Assembly: GCF_018977255.1 (NCBI RefSeq)
Contig: NW_024704743.1
Coordinates: 26,910,001-26,974,000, forward strand
Reading direction: 5' to 3'
Source: Callorhinchus milii
Taxonomy: Eukaryota
Length of the DNA stretch: 64,000 nucleotides
In this document: piece after piece, positions 1-64,000 of the stretch
Layout: each line of letters starts with the position of its first letter
How positions within the stretch are numbered: the stretch's first letter is position 1
Translations under genes and position numbers: made by a program
The notes under the pieces: model-generated
What the model saw: the letters and a program-made list of their open reading frames with translations, nothing else
The model's database searches: none
What the model was told of the DNA's origin: nothing

Positions 1-317
1 TAATAATAATCCTTGCATCTGATATAGCGCTTTTCACATCTTCTCAACGTCTCAAAGTGCTTCAAAGAATAGACTGTAAAGTGAATTGACCGTATATTTG
101 TGGGCAAAACACGGCAGCCAATTGCATACAGCAGTGTCCTACAAACAGTCGTGGATTGAAAATGACCAATTTTATTATTTTTTTTTGCTTTTTGGAGGGA
201 TTATTATTAGGCGTGTGGAGCAAGGAAACTTGCCCAAGGTTTCACCCTGCCTGGAATTGAACCCAGGTGTCTCGCTTGCAAGGCGAGTGCTCTAACCACT
301 GAGCTACAGGACTCCAC
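1..317 (-). mobile_element. tRNA-Ala-derived SINE, short variant
   Basis: Reverse complement starts GTGGAGTCCTGTAGCTCAGTGGTTAGAGCACTCGCCTTGCAAGCGAG (A box, TGC anticodon-like loop, GTTCAATTCC B box) and ends ...AAATGCAAGG-like + (ATT)n. Confidence 0.9.
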
Positions 318-2384
318 TAACAAGACAATAGCAAACAAGACAAAATACACTCAATAGATATGTAGTATTATAATAATAATCCTTGCATTTTATATAGCAC
401 CTTTCACGTCTGGCGGACATATCAAAGTACTTCACAGGATATATTGTGAATTGTTGTCTCTGTGTATTTTTAAAATTACATTCAATAATGGGAGGAGGCT
501 GGACAGTTTAGTGTTTGCACCTGAGCTGGGAGTGGGAGCAGCGGGTGGGAGGGTATCATGGTGAGTGGGGAACGATGGCTGAAAGCGCAGATTTAACTTT
601 TATTGAGAGCTTGTTTCACATTGCTGTATTCTATGGGAATATAAAATCTTCTATCTCCATTCTTGCTCGAGGTTTTAACAATTTTAAGCCTATGTCCTTG
701 AACTGTAGAGTTCTGCTCTTATAATTAACGTCAGAAAGTTTACTTATTGCCACATCATTTTAGAGACCTTTATCATGTATCATACCCTGATCCCAAAGGC
801 TTGTCTTCTTCCTTCTAATGAGAACAATATGAAAGCTTTATAAGCCTCTCCTCATAACTCAGAGCTTCAAATCACAACGTCATCTCTGTTGCTCTTCTCT
901 GATACTTTCTAATGTGCAAATACATTTTAAAGATATGGTCCAACACTTCGCATTCCAGGGTGCTATCACCAGTTTAGATTAGGATACAAGGTTAGAATTA
1001 TATCTTTGAAATTATAGTCAATGCGTCATACACACCTCCATAGGGATATGTCTTTCAATACTGCCGAATAATGCCTTTTTTAATCACAATACATCAAGGA
1101 GAATCTATAATAAATCAATTTAGCCATAAGTATTATGGTGTAAAATTAGATTTTTGTGTGATTACAAAATTCATTGACTTATCAACATACAGAATACATT
1201 TTGTGCCTTGCTTTAATTAAGCGTCAGATTTGATGCATTATTCCATCACATTCTATCACACAATATACAGTCAATTTACTTTACAGTATATTCTGTTTTG
1301 AGATACATCAAAGATGTGATAAGGCGCTACATCAAATGCAAGAAATATTATTATATATTATTAAGTGAAAGTATTATTTACATCATATAATGCAGTTTAA
1401 ATTTATGTGGCACATTTCATGTTGGAAGGACATCTCCAAAAACATTACACAACTGGGTGGGAACCCGGGTTTTGGGGGAAAGGAGAGCTGAAGAGGGTGG
1501 TGGTGGGGGTGGGGGGAGAAGATTACAAAAAGCATGGTCAACGAGATAACTTACAAAAGTGGGGAAGAGAGGGCAATGTGGAGGGACACCAGGATAGAAT
1601 TCCAAAGAGCGGAGGGAAAATGGCTGAAAATCACTTCCAGCAACGCAAAACACCCTTAGCACTTCAATGGCGTGTTAGCCTAAGGTTCAAGTTCTGATGT
1701 GGGGCTTGAACCCACAATCTTCAAGGAACAGGCAGAAAAATGTGATTAGAGTGAATGGCTTCTTGAAAGAACAAATACCAACACATAATAATGGACCAAA
1801 TGGCCTCCTCCTACTATATCATACATTTCTGTAGTGTATTCGACGATCTAGGAATCCTGTTAAAATACACACTTCTATTAGAATAGAATAGAATTGAATA
1901 TATACTTATGTTATTATTCTGTAACAAGAATAAGATAATATTAGGCATTCTGTATAACAATGAAAGTAAGAGAAATGACAATTGGAAACTATGAAGAGAA
2001 TAAATCAGACTGGATTTAAACTCACATGCGACAATCTCACCACGGGCCAAGTAGACTCAACTGAAAGAACAATAATTTCTAAACAGAAACACTTAAGCAA
2101 CAAAACATCTTTACAGGTAACAGGAGATGTGTTCCTTTTTAATTAATTAACAAGGGGATATCTCTGGTAGTCATAGCTCCAAGCAAATGAATTGAGATCC
2201 TTTTAGACTCGTCTCCTCCCTTTCCATTTTCAAAACCCCCTTCAAAATTTACCTTTATTTACCTTTATGACCGTGCAATCTTCTCCCCCGGATGTCTCTT
2301 TGACCAACCTCAGCCACCTTGAATCCCACCCCTAGATCCCCTGAACTCTGGCTCCCAGTCAGTTTTGGGCAATGTTGTGAGATA

Positions 2385-2758
2385 ATAATAATCCTTATAT
2401 TTGATATAGCGTGTTATCAGTTTTCGAGACATCTCAAAGCTCTTCACAGAATATACTGTAAAGCGAATTGACAATATTTTTGTGGGCGAAACGCAGCAAC
2501 TTGCATGCAGCAGTGTCCCACAAACAGTCGTGGATTGAAGTGACCAATTTATTATTATTATTTTTGAAGGAATTATTACCCCCGGAAAAGCGATCTGCCA
2601 ATCGACTAACAACAGGTTTCCTACTTACTGGTAACAGGTAAACAGAGGCATGTGTGTGGACAAAGGCAACTTGCCCAACATTTCACCCTGCCCGGGCATC
2701 GAACCCAGGTCCTCTTGCTTGTGCGGCGAGTGCTCTCAACACTAAGCTACAGGACACT
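2385..2758 (-). mobile_element. tRNA-Ala-derived SINE, long variant
   Basis: Same head and tail as the short variant, plus an internal CTCTGTTTACC..AGTAAGTAGGAAACC..GTTAGTCGATTGGC segment. Confidence 0.85.
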
Positions 2759-3587
2759 AAGACATGTTCTCCCAATACGAAAGTTGCTGCATAAATGTAA
2801 ATTGTTATTTTTAAATGCCCCCAACCTGCTCTGCTTTAACAGCCACCCTGGTAAATCATTCCTGAATCTGACAATTCTTGGGAAGAAGTTTTTATGAACC
2901 ACTTGTTTTGCTTCCTTGTCATCATTTTGAGTTCATGTCCTCTTGTCTTGATAGTGCTGAACTGGAGTGCCTATCGGTCTTCTGTTTACCATAGTTAAAA
3001 ATATTCCATTAGAAACACTGAATTCCATTTGAAAAAAGCATCTAGTGCTTATTAAGGGACATGATGTTGCATTTGAATTAATTTTGATTTCAGCATGAAA
3101 GTCATCGAAAGCTGTTTATGGTTTCCAAAGCTGTGGTAAGACTTTTCTTTATCAGATGACAACAGTAGTCAGGGATTGAGCCAGTCATGATGGGCCCACT
3201 ATACTTTAAAGGGTTCCCCTACCCCCAGTGAAGTACCCCTTGTTTAAAAGAGGCTCTCGAAGATTTTATCAAAAAAAATCTGAGGCAATGTACATTTCTG
3301 CTCTGTATCCTTTCTGAGTCATAATAATTTTGTTATAATAATAGGAGTTTAAGGCTGCTGGTTTGTGAATATCATGCATTAGAAAATGCATATATAGATG
3401 AGTCAAAAAATGGAATATGCAATTGGAGTTATAATGACTAGATAGCTGGAAGAGCATCACAGTGACTAGCAAGAACTCTGCTCCAATTGAACGAGAAATT
3501 TTGTGGCTCCAGTTGTATTTTTGACTCTGATATGGATCTTCCCAATGAAAGCAGGACTAAATCTAATTCATGTGCCAACCTAACTCA

Positions 3588-4020
3588 GGTAGTAGCACTC
3601 TCGCCTCTGATTCAGAAGGATGTGGGTTCAAGCCCCACATCTGGATTTGAACTCACAGTATAGGCTGGCACTCCAATCCCGTGCTGCATTGTATGGTATG
3701 CTGCATTGCTAGGGGTGCCAACCTGTGAATGAAACGTTAAACAGTGGTCCCATCTGCCTGTTCAAGTAAATGTTTAAGATCCCGTAGTGCTACTCAAAAA
3801 AGAGAAGGGAGTTTCTCCCTATGTCCTCGCCGACAGTCCCCCAATAAAATTGATCTTTTACTTCATGTCTGTTTGTGAGACATTGCTATGGGAAAATTGG
3901 CTGCCGCAATGGCCAACTAATATACAGTCACTACACATTACAGCATATCCTATGAAGTGTTTCTTGATATCTCGACAATGTGATAAGGAATTATACCAAA
4001 TGCAAAGATTAGTATTATTT
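3588..4020 (+). mobile_element. Deu-domain SINE (SacSINE1/AmnSINE1-like)
   Basis: tRNA-like head GCACTCTCGCCTCTGATTCAGAAGG..GGGTTCAAGCCC; central GAATGAAACGTTAAAC..CCCATCTGCCTGTTCA..AAGATCCC..GGGAGTTTCTCCC resembles the Deu domain; shared SINE tail. Confidence 0.75.
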
Positions 4021-5119
4021 GTACAGCACTATTAGAGTTGAATTGGTGTTAACATATCAAATCAGAGCTAAAATGTGTTATAAATTCAGCTCACTTGAAC
4101 TGAATTTGACAGAATTTCTCTGGATACCATCTGTTTAAACCACGGGGAGGGCCCACATGATTTCAACCTTCCAGAAAACTAACTGCACAATCTTCTCGTT
4201 ACAGCATCAAGCTGAGTAGGACTCTTAAATCTTAAATGAATTCTGTTTCCTGGTTTCACCCACACTTCTTGCTAACTTGTCCAGCTGTTGATCAGTCTTT
4301 GTGTGAATACTGAGTCTTCTCAGTATATATCCTAAAATAGTTAAGATCCACTAACCTCTACTCCAGCTGATGCTGCATTTTTCTCACATGTCCAATTTGG
4401 AAAGAACCCCTTGGGGATGATCAATGCTCAGTTCCTGAACTGTATTAGAACAACGAAATTTAAATTATTCAGTAAAAACCTTTAGAGCTGTTTGATGACT
4501 CATAGCTCCCTCCATGGTTGGATGTGATGTATGTTGAAAGCAAAAAGTCCATAAGGCAATTATGCACAAATCATTTAACTAAGCATTGGGAAGGGTTATC
4601 TTGTTCATTAACTTAAAACATTTAATATATGTGATGAAATTAATGCAAGTAATAAAATTACATTGATCCTTATAGCTAGCATAGGTTCTGTTGTGTGTTA
4701 AGTGTAGCATAAACTTGGGTTTGATAGTTTTGAAGGGTATAATAAAAGCTCCTTAGAATGCACTAAGATGAAATTAGATGATCTAAATGGGAGGGCAGTT
4801 GTGAGGGGGGGTTGAAAAGTGATAGAAGTATGACTCGTTTGTAAGCTGGATGATCACCACTGGGGCACTGGCTAAATAAATAAACCAATGCCTCTGAGAA
4901 AATAAAATGTCTGGCGTAAAACATATTTTCTGAATAATTAAATATGAAATTCTGACTTTAAGCCATCAAAATGTTCTTTCCTTCAATTAATTGCATAATA
5001 AATCAATGCATAAAGTACTGTCATTAAACAGACAGTTAATATACTGCTTCGTGGTACGTGTTGGAGAATACCCTTTTTCATGAATAAGAGTCCTGCATGT
5101 GAAAGGAGGCTTCATCACA

Positions 5120-6220
5120 AGATTGGTATGGATGAAGAAGCCCATCCAACCTCATCTTCACCCTACTGTTCCCCCATCAAGCTGCTTTTTAAGTGAGTTC
5201 AGTGTCCTGGTCTCTGCCACATTTTCGACAACCTATTCCAATTGTTGATTCCTCTCTCAGTAAAGAAAAACGTGCTGGTACCAGTTCTGAGGTTGCTCTT
5301 TACAACTCAAAACCAAGGTTTTTTTGTTCTTCTGTCATGATACATCCAAGATTATTGATCTGAGTTTACTTTTACAATCCTATTCGAAATTGTATACACC
5401 TTCATGAGGACCACTTGGAGTCATCTTCTCTGAAGACTGAAGAGGCCTAGCTTGTCTAGTGGTTGCTCATAGCTCATTCCTCTAACACTGGAGATTATCC
5501 TCATTGCTTTCCTCTGCATTGCCTCTAGGATCTAAACAGCCCCCTTATGTCATGGTCATTCAGAACTGATTGTAATATTTAATGTGGGGTCAGAGCACTA
5601 TACATTCTCAGAATTACATCTGGAGATCTGTGGAGTCCTGTAGCTCATTGGTTAGAGCACTCACCTTGCAAGCGAGACACCTGAGTTCAATTCCCAGCAG
5701 GACGAAACCTTGGGCAAGTTTCCTTACTCCACATGCCTAATAATAATCCCTCCAAATAAAACACAATAATAAATTGTTCATTTTCAATCCACGACTGTTT
5801 ATGAGACACTGCTGTGCGCAATTGGCTGCCGCGTTTCGGCCACAAATATACGGTCAATTCACTTTATAGCATATTCTGTGAAGCGCTTTGAGACGTCGAG
5901 AAGATGTGAAAAGCACTATATCAAATGCAAGGATTATTATTATTATTATCATTATTATTATTACTATAATCGGAACTCAATTGATTTAGCAAATTAGCCC
6001 TTGATCCTGTTTACCTTGTTTATTGCTGCCTCTCACATTGTTTTAACATAGTGAGCGACAAGTCAATTAACACCCCTAGATCTCTTTTAGCTTCCCCCTT
6101 GGCGAGTTCAATCCCATCCATAGAATATTTTTGTTTCCTATTCTTGTATCTTGTATCTTGTGGTACCTTACATTTATCAGTGTTAACCTTCGTGACTGTA
6201 GCATATTTTAAGTGCTCTTG
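5120..6220 (-). mobile_element. Old CR1 LINE 3' fragment, interrupted by a SINE
   Basis: Minus ORF 6020-6223 contains the CR1-type RT C-terminus (NTDKCKV...KRDLGVLID). The 3' part at about 5120-5620 resembles other CR1 3' ends in the window. Confidence 0.7.
5630..5965 (+). mobile_element. tRNA-Ala-derived SINE, short variant
   Basis: GTGGAGTCCTGTAGCTCATTGGTTAGAGCACTCACCTTGCAAGCGAG head through an (ATT)n tail; inserted within the CR1. Confidence 0.9.
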
Positions 6221-8329
6221 CAATAATAGTGTTTTTTAATTAAATTCTGTCAGTAAGGCATTTTAGTGTAAACATAACACGAACTTTGCTTTGGAAATAA
6301 ATCTGTAAATTTCTCCTATGGTTTTGACAAACTAATTGGTTTGATGCTACTATTTGTTTACTTGGAAATGTAAAGCAATTTTGATTTCTGATTTGTTCAC
6401 GTTATACCAGCATTATGGGGTCAAAAGTAAGATGTTTTAGCCCTAATACTTTTGAAAGGTGCGGAAGGTGACATTCTCATTACTGTTGTTGACTTGTTCT
6501 CCCTTCTTGTTCCTACAAAGCTTGTTCCAATTCTTAATTACAACAACAACAAACAACAACTTGGATTTATATAGTGCCCTCCAAGCCGGATGGCGTCTCA
6601 GAGCGCTTCACAATAGTAAAGTCAAAGTATGAAAAAGGCCTGTCAGCAAAAGGCTAATTGGAAACAGTTTTATTATTTGTTGCCTTCTTTTTTGAGTTTA
6701 CATTTTGTAAAGTGACAGCATTATGCCTAATATTTTGTGAGTGTTTCACCCACTTTATAATATATCCATTGAAGTGCTTTGAGATGTCTAAACGGTGTGA
6801 TAAAGCGCTATATCAAATCCAAGGATTATTAATATTATTAAAATCAGGAGAAAATTCCAAGTTTGATAAAAAGCCAGACTGTGGCTCGGTTGGAGCAAAA
6901 AAGCTAAAAATCATGTCCATCTTGAGAGATAGGTTTGATTTTTTTTTACCTGCAATGTGCAGCTACTGAAATAACCAATAGCATTTTCAGTATCAAGTTG
7001 CTGCTATGAATGATACAAAGAAGTTATTTGATGCCAGGGCAGTTGAGGGCATAGTTATGTCTGCAGAGACAAGACTACAGCTTTGTATTGGTTTACAACT
7101 GTCATTGGACATAGTTAGAAAGCAAAAATGCAGTATCGACTTAACTTCTTCCTTCGTTTGGATTACACGCCCAGCACTAAGTGATCCAATGCCAATCATA
7201 TATCTCCTTTACTGGGATAAATATATCACCAAATAGGATGAAAGTATTATATATATCTCTGGCCTCCCCAAAATATTGTACATGCACTGCTCCTTCAGAG
7301 ATTGACTCGGTCATATACTTCATGATTTATTCAGCAGAACAAGGAAGCTGGATAATAATTTTCAGTTAATAAAGGTTCAAAAAGAAGCAGACATTTCTAT
7401 TAATATGGAAGTGCAATACCAGCTGACATGACATGTTTTTACCAACAGTGTAGAAATCCCTATGGCTTTACAAAATGTCACACTGTGGACTACTTTTACG
7501 AGAAGTGTATTATTGTCTTAGTAGAGAATAGATGCTGGGATTCTGTCTATAGAGAAACTCTTGTTCATAACTGTAATTATCAAGGATGTGGCTCTCAAGC
7601 ATCTTGTACTGTAATTTCAAAGGTTTATTGCTTTTTCCCATTAGATTCAAAATGTCCTGAGGCAATTGCTCTGTAACACATGAGTGCCTTTTGCAGCATT
7701 CTATATGAGACACAGACCAAGGAAATTCAGCAGATGAATAATGAAATGATTGCATGTTTTGCAGCAGATGCGAAAACTTGAATTATGCTGAGCTTACATA
7801 TTGGCCTCAATAATATTGGAATTACTTTTCTTAAGGTATAACATTTATGAAGTTTCCCCGCAATATTCTGAAAATTACATGCTCTTCTTTATTTGGTTCC
7901 CAAAGCTGCACTGAAAGATAACTTGATTGAACAATGTCAGCTGCGTTGTTTCTCAATGTGTTTTTTTTCAAAAGAGAAAATAAAAACATAAAGACACATT
8001 AAATATTATTATTGTTTCTTTATTCAAATGTGACTGGATCACCCAAACACCCACATCCTCTATCATGGTTCTTGTCAAACATGTAAATAACATTAACATG
8101 CCCCCCCAAAATCTGCTTTTGTATGTAATATTCAGCGTCAAGTCACACAATGCTCTGGTACAGTCACCGCAGGGAATAATTCCCATTAGGTTTATTCTTC
8201 CAACTTTTCCTGATCTCCATGATGGATAGCACTGGAGGAGTGCAAACAACTGTGGAATTTTATCCCAGGCGGAGAAAGGCGAGGTAAAATTAGTCTCAAC
8301 ACTTCCAAAGTAAGGTGCTGTTCTTTATA

Positions 8330-8364
<35 letters not shown>

Positions 8365-8952
8365 AATCGTTGCATTTGATATAGGGCTTTTCACGTCTTC
8401 TAGATGAATAGAAAGTACAGTGGATGCTATCACAAACTTTGAGCCTGATTCTGTCCCTATCCAACATCCAAGCATTTCCAGCAGAAGTCACCGCTAGTCA
8501 ATTGTAATTGTTTGAACATCTATATCTATAGTTTAATCCCACTTTAAGACCCACCTCTTCAACTGTGCCTTTGGTTACCTCACCCTTCTCCTTTGCTCTT
8601 CTTCCAACCCAAAACAAAAAAAAGACTGAATTGAGTTGGAACTGTGGGGGTGTTGGGATGACATGATATTAATTTTTAATTCATTAGTTCCTTTGACTTT
8701 CATTCCCCTCTTCCTTGCTATACTTGCAAAATCCCTCTTCCTTTTGCCAACATAAGCCTTTTCCTCATAGATACATGCACAATATCCTCCACTTTTTCTG
8801 CCAGTTGTTATCCCCATTTACACGTGTCCTCATCCTCCTTGTGCTCACCTGGAAGGTGATCTAGAGTGACATAAGACCCACGTAAAAATTTTGACTGGTG
8901 TGGCGCATGTTTCTGTGCCCTCTACATCCATAGGCCTCTCTGCCTTTTTTGA

Positions 8953-9350
8953 TAATAATAGTCCTTGTATTTGATATAGCTCCTTATTACATCTTCGAAG
9001 CAACAACAACAAATTACATTTGTACAGAACCCATCACGTTGGGAGGATGTTCCAGAGCACTTCACAGAATATACTGTAAAGTGAATTGACTATGTACTTT
9101 GTGAGCGAATCGTGGCAACCAATTGTTCACAGCAGTGTCCCACAAACAGTCGTGGATTGAGTGACCAAATTATTATTGTTATTTTTTTAGGGGATTATTA
9201 CCCTCAGAAAAGTGATACACCAATTGACCAACAACTGGGTTTCTAATTATGGCTAGGTAAGCAGAAGCATGTGGAGTAAAGAAACTTGCCTAAGGTTTCA
9301 CCTGGCCTGGGAATCGAACAAAGGTAGTCTCGCTTGCACTGCAGGACATT
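8953..9350 (-). mobile_element. tRNA-Ala-derived SINE, long variant, with an L2-type tail nested at about 9001-9060
   Basis: SINE body and partial head (GTCTCGCTTGCA). CAACAACAACAAATTACATT..CACGTTGGGAGGATG is inserted in the tail. Confidence 0.75.
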
Positions 9351-9837
9351 ATCTTCTGCTTTCCTCATATGCTTACCCCAGTTGGGAGAGTGGTGAGGTA
9401 CAATTAGTCTCAACACTCTCAGAGTCTTTGTGCTGCTTTTAAAGTTCATGTCAGCAAGAGCTGATTGGAACCTCCAACCTAGAGGCTAAAAAAAAAGGTG
9501 AAGCCACCGTGTGTGGATCCAACATTATTTTCTGGTAGTTTGAACAATGTATCAGCAGTCAACAATTCCCCAATGTTTCCTTCCAGCCTTCGCTTTGTCT
9601 TCAGTGAGGAGCTGGAGCATGAAATATAGGCTGCTTGTCTGGAGGAACAGTTTGGAAACAATCCTGACCTTTACTGAGCTGTAGGTCGATGGTGGCAAAC
9701 CTGGCACACACTTGAGTGAAGAGTAAGCTTTACCTCCAATTTTAAACAGTTTCACATCACAGGTGTTAAGTTTAATGTTCAGCAATATTGTTTATTGTGC
9801 AGTTTCACAAACTACGAGGAGCTTAATGAATAGTGTG

Positions 9838-10170
9838 AAGTCCCGTAGCGTAGTGGTTCACTTGCCTCGCAGGTAAGGGAACTCAGGTTCGATTCACGGG
9901 CAGGACAAAACTGTAGGCAATTTTCCTTACTCCACACTCCACATGCAGTAAGTAGGAACCTGTTTGTTAGTGAATTGGCGGATGGCTTTCCTTGGGGTAA
10001 TAATCTCTTCTCCCCCCACGCCCCCAAAAAAGAATCGTTCACTCAATCCATGATTGTTTGTGAGACTTTGCTGTATGCAATTAGTTGATGCATTTCGGGT
10101 ATAAAATAGTCAATCCACTTTACAATATATATTCTGTGAAGCACTTTGAGACATCTCAATGACGTAACAA
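9838..10170 (+). mobile_element. tRNA-Ala-derived SINE, long variant (diverged)
   Basis: Head GTCCCGTAGCGTAGTGGTT..GGTTCGATTC, internal AGTAAGTAGGAACC segment, shared SINE body. Confidence 0.8.
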
Positions 10171-11371
10171 GAATCATGTTGTAAAGGATGTATCTCCACT
10201 AAAATAGTAGACAAGTAAATTAATCCTAGATGCCTGCTGCTATCTTCCTCTGTAACTGACCACCAGCAAGTGCAAGTAAAGATCTCAGGGTAAGATTACC
10301 CCTGATCCTATGTGTAAGGGTATAACTTCAATTCTTAGCTGCTCACAGTGGCACAACTTAAAGTTTGAATTCACCTGTTGGGGAATGGCCATTGCAGACG
10401 CATGGTCTGTCACTATCAAGATGCAACACAGTGTGACTGCTGCCCTCGGGTTATTTTATTCAGTGAAGCAGCTCAGTGGCACAAATGGAACAGTTCTACC
10501 GTAGCTAGAAGCAGTAAATCCGAAAATCTGAGTCTGGATTACAGCAAAGCCATGTCTCAGCATAAGTGAGGAAATGCATTTCCTTTCACTCTTAGAATTA
10601 ACAACCAATTTAGCCAGACTTCTGAGAGGATGTGGCACATAACTTGCACATCCAATTCCAACAGAAGGATGGTATTATTCAGCTAAAAACAGGCACTGTA
10701 GCCATGTCCTTGCAATCTTTCAACTGAAAGCCGATCATATTTTAATAAACTGAAGATTAATGTGATGACGATATTTCTGCGAAATTCATTGCAGCATTGT
10801 ACTGAAGAAAGATTGTTTTTCAGCATGGCAAATGCCGCATTGCTGAAGCAGTTATGAAGTTTGAGCACTCTTTTTCTACAGTATTTCTAATCTGGTGCTA
10901 TAAATAATGCTGAGGTAATCTCATTATTCAAGAGCACAAATTCTAATCAAATGCCCTACCAGTATGAACAATTACCATTGGAAGACTCACGTAACGTTCT
11001 GTGGAGATAAGCACTACAATGGATTTTTTTTATTGTGTAAATTAATATAATTACTTATTTGAATGAATGGATAGGAAGACAGAAAAGCCATTAGCCGCAG
11101 GGTAGCTATGTCCCTCGTTGATTCAGTCGGTCACCCTTGAGACGGAGTGACAGGTCCCTGGTTAAACTGTGTTGCAGAGATAAAGAATCATAAGCTGCTT
11201 AACCAGCAGCTAGTTTTTTTATTTAATCCTGATCCCTTCACCTCAGTGTGGGTGTGTTACATTAAACAATGTAAGGTTCGACCTGACCAGTGTGAGCAAA
11301 GAGCTTCAGTGAGTTTCATCAACACTCTGAACTGGGATATAATTCCAAGCAGCATTGTGTGTCAGTCTGGC

Positions 11372-11812
11372 TTGGCTGCTTGGTTGTAAAGGCACACTTG
11401 CCTTTGAGTCATAAAGGTTGTGGGTTCAAGTCTCGTTTTGTGACTTTGAACTCACAGTCCAATGCATTGCTGGAAGTGTGCTCCATTGGTTGAGGTGCCG
11501 TCCTTTGGATGAAACATTCAACCGAAATCCTGACTGCCTGTTCAAGTGGACATTAAAGATCCCATGGTACTATTTGAAAAATGAATGGAGTTTCTCCTGG
11601 TGTGCTGGGCAACAGTCCCCAAGATAAAATTGATGATTCAATACATGGTTGTTTGTGGGACAATTGTTGTGTGCAAACTGTGTGCCACATTTACCTACAC
11701 ATATATAATTACTACAATTTACCATCAATCTTTTTGAAGCCCTTTAAGACACTCTTCTGATGTGAAAGGAACTATATCAATTGAAAAACTTTTTTATTAT
11801 TATTATTATTAT
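11372..11812 (+). mobile_element. Deu-domain SINE
   Basis: GAGGTGCCGTCCTTTGGATGAAACATTCAACCGA..TGCCTGTTCA..ATTAAAGATCCCATGG..GGAGTTTCTCCTGGTG; tail ends in (ATT)n. Confidence 0.8.
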
Positions 11813-12708
11813 TTAAAATCATTGGCGGTTGAGCTCTGTGTTGATGGTGTATCGGGCATAGGCAATGGCTGGCACAACATATTGTGTAGTACCCTATCAA
11901 GTCATTGAGATAAATCAAAGCTCTTCACAGGATTTCACTGTGAAATGTTGTGACTGTGCATTTGTAGCCATGTTCGCACACAGTGGTGTCCCACAAACAG
12001 CATGAAGTAATAATCAATTTTTTATTTGGATGAACGTTGGCCAGGAAAACAGAAGAAACTCCTCAGTATTCCTGGCCTAACCAACAGCTCACCAAGTCAT
12101 GCCACAGAGGATTGGCTCGATTCCAACATTCCATTGCAAACTATGACACGTTATTGTCATATAATTGGGGCAAAATTTGCGGTATTCCGCTTTCCTTAAT
12201 TAATACAAGAAACATATTAAAGGACGCAGGAATTTCCCCTGAGATAAAACGAGGACAATGATCATACAAAGTTAATTCATAAGCAGTCAAATGACTGAAA
12301 ATGCTGGCTGCAGGAGTGTGGGATGAACAGTACGGTGAGCAAAGGCAAGTCCTTAAATATCAAAACTAGATGTTAATTAAGGGTCAAGAAAATAATTGCG
12401 GTACAGTATTTCTAATCCATTCCTCATGCTAATTAACACAGGGAATCTGTTCAGAAATACCACAAATGTTGCCCATTATTTAAATATTCCACTAATTTCT
12501 TACACAAACAAGTTCACTTTCTATTTTCTTTCAGTATTACATAGACATATACATTTTTTTTGTTTACACTTAACACTGTCAATGAGCCACTTGGATATGA
12601 TGAGAACATACCAGTACACCTTATAATTCTAATCATAATCACAAGGCTGATTGTCCAATTGAATTTTGAGGCAATCTGGTAGATGTGCATCTAAAGTGTC
12701 TATATACA

Positions 12709-13388
12709 CCGGAATGTCGCCAGACTACGGCACTACCTCACCCCTCACGCTGCTGAAACTCTGGTCCACGCCTTTATCACCTCAAGGCTGGACTATGGGA
12801 ACTCTCTCCTCGCCGGCCTTCCCGCCACTTCCCTCCACAAGCTGCAGGTCCTTCAGAACTCTGCAGCTCGTGTACTGTCCCGCACCAGGCTTCGGGACCA
12901 CATCACTCCCACCCTCGCTCGCCTCCACTGGCTCCCCATCCCCCAGAGGATGGAATTCAAAATCCTCATTCTCACCTACAAGGCCATTCACGGCCTCGCT
13001 CTCTCCTACCTCTCTGACCTGGTATCCCCCTACCTACCTGCCCGTACCCTCCGTTCCTCTGGCTCCGGTCTGCTCCACATCCCCCGCCCCAACTGCCCTA
13101 CCATCGGTGGCCGGGCCTTCAGCCTCTCAGCCCCGAGGCTCTGGAACTCTATCCCCCAGTGCCTTCGCCGCCTCCTCCCTTTCCTCCTTCAAGGCCGGTC
13201 TCAAGACCTTTCTCTTTGACCGTGCCTTCAGCTCCCCTCTCGACTCTCTACCCTCTCCTCGCTCCCTCCCTTCCCTCCCCTCACCCTGACCATTACCCCC
13301 GGCTCGGGTCCTGACCCAACTGTCCAGCACCTTGGGACATTCTCCCGACGTGAAAGGCGCTCTATAAATGGAATCTTGTTGTTGTTGT
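12709..13388 (+). mobile_element. Young L2 LINE, 5'-truncated (about 680 bp)
   Basis: ORF2 C-terminus (SRLDYGN..LHWLP..FKILILTYKAIHGL..GGRAFS..APRLWNS), then 3' UTR CCCGACGTGAAAGGCGCTCTATAAATGGAATC(TTG)n. Flanked by TATATACA on both sides. Confidence 0.95.
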
Positions 13389-16300
13389 ATATACAGGTTT
13401 AGTATGTCTGTTCATTTATAAGTCAGTTTTTCCTCCTGATTAAACTCCTGTGACATCTTGCATCCCTGTTATTCTAGGATTTTAGTGCTGCAGTGGTTCA
13501 AAAAGGATTGTAAATGTGAAGAAAACACCTGTTTATAGAGCTTCCTTACCACTTCTGCAGTCTTGTTTTCAGTGAGTGTGAGTGTCAGGAGAAATTGACA
13601 CAACTTTCAGCACTTATTGCACATCATGGCACTTTGGTTCATGGCAATGTTCCTGCAATCACTTAATTACTGTTGTGAGTCTGACAGCTTCAGTTGATAA
13701 AATATAACTTGAGCTGCTATGTTACTTAAGCTGAATATAAGAGGTGTTTTGATTTCCTTTGAAATCTGGAATATGCAAAAAGTGCACAAAGAGTCACATA
13801 TATACCATGCAGCATATATGTGTTTACCCATACAGTGTTATTCCAAATTTAGAGCTAGCTGACACCACTAAGTCACTTACACAAAATTGGTAAACAAAGC
13901 AAAGGTTGCCAACATTGTAGACAAATAGAGAATGATGGAGTGAAATTTGTGATGTTATGTAACACATTTATTAATGTTATAGTTATCTTTCTAAATGCAC
14001 TGTGAGACTCCACAACTTTCACCCCAATGTCATATACTGTAATTTGAATGTAATGGAATTGATCTTCGCATGCCAAATTAATCAGATTACAGCTTCAAAA
14101 TCATTAAAATCATCCATAGAAAAGGGAAGGTTTGAGTGCTTTTCTCAAGGCCGTTCAGAATCAATGCACAAAATGTACGTATTAATCAATGTAACAAAGG
14201 TCAAGAAGGATTAATTTAACCAATTATTTAAGTAAATGATGGAGTCTTTATACACAGGTTGCAGAGGTTAAGTAATTGAAATGTACCAACATTGTTGAAA
14301 TGTTTGTTTTTGGTCATAATGCTTCCCATATGTTTGGAAATGTAGCTGTCATAATCAGTGTGTGGCTGTTCTCCCTTTGTTCAATTTCTGCCTCAAAACA
14401 CTTCCATTTCTTTTGACATGTTAGATCAGAAGCGGAAAGGGTGTAGATAGTTGGCTGCAATTGCATTATTCTATTTGTATTTAACTACACAAAATAACAA
14501 TGTGAATATTGAGGTAGTTGTGTGGGATTCTGTTTGGGATATAAAATGATAAGAATGTACAGCTCAGAAGAAGGTCATTCAGCCCACATGTTTGTGCTGG
14601 CTGGTTCTTTGAAAGAAACATCATTTCAGCTCCGTGTATCTGCCTTTTCCTCATACACCTACAATTCATTAACTTTTTAGATGTCTATCTATTTCCCTTA
14701 CGAACGGGATCCTACCTCAACCACTGCAATTGGCAGGGCATTTGCATCCTAACAACTGTGTAAAAAAAACTCTTAATTTCCCCCTTTGTTTCTTTGCCAA
14801 TTATATTAAATTGATGCTCTCGAGTCACTGATTCACAAACCAGTGGAACTAATTTACTTAATATGCAGTTAAAGCAGTAATTCATTTAAATCAATGAAAT
14901 ATATAATAATAATCTGATTGTTTACCTTTACCATTTACTATTTTGTTTTGTACTTTGTGAGTTTTGTAATTTGTTCTGATATTGATTAACATTTAAAATG
15001 CTCGAAACAGACTTTTAAGATAGATCATGTGGGTCAGGTTTTGCCATGGGGCTAAACCCCGCTCCCCATAATGTTGCCCACACCACTCTCCCCCCACCCC
15101 CCATATCTCTACACTGGTCGGACAAGTGATTCATCATCACACCTGCTTCTGGCCACTGATGGGGTAACAGGAGGAGCGGGGAAGTTGGGGGTTAAGCATG
15201 GGGAGCAGAAAGTATCTTTCCCCATGCCACAATCCCAAGTCATGAAGACCTCATTTCGCCCACAAAATATGCAGTTCATTTTTGATAGTATATTCTGTGA
15301 AGCAATCTTTGAGACATCTTGATAAGGTGTTGTATCAAATGCAAGGATTATTATTATTATTATTGCATCTGCGCGCCAGCCTGGCTCACACACCATGCCC
15401 AGCTGTTAGCAAGTGCTGGGGACACTTACAGTCAGAGGCAAAACCAGTAGGTGCATCCCTATACTATATCTCAGGCCATTGGGTGCTGCTGTAACCCCAA
15501 CACCCTAAGTTCCCACACCTATGCAAGAATATATGCAATTTAGCAGTCCATTCAATACACAGTGCATCAAATGGAGACAGATAATAATAATAATCTTTGC
15601 ATCTTATCATGTCGTTGAGAAGTCCAAAGCATTTCACAGGGCTTATTGCAAAGTGATATGACAGTGTATATCTGGTGAGCAAATGTGACAGCTAATTTGC
15701 ACAAAATAGCTCCCACAAACAGCCTTGGAGTGAGTGACCAATTTAATTTGGAGACCGTTGGCCTTGCAGTCTTGTGGACCCCAGCCATCCTATTCTTAGT
15801 GCCATGAATCTGATTCCCCAATGAACTCTGGTAATTTAGAGGAATGCTTGCTTTATATTTAGTAAAAACTGAAAAAAAAACAGGAATTCTATTAACAGAC
15901 AGTCAAAAGCCATAAAAGCAGTGAATTGGAATTCCATTGCTAAAGAACCAGTTTTACAAACATTGCTCAGGAGAGAGGTCTGTAACAGGTATACTGGGCA
16001 CATTTAATATGCTAAATATTCAAAGGAGTCCTAAATTGACCCTTTGGGGTCTAATTTGTAACATTGGGAAACCTAGTTTATTTTGTGAATTGCCATTTCA
16101 TGTTTTTGATTTCATGTTTTCAAAATGCACCTCCAGCTATGTGTGCATTCCAAGTACAAAAGGAAGACTGAAGAGCAAGCATTTCTATCTTTCCCTTGAA
16201 CATTTTCTTTGTTAACCTCTTTTCTTGCTTTCCCCCACACTTACCTACCCCTACCCTTCTGCAATTTTAAAGGTCCACCTCCTTTCTGAAAATGTGTTTG

Positions 16301-17962
16301 GCAACGTTTTTACATCACAGAGGGAAAAGAACAGAATGGCTTTTCTTTCTACATTGATTCTATACTGAAGTCATGTAAAGATGCAATTTGATCAGATTAA
16401 CAACTGTAACAAATGAAACAGATAAAATAAAGTATAAGGTATAAGGAATCCAAAGTACTCCCTTGAACTCCCCCCAACTGCCACCTTATCGATTGTATTC
16501 CTTCTTTTCCAAAGTTATTGTCTTTTACTGAGGTTTAGTTTCCAGGATATTCAAAACGTGCTTCACAGAAGGCCTGTCCAACTGCTGAATTATTTCTTCA
16601 TGTAAGGCTCAGTGTAAGCCTAAGTCTTATGTAAGTGTAGTTTTACTGGGTTAACAGCAATACCGAAGCATGCAGTTGCGGCGTGCATCATGAATGTGCG
16701 GAGATAGTCAGACGGGATTGGGTTTGTTGTATGTTAGCAACTAAACTCTCTGTATTTGGCATTGCTATTTCTGGCACTGTATTTGAACGTTGACCTAACC
16801 TAGTTCTGTTCTGTAACCTCTTATGGATAGAGAGGTACAAATTAACCACCGAACGTCATGCATAAATTCATTCTGGACAGTACTGGAATACAAACATTTC
16901 TCTCCTGCCCGAGTCTGTCAGGTATCAGAGTCCCACTACTTCAGTTGGTCAAATATTAGAAACTACTAGAATTGTGGCTAACAGTGGAAGCTAGTCATGC
17001 AGTCTAATACCAATAGCTGGTTAAAGAGAAACTAAGTTCTGAAACTATTCAGCAACAAATATTCCCGGTAATAAAATGTAACTGTGATAAGAATAAACTT
17101 GTTTGGAAAGTGAATTGGGTGTCTGTTTGTAATTTATTCACCAGAAATTTGTCCACAAAATACACAGTCAATCCACTTTACAATATATTCTGTGAAGTGC
17201 TCTGAGATGTCTCAATGATGTGATAAGGTGCTGTATCAAATACAAGGATTATTATTATTATTTATTATTATTAAGTTTATTCAGGAGGGCTGGAAATGTT
17301 AACGACTGGATAAAAATCAGACTGCAATGTATTGCTGTGAAAGAAATTAATTGTATTTACACAACATGACACTGATGGCTCCTTCAGATAACATAGTAAT
17401 TCCCAGAATAGTAAAGGGTTCCACTCCCATAATGTCTAACTGGTCTGTCACACTCGCTGGATAATTCTACTTAGAAATGCCCAATTTCCCAATACACACA
17501 AACTTCTTCCAATTTGTCATGTATCTGCTGTATCACAGCCCTCTCTTTTGATCAGGTTTTATTTTTCAGATGAATGGTGTAGGGAAATAGTAAATCAGTG
17601 CTGGAGATGGTGCTGTTTGTCAGGGGTTGCCTTAGTTACAGATTGCTTCATTTACCCTAAGTCCCTGTGGCAATCGCATTGCAGTAGTTCTGATTCTGAG
17701 GTTATGAGCTCCTGGGGATGCAGCACAGAGGCTTCCTCAGGCCAATTGCAAACAGTATGGAGAATTTATAGTGAACAGGGAGGAAGGGCTGCAGCCTACA
17801 CTGACCTGTCGCTATGTACCATTAAGGTGGAATCAGCTTCATGGCGGGTATGTCTATTTCCAAATCTCCTCACATGGGGACCTAGATTAGGCAGCTGTTG
17901 CGTGCAGTGTGACATTGGATTTGGACCTCAAAACTATTGTGGCATGTTGCAAGCTGTACCTT

Positions 17963-18149
17963 TGTCTCAAGACCTTTCTCTTTAACCGTGCCTTCAGCTC
18001 CCCTCTCGACTCTCTACCCCCTCCTCGCTCCCTCCCTTCCCTCCCCTCACCATTTCCCCCCTGCTCGGGTCCCGACCCAACTGTCCAGTGCCCTGGGACG
18101 TCCTCCCGACGTGAAAGGCGCTCTATAAATGCAATCTTGTTGTTGTTGT
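17963..18149 (+). mobile_element. Young L2 LINE 3' end (about 190 bp)
   Basis: Near-identical to 13198-13388; ends in (TTG)n. Confidence 0.9.
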
Positions 18150-21029
18150 AAATGTCCTCCCACCATACTGAAACCAAATGTTCATCAAATAGCTGGTGAG
18201 GCAACTCTGAAGCTTGGGGTGATAGCTGCTAGAAGGCATTACCTGGAGTGTGAGTTCATGAACACACGTTCATACACCCAACGCCTGGAATCCACCTTGA
18301 TTGGCTTGAGGTGGTCAGCAGCTTTTACTTAAGCTCTGGACCTCTAACTGGTGGAACCATCACTCAGTGGGAAGAGATGTATGTCTGAGCTGTGGGAAGA
18401 TATACATCACAATGCTCTCATGCATTTCCTGCTGAGCTGTATTGGCTACCAAGAAACTTGCAGGTAATTCCTTGTGTCTGTCATCCACAAAATGACGGTT
18501 CAAACTTGCCCTTGTTGGCTGTCGAATGACCAACCAGTAACAATCTTCTTCGGATGGGGTGGAGGGGAGATGGGGGAGGGCACGGGGGAGGTAAGTGGAG
18601 TCTCCTTGGAGCTGAACTGGTTCCAACCTCACTTGCTTGGTAACAGAATATCAGAATTGAGCCGTCTGTTACAGTCTTGGTAGTCCAGCTCCTGAGTCAG
18701 GCAGGTCTGCAGTAATCCAGGACACTGCTGATGACAGCCCAGCCAGCCTAGCTCATCGGTAAGACTTGGACGAGCAGACCAGTCACTGGGGACCGGGGCT
18801 GTTCCCACTCAGCTGTTGTTAACTGCAAGCCAAAGCCCTAATGTGTATGGTGGCCAAGTGGGAAAGCTTGCCAGTCTGTCCTTCAATCGCAACCCATACC
18901 GGTTTACATGGTTGGACTTCAACAGAACCCCATCACAGCAAAGGAAAAGGTTAAAATTACAATCTCAGAATTTAGCTTGATTGGAAAAGAGAGACAAGCA
19001 AATCAATATCTCAAATAAAAAACTCCAGGAGGCTGTGGAGCCCCTCTGCAGGGTAGATGAGGGCATGTCATATCAGTCCAATCTCCCTGGGCAGTGCTAG
19101 ATTCATTCTTCTAAATCAATATTTGGACAGAATTAATCGTGGAAGCCGAAAAAAACAGGAGCCCTGGATTCAGACAAGAGGTCAATTATTCACTGATGTA
19201 TATTAATGTTTCAGGTTTGCCCACTCATCACTACTGAACCAGAAACCAGAAGCTTTAAAAGCCGTAAAAGAGAAAAGTAGTACTGAAAAAAGTTAGTAGT
19301 AATTTAACAAATACAAGCATCGATTACATGTAAAAAGAGGATGCTGATGGATCATTGGATTATAGAGAACACAGCATAGAAGGAGGCCATTCAGCAAATC
19401 AGCATATCTTTACTCATGCTATATCCTCCCTTGAGCTAGCTACTCTAATGTCAATTATCTGGAATATGTATATATACCATGTTTAGGTTTCTGTATTCCA
19501 ATAATATTCTGTATGAAAATAACTTCTGTCCTCCCCTTAACTGTTCCAATGAACATTTGAGTTATTAACATATTGTGAAATGATGGAAAAGGAGTTAATT
19601 ACAATACATTAACACAATTTACATTTATATAGCACTTTTCATGTCAGAAGGACATCTCAAATAATCATAGACAAAACAAATACACGTGATATCTATGAAA
19701 AACTGTCATGATTAAGACTAACTTTAAAATTCTGCACAACCCTTAAATTTTAGGACTACGACTGCGAAATGTCAGGGTTCCTGGAACTGCGTAGCTTTTT
19801 GTCCATTGCTCCTGAAAGAAATGGAATGCAAACGTGTAACCTTTCATCCCACATTAGAAGTTCTAAGCAGCAAAGAACTGCAAGTCTGCTCAGTGAAGTG
19901 TACATTTACTTGGAGTTGTCATACAGTGGGCAGATCCAGGTAACCAATTTGTGTGCTTCTAATTGCTGGTGAAAATGGAACTGATGCAAACAGCTTGCAC
20001 ATCCTTCTTTTCCATTATTGCTCCGTCATCTATGTGAAAAGCGAGTTCACCAATATACCAAAAATACTAATTTCAGGGGGTGGTCGGAAGGTAGAGGCGG
20101 CATACGCACATCTGCACAATGCAAGCCTTTAACAATCCAGCCCTCAAACATTTAAAGATATATAGAAGATTACTATAATTAGTGGGAAGAACCTGACAGC
20201 TGGGTCAGTGAACAAACTGCAGCTAAATAACAAATAAGCACCAAAACGTACTGGGCTCATGGTGGGTGTGAAGAATGGGTTCTATTTTTTGATTGCTTAA
20301 AATATATTAGCTGCTGAGAATGTGAAGCAACATTACCTGTAATTGGATCAACAAGCTATTTTTTAACTTACTTCATTTTATTTTTCGCTCAACTTTCTTT
20401 CCCTCAAAGCTGTGCAATATTCCTGGCCAACAGAGCACGGAGGCAGCCTCCTCCCTGGTCTCTACCCTGTTATTAATTGCTAGGTGATGACCTCTGATTT
20501 CTGCTCAACCTCCTCATACTACGGGTATTGGTATCTCACAGCACATTGATATACAACAGCATCTCTCTAAACCATTCAAATTACTGCAATCCCATTGAAG
20601 GACAATTGAATTGTCCCTGAACCCATCACTAAATCACTTTGCAGCCCTGCCTCATGGCACACATGCAGCTGCAGAGTATTATTTGTCTCCCCTGAGACTC
20701 GATATATTATTTTGTGTCACAGGGATGAAGTTTTCTGACTGTCATACACTCGTTGTACTTAATCTTATAATAAATGTGCACAGAAAGGAAAGATGAAGAA
20801 CAAAAATGGACATGTTTACTGCGATTTCTCCAAATGCAATTACCAGTCAAATCTGAAGGGAGAGTTTATGCTGCAAACCTGACAGTAGATAAACAGGAGT
20901 TTGAATCCAGATCTTAACACACTTCAAAAATACGCATTTCTCTATAATGACACCAGCTGGCAGGCAGGCAGGCAGGGGGCAATTAAAAAAGTCATATCAA
21001 CAACATCTATACATTTCAGTGAGTAATGG

Positions 21030-22470
21030 AATTAAGTATTGCCACTCCCCCCTCCTTGCACTCCTTTGCCCCATTTTTCCCCTCTCCATCTCAACTACAA
21101 TCACCCAGATGAAGTTCACCACCTGCTGCCTCGAGCCCCTCCCCACCCAGCTGCCGGTCACTCAACTCCTCTGCTCTCTCCCCTGCTGGCCGACATGGTC
21201 AATCAGTCTCTCTCTTCAGCTCTGTTCCACTCCCAATGAAAACCGTTGTTATCACACCCCTTGTCAAAAAACCCACCCTCAATCCCTCTAATCTCTGACA
21301 CTTCCAATTTCCAACCTGCACTTCCTTGCCAAAGTCCCGGAAAGCAATGTTGCAGGTCAACTTCAGTCTCACCTTTCCCTCCACTCTCTCCTCGAGCCCC
21401 TGCAGCCTAGGTTTTGCCCTGCCCACAGCACAGAGACAGCACTTGTCAAAGTCACAAACAATGTCCTCTCTATCTGTGACCAGGGCTCCCTCTGCCTCCT
21501 GGTCCTCCTCGATCTCTCTGCCGCGTTTGACACAATTGACCACGTAATCCTCCTCCACCACCTCTCCTCCCTCTTCCACCTTTGTGGCATTGCCATCACA
21601 TGGTTTGAGTCCTACTTAACCAACCACCTCTATTTCATCTCAGCAAATGGTTTCTCCTCCCGCCCCCACCCAGTCACCTGCGGGGCACCCCAGAGCTCCA
21701 TCCTAGGCCCTCTTCTTTTCCTTATCTATATGCTCCCTCTGGGTGATGTCATCCGCAGACACGTGGTAAACTTCCACATGTATGCAGATGACACACAAAT
21801 CTACTTTGCCTCCTCCAGTATCAACTCCAGGTCGCTGATCTTCTATCAAGCTTGTCTGGCTGACAACAGGGCCTTGATGAGTGCAAAGTTCCTGCAGCTG
21901 AATGCAGACAAGATGAAGATGTCAAGATGTCACCTCCAGCCTGGATTCTGCAAACACACTCCTCACACTCCTCGAAGGTCCCCCAGCTCCAATATTCAAA
22001 AGTTCCAGCTCACTCAGAATTTGCCGCTCGCACATTGACCCTGGACTAAGCTCCATATTAACATCTCACCAGTTCTGGCCAGGCTCCACTGGCTCCCCAT
22101 CACCAAATGGATCGACTTCAAGAACCTCACACTTGTGTTCAAATCCCTTCACTCTTTGGCACCTCCCTACCTCTACAACCTCCTCACTCCCCATTCCATC
22201 ACCTGGCACCTCCGCCAGACTGGCACCGGCTTTCTGCTAATCCCTGTACCCTCCACGCCCCATCAGAGGTCGCGCTCCAGCCACTCTGCCCTAAAACTCT
22301 GGAACACTGTCCCTCAATCCCTCAACCTTGCCCCGTCTCTCCCACTTTTCAAGTCTCGCCTGAAAACCTTCCTCTTCAACTGTGCTTACGGCTACCTCCC
22401 CCTCCCCCACCCCTGGCTTGGATTCAGGCTCCACCACTCTTAAGCGCTCTGAGCAGAGCTTTCCTTGTTT
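21030..22470 (+). mobile_element. Older L2 LINE ORF2 (RT) fragment
   Basis: Frameshifted RT motifs [41 protein letters not shown] and LKTFLF. Confidence 0.9.
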
Positions 22471-23982
22471 GAACTGTTGGACAAATGCACAGCTATGTGG
22501 ATGGCTTTAAAACAAATTATGTTACTTTGTATATTTGCACATCACACACTGAATATGTCATTATGGACAATGCATACACATCGATGAAAGCAATTTTGAT
22601 TGTGAGTTCAATGTTAATTTATGGCAGTATATATCTGTATATGTCCAATAATACTGATAGGAGGTTTAACTACCTCTTGTCCTATGGTGATTTACAATTC
22701 CATTTCTGGTGATTTATAATCCAGTCTTCACTGCCAGTATAAATGGATCTCAAGGAAAGACAAAAGTAGAATTAATTTAAGTAATTATATAAGACACTGA
22801 GGTCAAAATTACAAGATTGAATGTCTGAATTTACTAATGGTGATACAGAGATGTAAAAAGCGACTCCTGTCTGTGTGTCATGTCAAGTTCATGAACTTCT
22901 GGAGTGGAGTTGGTGCAATGCATTTTCAGCTATTGGCAGGAGTTGCTATGTATGACTGAATGAATGCAGACAGCAAATTCTAAATATTACACAACCATGG
23001 CATAGGAGGCCATTCGCACGACATCGGCTCAGCACTTTGAAACAGTTATACATTCAACAATGACAACCAATCATATTTGAGAGTACTTTTCATGTTGGGA
23101 GGATATCCCAAGTCACTGGACAGTTGAGGGTTTGCACCCAAGCTGGGGGATAGATTTAGGTGGGATTGGACCAAGGAGATTGTGACTGAGGTAGATGGGA
23201 TGGGTGCGGGGTGAAAGATGACTGAAAGTATGGTCAAAAAGGAAGGTTTTGAGATGGACCTTTCTAGGATTCATTTCTACTTTTCTGCCCTTTCGCTATA
23301 TCTTTTGATAATTTTCTACTTCAAATATTCTTCTAATTTCCTTTCAATAACTATATTAGATTTTCATTGAATCATAGAAATTTTCAGAGAAGAAGAACAC
23401 TTGAACTATCGATTCTGCACCGGCATTAAAATAACTTGATTCCATTTAAAAATTGAAAAGAGCTAACCAAATCAATCCCACCCCCCGCTCTCTCCTCATA
23501 GCCCTGCAAACTTGTCCTCCCCAAATAATTGTCTACTTCTCTCTTAAAAGTTGCGATAGAATCAACTTCCAGCACCCTTTCAGGAAATGCATTCCAATGC
23601 CAATTACAAACAGGATCACATTTTTAGCCCAGTTATTTGTTAACATTGGTATTTTGATCTTGGGTTCAACAACTGAGAAACCTCCAACACCAGATACAAC
23701 TATACAACTAATTGGCTATGTTCAGTAGATTCAGGTGTAAATTTAAAAATAAAATTAACCATTGATTAATCAATAGAATGCAGAGAGAATAATTCAACCA
23801 TTTCCATCCAGCTTTCCAAAATAACTCCACAAAAATTATGATGGTGAAAAATGAAACCATTTAAAGTGTTTTCTTCTCTGCAAAACACTCTCTGGTGTAA
23901 CAGATACAATCGATGCTGTTCCCCTGAACCAAATTTGCTTGCTTTACTGACCTAACTAAAAAGTAAAAATTTTACAGGCATT

Positions 23983-24193
23983 TCATAGAATCATAGAATT
24001 ATGCAACACAGAAGGAGCCCATTTGGCCCATCTATGCCGGCTCTTTGAAAAGAGCTAACCAAATCAATCCCACCCCCCGCTCTCTCCTCATAGCCCTGCA
24101 AACTTGTCCTCCCCAAATAATTGTCTACTTCTCTCTTAAAAGTTGCTATCGAATCGACTTCCAGCACCCTTTCAGGAATTGCATTCCAATGCA
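23983..24193 (-). mobile_element. CR1 LINE 3' end, with a partial second copy at 23453-23601
   Basis: (TTCTATGA)-type tail, GGGCCAAATGGGCTCCTTCTGTG motif, and translation WNAIPERVLEVDSIATFKREVDNYL. Confidence 0.85.
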
Positions 24194-24494
24194 TTTGCAA
24201 CAATTTTTAAGCCAATTTTATTGTTCCCTGGTGGTGGTCCAATGGATAGGATTTGTCAGGGAAATTTATTGTTCTGAAAGAGATCAATGGGTGTTAGTTG
24301 ATTCATCGTTCACCATGTCAACACCATGTGAGGCAGCGATAAACAAGACTAACAGGATTGTCAAATTGGCTGAGCTTAGATCCCTAGACATCATACTCAA
24401 CTACTCAGAGTTCTGGTCAGGCTGTATCTAGAGTACTGCAACTAATTCTGGATGTTGCAACAAAAGTGGGCTTCCCCTAGAAATAGTAGATGCC

Positions 24495-25520
24495 CTCCTC
24501 TTCAACACCTATACGTTCACTCTTGGTGACATCATCCGCAGACATGGGGTAACTTCCACATATATTCGGATGACACCCAACTCTACCTCTCTGCCTCCAC
24601 CCTTGATTCCAGGACCAATGCTGTCCTGACAGAATGTTTGTCGGACATCAAGTCCTGGATGAGAGCTAACTTTCTTGAGTTGAACATTAACAAGATCGAG
24701 GCTCTCCTGATTGGCTTCCGTCAGCATCTCCACACCTCAGGCGCTGACAGTATCACCATCCATGGACGCAAACTCCACCTTACTAAGCCAGTCTGGAACC
24801 TTGGTATTTTGTTTGACACTCATCTATTCTTTCTACCCCACATCCATGCCATGACCCACTCTGCCTTCCTCCACCTCCGCAACATCGTCCAGCTCCGCCA
24901 CTGTCTTACACCGCAGGCCTCTGAAACTCTCATACACACACACACACAACAAACTAACCAAATTACATTTATAGAGCGCCTTTCATGTCGAGAGGATGTC
25001 CCAAAACGCTAAAATAACTTTGAGGCTTGACTATGCAAACTCCTCGTATGTTGGCCTCCCCAACCCGTCCCTACATAGGCTGCAGATCGTCCAGAACTCT
25101 GCAGCCCGTGTCCTCTCTGGCACCAGGTTCCATAACCCTATCACCCCCATCCTTGCCCAACTCCACTGGCTTCTCATCACTCAGAGGATACAATTCAAGA
25201 TCCTTCAAAGCCCTCCATGGCCTTGCTCCCACCCTACCTCTGTGGCCTCCTAACCCCTACCAACCTACCCGCTCCCTCCACTCAGCAGGCTCTGGTCTGC
25301 TGCACGTCCCCTGCCTCGTTCGCCCCACTATTGGCAGGCGGGCCTTCTGCCACTCTACCCCACCCTCTAGAACTCCATCTCACAGTCCCCCCTCCCTTGC
25401 CTCCTTCAAGACCCATTTCAAGACCTTCCTCTTCAACTGTGTTTTCGATCACCTTGCTTCCCTCCCTGCTCTCCACCCTCCCCAATCCCAACCTCCAGCT
25501 CAGGTCCGAAACACTGACTG
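24495..25520 (+). mobile_element. L2 LINE ORF2 3' fragment with an antisense tail nested at about 24945-25010
   Basis: Motifs DDTQLY, MSDIKSWMRANFLELNINKIEALLIG, RLDYANS and LHWL. Confidence 0.9.
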
Positions 25521-25529
25521 TCCAGCACC

Positions 25530-25985
25530 ACCACCACCAACAACAAGATTACATTTGCATAGGACCTTTCACGTCGGGAGGATGTCCCAAAGCACTGGAC
25601 AGTGTACTGCATTTCAGATCCGAGCTGGGTTCAGGGTGGGGGGAGAAGGGAGGGAAGGGGAAGGGGGGGTGGCTAATGGCATGGTCGAAGAGGAGGGTCT
25701 TGAAGCAGGACTTGAAGGAGGCTATGGAGGGGGCGAGGCAGAGTGATTGGGGAATGGAATTCCAGAGGTTGAGGGCAGAGTATCTGAAGGCTCTCCCGCC
25801 AATGGTGGGGCAAGTGGGTCTGGGGACTTGGAACAGGCTGGAGCCGGCTGAGCGGAGGGAATCAGCGGGTTGGCAGGCGATTAGGGCGTCGCAGAGGTAG
25901 GGTGGGGTGAGGCCATGTAGTGCTTTGTAGGTGAGGACCAGGATCTTGAACTGGATCCTCTGAAGGATAGGGTGCCAGTGGAGTC
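25530..25985 (-). mobile_element. L2 LINE 3' end, tail-to-tail with the preceding copy
   Basis: CAACAACAAGATTACATT..CCTTTCACGTCGGGAGGATGTCCC tail; antisense ORF2 C-terminus up to CCAGTGGAG (HWL-type motif). Confidence 0.85.
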
Positions 25986-26543
25986 AATGAACCAAGACCG
26001 CGGAACAAGATTTAGAGAGGCAAAAGGCAGTTTTGAGGGCAGACACCAGGAAATTATTCTTTAACCAGAGAGTAATTATTGATTGAAACTAGTTGCCAGA
26101 ACCCTGAATTAAGTTAGAAAAAATAGCTTACTGTGACAGAAGGTTGATAGGATGGGTCTTGTGGAATGATGAGATCAGGTGGGCTGAAGAACCTTTTTCA
26201 CATAAACCAATCTTATGATCTTGTGATGTACTGATGTCTTTTCTTACTCTCCTCAAGTCACTGATCCTCCCAATGTGAAAGACGCTATACAAATGTAATT
26301 TGTTGTTGTTGTTGATTCATGCTTGTGCATACTTTCAAGGATGCCTCACACTCCGACACATTGTACAAGTAACCATTATTCACGTATGAGCCCAGATAGT
26401 GATTGACAGCAGGCTATTTGGCTGCCAGGAACGTGACAGCCAAGCTCAATGTTGTCCTCATCTGAATTCCTGGCATGGAGAGGTTCCAGCCTGGTTCATT
26501 CGATAGTCCTCCCGACGTGAAAAGCGCTATATCAAATGCGAGG

Positions 26544-26576
<33 letters not shown>

Positions 26577-29384
26577 GTGGGAACCTTTGGCTGATTCTCT
26601 TTCACCCTCCCTGGATCAGGAATACTGAGACCAAACTTTACCCTCCAATAAATGCCCCGGCATAGATTATTTAAATTAGCACAGACCAGGGATCACAAAT
26701 GGGACTTTTTGATATATACCATAAATTCATTAAGGACATTTTTTTCATTACAATCAGATCAGCAATGTTCTACAATCTGACCACGAAAAGTCAAGTTCAC
26801 CTGGAGCTGTCATGCCAACATCCACATGATGTTCATGGTAGCATAGGTGGCTTGAACACTGCTGTGGTGTAATTTTCTGTGTCGCAACCCAACGTCGAAT
26901 GATGTAACGTATTCCAGCTCCAAGTGGACTTGCAGCCACAAACCAAACTGCCCTGCCAAGCTCATGATTGACATAAATGAATTCAATTCAGTCCCTTAAT
27001 TTCATTGTCAGTGTTTCAGATATGATTTTAATTAGAATTGGAGACAGTTAATCAATAGCTCAGGTGGGAAACTCTCCAGTTTAAGAGTCATTTTCCACTG
27101 GGCCCTTTCCTCGACAGCTGAAGCCCTTGACTGAATATTAAGTGTGAGGTTATGGTACCAAATTACAACTTTGTCTTTTTCCCAGCAACTCTGTACACTA
27201 TAGGGGGCGCTCCCAGTCTACTTACTTTTTAATGCATTGAATCCTAAGGATTTTTTGTATGAATTTACATGCAGCTTTGTAACTGAGCCATCAGTCTTTA
27301 CTCCAGCCTCTTGCATTATCTCTCTCTCGCTTTTTTTGTGAATATGTATATATGTGTGTGTTTCAAAAGTCCCACGCATGCGTAAAACTTATTACTTTAT
27401 TATGTAAATTTTATGACCCTGTCATAAATTCCTTGTACACGCAGAATAAAAAGATGGCAATCCTGTTTTTATACATGTAAAAGCTACTGTATAAGCAATA
27501 CTTATAGAGCTAATGCTGCGACATAATAGCATCAGGAAACTGAGATAGCAGTGAAAACTTGTGAATTTCTAGCGAAAAAGAAATTCTGTCTGCAAGAAGG
27601 TGAAGTAAGAATATACTGGATGGGCTGGAAAAATGGAGGGGACAGCTAAGATCTGAAGATGATGAAGTTGATGTTTTAGTCCTCAGGCCTGAACATAAGT
27701 AACACAAAGATGCTCTTGAATTTGTGATTGGTTTTGCTGGAACACTGCAGGTGGCCAATGCTGGAGAGGATCAGTGTCAGAGTCTGAGTGTGAAGAGTGA
27801 CAGGGAAGTCATATTATGCTGATCGTTTTTTTATTATTTTACTTACAGATGGTCATCAACCAATCTGTGTTTGTTTACTCCATGAGCTTGTGTGATGTAT
27901 CTAAAATATATTACATAACTATTAATACTAAAGATTATTTAGCAACTGATTAAAATTAGCTTCAACCTAGATTTTGTAGAATGCATATGAGCAATGTTGA
28001 AACAGGGCAATCCTTTATTTCAACCTCATATGTCCCCTCATACTTTGCCATTCTCTTGATAACTTTACTTTTAGTATATTCCAAAGCCTTACTCTTCTAT
28101 AAGAAAAAGATTACCATATATTAGCATAATCAATAGGCAGCACTGACATTTATGTATTTGCAATAACGATCGTTTCCCGTTTCAAGGTCTGCAATCATGT
28201 TTTAATCGTGCTTTGATAATAAAACTGTAGTACATGTGCTGTATCCCCATATGTATCATAAGGGAAAGATACTGCTTTATTAAGCATTTATAGCACTGGG
28301 TCTGAATTCCCAGGCTGACAAATGAGATAATAACTGTTATGAAAGACTTCTCGACGACTGGAAAACAAGATGAATAAATAAGAGCATGTTGCATTTATGA
28401 GTTGGGCTGATTCGTGTTTGGTTGTGTTCCCTATTCAATTCTGCGGCACTGCCTCCTGTTAAATGCAAGTCTGTTCAAAGATTAAAAACAGCTGTTTATT
28501 TCAGATCTAATGTGACTATATAGCACAACCTTATTCAATCTGGTCAAGCAATGCTCCTAAGGGCTTGTGGTCTCAAATGGAGAAATGTGAGGGTGAACGC
28601 ACAAGTTAAGTTTAACTACTTTACTCAGACTGTTGTTAACATGGAAACAGTTGGCGTAGGGAGGCAGTGGAAATGTGTGAGGTTTCAAGATATAATTGGA
28701 TAAATTTTTGACATGGAAGCAATATGAGATAGAAAGATATAATACAATATGAGATAGAAAGAGATAGTATTTCAAACGGGAACTGGTCCGATGGACTGTA
28801 GAGGTCTTTATCCAGGCCTGCACAATCATATTATCTTACACTGCATCTCACATGCTAGAATATAAAATAAAAGGTTAAATCAGGTACACCCTGCCTCAAA
28901 TTGAAACAGGAAGTCAGTTTGTCAGGCAATGACAAGTAAATGCCAACATCAACCAACAACAAATAATTTATACAGCGCCTTTCATGTTGGGCAGGAAGTG
29001 TCAAAGTTCTACCTATCTCAAAGTTCATCTGTGGATGTTCAGGTCCTATCACACAGTTGTTCTGTGGATATTCAAGTCCTATCAGAATATTGTGCAATGG
29101 TGTTTTCCAATATAAAGATTGTTTCTATAATTCATCGTTTTACACTAACCCACCTATATTGGTAAAACAACAAAATCCCAAGTAGTTGCTGGAAATAAAT
29201 GGAATGTTTGTTATTTTTTAACGATTGATATATTCTAGACCCCAATATGTACATTTTGATTTTACTTTCACAAAGAAATATCAAGTGAAGAAACAGATGG
29301 TATCAACAGTGGTTTGTGGGTTGTGAGATATAAGCAACGAGTGTCCATTATCCTGTGTTTACAATGGTTCAGTTTAGCCTGACA

Positions 29385-29712
29385 TGACACTGCAATACTG
29401 GGGGAAGAACTGTACTGTCTTTTAGATGAGATGTGAAAGAGAAAAAAAGTTGACAGGTCATGTCAACCTGTTCAGGTGGATAATAAACATCACACAGCAC
29501 TACTCAAAAAGTGTTTCTTGCATTGGCCTGACCAACAATCCCCAAAATAAAATTGTTCATTCACTATTTGTGGGAAATTGTTGTACACATATTGGCTTCC
29601 ATCTTTGCCTACAAAATATGCAGTCACTAAACTGCACAGTAAATCCTATCAAATGCTTCAAGATGTTTTGATGATGTAATAAGGTGCTACATCAAATGCA
29701 AGGATTATTGTA
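29385..29712 (+). mobile_element. Degenerate Deu-domain SINE
   Basis: CTGCAATACTGGGGG..AGATGAGATG..CCTGTTCAGGTGGA followed by the shared SINE tail ending CAAATGCAAGGATTATT. Confidence 0.55.
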
Positions 29713-30079
29713 ATGGTTGAGACAAACAATGTTGATTTGCACTGACTCAAGCCTGTCTTTTACTGCAGATTTGCAGGTGAATTGTTGCCAAAATGTATGG
29801 AGATATGTTTTAATAGAACGCAGAGAGAGGAGAATTTCAGCCTTGTCTGAAATGGATGCAAATCTAGGTTCCACAGATGAAAGGTTAGTTATTTTGTTTT
29901 CTGTTGCACTCAATATATAACAATGCCTCCTTAATAGAAATGGTTTAAAAGAGAAAGAAGGCTTTTTCACAAGGGTCCACAGGGAATTATTTTGCTCTAT
30001 TATTCCCCACCTGATAGAACACACTAAGTTATGAAGACAACTGATCAAACATTTAAATCTTCCTATATATGTATATGTG

Positions 30080-30470
30080 GAGTTTTGTGTTTAGTAGTTG
30101 GAGCACTTGCCTTGCAAGCAAGAGGACCTTGGTTTGCTTCCTGGGCAGAGCAAAATGTTGGGCAAGTTTCCATACTCCATATGTCTCTGTTTACCTAGCA
30201 GTAAGTAGGATCCCGGTAGTTAGTCATTTGGTGGATCACTTTTCCAGGGGTAATAATCCCTTCAAAACAACAAAATAAATAATAATAATAATTTGGTCAC
30301 GCAATCCATGACTGTTTGTGGGACGCTGCTGTGCGCAATTGGCTACCACATTTCACGCACAAAATATACAGTTAATTCGCTTTACAGTGTGTTCTGTGAA
30401 GTGCTTAGAGATATCTAGAAGATGTAATTAGGCGCTATACCAAATACAAGGATTATTTTATTATTATATA
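30080..30470 (+). mobile_element. tRNA-Ala-derived SINE, long variant
   Basis: GCACTTGCCTTGCAAGCAAGAG head, CTCTGTTTACCTAGCAGTAAGTAGG insert, shared body and tail. Confidence 0.85.
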
Positions 30471-31003
30471 TTACTGTACATAGAGACTTAAATCAGAAAT
30501 AAAATCTAAAAGTAGTTCTATCCGAAATCCCACATTTCCATATGTAAAAATATCTTTAGTTGTAAAAATATAGTATGCAGGAACACCCAGCAGAGTTGCT
30601 ATTTTCCAGGGTCAGGTGGCTCTGAATGGGCTGCCAGGCTGGATCTGAGTATTGCCTCCATTAATGAACCGAATTATTAGGGTCACCAAGCTTCTCTGCA
30701 TCAACAAAAACAATCCACATTTATATTCATTCCATGCCTTTGGGAGGACATCCCAAAAGTACTTAACAGCTGATAAATGCAGCTGGCTCCAAACCCGATC
30801 AATACAGAAATTGTGCTGGATTATTCTATTGAGCTTTGGAAACAGAAATTAATTTGATGGAACTCTGAATAACTGAGAACTGTGAATCTGATGAACAGTC
30901 GTGGACCCGAAACATTGATTCATTTTCCTATCTTCATAGATGCTGCCTGACCTGTTGAGTGTTCCCAGAGACTTCTGAGTAATAGGTACTGGATTGAGGC
31001 AAC

Positions 31004-31330
31004 AATAATAATAATAAATAATAATCCTTGCATTTGATATAGCGCTTTTCACGTCAGGAGGACGTCCCAAAGCGCTTCACAGAACACACTGTAAAGTGAA
31101 TTGACTGTATATTTGTGGGCGAACGCGGCAGCCAATTGCGCACAGCAATGTCCCAGTCGTAGATTGAAAATGACCAATTTAATTATTGTTTTTGGTTTTT
31201 TGGAGGGATTATTATTAGGCTCTGTGTGGAATAAGGAAACTTGCCCAAGGTTTCGCCCTCTGCCTGGAATTGAACTCAGGTCTCTCACTTGCAAAGCGAG
31301 TGCTCTAACCACTGAGCTACAGGACTCCAC
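31004..31330 (-). mobile_element. tRNA-Ala-derived SINE, short variant (young)
   Basis: Full length and nearly identical to 63775-64000. The tail hairpin loop is L2-like (ACGTC-CTCCT-GACGT). Confidence 0.92.
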
Positions 31331-31929
31331 AATAATAACAAAGCAAATTGCATTTATATAGCGTCTTTCACTTCGGAAGGCACACTGAAAGCTGCATGCC
31401 ACACTTAACATGCTGAGAAATAAGGGCACAAGAAATGCATAATGCACAGTAGACAAACTAATTGAGAATACTCTGTTCATAGGCACAATTCCCAACTTGG
31501 AACTTCAGATTGAGTTTGGCACTGTGCACTCAGTATCAAAATGAGCGTGGAAACAATAATTTGGAAACAGAAACAGCATGTGAGCATTCAGCTTTGAAAA
31601 ACAGTTCATGGAGGGAGATCAGAATGCCAGTAAAGGTGTTTAATTATTTAATTATAGCCAGTGGCAGGTTAAGTAACTAGGAAATTGGATGGCTTGACAG
31701 CTTGTTTTGAGAACTTGAATTTCTATTGGGTCATTAGCTTCAGTGATTCTGTGCATTCCAGGTCAGCCTGGTGATGGCTAAAGAGGGAAAGAGGAGACCG
31801 GTGAAACTGAAGAATTCATGTACAACATTTACAGAGATCCGATACGATTAACAGTCAAGGGAAATGTGCGGACTGACATTTGAAGCAGTTAATCAGGATT
31901 CAATTAGGAGTTTTAAACGAGAGGTGGAT

Positions 31930-32450
31930 AAATAATAATAATTCTTGCATTTGATATAGCGCCTTATCGTGTCTTCTAGACGTCTCAAAGTACTTCACAG
32001 AATATACTGTAAAGTGAATTGACTGTATATTTGTGAGTGAAACGTGGCAGTCAATTACGCACAGCAGTGTCCCATGGACAGTCGTCGATTGAAGTGACCA
32101 ATTTTGTTTTTGTTTTCTTGAGGGATTATTATATCTAATAATAATAATAATCCTTATATTTGATAGAGCACCTTTCACATCAGGAGCACATCTCAAAGAG
32201 CGTCACATAAAAGTGACTTTCAAGATAAAAGTGACTGTGTTTTGCAGGGGAAAACAGCAGCTAGTTTGCACACAGAAATGTCCCATAAACAGCCGTGAAG
32301 TGAATGACCAAATTTATCTGGGTGATTGTTGGCCAGCAAAGTTCTTATTAATAATAATAAGCAGAATCCTTGCATTTGCTATAGTACCTTTCACATCAGG
32401 ACATCCCAAAGTGCTTCACAGTATATAATATAAAGTACAGTGACTGTATG
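31930..32450 (-). mobile_element. Three consecutive 5'-truncated SINE tails
   Basis: The (AAT)n-CCTTGCATTTGATATAG-type tail starts three times, at about 31932, 32138 and 32350. Confidence 0.8.
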
Positions 32451-33148
32451 AACAAATGAGATTCCAAATTAAGACTGAATTTAAGAATGAACATAGAAAT
32501 ACTAGATGAAAGAAGACTAAGGTCCATTCAGTTCCGCTTCCACCATCCTGGCAGTCGCATGCATGTGTCATGTCCCAAACTATATTACTGTATCCCACAA
32601 TTTTTCACAATTTTATCTTATTTTTAAAACAAAATTGGTCCTCAGGGGAGAACAAGATGGAATTGTGGGTCTCACATGGTTTGCTAATAGGAAATTATTA
32701 TTCGGACTCAAAAGTAAAGCTCCCCTTTTTGTAAATCATCCAATTTATATACCGGGAGGGAAAGGGGAAAATATATGCATGACATATGCATGACTAAAAT
32801 TTTCCAATAAGCTAAATTTGCAATCTTTTTACCCAGCGGGTGGGCATTAAAGATCCCATAACATTATTTAAGATAGAATTGAGTACCTCCTAGTTTTCTG
32901 ACCAACAAACCTCCAGATTACTTGATCTAAAATTAATGTACAAACATAGCTGTTTGAGGAGATGCTGTTGTATACAAATTTGACACTGTATTTGCCAGTC
33001 AAAGAATTGCTGCACTTAATAAAGAGTGTAAATTATTACTCCTCCCGATGTGAAAGGCGCTATATAAATGTAAATTCGTATTTGAAGCCAAGAAGCACTG
33101 AGATGTTACAATGTGCTGGGGTGCTATAAAAATGCAAGTTCTTTTATT

Positions 33149-34345
33149 ATAGAATAATAGAAATATACAGCACAGAAGGAGGCCATTCAGTCCATTTGAA
33201 AAGAGCTATCCAATTCATTCCCACTCTCCCGCACTCTCCCCATAGCCCTGCAAACTTGTCCTCCCCAAATAATCATCTACTTCTCTCTTAAAAGTTGTTA
33301 TAGCTTCTACAACCCTTTTAGGCAATGCAATCCAAATCCGAACAACTCTCCGTGCAAAACAAAATGTCTCCTTCTGTTTCTTTTAACAACTATTTTAGTT
33401 CGGTGCCCTTGGGTTACCTACCCATCCTCCAGTGGAAATAGTTTCGCCTTGTTCATCCTATTGAATTCTCTCATAATTTTGTAAACTTCTATTAAGTCTC
33501 CTCTTAACCTTTTCTGCTCCAAGGTGAATAATCCTAGCTTCTTTAGCCTCTCCTGATAATTGAAGTCCCTCATTCTTGTTATCATCCTGGTAAATCTTCT
33601 TTGCATCCTCTCCAATGCCTTCACATCCTTCCTAAAATGTTGTGCCCTGAGCTGAACACAGTACTTTAGCTGAGGCCTAACCAATGTTTCATAAAGGTTC
33701 ATCATAACTTCTTGACCTTTGTATTCTATGCCCCTATTTATAAAGCCTGGTATCCTGCATGCTTTTCTAACAGCCTTATCCACCTGTTCTGCCACCTTCA
33801 TAGATTTACTTATATGAACCCCCAGTTCTCTCTGTTCCTTCACACCCTTTAAGATTGTACCATCTAGTTTATATTGCCTCTCCTCATTCTTCCTTCCAAA
33901 ATGTATCACTTCGCATTTCTCCAAATTAAACTTCATCTGCCACGTGTCTGCCCATTTTGCCAGTCTATGTCCGTTTGCAGTCTGCTACTCTTCTCCTCAC
34001 TGTCTACAACTTTTTCTAGCTTAGTATCATCTGCAAACTTGGAAATTGTACTTCCTATACGCAAGTCCATGTCATTTATATAGATCAAAAACAGCAGTGG
34101 CCCCAATACTGACCCCTGGGGGACACCACTGCATACTTTCCTCCAGTCAGAAAAACAACCGTTCACCACCTTTCTGTCTCCCAGCAAGTTCTGTATCCAT
34201 GCTCCTACTTTCCCTTTAATACTGTGGACTTCTATTTTGTTTACAAGTCTCGTATGTGGCACTTTATCAAATGCCTTTTGAAAATCCATATAAACTACAT
34301 CAACTGCAACTACCTTCATCCACCCTCTCCGTTACTTCATCAAAA
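33149..34345 (-). mobile_element. CR1 LINE, 5'-truncated, with RT domain
   Basis: ORFs contain [62 protein letters not shown] and RLRGDLIEVYKIM. A CR1 tail lies at about 33149-33200. Confidence 0.95.
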
Positions 34346-36454
34346 GTATTTCTTTTAACTTTCTTTTTATTTTTTACCTCTTTCACTAGGAGACTTTCTG
34401 ATCGTAAAGATTGAATATTAAAAGAGCAGGATGTCCAAGCAAACATTTTTAGAAAACCCGGGTTCCTGCTTCTGTTGATCACTATTCTGGGATCACTATG
34501 ATTGTGCATGTGTGGGTGGCTGTTGTTGTTGTTGTTGGGTGTAACCTGAGAGATGATAGAATTGATCTCACATACAAGTATTTGGATGAGGTACCAGAGA
34601 GTGCCCAGTGTCTGTGGTGCAATAATGTATTAGGGGAATAAGAGAGTTAAAATGCCTTCCAGAGAGGAGGAAAAAAGGCACAAATTGAAAGAAGGTAGAA
34701 AAATTGCCAGGGCAAACAAAACAGATCTACTTTGGTCATCACATGTGTATTACAAGATCACATGGCAAAGAAGTATCATCAATATTGTCTTTCATAGAAT
34801 GGCAGGGACTCATTCCCTCATTCAAAATTCACAAAAACACACAAAAAGAATTGATCATTCGCCTCATTGCTTTTTGTCAAGCAATCACAATGTGTTTACT
34901 TACATAAGAATAATGACTTCACTCCTTTTTAAATATGTATATCTTTAATGTACTGTCACCTTCCCACCTCCTGTTCGGGTGCAAATCCAGCATAGCCAAG
35001 CACTTTAAGAAATCTTCCTGACATGAAAAACACATGAAAATGTAAATTGTAATACTTTGTGGAAAGTGCTTTTCGGCTGAATATTTCTTGGATTTAATAA
35101 ATTACTCGCATTTTGAAATGTCACAAAGTATTTCACAGATAATTGTTGTCAAGTTTAGTGACTGTGCATTTTGCTATGTTTAGTGCAATCAAATAATAAG
35201 GAAATTATTATTAACAGCTAGAATAATGCATTTTTTCAAGCAGGTGTGGATGGCATTAGTTTTAAATCGAATTTTGGAGATTTGGCCTTTTGCTTTCTTA
35301 ATAATAATAATGATAATATTTCATGCATTTTATATAGTGCCTCATCACATCTTTTAGATGTCTCAAAGTACTTCACAGGATTTACTCTAGAGTATGGTGA
35401 AAGCGAATGTGGCAATCAATTTGCATGCAGCAATGTCCCAAAACAGCAATGAAATGAATGACTAATTTGTATCTGAGGGATTGTTGCCCAGCATACTACG
35501 AGATACTATCTTCTATTTTTGATGATGCCTTTAACAAAGAACAGTTTATTACTAGTCTTCACCAATTATTCCTAATGATGCTAATTAATATTAATGAAAA
35601 TCAGTATTAATTAGTACTAATTATTGATTTTTTTTATCTTCCTTTATCCATTTAAGAGATACAAAATGTAGCTAAAGTAAGAGGAGTCTCTTTTTTGCTC
35701 AGGCTCAGCTGTTTTTATTTGGATTAATTGAGATGTGATTGACTGCTATCATCAGAGCAACCTTTTTTCCAAGGATACTTAAGCATTTGCACAGTGTGTA
35801 TGACGAATGGCTCTTTTGAGCAATGGAAGGTAACCGGCATTTGTTTACTTAAAAAAAAGTGAAAATGCTACAATCTATTAACAATATTAAAGGGTATGGG
35901 GGGAAAAATGCACGTTTAGGGTAGATTTACTTCAGTGGAGATGGTAGGACCGGCATAGTCTCGATGGATTAATTTCTTTACTGCCTGAAAATGCTGTTGA
36001 TCAGCCTCTGAAAAAGAAACATAATTTAATGTTTCTTCTGCAACTCTTTATTAGAAGTCACATTCATCTCCAGGTTCACTTATAGGTGCTCTACAGGGAA
36101 GTTCATATCATTCAAATAAACACAAAATACAATAAGTTGCATTTATATAGCACCCTTCATGCCAGTAGTGTTCGGAGAGTTTTATTGCAGAGTGGTTTGA
36201 CACCGATCTGGAAAGGGAGGGCAGGTGACTGAAAGCACGGTCGAAGAGAAAAGTCTTCATATATGATTAATTTAATAATAATGATAATTCTTACACAGTG
36301 CTTTATCGGGCCATCGAGATGTCTCAAAGCGCTTCACAGGATATCTTCCCACAAAGTTTAGCAACTGTGTGTTTTGTAGATGACATGTAAATTAACATTC
36401 AGTTTATTCCTGGATTCTTTTATGAAGTAATTTGATGTATTTTTATCATAGACC

Positions 36455-36790
36455 TATAACAACAACAACTTGTATTCTTATACAACAACAACAACAACAA
36501 GATTCCATTTATAGAGCGCCTTTCACGTCGGGAGGACGTCCCAAGACGCTCTATAAATGGAAGGCGCCCTTGACACAGAATAGCTTCTTGGAGCATTTAA
36601 CAAATTAACACTCAGTATATTGGATTAAAGGAGTGGCTGTCACAATGGAATTCATGGGGTTAGATGCTGAGCCAGGAAAATGTGTATGGTCGAAGAGGTG
36701 GGTCTTAAAGTAGGATTAAGAAATAGATAATGAGGGGGCAAAGCAAAGTAATTGAGGTAGCGAGTTCTAGAGGTTATGGGCAGGGTGGTT
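36455..36790 (-). mobile_element. Old L2 3' end with a young L2 tail nested at about 36482-36562
   Basis: Two (AAC)n-led tails in series. The inner one matches the young L2 tail. Confidence 0.75.
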
Positions 36791-38046
36791 GACTGCACAA
36801 CATAAACTAAGGGACATTAATGGAGTTGGCAATGGAATTATTTAATAGCAACTCAGTGTTGTTCATGAGGAAACCTGCTGATAGCTGGCAGTACATCATA
36901 GCCAACCTTAGGGCACTCACTCCAAAATTGGTATTAGTGAATTCCATTGTGACAGCAACTTCTTGAATCCTAATGTGATGAGTGTTAATTTGTTTCTTCA
37001 TCTCAAATCTCAGCGTATTTGGGTCCAATGTATGAATAATTTCGATAATTACACTACACCGCATGAACAGATCATTATATTATTTCTTCAGCATATTTCA
37101 CAAAAGGTGAAATACCTAGCACAAGTTACATATCAAATAAGGGCATAAGTTAATGTGTTTCCTAATTTTGTAGTCACTCTTTGAGTAGATGCAGATCGAC
37201 TGTCATTAACTGCTTCTTGTTCTTCCTGTTTCGGCACCACAGTCTTGTGCTTCCTAATGGGACACATGGCTGATATAAGTCTACTGGTCTTCTGGATTTC
37301 TTCCACATTTCACAAGCCCACAGCACCAAGTCTCTGTGCTTTGTACCCTTTGAAGAGACTTGGCTGGTCTACTTGCTGATATCTTAATTCAGATCATGAT
37401 ACATGCTCATGGTGGTTGGTCTGATCTGCAATGGTACCTCAGGCACATTGTAACCTCAGACGGGTCTTGGAGCTATTTCTGGTTACTGTCTGAAGAGCTA
37501 TGATACCTCATCCAATAGTAGATCCTGTTTATGTAATCCCAGGTTTAATATCATTTAACCTGGGATTGCACAAGTTTTTAATATAGTTTTCCCACACCTT
37601 TATTGATTTTACTGTTTACCTCAGTTTTTCATGCCTTACTACTATTTATCTCACCATGTGTCTACTCTAGCCGCTCCACTACTCAACTGGTGTCTCGTAC
37701 ATCACTGCTCACTCTGTCACTCAGTTTATTTACCTTAGCTCTCAATGTTTACATTTGTCTAAACTTGTGTCCCTTTTTTAATTCAATATTTTATTCCTTA
37801 TTCCTTCCATTGACATTTAATCTTTGCCTTTTTAGTTCAGATTTTACTAACACTAACAATCTACACCTTTCAGAACACAACTTCGAAGTTATGAAGGTTA
37901 TCTGTGGACTGTTGTGCTGCACCGAGCAGTGGAGGGACTGCAGAGTTGCCTAAAGGTTGAGTTATCAAGACAATTGACAATCATGAGAAAGATAATTGAA
38001 AAAATCATGTCAAACACACACTCTACAGTTCCTTGCAATCAGTTTA

Positions 38047-38430
38047 CAACAAAAAAACTTACATTTATATCGAGCTCTTCACGTAGGATAAATTCTCGGA
38101 GCACTTAACAATGACAGATTCAGACACCAAACGAAGGATACCTGGGGGATGGTGGGGAAAGGCAGATGATCAAGGGCGCAGTCAAAGAGGTAGGTCTTAA
38201 GGAGGGATTTAAAGACAGATAGAGTGGGAGAGAGACAGAGGGGTAGAGGGAGAGAGTTCCAGAGATTAGGGGCATAGACTCAGAAGACTCAATTGCTGAT
38301 GGTGGCATAGAGAGAGTATTGAATTGCAGCAAGGTCAAGTTAATTAAGAGGAGGGGACTTGCAGAGTGAGGTAGGAGAAGATCAGACAGATAGGGAGTTG
38401 GTGGGTCATGAAGGGATTTATAATTTAGTG
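38047..38430 (-). mobile_element. Old L2 3' fragment
   Basis: ACAAC..ACTTACATTTATAT tail, then the antisense of an LKTYLFD-type C-terminus. Confidence 0.65.
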
Positions 38431-38799
38431 GTTGTGTCAGGCAGGGAACAAAGCCTTTGGATTTTGTGAGTAGTTTCTGGTGCTGCTAAGAAGGTAAAAG
38501 CGCCACTGTTACTTTAAGATAAAGGATTTGCATTTTTTTTAAAAAAATCAAGCCTTCCATAAAGCCCAGAGGCAATCTTTACTGCTCTAATGAAATCTGT
38601 TTCTGTCTCATCCAGCGAGCATTCTGCAATTAAGCAACATACCAGATGGAGCTTTGAAGTTTCATTTCACTATAATCATTTCTCGTTTCAGAATATATTT
38701 TATACCCAACCTATTTGTCTATTGGTGCAGCCCATCTATTATGTAAATAAGAAGATTACTTAATGTTGAAGCATATTCTTAGGAAGCTCACGTTTTAAT

Positions 38800-39170
38800 A
38801 CTTTTGTTGCACCTTGTCACATTGAAATGTTTCAAAATGCTTGACAGGTAAATACAATTAGGTTCAGTGACTTTTTGTAGACAAAAAACAATCATTTGTG
38901 ACATCAAGGTGTCACAAACAGCTGTGGAGTGAACAACCAATTATTCTAAAGCATTTTTGACAAGTATGTTTGGGAAAAAATCCTTTATCATTTCAAGTAT
39001 TGTCATGAGATCTTTAATATCTATGCAGAACAGGCAGGCGAGACCTCAGCTTAACGTCTCATCCAAGGGACAGCACCTTTGACAATGCAGCACTTCCCCT
39101 GTTCTGTAGTGGAGTGTCTGTCTTGACTGTGAGCTCAAGTCCTATAATGGAGTTTGAACTTATAACCTTC
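38800..39170 (-). mobile_element. Deu-domain SINE
   Basis: Reverse complement of the Deu core (TTAACGTCTCATCCAAGGGACAGCACC..CAATGCAGCACTTCCC). Confidence 0.7.
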
Positions 39171-40974
39171 AAAGGGGTAGGTTCTTACAGTAGCTTGTTT
39201 GAGACTCCCATGCCTCTCAGCAGCAGGAGAATACTTTAAACTCCCGTCCACAGTACAGGTAATTAAATCTCAGTTTATTATTCCCATAAAAAATAGCTAT
39301 GAAAAAATGACAACTTCCTATTGAGGCAGGCTGCCTCTTGAATGCACACAACTGATGATTGGAAGGAAAGAACGGTTCCTTTGTCTGCTGGCTTGAAATG
39401 TATGTATTAAAATGGATTATATTTGGATATATACAGCTGATAATGTATAACAACATTTGCATGTATATTAGCACCTTTCATGTGGGGCAGAGTTTCGGAA
39501 AGCTTGTCTTTATTCTTCAGGCAGTAAAATTACTGTTGCCTATGAGGGACACTGTGAAACATCTAGGCCATGTGGAACCTGCACAGGGATCAATTGATAC
39601 TGACACTTGATACCAAGAGGAAAACATTTTCCATTCTCCAGGAACTCCTCACCATCTGAAAGCAAAAATTTACCAGAGCAGTTAACAAAAAATAAAAACC
39701 TCATTAACTCCCTTTTGGAATTAGAGTGTATAGTGTATGATTGAACTGACAGCTTTTATTTTCATCATGTGTTTATGCTTCCTCGGGTATCACTAAACAG
39801 AGACATCTCACTCCCAAGATCGTGCCCACTATCTAAGTATTGATTTGATCTCTGACTTCAAAGCAATCTGAATTTGAATCAGCTTTACTAACTAAAGAAT
39901 TAAAAAAAAGTAGTCAAAATGGTTTTGTTGCTTTCTGCTGGTTTTCCAGCTAGGACCATCCTTCCCATAAGGGTTTTGATTTGCAAGATTAACAGGAGCT
40001 GATTTAGAAAAATTCCTGTCCCCAATGACTGGTCTGTACCTCCAAAACCTGCCAAGACCAGCAGATCAGTTATCAGCAATGCTCTTCACTTGGGTAGCAT
40101 CTCTCAGCATCCAGAGCGATCAGCATAATCATAATAATAGTGGCAAGCAAACCCTTATTATGTAAACATGGTTGGCAAAGAAAAGCAGAAGCTACAGTCA
40201 ACTGAACCCATTCTGTGTGGATTAAAAAGAATAATAGGGGGATATCAACATTTATAAGGACCTTTTGTGTTCATCAAAATAACATCAAGCATAATGAAAC
40301 TTATACATTAATAAAGGTATGATCAGTCCACAATAAAGGGTTATGTTGTGTTTCAGGGCAGAGCAATGTTTGCTACAGTTATAGTTGCTGTTGGTTTCAA
40401 AGACTTCAATTGATGTAATTGCTTTCCTTTGGTTTGAGCCTCTTGTTTACGACAACAACATAAATTTACATGCAGTATGAGAATTACAACACATCATTAT
40501 TTCTGTTGTAACCCAATATTTTTTTTCAACAATTCATGCTGGAAACTTCTTATTTCCTTACTTCAATACTTTTTTTTTCTTGTGATCATTTTCAACTAGC
40601 TCTGACTATTTCTGGTCATGTCTTTATTTAAGTCATCCCCATTGTTCTTTCATCCTATTTTTGTGCTACCAGGGCGAACTGCAAAACATTGTGGAGAGAG
40701 ATAAAGGCATTTTGATGTTCTCTGACTCTTCACAAGTATTAAGCAGTCTTAACTGCTTGAGTGCCTTCAGATGAGGCAATGAGTCATATCTCCCTGCTTT
40801 GTCTGTAGGCACTAAGACTAGGAACCGAGGGTCAATCACATCATTATTGAGTCTCCCGTATTACTTTCGCAATGTCCCAAATTCTGAGTGTATCAAATCC
40901 TTCACCATTTCTTTTATGCCAGTTTCCCTATTGTCCTCAGTACCATTTTCTTCCTTTACTTTGCTATGTCTCGT

Positions 40975-41073
40975 GCAATCTCTTTCCAAATGTCCCTTTT
41001 TACCACATGCCCAACATTCCACTTCTGACGGACAGTTTGAAGCAGTTTGACCATTCTTCCCACACTTAGAACA
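40975..41073 (-). pseudogene. gag: Gag nucleocapsid, two CCHC-type zinc knuckles
   Basis: Direct translation CSKCGKNGQTASNC-PSEVE-CWACGKKGHLERDC: two C-X2-C-X4-H-X4-C motifs, the first with H replaced by Q. Confidence 0.85.
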
Positions 41074-41172
41074 TGTAGGACTACTAAATCCAACATTCAG
41101 GTTTCTTCATCCTTTACCCTTTCTTCAATCAGTGAAATTCATTTGTCCCATCAATGCTTTCGATCTTATTAA

Positions 41173-41238
41173 ATGGCAGGGCAGGCTCGATGGGCCGAAT
41201 GGCCTACTCCTTCTCCTATTTCTTATGTTCTTATGTTC
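41173..41238 (+). mobile_element. Very short CR1 3' tail inserted into gag
   Basis: GGCAGGGCAGGCTCGATGGGCCGAATGGCCTACTCCTTCTCCTATTTCTTATGTTCTTATGTTCT. Confidence 0.85.
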
Positions 41239-41714
41239 TTTCAACCCTTGCATTGGACCCTTCTTCTTGCATACTTTTTCAGGTTTTTCCTCTACTAAGA
41301 CTGCTATTTTATGCCCTTTTAACTTTTCAGCTGCCTCTCTCTGTCTGGTTTCCCATTTCATAATAATTTTCCGTCTTATCCATGTCTCATTGTGCTTGTT
41401 GTTTTCCCTATCTCAGCTATTCTCTTAGGCTGCTCGATAAAGTGGTAGAGCATGAGAAATAATTGACCTCAGCCAACTTTGTCCAAGATTTGCACCAAGA
41501 TTATTTCTTTGAAAGTTGGGATCATAGGTACGATCAAATGCACCGCAAATTGCTGAATGTAAACATTTGGATGTTCTGTTGGTTCCTGCCTACACTTATC
41601 CAAAACCTTGATCAGATCCTCCCTATCATACCTAACAGCAGCCATAATATGCTCCCTTAATTAATCTAAAGTTCATTCTTCAGCCTTTACATCCATGGGT
41701 AACGCATTGTTTGA

Positions 41715-42025
41715 AAGGTGAAAAAGGTAAGATGTGAGTATTTGTAACATTCTCATTACTGCTGTTGACTTGCTCTCACTTCTTGTTCCTATGAAACTTG
41801 TTCCAATTGTTGATTACCCTCTGAGTAAAGAAAAAATTCCTGGTATCTGTCCTGAAGTTGCTCATTACAACCCCAAACTTGTGTCCTTTTGCTTTACTGT
41901 CATGATACATCCTAAATTATTGATCTGAGTTTACTTTCACAATCCTATTTAAAATCTTCTACATCTTTATGAGGAGCCCTCTGAGTCATCTTCTCTCAAG
42001 ACTGAAGCTTGTCTAGTCGTTGCTA
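41715..42025 (-). mobile_element. CR1-like 3' fragment inserted into gag
   Basis: Similar to 5230-5470, and its left part to 6455-6540. Confidence 0.65.
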
Positions 42026-42242
42026 AAATATGTCTGGACTTTGCAGCATGCTGCTATTCACATTTTACTGAAATTAGATCACCTTTAATTCATTCTTTCT
42101 CACATCTTTTAGAATTGCTTCTTCTTTCTATATATTTATAGGCTTTTAAAACTCGAGGTTACTATTACTCAATTTCTACATCTCATTTTGTCTCAACTTC
42201 CCTACTATGCCTTTCAATCTTAGCAGTTTCCTACACTATAAA

Positions 42243-42790
42243 GCAACAACAACTTGCATTATATAGCGCCCTTCACGCTGCGTAGTATCCCAGAGCGCTT
42301 GACAGTGGCGGAGTCTGACCCCGAGCTAGGGGGAGAGGGAGGGGTTGTAAGCACAATCAAAAAAGAAGTTCTTTAGTCGTGATTTGAAAGTGGGGAAGGA
42401 GGGGGCAAGACGGAGGCATTGAGGGAGAGAGTTCCAGAGTTTTGGGGCTTAGTGGCTAAAGGCACGGCCACCGATGGTGGAAAGGAGGGGAAAAGGGACA
42501 AACAAGAGGCCAGATCCAGTCGAGAGGAGGCAGCGAGTGGTGAAGTGGGGTGGGGTAAGCAAATCGGATAGGTAGGGAGGTGTGAGGTCGGAAGGAATTT
42601 GAAAATGAGTGAGAGAATCTTGAAATTGATCCGTTCAGTAATTGGGAGCCAGTGAAACCGGGCAAGAACTGGTGTGATGCGGGTACAGAGTTTTATGTTG
42701 GTGAGAATCCGGGCTGAGGTGTTCTGAATTGGTTAAATTGTGTGTATTGTGGAGTAGGGGAGACCAACGAGGAGGCTGTTTATGATAGTG
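42243..42790 (-). mobile_element. L2 LINE 3' fragment inserted into gag
   Basis: (AAC)n tail ACTTGCATTATATAGCGCCC; antisense of ITPVLARFHWLP..INFKIL. Confidence 0.8.
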
Positions 42791-44899
42791 ATTAGCTTCA
42801 TCCATCTATAGAGTCCCAGTCTATCCCTCATTGCTCCCCTTTCTCATTGTTAAAGTGTAGATGAAACCTCGCCTAACTTGTAACATCTCCTTGAGCTTTT
42901 GAATTTCTTTTTTGGCATATAACATCTGACACAGGATCCCCTTTTCTGCTTGCCTTTGACATTGCAGCTTGTATTCTTACAGTAGCTTTCGGATCGCTGT
43001 TCTGCCTCTTTAACCATGCTATCCCTTTTCCTAAGTCTTTCTCATCCCCATACCAATCCTGTGCCTGCTTTTTCATATCGGAGGCTTCTGCCTGATAATA
43101 ATCACCACGTCCCTTCAGGCTATGCATCCTTTTCGTGCATGTTTCCATTACTTGCCGCCTATCAGCTCTTTCTTCTGCCAACATTTCTTCCAGTTCTGCT
43201 TAACCGGTTTCCGAATTTCTTGGAGTTTCTTTAAGTTCTCCTGAGTAACCAGAAATTGCTCTTGAGCAGTCACCAACTGCTCCTCAAAGGTCACCAACCA
43301 TTCCTTTGTACTGGCTAGCTTCTCTTCTCAACGGGAAGTACTGACAGATTCCTCTTTTTCTGCTTTGAGAGCACTCTTTTCCACAAGTAAAGATTTGATC
43401 CAAACTGCCTTGCTTTGATCTGTTTTCACTTTCTTTTTCTCATGTAGACTGCATGTCTGAATCAGTGCGCCACTCTCTAGTTCTCGTTAAACTGCTCCTC
43501 ATGTCTAGGGAGCTTTTTTCTCTACATAGAGTTTCATCAATTCTTCCATACTTATATACTTTATTCCTCCAATTGTACTAAACCCTTCTCACTTTGAATC
43601 TCACAATTTAGCTAAAATTCAAAACACTTTAACAATCGTTTTCACGTGTTTCAATTTTCATGATCTTGTACCCATTGAACTTCAACACTTCTCCAACACC
43701 CTGTGAGGGTGACAATTTGTCTTGAATTTCATGTGGTGAAGTATGAACTGACACAAACTCTCAAATTGCTTCAATTAGTAAATTTTAATAAAGATTAGCA
43801 AGGTTATAAATATCAACATTATACATTTTATATAATCAAATTAATGCTTGCAGCAGATTAGTACAATTCACTGCAATGAGTTGAACAGACCAATACAGTG
43901 GTTTTCGTGGAGGAACAATAGTTGATTGTAGTCTATCTCTTTCCTCGCGATTGGTAGCAGTTAGCTACTCTTTCCCCAAACTCAGCTCTTCTGATTCCAC
44001 CCCAAAATCTCTGCTTCTTTATCCCTTTTTGGTCACATAGCCAGTCTGTTCAACATGTTATTCGAAACACCAGCTGCAAACCAAAGACAATATTTAACTT
44101 TTTTGTTCTTTATTCTTCCATTTATTCTGGCCTTTGTGCATTTGCACCATATAGTCAGCCTATATGAAGTAAACATGTCCATGAGACTTTACGATTTTCT
44201 TTGGTCAGCTTAAGGCAACCCAGAATTCTGGGATTGCTTACACCCATTATAAGAATTTCAACTTGTTACCTCCAGCTAAAAGTCTCATTTTCTGAGATGT
44301 CTGATATCCATCCTCTATGTCTTCGGAACCATTGTATTCCTTAAATAGCAATTGAATTGAGGTATATTATGCATACCCATAAGCAACATCAGTCACTTGA
44401 TGATGAGTTATCTCTGAATGAGAGAACAGTTGAATCTTGCACCACTTCTGTTTTACCCAAAATTTAATCCAGATTTCTACTCCAATTTCACTAAAACATC
44501 AAAAGAAGGACTTTGCGACCAGGAAATTCATGACAGCTCTACCTTTTAGTGTCTTTCTATGCAAGTAGGTCACGTAATATTTGGTTGCTACAGACTGTTT
44601 TTCTGAATCTCAAAGATGTAGTAGTTAAAAGCTATGTGCCTTAAATTTCATTTCCACTGAGTAGGAGCTCCTAGAAGAAATTATACTTGCATTAAACATA
44701 ATTAAAATTAATAGTATAGTCAAGGATCTTCCTACTCTAGCTCACACTCACATGCAGAAATACTGGAGGGAAGAGTTTCAAGACCATTAGACCTGTGGGA
44801 TGTAAACAGTGGAATTCTTCAGTGGTCAATTAGAACTGCAATAAGAACTGTAAGAGACTTCAGAAGAACACTGGCAGGTTAGTGGATTGGAAAAATGGA

Positions 44900-45610
44900 T
44901 AGCAAATCAAACTTAATTCAGATAAATGTGCAGTAATGCACTTTGAGTGGAAGCATAATTATACACAAAATGATAAAACTTTAAAAGGAGTGAAACCACA
45001 GTGAGACCTAAGAATGAACCTATCCAACACTTTAAAAATAGAACAACAAATTGACAGAACTGTGAAAACCATAATTGGTTCTCAGGTTTTATACATTGGA
45101 GCAAAGGATATAAACACAAAGAAGTAAGGCTAAAATTGTACATATCATTGATTGGGTTGTACTTTGAGTATTGTATCTAGTTCTTGGCACTCTACTTTTG
45201 GAGAGATGCCACTGTAGGATCTTCTAAGGCAATGGAATGAGGACAAAGAAGATTCACTTGAACGATAGACAGGCACAAAGAAGATTGAGGAGACATAATA
45301 TAGGTATTCAAAATATATGGAGTAAATTAAAAAAAAACTATTTCTACTGAATGGTGAGTTGGTATCTAGTTAAGCACAAATTTAAGATAATTGCCAGAAA
45401 AAAATAAGGAACAGGATTGGAGATTAGTTTTCTATAGCGCTTTGTCAGGGTATAATAGCTTACCAGAATCTGCAATTCAAGCAGAATCCGTAATAGCTTT
45501 ATAAAGGGAGTTTGATGGATTTTTGAAAAGGTAAAATAAAGAGGTATGGGAAACTGCAAGTAAGTGGAATCTGAATGGATAACTCTTTCGTAGAGCTGGC
45601 AGGGACACTA
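44900..45610 (+). mobile_element. Old CR1 fragment
   Basis: GATAAATGTGCAGTAATGCACTTTG (DKCAVMHF), TGAGTATTGTATCTAGTTC and a CR1-type 3' end, heavily decayed. Confidence 0.6.
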
Positions 45611-45611
45611 C

Positions 45612-45950
45612 AATACAATTTACATTTATATAGGGCCTTTCATGTCAGGAGAGGTGTCAAAGTGCTTTGACACAATACAAAATTATATTTATAAAGTACC
45701 TTTCACGTTGGGAGGACATCCCACGGTGCTGAACATTCAGGGATTAGGACCCGAGCATGGGCGAGGTTGGGATCAGGAAGGGTGGAGGGCAGAAAGGATA
45801 GGACGGTGGCCGAAGGCACAGTTGAAGTGGAGGGTCTTGAGGCATGCCCTGAAGGAGGCAAAAAAGGGAACGAGGTGAAGGGAATGTGGAATGGAGTTCC
45901 ATAGGTTGGGGACAGAGAGGCTGAAGGCTTAACTACTTTTATCAAGGTGA
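45612..45950 (-). mobile_element. Two stacked L2 tails plus an L2 3' fragment
   Basis: ACAATACAATTTACATTTATATAG..CTTTCA tail occurs twice (about 45612 and 45670), followed by the antisense L2 C-terminus. Confidence 0.7.
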
Positions 45951-46325
45951 ATATGATGGAGGAGGACTGTTGAACTCACAGTGGGTGGGCAGGCAGAGGA
46001 GGTGGAAGAGGATGCTGGACTTCAAAGGAAAGAAGACAGAGGAACATCATGGTGCTATGAAGAGACATGGCTTCTCTATCATATCTGTACCATGTAAAAA
46101 TTGAGTGAAATCATCTGGAGTTCCTCAGATGTTGATGATTTTTCATATTTTAGAAAATAACATATTGCCCTACAAAGGGCAAGTTACCAAGGCACGAATT
46201 ATATAATAACTTGCTTTGCTCCTCACCACTGTACTGTGTGCATGAGCTTGTAAAAGCAACAGAGACACCTGAGCAAGAAAAGGTAATGCTGCCAAGAGCA
46301 AAGAATATTGACTGTTCTTTTCCAG

Positions 46326-46391
46326 TTTATTCTTGTGGGGTGAAAAATGCAATGATTCAGAACAGGATCAGTAATTATCGAATGTTTTATT
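46326..46391 (-). terminator. Candidate FITM1 polyadenylation signals
   Basis: AATAAA on the minus strand at 46386-46391 and 46326-46331, about 415-475 nt after the stop codon. Usage is not shown. Confidence 0.35.
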
Positions 46392-46555
46392 GGGTTTGTT
46401 ATGAGACACTATACTATTTACTCATTCTTAAAGATTATTTCTAAAGCCACTGATATCACTCACCCCACACCCCTGACTTGGGCACATTGGTGAAACCTGA
46501 GGTCACAAAATCATTATTTTTTTCTCAATAGTCCGTAGAGATCTATCCCTCCGTA

Positions 46556-46737
46556 CAGTAAACTCCTGATAACTTCTCACTCCAAGGGAAAAGTGCTCAG
46601 TGATGGATTATCTGGAACGGTGAGTTAGGCATATAAATACATAAAAATAAATGTGGCCAAGACATTGACAGCACGGTAGTGACGAGTTAAATGGTAGTGA
46701 CATTGTAAGCCAGGGTCGAGTTATCAGGGGTTTACTG
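46556..46737. mobile_element. Tc1/mariner-superfamily (pogo/Tigger-like) MITE, 182 bp
   Basis: Terminal inverted repeats CAGTAAACTCCTGATAACT (46556-46574) and AGTTATCAGGGGTTTACTG (46719-46737) match at 18/19. TA flanks both sides (46554-46555, 46738-46739). No ORF. Confidence 0.85.
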
Positions 46738-46803
46738 TATAATATTTCTTTGCAAACCACTTATCGGTCAAACATTGCTTCACCCAGTGACCATCTCCTC
46801 CCC

Positions 46804-47437
46804 TCAGTAGCCAACAGCCCCACACGTACACTGCCTGAGGGGCTGACGTGCAGGCCTCAGGAGGTGCAGCCCAGGGCAGCCCGGTGAGTAACGGCACAGA
46901 AACCAGCCTTTGTAGGTGAGGTACCAGCAGAGCTGGGCGAAGGTCGCCCCGACGATCTTCTGAGAAAAGTGGTGAAAAAAAAGGGTGGTTGACACCAGGA
47001 GAAAGCTCCAGAGAGGCAGGAGGAGGCTGGCGAGGAGGAAGGTGAGGCGGAAAGCCCCACTAGCTGGGTAGCCATGGGCTAGGTAGAGTTTGAGGATTGA
47101 GAGCTCCTCCAAGGTGACCAAGGAGGAGTACGTGAGCAGGAACGACTGGGACGAGATGCTGTAGCCTTTCCAAAGAAAGCCTTGCATGAGGCAGAAGGGC
47201 CGATCGGCCAGCTCGATGAGTAACAGTCCTTCTGGGGTCTGGTGAAAGCAAGAGCCGGTGACAGTCTCTATGAGGATGAAGGTTCGCAGGCAAGCCACAC
47301 TGAGGACAGTGCCAGCCAGCAGCCGGCTCTGGTGTCTCAGTGTGGTGAGCAAACTCCCAGAGGACAGGTAGGAGGTGAGCAGCAGGTGGCCACCGGTCAG
47401 GACACACGTCCAACTCCAGGCTGAGTCAACCAGACGC
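46804..47437 (-). CDS. FITM1: FITM1-like gene, coding exon 2 (634 nt, includes TGA stop)
   Basis: Acceptor ctctctcctccccccacag|G CGT CTG joins exon 1 in frame (182+634=816 nt, 271 aa plus stop). The protein has FIT-family motifs [45 protein letters not shown] and [28 protein letters not shown] and SAW.WTC fit FITM1 rather than FITM2. Confidence 0.95.
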
Positions 47438-48352
47438 CTGTGGGGGGAGGAGAGAGATAGAGTGTAAGAGAGGTGAGAGACAGAGGGAGAGGGAGAAGTG
47501 AAAGAGAAGGAGAGAGTGAGAGATGAGAGAGAGGAGAGAGAAAGAGATGAGAGAGGAGAGAGGGAGAGGGTGTGTGAGAGAGCGTGCATGAGAGAGAGCA
47601 TGAGAAGGAGCGAGGGAGCGTGAGAGTATGTGAGACAGAGACAAAGAGTGAGAGATGAGAGGAGAGAGTGAGAGGGAGAAAGTGTGAGAGATGGGAGAGA
47701 GAGAGAGATTGAAGGTAAGTGAGAGGAGAGAGAGAGATAGAGACAGAGAGAAAGTCAGAGAAACAGTATGAGAGAGGAAAGAATGAAATAATGAAAGAGA
47801 TAAGAGATAGAGAGAGACAGAGAGAAAGTGTGAGAGACAGAGAAAGAAAGACAGTATGAGAGACGAGAGAGAAGGAGAGTGTGAGAGAGGGGATGAGAGG
47901 GTGAGAGTGTGAGACACAGAAAGAATGTGCTTGAGACAGAGAGTGATGTGAGAAGGATTGAAACATACAAACAGACATACACCCACTTGCGCAGAAACAC
48001 AGACCCACACACATACAGACACACAGATATACACCTACACACACACAGAAGCGAGCGTGCGCACACGCACACATACACATACAGACACTCACATACATAG
48101 AAACACGCACAGAGGCATACACAGGTACACAGGCACACATGCAAGCACACACACAGACTCTCACACACACCCACACACACGTGGACACGTGGATGGACAC
48201 ACACAGACACGCACACGCAAGCACATACATACACATGTGCACACACATACACAAAAACACACACATGCACCCACATACACACACACACACACAAACAAAC
48301 ACACACATGCATGTACACACACACAAACACATATACAAACAAACACACGTAC
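47438..48352 (-). other. FITM1 intron (915 bp, GT-AG), almost entirely simple repeats
   Basis: Starts GTACGT at 48352 and ends CAG at 47438 on the minus strand. The plus strand is degenerate (GA)n over about 47440-47960 and degenerate (CA)n over about 47960-48350. Confidence 0.9.
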
Positions 48353-48534
48353 ACGTTGAAGTAGTTGCGAGGTTTGGCAAACACCACTCTGGGGCTGATC
48401 AAGTCCCCCAGGAGCGGGGTGAAGGTGACGAGGAGAGCCAGCCAGAGCTGGAAGTATCTCCTGACAAACCAGTGGCTCAGTACAGCTGCCGTCTGGTCAG
48501 TCACTACACACAGAGCAGAGTGTAACAGCTTCAT
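48353..48534 (-). CDS. FITM1: FITM1-like gene, coding exon 1 (182 nt)
   Basis: Translates [61 protein letters not shown], matching the FITM1 N-terminus as I recall it (human ...RRLYHAWLAAVVIFGPLL...NPRTIFASHGNFFNI). It ends AAC GT|gtacgt, a GT donor at 48352 (phase 2). An in-frame TAG sits directly before the ATG. Confidence 0.9.
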
Positions 48535-48536
48535 CT

Positions 48537-49130
48537 AGACACAGAGAAAGAGAGAGAAGGACAGAGAGAGAGAGAGAGAGTGAGAACAACTTTTACAGAG
48601 ATAGGAACAGACAGCGAGTGAATGTAAGAGAGCGAGAGCTAAACACATGGACACAGCGAGAGTGAGTGTTCGCCAAAAGCAACTAAGAGGGATAGCAAGA
48701 GAGAGAACAAGTCAGCAGGAGAGGAAAAATGAGCGAAAGAGGAAAGCGAGAAAGAGAATGAGAGAAAGAAAGAGAGAGAAAGAGGCCTTGTGCACAGGCT
48801 TCACGCACGACCCTCACTCGTCCCCTCCCCCTGGATTTGTGTCTAAAATTGGAAACCAGCAGCTGTCAAAATGTCAGAGAGAGAGAGAGAGAGTGAGAAA
48901 CTGGGAGAGACAGACAGAGAGACAGACAGAGAGCCAAAGAGAGAGAGAGAGAGAGACAGAAAGAAAGAGAGACACACAAAGACAGAGACAGACAGAGAGA
49001 AACAAAGAGTGTGAGAGAGAGATGGATAGTGAGACAGAGAGAGAGAGATTAAAAGAGACAGAGAGCATCAGAGAAAGAGACAGGGAGAGAGAGACAGAGA
49101 GATTGAAAGAAACAGAGAAAGAGAGAGGGG
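48537..49130. repeat. GA/GACA-rich microsatellite blocks upstream of FITM1
   Basis: Degenerate (GA)n at about 48537-48785 and about 48877-49130, separated by a short unique island. Confidence 0.9.
48820..48876 (-). promoter_or_regulatory. Candidate muscle-type promoter/enhancer island upstream of FITM1
   Basis: Unique sequence between two GA microsatellites. It holds CCCCTCCCC (about 48822-48830), MEF2-like CTAAAATTGG (48843-48852, one mismatch to CTAW4TAG) and E-box CAGCTG overlapping a TALE-type TGACAG site (CAGCTGTCA, 48860-48868), about 310-330 bp upstream of the ATG. Confidence 0.45.
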
Positions 49131-49149
49131 AATGAGCAATGAACAACGA

Positions 49150-49500
49150 TTAGACCAGCTAGAGTTCTTCAGTCTTCAGAGAAGTCAACTCAAAAGAGAA
49201 CTTATAGATGTGTATAACCTTTTTTAATAGGATTGAAAAATAAATCCATAAATTTAGGATATACCAAGTTAGCAGAACAAGTGGACATGGGTTTAGAGTT
49301 GCAAAGGCAATTTCAGGACATACACCATTTTATTTTTAACCCGGAGGGGAATTAATCGACAGGTTGCCAGAAAGGGTGGTCGAGGCCAGGGAACTGGGAC
49401 TCATTTAAAAAGCAGCTTGATGCTGTGTACGTTGTTTCTGGAGGGGTGAGATCAGGTGGGCCAAGGGCCCTCTTCAACCAAAAGCAATCCTGTGAGCTTG
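49150..49500 (+). mobile_element. CR1 3' fragment
   Basis: TTCAGTCTT..AGAACAAGTGGACATGGGTTTAGAG..GGTGAGATCAGGTGGGCC; similar to 25985-26225. Confidence 0.6.
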
Positions 49501-49819
49501 TGAACCGTTCTTGTGCAATGATTTGCTAGAGAACTATGTTTGGAATGTTGCAATGCAGTCTCCTCATCTGAACTCTGCCAGAATACCATCGCTATTAGCC
49601 TATTCAGGGTCCCTGGAATCACATTTCACAGTATAATATTGCAACCCTAGACTATCCAAGCCAAATTAGTACCGGGGCACACACTCAGCACAGTTCAGGA
49701 CTACGGGCTTATCATCACAGTCGAAAACCTCATTAGCTCCAACAACAAATCACATTCCCTATCACTAACAGTACCAGAGGGGTTCACTCACTGCTAGTTC
49801 TTATAATCTGTACCATGAA

Positions 49820-50158
49820 TAATAATAAAAATCCTAGCATTTGATATAGTGCCTTATCACATCATCGAGGCCTCTGAAAAGGCTTTACAGGATAAGAATA
49901 ATAATCGTTGCGTTTGATATAATGTCTTATCACTTTGCCTTAAAGTGATTCACAGAGTATACTGTAAAGTGGTGTGATTGTGTACTTTGGGGCGAAACAC
50001 AGCAGCCCGTTGGACACAGCAATGTCCCACAAAGAGCCATGGATTGAGTAATCAATTTTATTTGGTGGATTGTTGGCCAGGGCAACAGGAGAAACTCCCT
50101 TCTCTTTTCAAATAGTGCCATGGGATCTCTAACATCTACCTAAACAGGCAGATGGCTG
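49820..50158 (-). mobile_element. SINE tail plus Deu-domain SINE 3' half
   Basis: Two tail starts (about 49820 and 49897); antisense Deu core GGAGAAACTCCC..GTGCCATGGGATC..AACAGGCAGATGG. Confidence 0.75.
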
Positions 50159-51753
50159 ATGAATTCTATGTTTTACTATCAAAAATAATATGGGACTCTA
50201 TATTATTCACCACGAAACAATGCCAAAAGAAGGAGACAAGATCAAAAGGTATATCAATAATTCCTAAATAATGGAAAAACAAAAACTCAGGAACCTATGA
50301 AATGATAGTAGACAGGAATCCAATACCAATCTCAGGGTTCAGTTAATGAACAAATCTCTTCTTATCCCTTTGAGCACAGTGGGTTTTGTTTTATTCAGAC
50401 ATGGTAGGGCTTCACTGTCTGCTACTCTTATTGCTAGCAGTGTCTGCTGCCTTTCTGTGTCCATTCAGCATTTTACGTGTCAAAGATTAACCTGGTTGCA
50501 TCTTAGATATGACGACAGCAATCTTCCAAGTCTGGGCCTCCTAATCTGAAAGAACTGTCTTCTAAACCAGTTTGAAGCTTTTCTTTTAGATAAAATAAGT
50601 GTTCACTTTTCTGTAACAGACAGTGGGACTGGGTAGGAAAATAGAAAACTGGCATTCAGAAAGTTTGAAGTTTATTACAGAGGGGAAAAGTTTAGAAAAT
50701 ATATGGTAAGATTAATTCTGCATAAGAGTCAAATTTAATATTCATAAAAATGTAGGCAGACCAGCGAAGTAAACGAGAATAGAAAGAAAAAAGATAGCAA
50801 AGTGGCAACAGACAGTTTGGAATGTCTTCTGTTCCCATCCTTTCTCCAGTACTGTTGGGTGCAACTTGACCTGAGCATTTCAACCTTGACAGAGTGAGAG
50901 AGACTTTGGATGATTCTTATGAACCTATTCATAGAGTAAGAACATTACAAAAATAGTAGTGTTTACTTTTATAGTCAGGAGATAATACTATAGGAATAAA
51001 CCACACCCACATTCAAGGATTATTATTTTAGCTGATGCTTGAATAGCTTTATTACTGTAATATTAATAATTTTTCCAGTATCACTGTGCAGGAGCAGAAC
51101 ATTTTATAGAAGCAAATAGCTCCAGGGTCAATTTCCTAAACCTGCCAGAGATCTAAGGGTTACACTCCGTGAAGCCATGAATTAATACCAACGTTTTAAC
51201 ACCTTTCTAACCATTCAACATCCAGTGTTGTCTGCTACCAGAGATTAAATTGAACAGCATTTATCCAAAACCAGAGATGAATTGCCTACTGTTGAATTGA
51301 AATGGTTCGCTGCCAAAGAGAACAAATATTTTGAAGTGCTTTACAAGCAGAACACTAAAAAGGTCTCTTTCAGGAATCATAGTGCTTAATTTCTTCAACA
51401 TATTGTAAATAAGGTCCTACATAGAAATAGTGCATGTCAAAAAAAACTTACAGACAAACTCACAGTGCCTTTGTGGTGGAAGACAAACTTTAAAATTGGG
51501 ATTTGTGGTTAAAAGAACAGTGATAAATACGCCATTGTCTGTGTGTGTAGGTGGGGTAGGGATGGGGTGCATCAGTTGAAGGAAAGTTAAAGGAATTTTT
51601 CCTGAAGGCATGTTAAACTAGGAATATTGATGACACATTAACCACATGGTCAGAACAGCTGAGGGCTGCAGCACAGAAGCCTTAATCCTGGTTCTAGTCA
51701 CAATACAAAGAAGATGTGCAGCAGTTTCTATCTAATACCTCTTTCATGTGAAT

Positions 51754-52932
51754 AACAACAACAAGATTCCATTTATAAAGCGCCTTTCACGTCAGGAGGA
51801 CGTCCCAAGGCGCTGCACAGTTGGGTCAGGACCCGAGCAGGGGGGGAAATGGTCAGGGTGACGGGACGGAAGGGAGGGAGCGAGGAGGGGAAAATGGTCA
51901 GGGTGAGGGGTGGGAAGGGAGGGAGCGAGGAGGGGGAAGAGAGTCGAGAGGGGAGCTGAAGGCACGGTCAAAGAGAAAGGTTTTGAGACCGGCCTTGAAG
52001 GAGGAAGGGAGGAGGCGGCGAAGGCACTGGGGGATGGAGTTTCAGAGCCTGGGGGCTGAGAGGCTGAAGGCCCGACCACCGATGGTAGGGCGATTGGGGC
52101 GGGGGACGTGGAGCAGACCGGAGCTGGAGGAACGGAGGGTACGGGCAGGTAGGTAGGGGGATAGTAGGTCAGAGAGGTAGGAGGGAGCAAGGCCGTGAAT
52201 GGCCTTATAGGTGAGGATGAGGATCTTGAAATCAATCCTCTGGGGGATGGGGAGCCAGTGGAGGCGAGCGAGGGTGGGAGTGATGTGGTCGCGAAACCTG
52301 GTGCGGGACAGTACACGAGCTGCAGAGTTCTGAATGACCTGCAGCTTGTGGAGGGAGGTGGCGGGAAGGCCGGCGAGGAGAGAGTTCCCATAGTCCAGCC
52401 TTGAGGTGACAAAGGCGTGGACCAGGGTTTCAGCAGCGTGAGGGGTGAGGTAGTGCCGTAGTCTGGTGATGTTCCGGAGGTGATGGAAGGCGGTGCCAGT
52501 TGTGGTGCAGATCTGAGGGAGAAAGGACAGCTCAGGGTCGAACAAAACGCCGAGGTTCCTGACTGGCTTTGAGAGGTGGAGAGTGCAGCCTTGGATGCTG
52601 ATGGTGTCAGCGCCTGAGGTGCGGAGGCGCTGACGCGAGCCAATCAGGAGGGCCTCGGTTTTTCGCACATTGAGCTGAAGAAAGTTGTCTCTCGTCCATG
52701 ACTCGATGTCAGACAGGCTGTCAGGACATCGGTGGTCGTGGAGTTGAGAGTAGAGGAGGAAAGTTAGAGTTGGGTGTCATCCGCATACATGTGGAAGTTA
52801 ACTCCATGTCTGCGGATGATGTCACCAAGGGGGAGCATATAGAGGGTGAAGAGGAGGGTACCGAGGACAGAGCCCTGAGGGACACCACATGAGACAGTGC
52901 GGGGGGTGGAGGAGAAGCCATTTGTGGAGAAG
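51754..52932 (-). mobile_element. Young L2 LINE, 5'-truncated (about 1.2 kb), RT to 3' end
   Basis: [18 protein letters not shown] (52764-52946) and a 208-aa ORF (52042-52668) KTEALLIG..VRNLGVLFD..SRLDYGN..LHWLP; (TTG)n tail at about 51754. Confidence 0.95.
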
Positions 52933-55057
52933 TGCTTATTACCCACATAGTTTGGAATCTGGTCCTTGTGGAGAACTGAGTTGGACCGATTTCCAAATTA
53001 AGACTGAATTCAAGTCTTCTTCCCTCAGATTCTCTGCAACTTTAAATTTGAAGGCAAAATGGTAAGACAGGCCAAGATCAGGTAGAATTTCATGCCACGT
53101 ATCGCCGCTGAAAGTCTTATTTCAGCGTGATCTGAATGAGATTCCTTCTGCACCTCTATTGTGGCTTTTAAAGCCCTTATATAACAGTGAGTACAGAAGC
53201 CTGAAAAAAAGGTCACTGCTCCACCTTTTTATGAGTTATGACTAATAGCACATAAAAATTGCCACTTTAGGTAGGAAATAGGTTTTTAGTAAACACAGTA
53301 GATGCAAAGATGTGTTTACATAGAGGGAAACAAAAAAGCTTTCACGATCCCTTTCAACTCTTGTGTCAGAGGATTCAAAATTATCTGCATAAAGGTATTT
53401 GAGCATGAGCAGTGTGATTTTTTATGGACATGGATGTGTTGTGTGTGTATATGTGTTTGTGTGTGTGAAGTACAACTTGATATATGTGTAAGTAAATTAT
53501 GTATCATGTTAGTTTAAGAAAAGTTTGAACAGAATTTTTAATGGGGATGATGCTATTTTCTTCTCAGCATTTGTCTACTAAAATTGCTATACAACAACAG
53601 CAACTTCCATTTATATAGTGCCCCTCATACAGGGTTGGTTTCAGAGCGCTTAACAATGACAGAACCTGACAGTGAGCATTTATGTTATGAATATATTTAA
53701 GTTTTCTTTCAAAGAGATGAAAGGTTGAGTTTGTGTTGTGCAAATGCTACAATGTTAGCTGGTTCAGATAAATGATAAGTCATCATGTCATCTGTACCTG
53801 ACTACTGGAGCGCATTGAAGGAGAAAATAACTTTTAGCTAATCCAGCAAATTCAGGAGAAGCTATTTCTCCTGGACTGAGCTATAATGTATCATCGCTTT
53901 ATGCCAATGCAGGAAAGCCGTGCACGCAGGGAATTCAGCCTTTATTTAGGTGATTCTGCAATCTCTGTGAAATTTATTTCAAAGCATCTGCCATTATGTC
54001 AGGGGTCAAATTCCCATTTACTTCAATCTTCAGTCATAGAAATATGTTTTTTTCTATCAGGTTTGTACCAACATATGATTGGAAGCCATGGGCAATGAGA
54101 TGGTATTCTTGCACTCAGTACCACCGGCAGGCATGGCAGGAAGCAAGGCTATGTTCTTGTTCCATGCCATGCCTTAGAGGGTTTGGCATCTAACATGAGG
54201 ATGAAGGGAAAGTCATAGGAGTAGGTAAACTTGAATAGCATGTCTGGTGTTTTCTTGTGGACATTTATTAATACAGCATTGATGGAGGCCTGGGAGCAGG
54301 CAACAGGCCAATAGCTCCAAGCATTTTACGTAAAAAAATTAGAAAATCAAGTGAGCTACAGATTTGACACCCATGAGAATACAAATGAACCATCCATTTT
54401 TTATTGAAATGCTTAAATCATTTGTATTTGACGTAATCAGATTGATTCATCCTTTTTCATATTCTTCTCAGCTACAGAAGTCTGATATAATGGATAATTC
54501 AAAAGATATTAGGAAATGCAGCACATATAACTATCCTAGAAGCTGGAATGAATGAAATTAGATGACATGTACATGAAGCAATAAGTTGCAGTCCTCTATG
54601 GGAACCCTTGTTAAGTTAAAGCAAACTTTAGCAAGCTTCATTGCTTAGAATGCTGAAAGCTGTAAAAAAAACAGACACTGAGTATATATGCATTGCCATG
54701 ACTTGATTGTCATAAATTGAGGTTCAAATTTTATGGGTACAAAATAAATGCAACTTTTGAAAGTAATTTTTTTATATGTCACTGAAAGTCATTTGAAATA
54801 ATCTCCTTTGCCTTCACAGTTCATAATTTGTTTCTGGAGTTTTGTATTCATATGAATCTGAAATCTTTAAAAATGGTTTGGCCTTTGTGTTTTTAGATGC
54901 TTACTTCACCCATATTTCCCCTCCTCTCTTGGATGTTTGTGCTCACAAAATCACAAGATTGTTTCAGGCGAGGAAGATTCTATGATTCTATGATTCATTT
55001 GATCTTGTCCATCCAGAATATAGAATATGCACCCTACCATCTTCCCAACACAACATC

Positions 55058-55405
55058 AGTACTTGCCTTGAAAGCGAGAGCACCTAGGTTCATTTCCTGG
55101 GCAGGGCGAAACCTTAAGCAAATTACCTTAGTCCACACTCCTCTGTTTACCTAGCAGTAATTCAGAACCCAGTTGTCAGTTGATTGGTGGATTGCTCTCC
55201 GGGGTAATAAACCCATAAAAAAAATTGAAAATAATAATTTGGTTACTCAATCCACGACTGTCTATGTGACACTGCAGTGTACAATTGGTTGCCATGTTTC
55301 ACCTCAAAATATACAGTCAATTCTCTTTACAGTATATCCTGTGAAGCACTTTGAGATATCTCAATGACGTGATAAGGCGCTAAATCAAATGCAACGATTA
55401 TTTTA
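55058..55405 (+). mobile_element. tRNA-Ala-derived SINE, long variant
   Basis: GCCTTGAAAGCGAGAG head remnant, CTCTGTTTACCTAGCAGTAA insert, shared tail. Confidence 0.8.
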
Positions 55406-55409
55406 TAAT

Positions 55410-56670
55410 TTTCTTTTAAATGAATCCAGAGTCCTGGCCTCAACCACCCTTCCTGGTAACCTGTTCCAGTTTTTAATTACCACCTGTGTGTAAGTAAATG
55501 TTTTCTGGTGTCCATCCTTTGCAATTCTAAACCTACATCCTCTTGTTCTACTTTTTTGGTACAATCACATGTATTGTTATGGGTATTGTTTTTCAATCCC
55601 AATACACTTCTTTAAGGTCCCCTCTGAGATGTCTCTTTCAAGAATGAAGATGCTTAGCTTGTCTAATTATTGCTCATAGCGCATTCCTCTAACACTGCGG
55701 ATCATTTTTGTCGCTTTCCGCAGCCCTGCCGCCAGAGTTTTGGCAGCTCCCTTATGTTACGATGACCAGAACTGTCTGCAGTTTATAGGTGGGCCTGATC
55801 AGAGTACTAAACAGCTCGGGTATGACTTCTGGGGATTTGACAAGAAAGCCCAGTATCTTACTTGCCTTTATTAATGCTCCCTCACACTGTTTAACATGAT
55901 GAAAGACAAGTCAACTAACAACCTCAATATCTTTCAGCTCCCCGCTTGGCAAGTTCTATCCCATTTAGAGAGTACATGTGTTTCCTCTTATTTCCTATAT
56001 GTAGTATAATCAAATCAAATTGATTGCCACTTACCAGCCCGTGTGCATACCTTATCAAATTTGTTTCATAAAAGCTTTGCTGATTCCACAATTTCTGTTG
56101 TCTGCTTCATGTCCCCTACCTTGTCCACTCTACCACTGGCAGATCGGCCTTCAGCCTTTCTGCCCCCACTCTCTGGAGCTCCATCCCATAGTCCCTCATC
56201 CCTTCCCTCATCTCCTTCAAGATTCATTTCAAGCTTTTCGGCTTTGACTGCATTTGCCACCTTCACTGGCCTTGGCCCCCATTCCTGCTGAATCCAACCC
56301 TCAGCTCAGGTGCAATCCCTTGCCTCTCTAGTGCCTTGGGACATCATACCAAAGTGAAAAGCCTGTATAAATGCAATGGGTTGTTGTCGTTGTCTGCAAA
56401 TTTAACTAGCTTACACTGGCACTGTAAATCTAGATCTTTAATATGTAGAACTAACTAAAAGGATCTGATTACAGCACCCTAAGGAAACCCACTTAATACC
56501 TCTCCCTGTTTATAACCAAGCTCCCTAAATAAAGACACACTGCTTCCTTCACTACCATCAGGTTTAAATGCATCTCCATGTCTTGCCCTTGAGGCCCAGT
56601 GACTTCAGTTTGTCAACCAGTCTTTTATGTGGTGCTTTGTCAAACATATGTGGAAGTCTAAATACACTCC
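55410..56670 (-). mobile_element. CR1 fragment interrupted by a plus-strand L2 3' end (about 56090-56395)
   Basis: Antisense of YLDFHICLTKHH (YLDF..FDK-like) at about 56630-56670; CR1 3' region at 55410-56050. The nested L2 tail ends TATAAATGCAATGGGTTGTTG. Confidence 0.7.
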
Positions 56671-57804
56671 GAGGATGAGAAAAGAGAAGAAAGATGAAGA
56701 GGAGAGAAGGGAGCTGAGATAAATGGGCCTGGGATCAGAGGAGATTCTGACTGAGAGCTTTGAAGGGGAAAGCATTGCAGAGGAATATTGGGATGAAGGA
56801 AGGATGAGAATCAGGCCTAAACGAACCACAGGATCAAAAATAACATAACCATAAACTATAACTCATATGTACTAGAGAAGGTTTGATGGCTCAATGGCTT
56901 TTTCTGTGCTTTAAACATTCTATTTAAAATGTCCATGGATAGCATGTATATGTGACATTCTCTGTCTGGTTTGGATATTCTTGAGCATGACAATCGGTGT
57001 CTGTACATGTCAGAATCTGACACACCAAAAAAAAAGCATTCTATGGTTTAGCAACCACTGTTTTCTAAAACCTACAACTGCTGAACTGCTCAACTACCCG
57101 AGATTTCCAGTGGGAATTGTGAAATATCCCAGGCACAGAATTGCTTTCTTCGATCCCAGCAGTTTTCCATGATGACAATCAAACTTGGTCATTATTCATC
57201 CGTGAGATTTAACAGTGAATGTTGACGGGTTGTTCAACTTTGGGGGCCCTGATGCTCGCTACATCTCATTCTATATATGCAGGTCATAAACCTTTACACA
57301 GTAAAAGTTTTGGTTTTGAAAGAAAACACTCATTTGTTCTGTATTATTACAGTGACTTCTCTGGAAGGAGAAGTGTGGGCTGATTTTTCCTCCCTCTCTA
57401 ACCTTGAGTGCTGAAGCCCATTCCACTATTCCCATTCTGGTGTCCAAATGAAATAATTTAACTCACAAGAGACTAGCAATCAAACCCCAGGAATCTTCCT
57501 GGTCTCTATGGTTCAGCAATTCACTGGATAAACTTTTGAGTTATTGGAGGAAACTATATAGATGTTTCAATAAAAGAGAATAATCAGATGTCATTATCTT
57601 TAGTCAGCTCGGTTATTGAGGACACAATTTTAATTAATTATTATATTAATACATGACACTGAAAAACATTTGTTATATCACGTTTTACAAAGGCTCTTGA
57701 GTTTGTTAGCCAAGGTGGAACATTCTGTGATTCACTGGGTCTTTAGAATAACACTTTCCTTCAGAACCATTTTGAACAACACATTTTCATTTATGTAATA
57801 TCAG

Positions 57805-58125
57805 AGATATGTTTGTGTGTTTCTGTATTGTATGTTTGTATTGTATGTCGTGTTTGTTTTGTGTGATTCCACTTGTGCGTGTTTGTTTGTGTATGTATGC
57901 ATTTGTGCTTTCTGTGTGTTTCATTTTGTGTGTTTCTACACATGTATTTTTTGCATGTGTAGTTGTGTGTATTTTTTCTGTGTCTTTGTTTTTGTGCGTT
58001 TCAATCTGTGCATGTTTGTGTGTGTTTGTGTTTATTTGGATATGTTCATGTATGTGTATAGGTTTCCATATATGTATGGTGTTTGTATGTGAGGGTGTAT
58101 TAGAGAATGTGTTTCTGTGTGAGAA
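57805..58125. repeat. Degenerate (TG)n microsatellite
   Basis: TG/TA/TT-rich low-complexity tract. Confidence 0.85.
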
Positions 58126-58286
58126 GTTATGTTTTGGGACATCTGCATCTTTTACCAACCCAACCTTGGACCATTGATCCTTATGACCCTTTCTCTCAAC
58201 AATATGCATCTTCTTACAGTTATTGAGGACACAATTTTAATTAATTATTCTTTTGTTTATTGCTGCTCTATCTTGGGTGCTGAATC

Positions 58287-59760
58287 AACAACAACAACAA
58301 CTTGGATTTATATAGTGCCCTCCACGCCGGACGGAGTTTCAAAGGGCTTCACAGTAATAGATCCCAGGACCGAGCGAGGGGGAGGAAGGTGACAAAAGGC
58401 GCAGTCGAAAAGAAAGGTCTTCAGCCGAGACCTGAAAATAGGAAGGGAAGGAACGAGACAAAAGGATTGAGGAGGGGAGTTCCAGAGCCTCGGGGCATAG
58501 TGGCTGAAGGCACGACCACTGAGGGTGGAGCGGAGGACTCGGGGGACGAGGAGGAGTCCAGACCCGGAGGAACGAAGGCAACGGGTATTGTTTCGAGGAG
58601 AGAGGAGGTCAGAGAGGTAGGGGGCTGCAGAGGAATGCAGGGAATTGAATACAAGAGTGAGGATCTTGAAATCGATCCTCTCTGGGATAGGCAGCCAGTG
58701 CAGTCTGGCAAGGACTGGGGTGATCGGGAAGCGGATTTCCTCATCCTCAACTACAAAGCCATTCACGGCCTTGCTCCCTCCTACCTCTCCGACCTACTAT
58801 CCCCCTACCTACCTGCCCATACCCTCCGTTCCTCTGGCTCCGGTCTGCTCCACATCCCCCGCCCCAACCGCCCTACCATCGGTGGCCGGGCCTTCAGCCT
58901 CTCAGCCCCCAGGCTCTGGAACTCCATCCCCAGTGCCTTCGCCGCCTCCTCCCTTTCCTCCTTCAAGGCCGGTCACAAGACCTTTGTCTTTGACCGTGCC
59001 TTCAGCTCCCCTCTCGACTCTCTACCCTCTCCTCTCCCTCCATTCCCTCCCCTCACCCTGACCATTTCCCCCCTGCTCGGGTCCTGACCCAACTGTCCAG
59101 CGCCTTGGGGCATCCTTCCGATGTGAAAGGCGCTCTATAAATGGAATCTTGTTGTTGTTTTGTGCGGGTGAGAATGCGGGCGGCAGAGTTTTGAATTATT
59201 TGGATCTTATGGACGGCAGTGGATGGGAGACCGGCGAGGAGGGCGTTAGAATAGTCCAGCCGAGAGGTGACAAAGACATGGACCAGGGTTTCAGCGGCTT
59301 TTGGGGAGAGATATTGGCGGAGAAGGACGATGCTTCGGAGGTGGAAGAAAGTGTTGCTGGTGAGGTACTGGATGTGGGGGAAGAAGGATAATTGGGGGTC
59401 GAACCTGATGCCTAGGTTGCGTACGGGTTTGGAGAGTTTTAGGGGGAGGTCGGGTAGGTGGAGGAGGTGAGAGCCATGAGATTTTAGATGTTGATAAGAA
59501 CCAAAGAGTATGGCTTCCGTCTTGTCAATGTTCAGCTCAAGGAAATGTGCGCTCATCCAGCTCCTGAGATCTGACAGGCAGGGTGACAGAGCATCAGGGG
59601 ACTGGTGGTCGCAGAGAGAGGTGGAAAAATGGAGTTGGGTGTCGTCTGCATACATGTGGAAGTGTACCCTATGTCTGCGGATGACATCCCCAAGAGGGAG
59701 CATGTAGATCAGAAAGAGGAGGGGGCCAAAGATGGAGGACAAGAAGTCAGGGGGAGCCCT
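58287..59760 (-). mobile_element. Older L2 LINE (RT to 3' end), split by a younger antisense L2
   Basis: ORF 59053-59766 ([33 protein letters not shown]) resumes on the other side of the insert as RFPITPVLARLHWLP in ORF 58308-58766. Confidence 0.92.
58738..59158 (+). mobile_element. Young L2 3' end nested in the older L2
   Basis: Near-identical to 12963-13388; ends TATAAATGGAATC(TTG)n. Confidence 0.93.
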
Positions 59761-60089
59761 AGTCACAGATAGAGAGTGATTTCATTTGTGACTTTCACCT
59801 TGAGGAATAATCCATCCTTGTGGTTCATGCCTGGGGAATGAAAACCCTTGGAATTTCTGAGGATAGAGGTCTCCATCTGTACACATGTGTTCTTTAGTCC
59901 CACTTGAGGATTTGAAACTTGAAGCATATGCCCTCTACTTCTGTCCTCATACCAATTCAAAGTCAAACAGTCTGCTGTCATCTAAACAATCTTTGTCCCA
60001 AATTACTTAAAGAATGACTATCTATTGATTGAATATTTAAAATATTAAAATTGTTGATAGGTAGAAGAAACAATTGACATTCCAATACA

Positions 60090-60500
60090 TTGCTGCATCA
60101 TCAGAAATGTCGTCCTTCAGATGAGATATTAAACTGCCTGTTCAGGTGGTTGGTAAAGATCCCATGTCATTTTCGGAAAGAGAAAGGAATTTCTCCCAGA
60201 GTGCTGGCCAACAACCCTCCAAATAAAATTGGTCATCCATGGCTGTTTTGTGGTACATTGCTGTTGCATTTGTGGGCGCGTTTCGCCCACAAATATACAG
60301 TCAATTCACTGTACAGTATATTCTGTGAAGTACTTTGAGACGTCTAGCAGATGTGAAAAGTGCTATATCAAATGCAAGGATTATTATTATATTTTTTATT
60401 TGCCTACAAAATATGTCATGTCAGTAAACCAGTGTATGCTGTGAAGCACTTTATGATGCCTGAACGACGTGATAAGGTACTATATCAAATGCAAGGTTTA
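60090..60500 (+). mobile_element. Deu-domain SINE 3' part plus a second SINE tail
   Basis: GATGAGATATTAAACTGCCTGTTCAGGTGG..AAAGATCCCATG core; two tandem tails ending at about 60390 and 60500. Confidence 0.75.
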
Positions 60501-61249
60501 TTATGATATAACTTTGACCCCATGACCTAGTTTTGGAGCGACTCCAGTATATAGTTCCAGAGAGCAGAGGCAGAATGGCCACCGATAGTGGAGCAGGTCA
60601 GGCTGAGGACATGAGACAAACATATAGTCGAGTACACTTTGTGGTATTTCAGAATTAACACAATGACATCTTATGAAATGACTCATATTCACTTCAAGGT
60701 CTTTGCTTTCATTCTCCTCTTTTTTATACCTCATTCATTCTGCACTTCTTAGAGGCCATTCTGTCAATTTTCATTTTGAGTTTTCCTCCACTTTTATTAT
60801 CTCTTTTCCTGCCCTTCATTCCTCGTTTTGCCACTGACAGCTCTCTAATTACAAACAGTGGAAGCTTTAGCACTTGAACCCACTTTGGCACTTAGCAGCT
60901 TTCAGCTGTCACTTGCAAGACTCACTCGCTTTTGTTAATTGCAACTATCCTGGTAATCCAGAGCATCCTGCCAGTGTTTGTTTGACTTGTTTTTTTCAAA
61001 GAAAATCTCCTTGGGAATTTTGTTTTGCCTTCAGTGAACTGAATCTAAAACAATTCAAAGTCACTCTGATCGGAATGGGTCACAATTGTTTGTGCTGCCA
61101 GTTAGCAGAATAACTATGACATAATAGTTTTACGAAACGGCTATACAGAAATGAATGAGAATCAAATAAAAGCTGTTTCAACAAAAATTGTATAATTGTG
61201 GAAATTGCTTCTTCTGCCATATTAGTTTTTTTGTGCCAGTGTAACTCAA

Positions 61250-61530
61250 TTGGTGATCATCTAACCACTGAAAAGAAAGTTATAGCTTCCAGGCCCATAT
61301 TTGGAACTTTGAGCTCATAGTCCAGGCTGACACTCCAGTGGAGTGCCGCTTTGTAGGAGCCACTGAACTTTAGATAAAAAGTTAAGTCGATGTCCCATCT
61401 GCCTATTTAGGTGAACGTTAAAGATCCCATGACACTGTTCAAAAATAAAAAATGGTTTGTTCTGGTGTCCATGCGAACAATCCTTCAGATAAAATTGGTC
61501 ATTCACTTCAGGACTATTTGTGAGACATTG
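61250..61530 (+). mobile_element. Deu-domain SINE
   Basis: CAGGCTGACACTCCAGTG..CCCATCTGCCTATTTAGGTGAACGTTAAAGATCCCATGAC. Confidence 0.65.
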
Positions 61531-61614
61531 AATAATACCTTTGAATAATCTAGATTTTTTGACCTCGTTATGTATAATTCTACCTTTAATTTGTCAATCA
61601 CTTTTATCATCTTA

Positions 61615-61965
61615 TAATAATAATAATAATCCTTGCATTTGATTTGGCGACTTATCATGTTGTTGAGACTTCCCAGAGCATGTAACAGGATATATTATAA
61701 AGTGGAGTGATTGTGTATTTTGTGAGCAAAATGCTGCAGCCAATTGCGCACATCAGTGTCCCACAAACAGTTGTGGATTGAGTGACCACATTTTTGGTTG
61801 GAGGGATTATTAGCCCCAGAAAGTTATCAGTCAATGGACTAACAACCTTATTGCTAGGTAAACAGAAGTGTGGAATAATGAAACTTGCCTAAGGTTTTGC
61901 CCCATCAGAAAATTGAACCCAGATCTTCTCAATTGCAAGTGAGTGCGCTAACCTCTACACTATGC
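61615..61965 (-). mobile_element. tRNA-Ala-derived SINE, long variant
   Basis: (AAT)n tail, shared body, TGCTAGGTAAACAG insert, and antisense head (AATTGAACCC..TTGCAAG). Confidence 0.8.
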
Positions 61966-62896
61966 GAGTTATGTGCCTTTCTAAGGTCCTCTCTGAGATG
62001 TCACTTTTCAAGACTTAAGAGCCTTAGCTTATCTAATCATTGCTCATAACTCATCCTGCTAACAGTAGTGATCACCATTGTTGCTTTCCACCACACTGCA
62101 ATTACATACAGAGATTTACATAGTAGTGAAACAGGCCATTTGACCCAACTAATTAATGCCAACTAATTAATGGAGTTTATGCTCTCCATGATCATACACT
62201 AACCTAATTTTCCCTTCCCTAGCTTCCTTCCCCCATATCCAATAATCTCTTCCACCCATAAATGCATTGAGATTTCTCCTTGGGTCTTTTAAATTTCAGG
62301 CAGTGATTTAATTATCATAGTGCATGGTCAAAGAGGTATGTCTTAAAATGGATTTTGAACTAGGTGAGGGAGTGTGTGAATCAAAAGTACTCTAGGATAT
62401 AGTTCCAGATAGTGCAGGCATAAAGGCTGAAAGCCCGCCTGCCAATTCAACTTGAGATTTCCAACATCTGCAGGATATACTGAAATGTAGTTTTGTGACT
62501 GTGTATTTTGTGAGTGAAAAGTGACAGCATTGGAGTGTCATCTTAGTCTGTGTGATTCCAGGTCCTAACGTGAGGCTTGAACCCACAACCTTCTGACTCA
62601 AGAGTTAAGAGTGCTTCCTCTGCACCCGGCTGACACAATCAGGTGCCTTGTATTAAAAGAGAATATTCTCTTTGTCTTTTCTCGATGGAGTTATGCAGAT
62701 TGTTAGTGAAAACTCCAACTGATCTTCAAAATGACTACTGTACTTTCAGACATTGGTAGGTGGAATAAAAAATCTGTATTATTACCCTCTCTTTCCAAAA
62801 TACGTGGCAAATCATGAACTGGTGTTCTGTGTATATTATGCATATTAGAACTTTTGCAGTTTCATCAGTAGTAGATTGGATCAGAAATGGAACTCC

Positions 62897-63046
62897 CTGC
62901 ATTGCAAAGGCTTGTCAAGTCCACAACTGGACTTGACAAGCCTTTGCAATGCAGCCTTTGGCATTAATTAATGCCAACTAATTAATGGAGTTTATGCTTT
63001 CCATGATCATACACTAACCTAATTTAGTGTATGATCATGGAGAGCA
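62897..63046. repeat. Cluster of three inverted repeats
   Basis: 27-bp perfect arms (62897-62923 / 62928-62954), a 20-bp perfect palindrome (62958-62977), and 23-bp arms with one mismatch (62995-63017 / 63024-63046). Confidence 0.95.
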
Positions 63047-63774
63047 AAGAATCTCCGTGTGCTAAATTGAAAATAAATGTCTAATAAGAGGTTCTGAAAT
63101 GCTATACACTGTCCAGCACCTTGAGACATCCTCCCGACGTGAAAGGTGCTATACAAATGTAATCTTGTTGTTATTGTTGCAGTTTTCTTTGTAATATCTG
63201 TGTTTTATGTCCCAACTGCTTAAATTGTGCATGGTCACATAAAATGTTACCTCTGCTTCATTTGGGTTTACTCAATGGCAATTAATTTGTATAATTTATG
63301 GTTTGGAATAGATTGTGTATGTTTTGATGCATGGATTGTATGAAACCTTGTTGAGTTTTGTCATAATAAGTAACATGTCACCACTGACTGCAGATTGAAT
63401 TTATAGCAACAAGTTTCATAATACCTAATTATCTGAGGAGGTGAATTTATAAATCTTTATTCTTTGTGACATAATTACTAAAAAAAAAGACTTTAGTGGC
63501 ACAAGGCTCTAATTCAGGATTTTTTCAAAATTTCTTAATAAAATATATATAATTATCAAATTTCTAAAACATTGAAGAGAGCATTCTTCAGCACAATTGA
63601 CAGGCTGATTTTAGATGCAAACGTTTGTAGAGCTAAAAAGAGAATTTGGAATAAAATAGCACATCCCATGCTAAAGTCCCAATTGAATTCTGCTGGACTT
63701 TTTTTCCAGAGTTAACAATGTCATGTTATCAGCGTGAAGACCCTAATTGGCCCTCATTGGCCCTCCACATACAG

Positions 63775-64000
63775 GTGGAGTCCTGTAGCTCAGTGGTTAG
63801 AGCACTCGCTTTGCAAGCGAGAGACCTGAGTTCAATTCCAGGCAGAGGGCGAAACCTTGGGCAAGTTTCCTTACTCCACACAGAGCCTAATAATAATCCC
63901 TCCAAAAACCAAAAACAATAATAAATTGGTCATTTTCAATCTACGACTGTTTGTGGGACATTACTGTGCGCAATTGGCTGCCGCGTTCGCCCACAAATAT
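63775..64000 (+). mobile_element. tRNA-Ala-derived SINE, short variant (cut by the window end)
   Basis: GTGGAGTCCTGTAGCTCAGTGGTTAGAGCACTCGCTTTGCAAGCGAGAGACCTGAGTTCAATTCC head and body. Confidence 0.92.

Follow-up and report, generated by a model that had tools for sequence, protein, structure and literature searches.

The window, a 64,000-nucleotide stretch of Callorhinchus milii DNA, holds on its minus strand a single LTR-like block followed by a broken gag that is interrupted by three later insertions (Table 1). Summed contig depth served as a proxy for copy number, with the single-copy level at about 10. According to the original prediction, the locus holds a decayed, pol-less LTR element whose gag is of retroviral type, and the LTR-like block, the stop-depleted gag frames and the missing pol motifs described below all support that part of the prediction.

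Table 1. Features of the element and its surroundings, in window coordinates, ordered along the minus strand
Position	Strand	Feature	Evidence and remarks
43718..44535	-	Single LTR-like block, ~818 bp, TG...CA ends	Inverted repeat, depth
43697..43714	-	Expected PBS position, 3 nt past LTR end	TGT start instead of TGG; not convincing
42800..43549	-	gag N-terminal part, broken by stops and frameshifts	ATG 43549, then short basic patch and long charged region of helix type; DW motif near 42815
42243..42790	-	Later insertion, LINE 3' end with (GTT)n tail	8 window copies, 285-492 nt, 61-69% identity; very high depth; loose ends at 42244
42026..42242	-	Single-copy stretch between insertions, expected position of capsid N-terminal half	Depth ~11
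41715..42025	-	Later insertion, LINE 3' end (41795-42024) and short second repeat (41744-41817)	Window copies; depth
41239..41714	-	Capsid C-terminal-like region	MHR-like motif 41588-41550; frame breaks directly past motif
41162..41238	+	Later insertion, short LINE tail, opposite orientation	Highest depth bin; loose ends 41162-41182; weak window copies
40975..41073	-	Two CCHC zinc knuckles, first degenerate	Motif scan, Pfam, HIV-1 NC match
40669..40863	-	TAA stop of gag (40863-40861); same frame open for 64 further codons	0 stops vs 3.6 expected, p 0.022
40240..40668	.	Unassigned AT-rich DNA, element fades out	No coding signal; depth ~3x to 1x single-copy from 40939 to 40238
39935..40209	.	High-copy dispersed repeat fragment with the supposed fusion peptide, likely outside element	Second copy, depth

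The LTR-like block and its leader

The terminal inverted repeat of the LTR-like block matches at 12 of 14 positions, a value equalled in 19 of 1000 shuffles, and the block carries a TATA-like box at 43834 and an ATTAAA signal at 43789. Its summed depth is 110-260 over 43748-44449, against ~10 for single-copy DNA. A multi-copy block is therefore present as predicted, but it probably extends from 44535 to 43718 and does not begin at 44420. Since the bin at the 5' end (44450-44683) shows no extra depth, the one line of evidence that places this end at 44535 is the inverted repeat. We also considered an LTR that stops near 44075, followed by a PBS at the TGG at 44072, and prefer the longer one because depth, TATA-like box, ATTAAA and inverted repeat all extend to about 43720-43750.

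The site at which a PBS would be expected agrees at 12 of 18 positions with a tRNA-Lys PBS, and can also form a 6-bp hairpin. It is a poor candidate for the predicted PBS-like site. The leader between LTR and gag measures 170 nt; its folding is in no way unusual (z −0.47). An Rfam search matched nothing but tRNA-like heads. A second (3') LTR was not found anywhere in the 64 kb window, so there is neither an LTR pair nor a target-site duplication, and we attribute the unpaired LTR to truncation of the element.

A gag fossil with later insertions

The likely start Met of gag is not succeeded by Gly, and a KKKVK basic patch is present. The result of a minimal-break test on the N-terminal part (42800-43549), whose depth is near single-copy, was reached by 2 of 300 shuffles, and the gag frames are depleted in stops, with 5 in 228 codons where 17.1 would be expected (p 0.001) and, in further frames, 2 in 118 against 8.7 (p 0.008) and 3 in 138 against 9.6 (p 0.007). 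A charged, helix-type composition (38-56% E/K/Q/R, 0-8% Pro/Gly) fits the predicted long coiled-coil Gag, but heptad periodicity in the three segments is weak (p 0.52, 0.04, 0.02); the region is likely a coiled coil. Two runs guessed to be RNA left most of gag without cover, an observation that counts neither way.

All three insertions proposed within gag are real high-copy repeats, although the one given a limit at 41173 probably reaches about 41162. The copy at 42243-42790 is presumably an L2-type LINE, and 41795-42024 is what we take to be a CR1-type LINE 3' end. Copies of the 41715-42025 insertion lie at 5230-5467 (80% over 238 nt) and 6468-6541 (88% over 74 nt). The stretch at 42026-42242 gave no coding signal, with stop depletion in no frame.

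Both capsid and nucleocapsid motifs of the original prediction were recovered. The MHR-like CRQEPTEHPNVYIQQF is encoded on the minus strand with its Q at 41588, and the pattern QX3EX4[FY]X2[RQK] has only 2 occurrences in six frames of the window. In the whole window CX2CX4[HQ]X4C is matched only by the two knuckles, at 41073, where Gln replaces His, and at 41016, and they match Pfam zf-CCHC (E 1.8e-06) and HIV-1 NC (E 3e-07). Of the features that characterise an LTR retroelement (Ortervirales), the locus shows a TG...CA LTR with promoter and poly(A) signals, and a gag in which a capsid motif and a CCHC nucleocapsid are recognisable.

Elements other than retroviruses also carry MHR-like motifs and CCHC knuckles, and generic knuckle matches to the locus include Copia. 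The locus could be the remnant of a Ty3/gypsy retrotransposon, no retrovirus at all, in which env was never present, a reading that we regard as unlikely. The capsid C-terminal region shares language-model features with Ty3/gypsy Gag (PF03732), and the locus also has CCHC knuckles in common with it. The region's top Atlas scores (0.94 and 0.93) fall in clusters with Retrotrans_gag in 15% and 62% of members, and all ten of the region's best family-bearing Atlas matches belong to that family or clan, a proportion that a third of shuffled proteins also reach. Shared features number only 128-129, however, against 170 typical for true family members, no match to the Pfam gypsy gag HMM was obtained, and the DW motif and layout resemble by eye an elephant-shark retrovirus, CmiERV-I.

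It is very improbable that the gag pieces adjoin an LTR-like block of unrelated origin. Block and pieces share a strand and follow each other in the order expected, with a 170-nt leader, the frames are stop-depleted either side of the insertions, and an excess of LTR copies over internal copies is the usual solo-LTR pattern, even though the depths of LTR and gag are unequal, the PBS is poor and 42026-42242 lacks coding signal.

The supposed Env and the end of the element

About 0.9 kb past the knuckles, the original prediction had seen a fusion-peptide-like segment of an Env. A hydrophobic reading does exist there (39903-40085), but it sits in a dispersed high-copy repeat. A second copy at 18766-18865 is 72% identical over 103 nt (E 2e-11; nhmmer E 2e-12), with a local alignment score of 144, where the highest among 100 shuffles was 91, and summed depth over 39935-40209 is 292-2685, compared with about 10 for single-copy DNA and roughly a tenth as much over the LTR-like block. 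This second copy has no gag alongside; in its matching frame, the best 15-residue mean hydrophobicity is 0.95 vs 1.91, and there are stops upstream. At the segment itself we found no RXKR site upstream, no stop depletion, no coding signal, and no match of the frames in Pfam (including PF00523), PDB or the Atlas. Pfam searches with the 18.1-19.3 kb copy in six frames, and with 39.6-40.4 kb in its three plus frames, gave the repeat no name. Most likely, the piece belongs to a high-copy repeat next to the element and reads hydrophobic by chance, and it illustrates how such a repeat can mimic a fusion peptide.

In line with the prediction, no protease or RT was found between gag and the hydrophobic segment: D[TS]G, YxDD and LPQG motifs are all absent from the minus frames of 40900-36000. 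The open codons behind the gag stop are possibly a remnant of the start of pro, with no catalytic motif (no D[TS]G) and no Pfam or PDB support for the reading at 40669-40863. Depth at 2-3x single-copy persists past gag to about 40470.

Because the hydrophobic segment sits in a separate repeat, the remnant is most likely a 3'-truncated LTR-gag and not a pol-deleted provirus retaining Env. A single provirus with an unusual Env is hence not supported, the assignment of one piece to an unrelated element being an outcome that the original prediction had itself named as counting against it. With a probability of roughly 0.75, we read the LTR-like block and the broken gag as the remaining 5' portion of an old provirus or other LTR retroelement that has lost pol, env and its 3' LTR, next to an unrelated high-copy repeat. 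A snakehead-retrovirus (SnRV)-like lineage is the preferred placement, at lower confidence. The retroelement would have integrated; all sequence past the gag-pro junction would then have been lost by deletion, unless the family was gag-only beforehand; three LINEs would later have inserted into gag, and point mutations would have accumulated steadily. The element is without any sign of present coding function.

A sub-case of this reading differs in the timing of pol loss, namely a non-autonomous gag-only LTR family (LTR-gag-noncoding-LTR) mobilised in trans, of which this copy later lost its 3' LTR. Such families are described in bioRxiv 2024.03.25.586437 (section 5), and zebrafish BHIKHARI, like the locus, has gag without pol. 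The 2-3x depth to about 40470 suggests that relatives share some sequence past the gag stop, which makes such a family possible, and the missing protease motif also fits. We consider it rather unlikely, since the extra depth is small, the open frame behind the stop of gag resembles a gag-pro junction, and the 3' LTR is missing from the window.

Lineage and significance

Searches for relatives recovered none, and for this reason the lineage was judged by eye. Word-index protein searches against longer proteins gave no matches, whether with the C-terminal frame of gag (1040 candidates), its N-terminal frame (40) or the MHR stretch (3), which is weak evidence. The best 150 of 300 phmmer matches among 1.84 billion representatives included no relative and comprised P0005, which is the gene prediction of this very locus, P0006, an artefact of tandem repeats, and knuckle proteins of generic type. 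A related-locus pattern search confirmed none of its 33 viral and none of its 85 metagenome matches, and PDB sequence searches with the MHR, post-gag and 'Env' frames reached at best E 0.075. Single-sequence AlphaFold gave the gag C-terminal frame a mean pLDDT of 37.9.

From motifs compared by eye we tentatively prefer, at somewhat under even odds, a SnRV-like placement (clade Huo/class III); that the lineage is an unclassified one appears considerably less probable. SnRV-like ERVs are known from elephant shark. PMC2717909 describes the Gags of SnRV and Ovex1 as non-myristoylated proteins that have a polybasic patch, a coiled coil and an MHR, gag and pol being in frame. The by-eye translation of a SnRV-like CmiERV from elephant-shark scaffold 2 shows a long coiled region, DWGELDEEA, a CKQ..E.P..F..R MHR and one knuckle (PMC4422223 supplement). 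As far as these sources and a comparison by eye go, SnRV, Ovex1 and CmiERV-I appear to share with the locus a basic patch followed by a likely coiled coil at the Gag N-terminus, and an MHR-like motif. The DWGELDEEA of CmiERV-I can be set by eye against GIDWDSID at the locus, where DEA follows just past a frame break. Against the SnRV-like MHR consensus QX3EX4-hydrophobic-X2R (PMC8278194, Table 2), Q, E and Y are placed right, and the final position is a Q beside the frame break. In SnRV-like ERVs pro-pol lies in frame past the gag stop, to which the 64 open codons at the locus, lacking D[TS]G, may correspond. SnRV and CmiERV-I have a CCHC knuckle, but one rather than two, and Ovex1 has none; the printed CmiERVs also differ from the locus in LTR ends and PBS. 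No pol or env is left at the locus to set beside those of SnRV-like ERVs, and the likeness comes from inspection and not from a computed alignment.

The original prediction had raised a lokiretrovirus-like or other basal lineage. Lokiretrovirus membership is unlikely, and a pol-deleted lokiretrovirus with an F-like Env in a cartilaginous fish is highly improbable, despite the order of LTR, gag and hydrophobic segment from which it was proposed. The Env support is gone, as shown above: an Env of lokiretrovirus type (signal peptide, RXKR, fusion peptide, coiled coil and TM, with similarity to PF00523) is missing from the locus, F-like domain and RXKR included. Lokiretroviral Gags do have a coiled-coil type N-terminus, which the composition at the locus fits (though periodicity is weak, p 0.52, 0.04, 0.02), but coiled-coil Gag is also described for SnRV and Ovex1 (PMC2717909) and for foamy viruses, and is not specific to lokiretroviruses. 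In those Gags of the lokiretrovirus supplement that were examined, the capsid motif YFQG.N.PGLEE occurs, which by eye is not at the locus, and none of 5 'CGK' places in the supplement lies inside a Gag. These Gags, and that of Bik-1 with its glycine-rich tail, end without CCHC knuckles, whereas the locus has two. Lokiretroviruses are further defined by an RT that forms the sister clade of sampled retroviruses, by a tether with RNase H and by a CGIN1-like integrase, and the locus has no pol.

The original prediction's remark that lokiretroviruses were described mainly outside cartilaginous fish holds for the original RT screen, in which none of 6 chondrichthyan genomes was positive (Wang and Han, PMC7947760). 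Outside subscription papers and Repbase we found no report of them in these fish. An RT-less remnant would be missed by that screen because it used RT. The locus is most likely an ordinary genomic fossil that offers no evidence for lokiretroviruses in cartilaginous fish. It would matter only if fuller copies carry an RT outside known clades or within lokiretroviruses, and in the latter case the lineage would extend to cartilaginous fish. More speculatively, and improbably in our view, it could represent an undescribed deep-branching chimaera retrovirus lineage with a coiled-coil SnRV-style Gag and two CCHC knuckles, left mostly as solo LTRs and pol-less fragments missed by RT screens, whose LTR may serve as poly(A) site for a host transcript upstream of it. 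Cartilaginous fish are rich in ERV remnants, with 2018 RT loci of clade I and 2843 of clade III across 6 genomes (PMC11089739, Table 2), and the locus illustrates that families like it can escape RT-based screens.

An LTR-like block followed by a broken gag

The locus consists of one LTR-like block, a broken gag carrying three insertions, and a separate repeat downstream, without pol or a second LTR. Translation of the minus strand reproduces the order of pieces, from LTR-like block to hydrophobic segment, that the original prediction had laid out; as a whole, what was predicted is confirmed in part.

Features in and around the locus
Feature	Position	Strand	Remark
LTR-like block	44535-43718	minus	ends paired as TG...CA inverted repeat
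Insertions in gag	42243-42790, 41715-42025, 41162-41238		high-copy repeats
Gene prediction P0005	41051-41365	minus	135 aa
Imperfect palindrome	40755-40817		54-63 nt, directly after gag stop
'Fusion peptide' ORF	39903-40085	minus	
Repeat homology	about 40209-39935		score 144 vs best 91 in 100 shuffles
Second repeat copy	18766-18865		72% identity, E 2e-11
Longer repeat copy, taking in 18766-18865	about 18200-18920		Pfam named no family
Two-exon membrane-protein gene	46804-47440, about 48370-48534	minus	2.3 kb upstream of LTR
Contigs of run X5	43769-44330, 44465-45060, 45101-45298		near-identical to window
Contigs of run X6	44015-44718		
tRNA-like sequences	243-312, 2683-2756, 5634-5705, 31255-31325, 63780-63850		4/5 Ala(TGC)

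Contigs of two probably genomic runs, aligned at 80% likeness, gave a summed depth, which is not a copy number, of 110-260 across 43748-44449 compared with about 10 on unique DNA. The best terminal inverted repeat (12/14, equalled by 19 of 1000 shuffles) encloses a TATA-like box and ATTAAA, while the 5' end is less sure because the outer 85 bp show no extra depth. The predicted LTR-like block stands. The PBS-like site is unconvincing, its expected position starting with TGT. No second LTR was found anywhere in the 64-kb window.

Stops are depleted in the gag frames (2 in 118 codons against 8.7 expected, p 0.008; 3 in 138 against 9.6, p 0.007; 5 in 228 against 17.1, p 0.001), and the minimal-break result for 43570-42800 was equalled by 2 of 300 shuffles; shorter C-terminal segments were not significant (42 and 62 of 300). 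The two predicted zinc knuckles are the sole knuckle pair in the window (Pfam zf-CCHC, E 1.8e-06). The MHR-like motif is one of two pattern matches in the window and agrees at all but the last position with the consensus QX3EX4-hydrophobic-X2R (PMC8278194, Table 2). In Atlas, a protein-cluster resource compared by language-model features, the MHR-bearing ORF is related to Retrotrans_gag clusters (score 0.94, 129 shared features), which serves as a lead. The proposed coiled coil is favoured by composition more than by periodicity. In both genomic runs a second contig matches the part of gag at 43407-43606, differing from it by 29 substitutions and 16 gap letters, which means that there is at least one related internal copy. 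P0005 splices two gag pieces with inserted repeat included, and is likely an annotation artefact.

All three insertions, predicted as later arrivals, are high-copy repeats; their family labels, L2 and CR1, are presumed. A 26-nt L2-tail motif occurs five times in the window, once exactly, and in none of 100 shuffles. By eye, it matches a repeat within the CmiERV scaffold-324 sequence (PMC4422223 supplement), in keeping with an elephant-shark-type chimaera as the likely host.

Missing pol and the 'fusion peptide' segment

No further stop interrupts the 64 codons behind the gag stop (p 0.022), which resembles a read-through gag-pro junction, but these codons hold no catalytic motif. Past gag, depth is at first about 3x and has come down to 1x by 40470-40240. 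Between 40900 and 36000 the minus frames lack CX6CC, LPQG and, apart from one pattern at 36527, RXKR; they also lack D[TS]G and YxDD, in keeping with the predicted absence of protease and RT motifs.

The hydrophobic segment had been read as an Env fusion peptide, but it lies in a high-copy repeat, and the Env reading is not supported. Its ORF sits in a block of summed depth 292-2685, about ten times that of the LTR. At the second copy no adjoining gag was found and the matching frame is less hydrophobic. In each of its three frames the segment has about as many stops as chance predicts, RXKR is missing, and neither Pfam, PDB nor Atlas (best 0.76, recognition 1144) recognised it; Pfam likewise gave no family for the repeat at 39935-40209.

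Affinities and history

What defines lokiretroviruses is the placement of their RT, together with a dual RNase H and an RXKR-bearing F-like Env (PMC7947760), and a lokiretroviral reading of the locus is not supported, there being no F-like Env or RXKR. The published RT screen found them in none of six chondrichthyan genomes, C. milii included (PMC7947760 supplement), which agrees with the expectation that they have been described mainly outside cartilaginous fishes; pol-less remnants would escape it because it relied on RT. Bik-1 Gag is described as combining a coiled coil and a capsid with a tail rich in glycine (bioRxiv 2024.03.25.586437), and all five 'CGK' places among the entries listed in the lokiretrovirus supplement lie outside Gag (PMC7947760).

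A basic patch is described for the Gags of snakehead retrovirus (SnRV) and Ovex1, along with a coiled coil and an MHR; the SnRV Gag has one knuckle (PMC2717909). Elephant shark carries SnRV-like CmiERVs (PMC4422223). Compared by eye rather than by computed alignment, CmiERV-I Gag has the same layout as the gag here and likewise a DW..[LI]D motif behind the coil. This is a lead only, and CmiERV-I Gag differs in knuckle number from the two found here. Clade Huo, of class III ERVs, spans all major vertebrate lineages (PMC6001957); wider context is given in PMC9040795, bioRxiv 2023.10.26.564294, PMC11089739 and PMC10699275.

The locus works as the 5' part of an LTR retroelement would, and assigning it to a family would need RT; the LTR-gag family may already be catalogued in Repbase. 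An LTR element would have integrated, and either lost its 3' two-thirds or been gag-only already, before decaying, with solo LTRs as the main form in which relatives last. Nothing indicates a present coding function.

Surrounding transcripts and repeats

The lowest contig of X5, a presumed RNA run, ends about 20 nt beyond the start of the LTR ATTAAA. An upstream transcript may terminate at this poly(A) site; however, the contigs show neither strand nor ends, and the X5 study and that of X6, the second presumed RNA run, stop at different positions. The two-exon gene on the same strand is likely FITM-like; its FIT domain match (PF10261, E 0.002) is weak and below cutoff. Elsewhere in the window, the five tRNA-like sequences are likely SINE heads.
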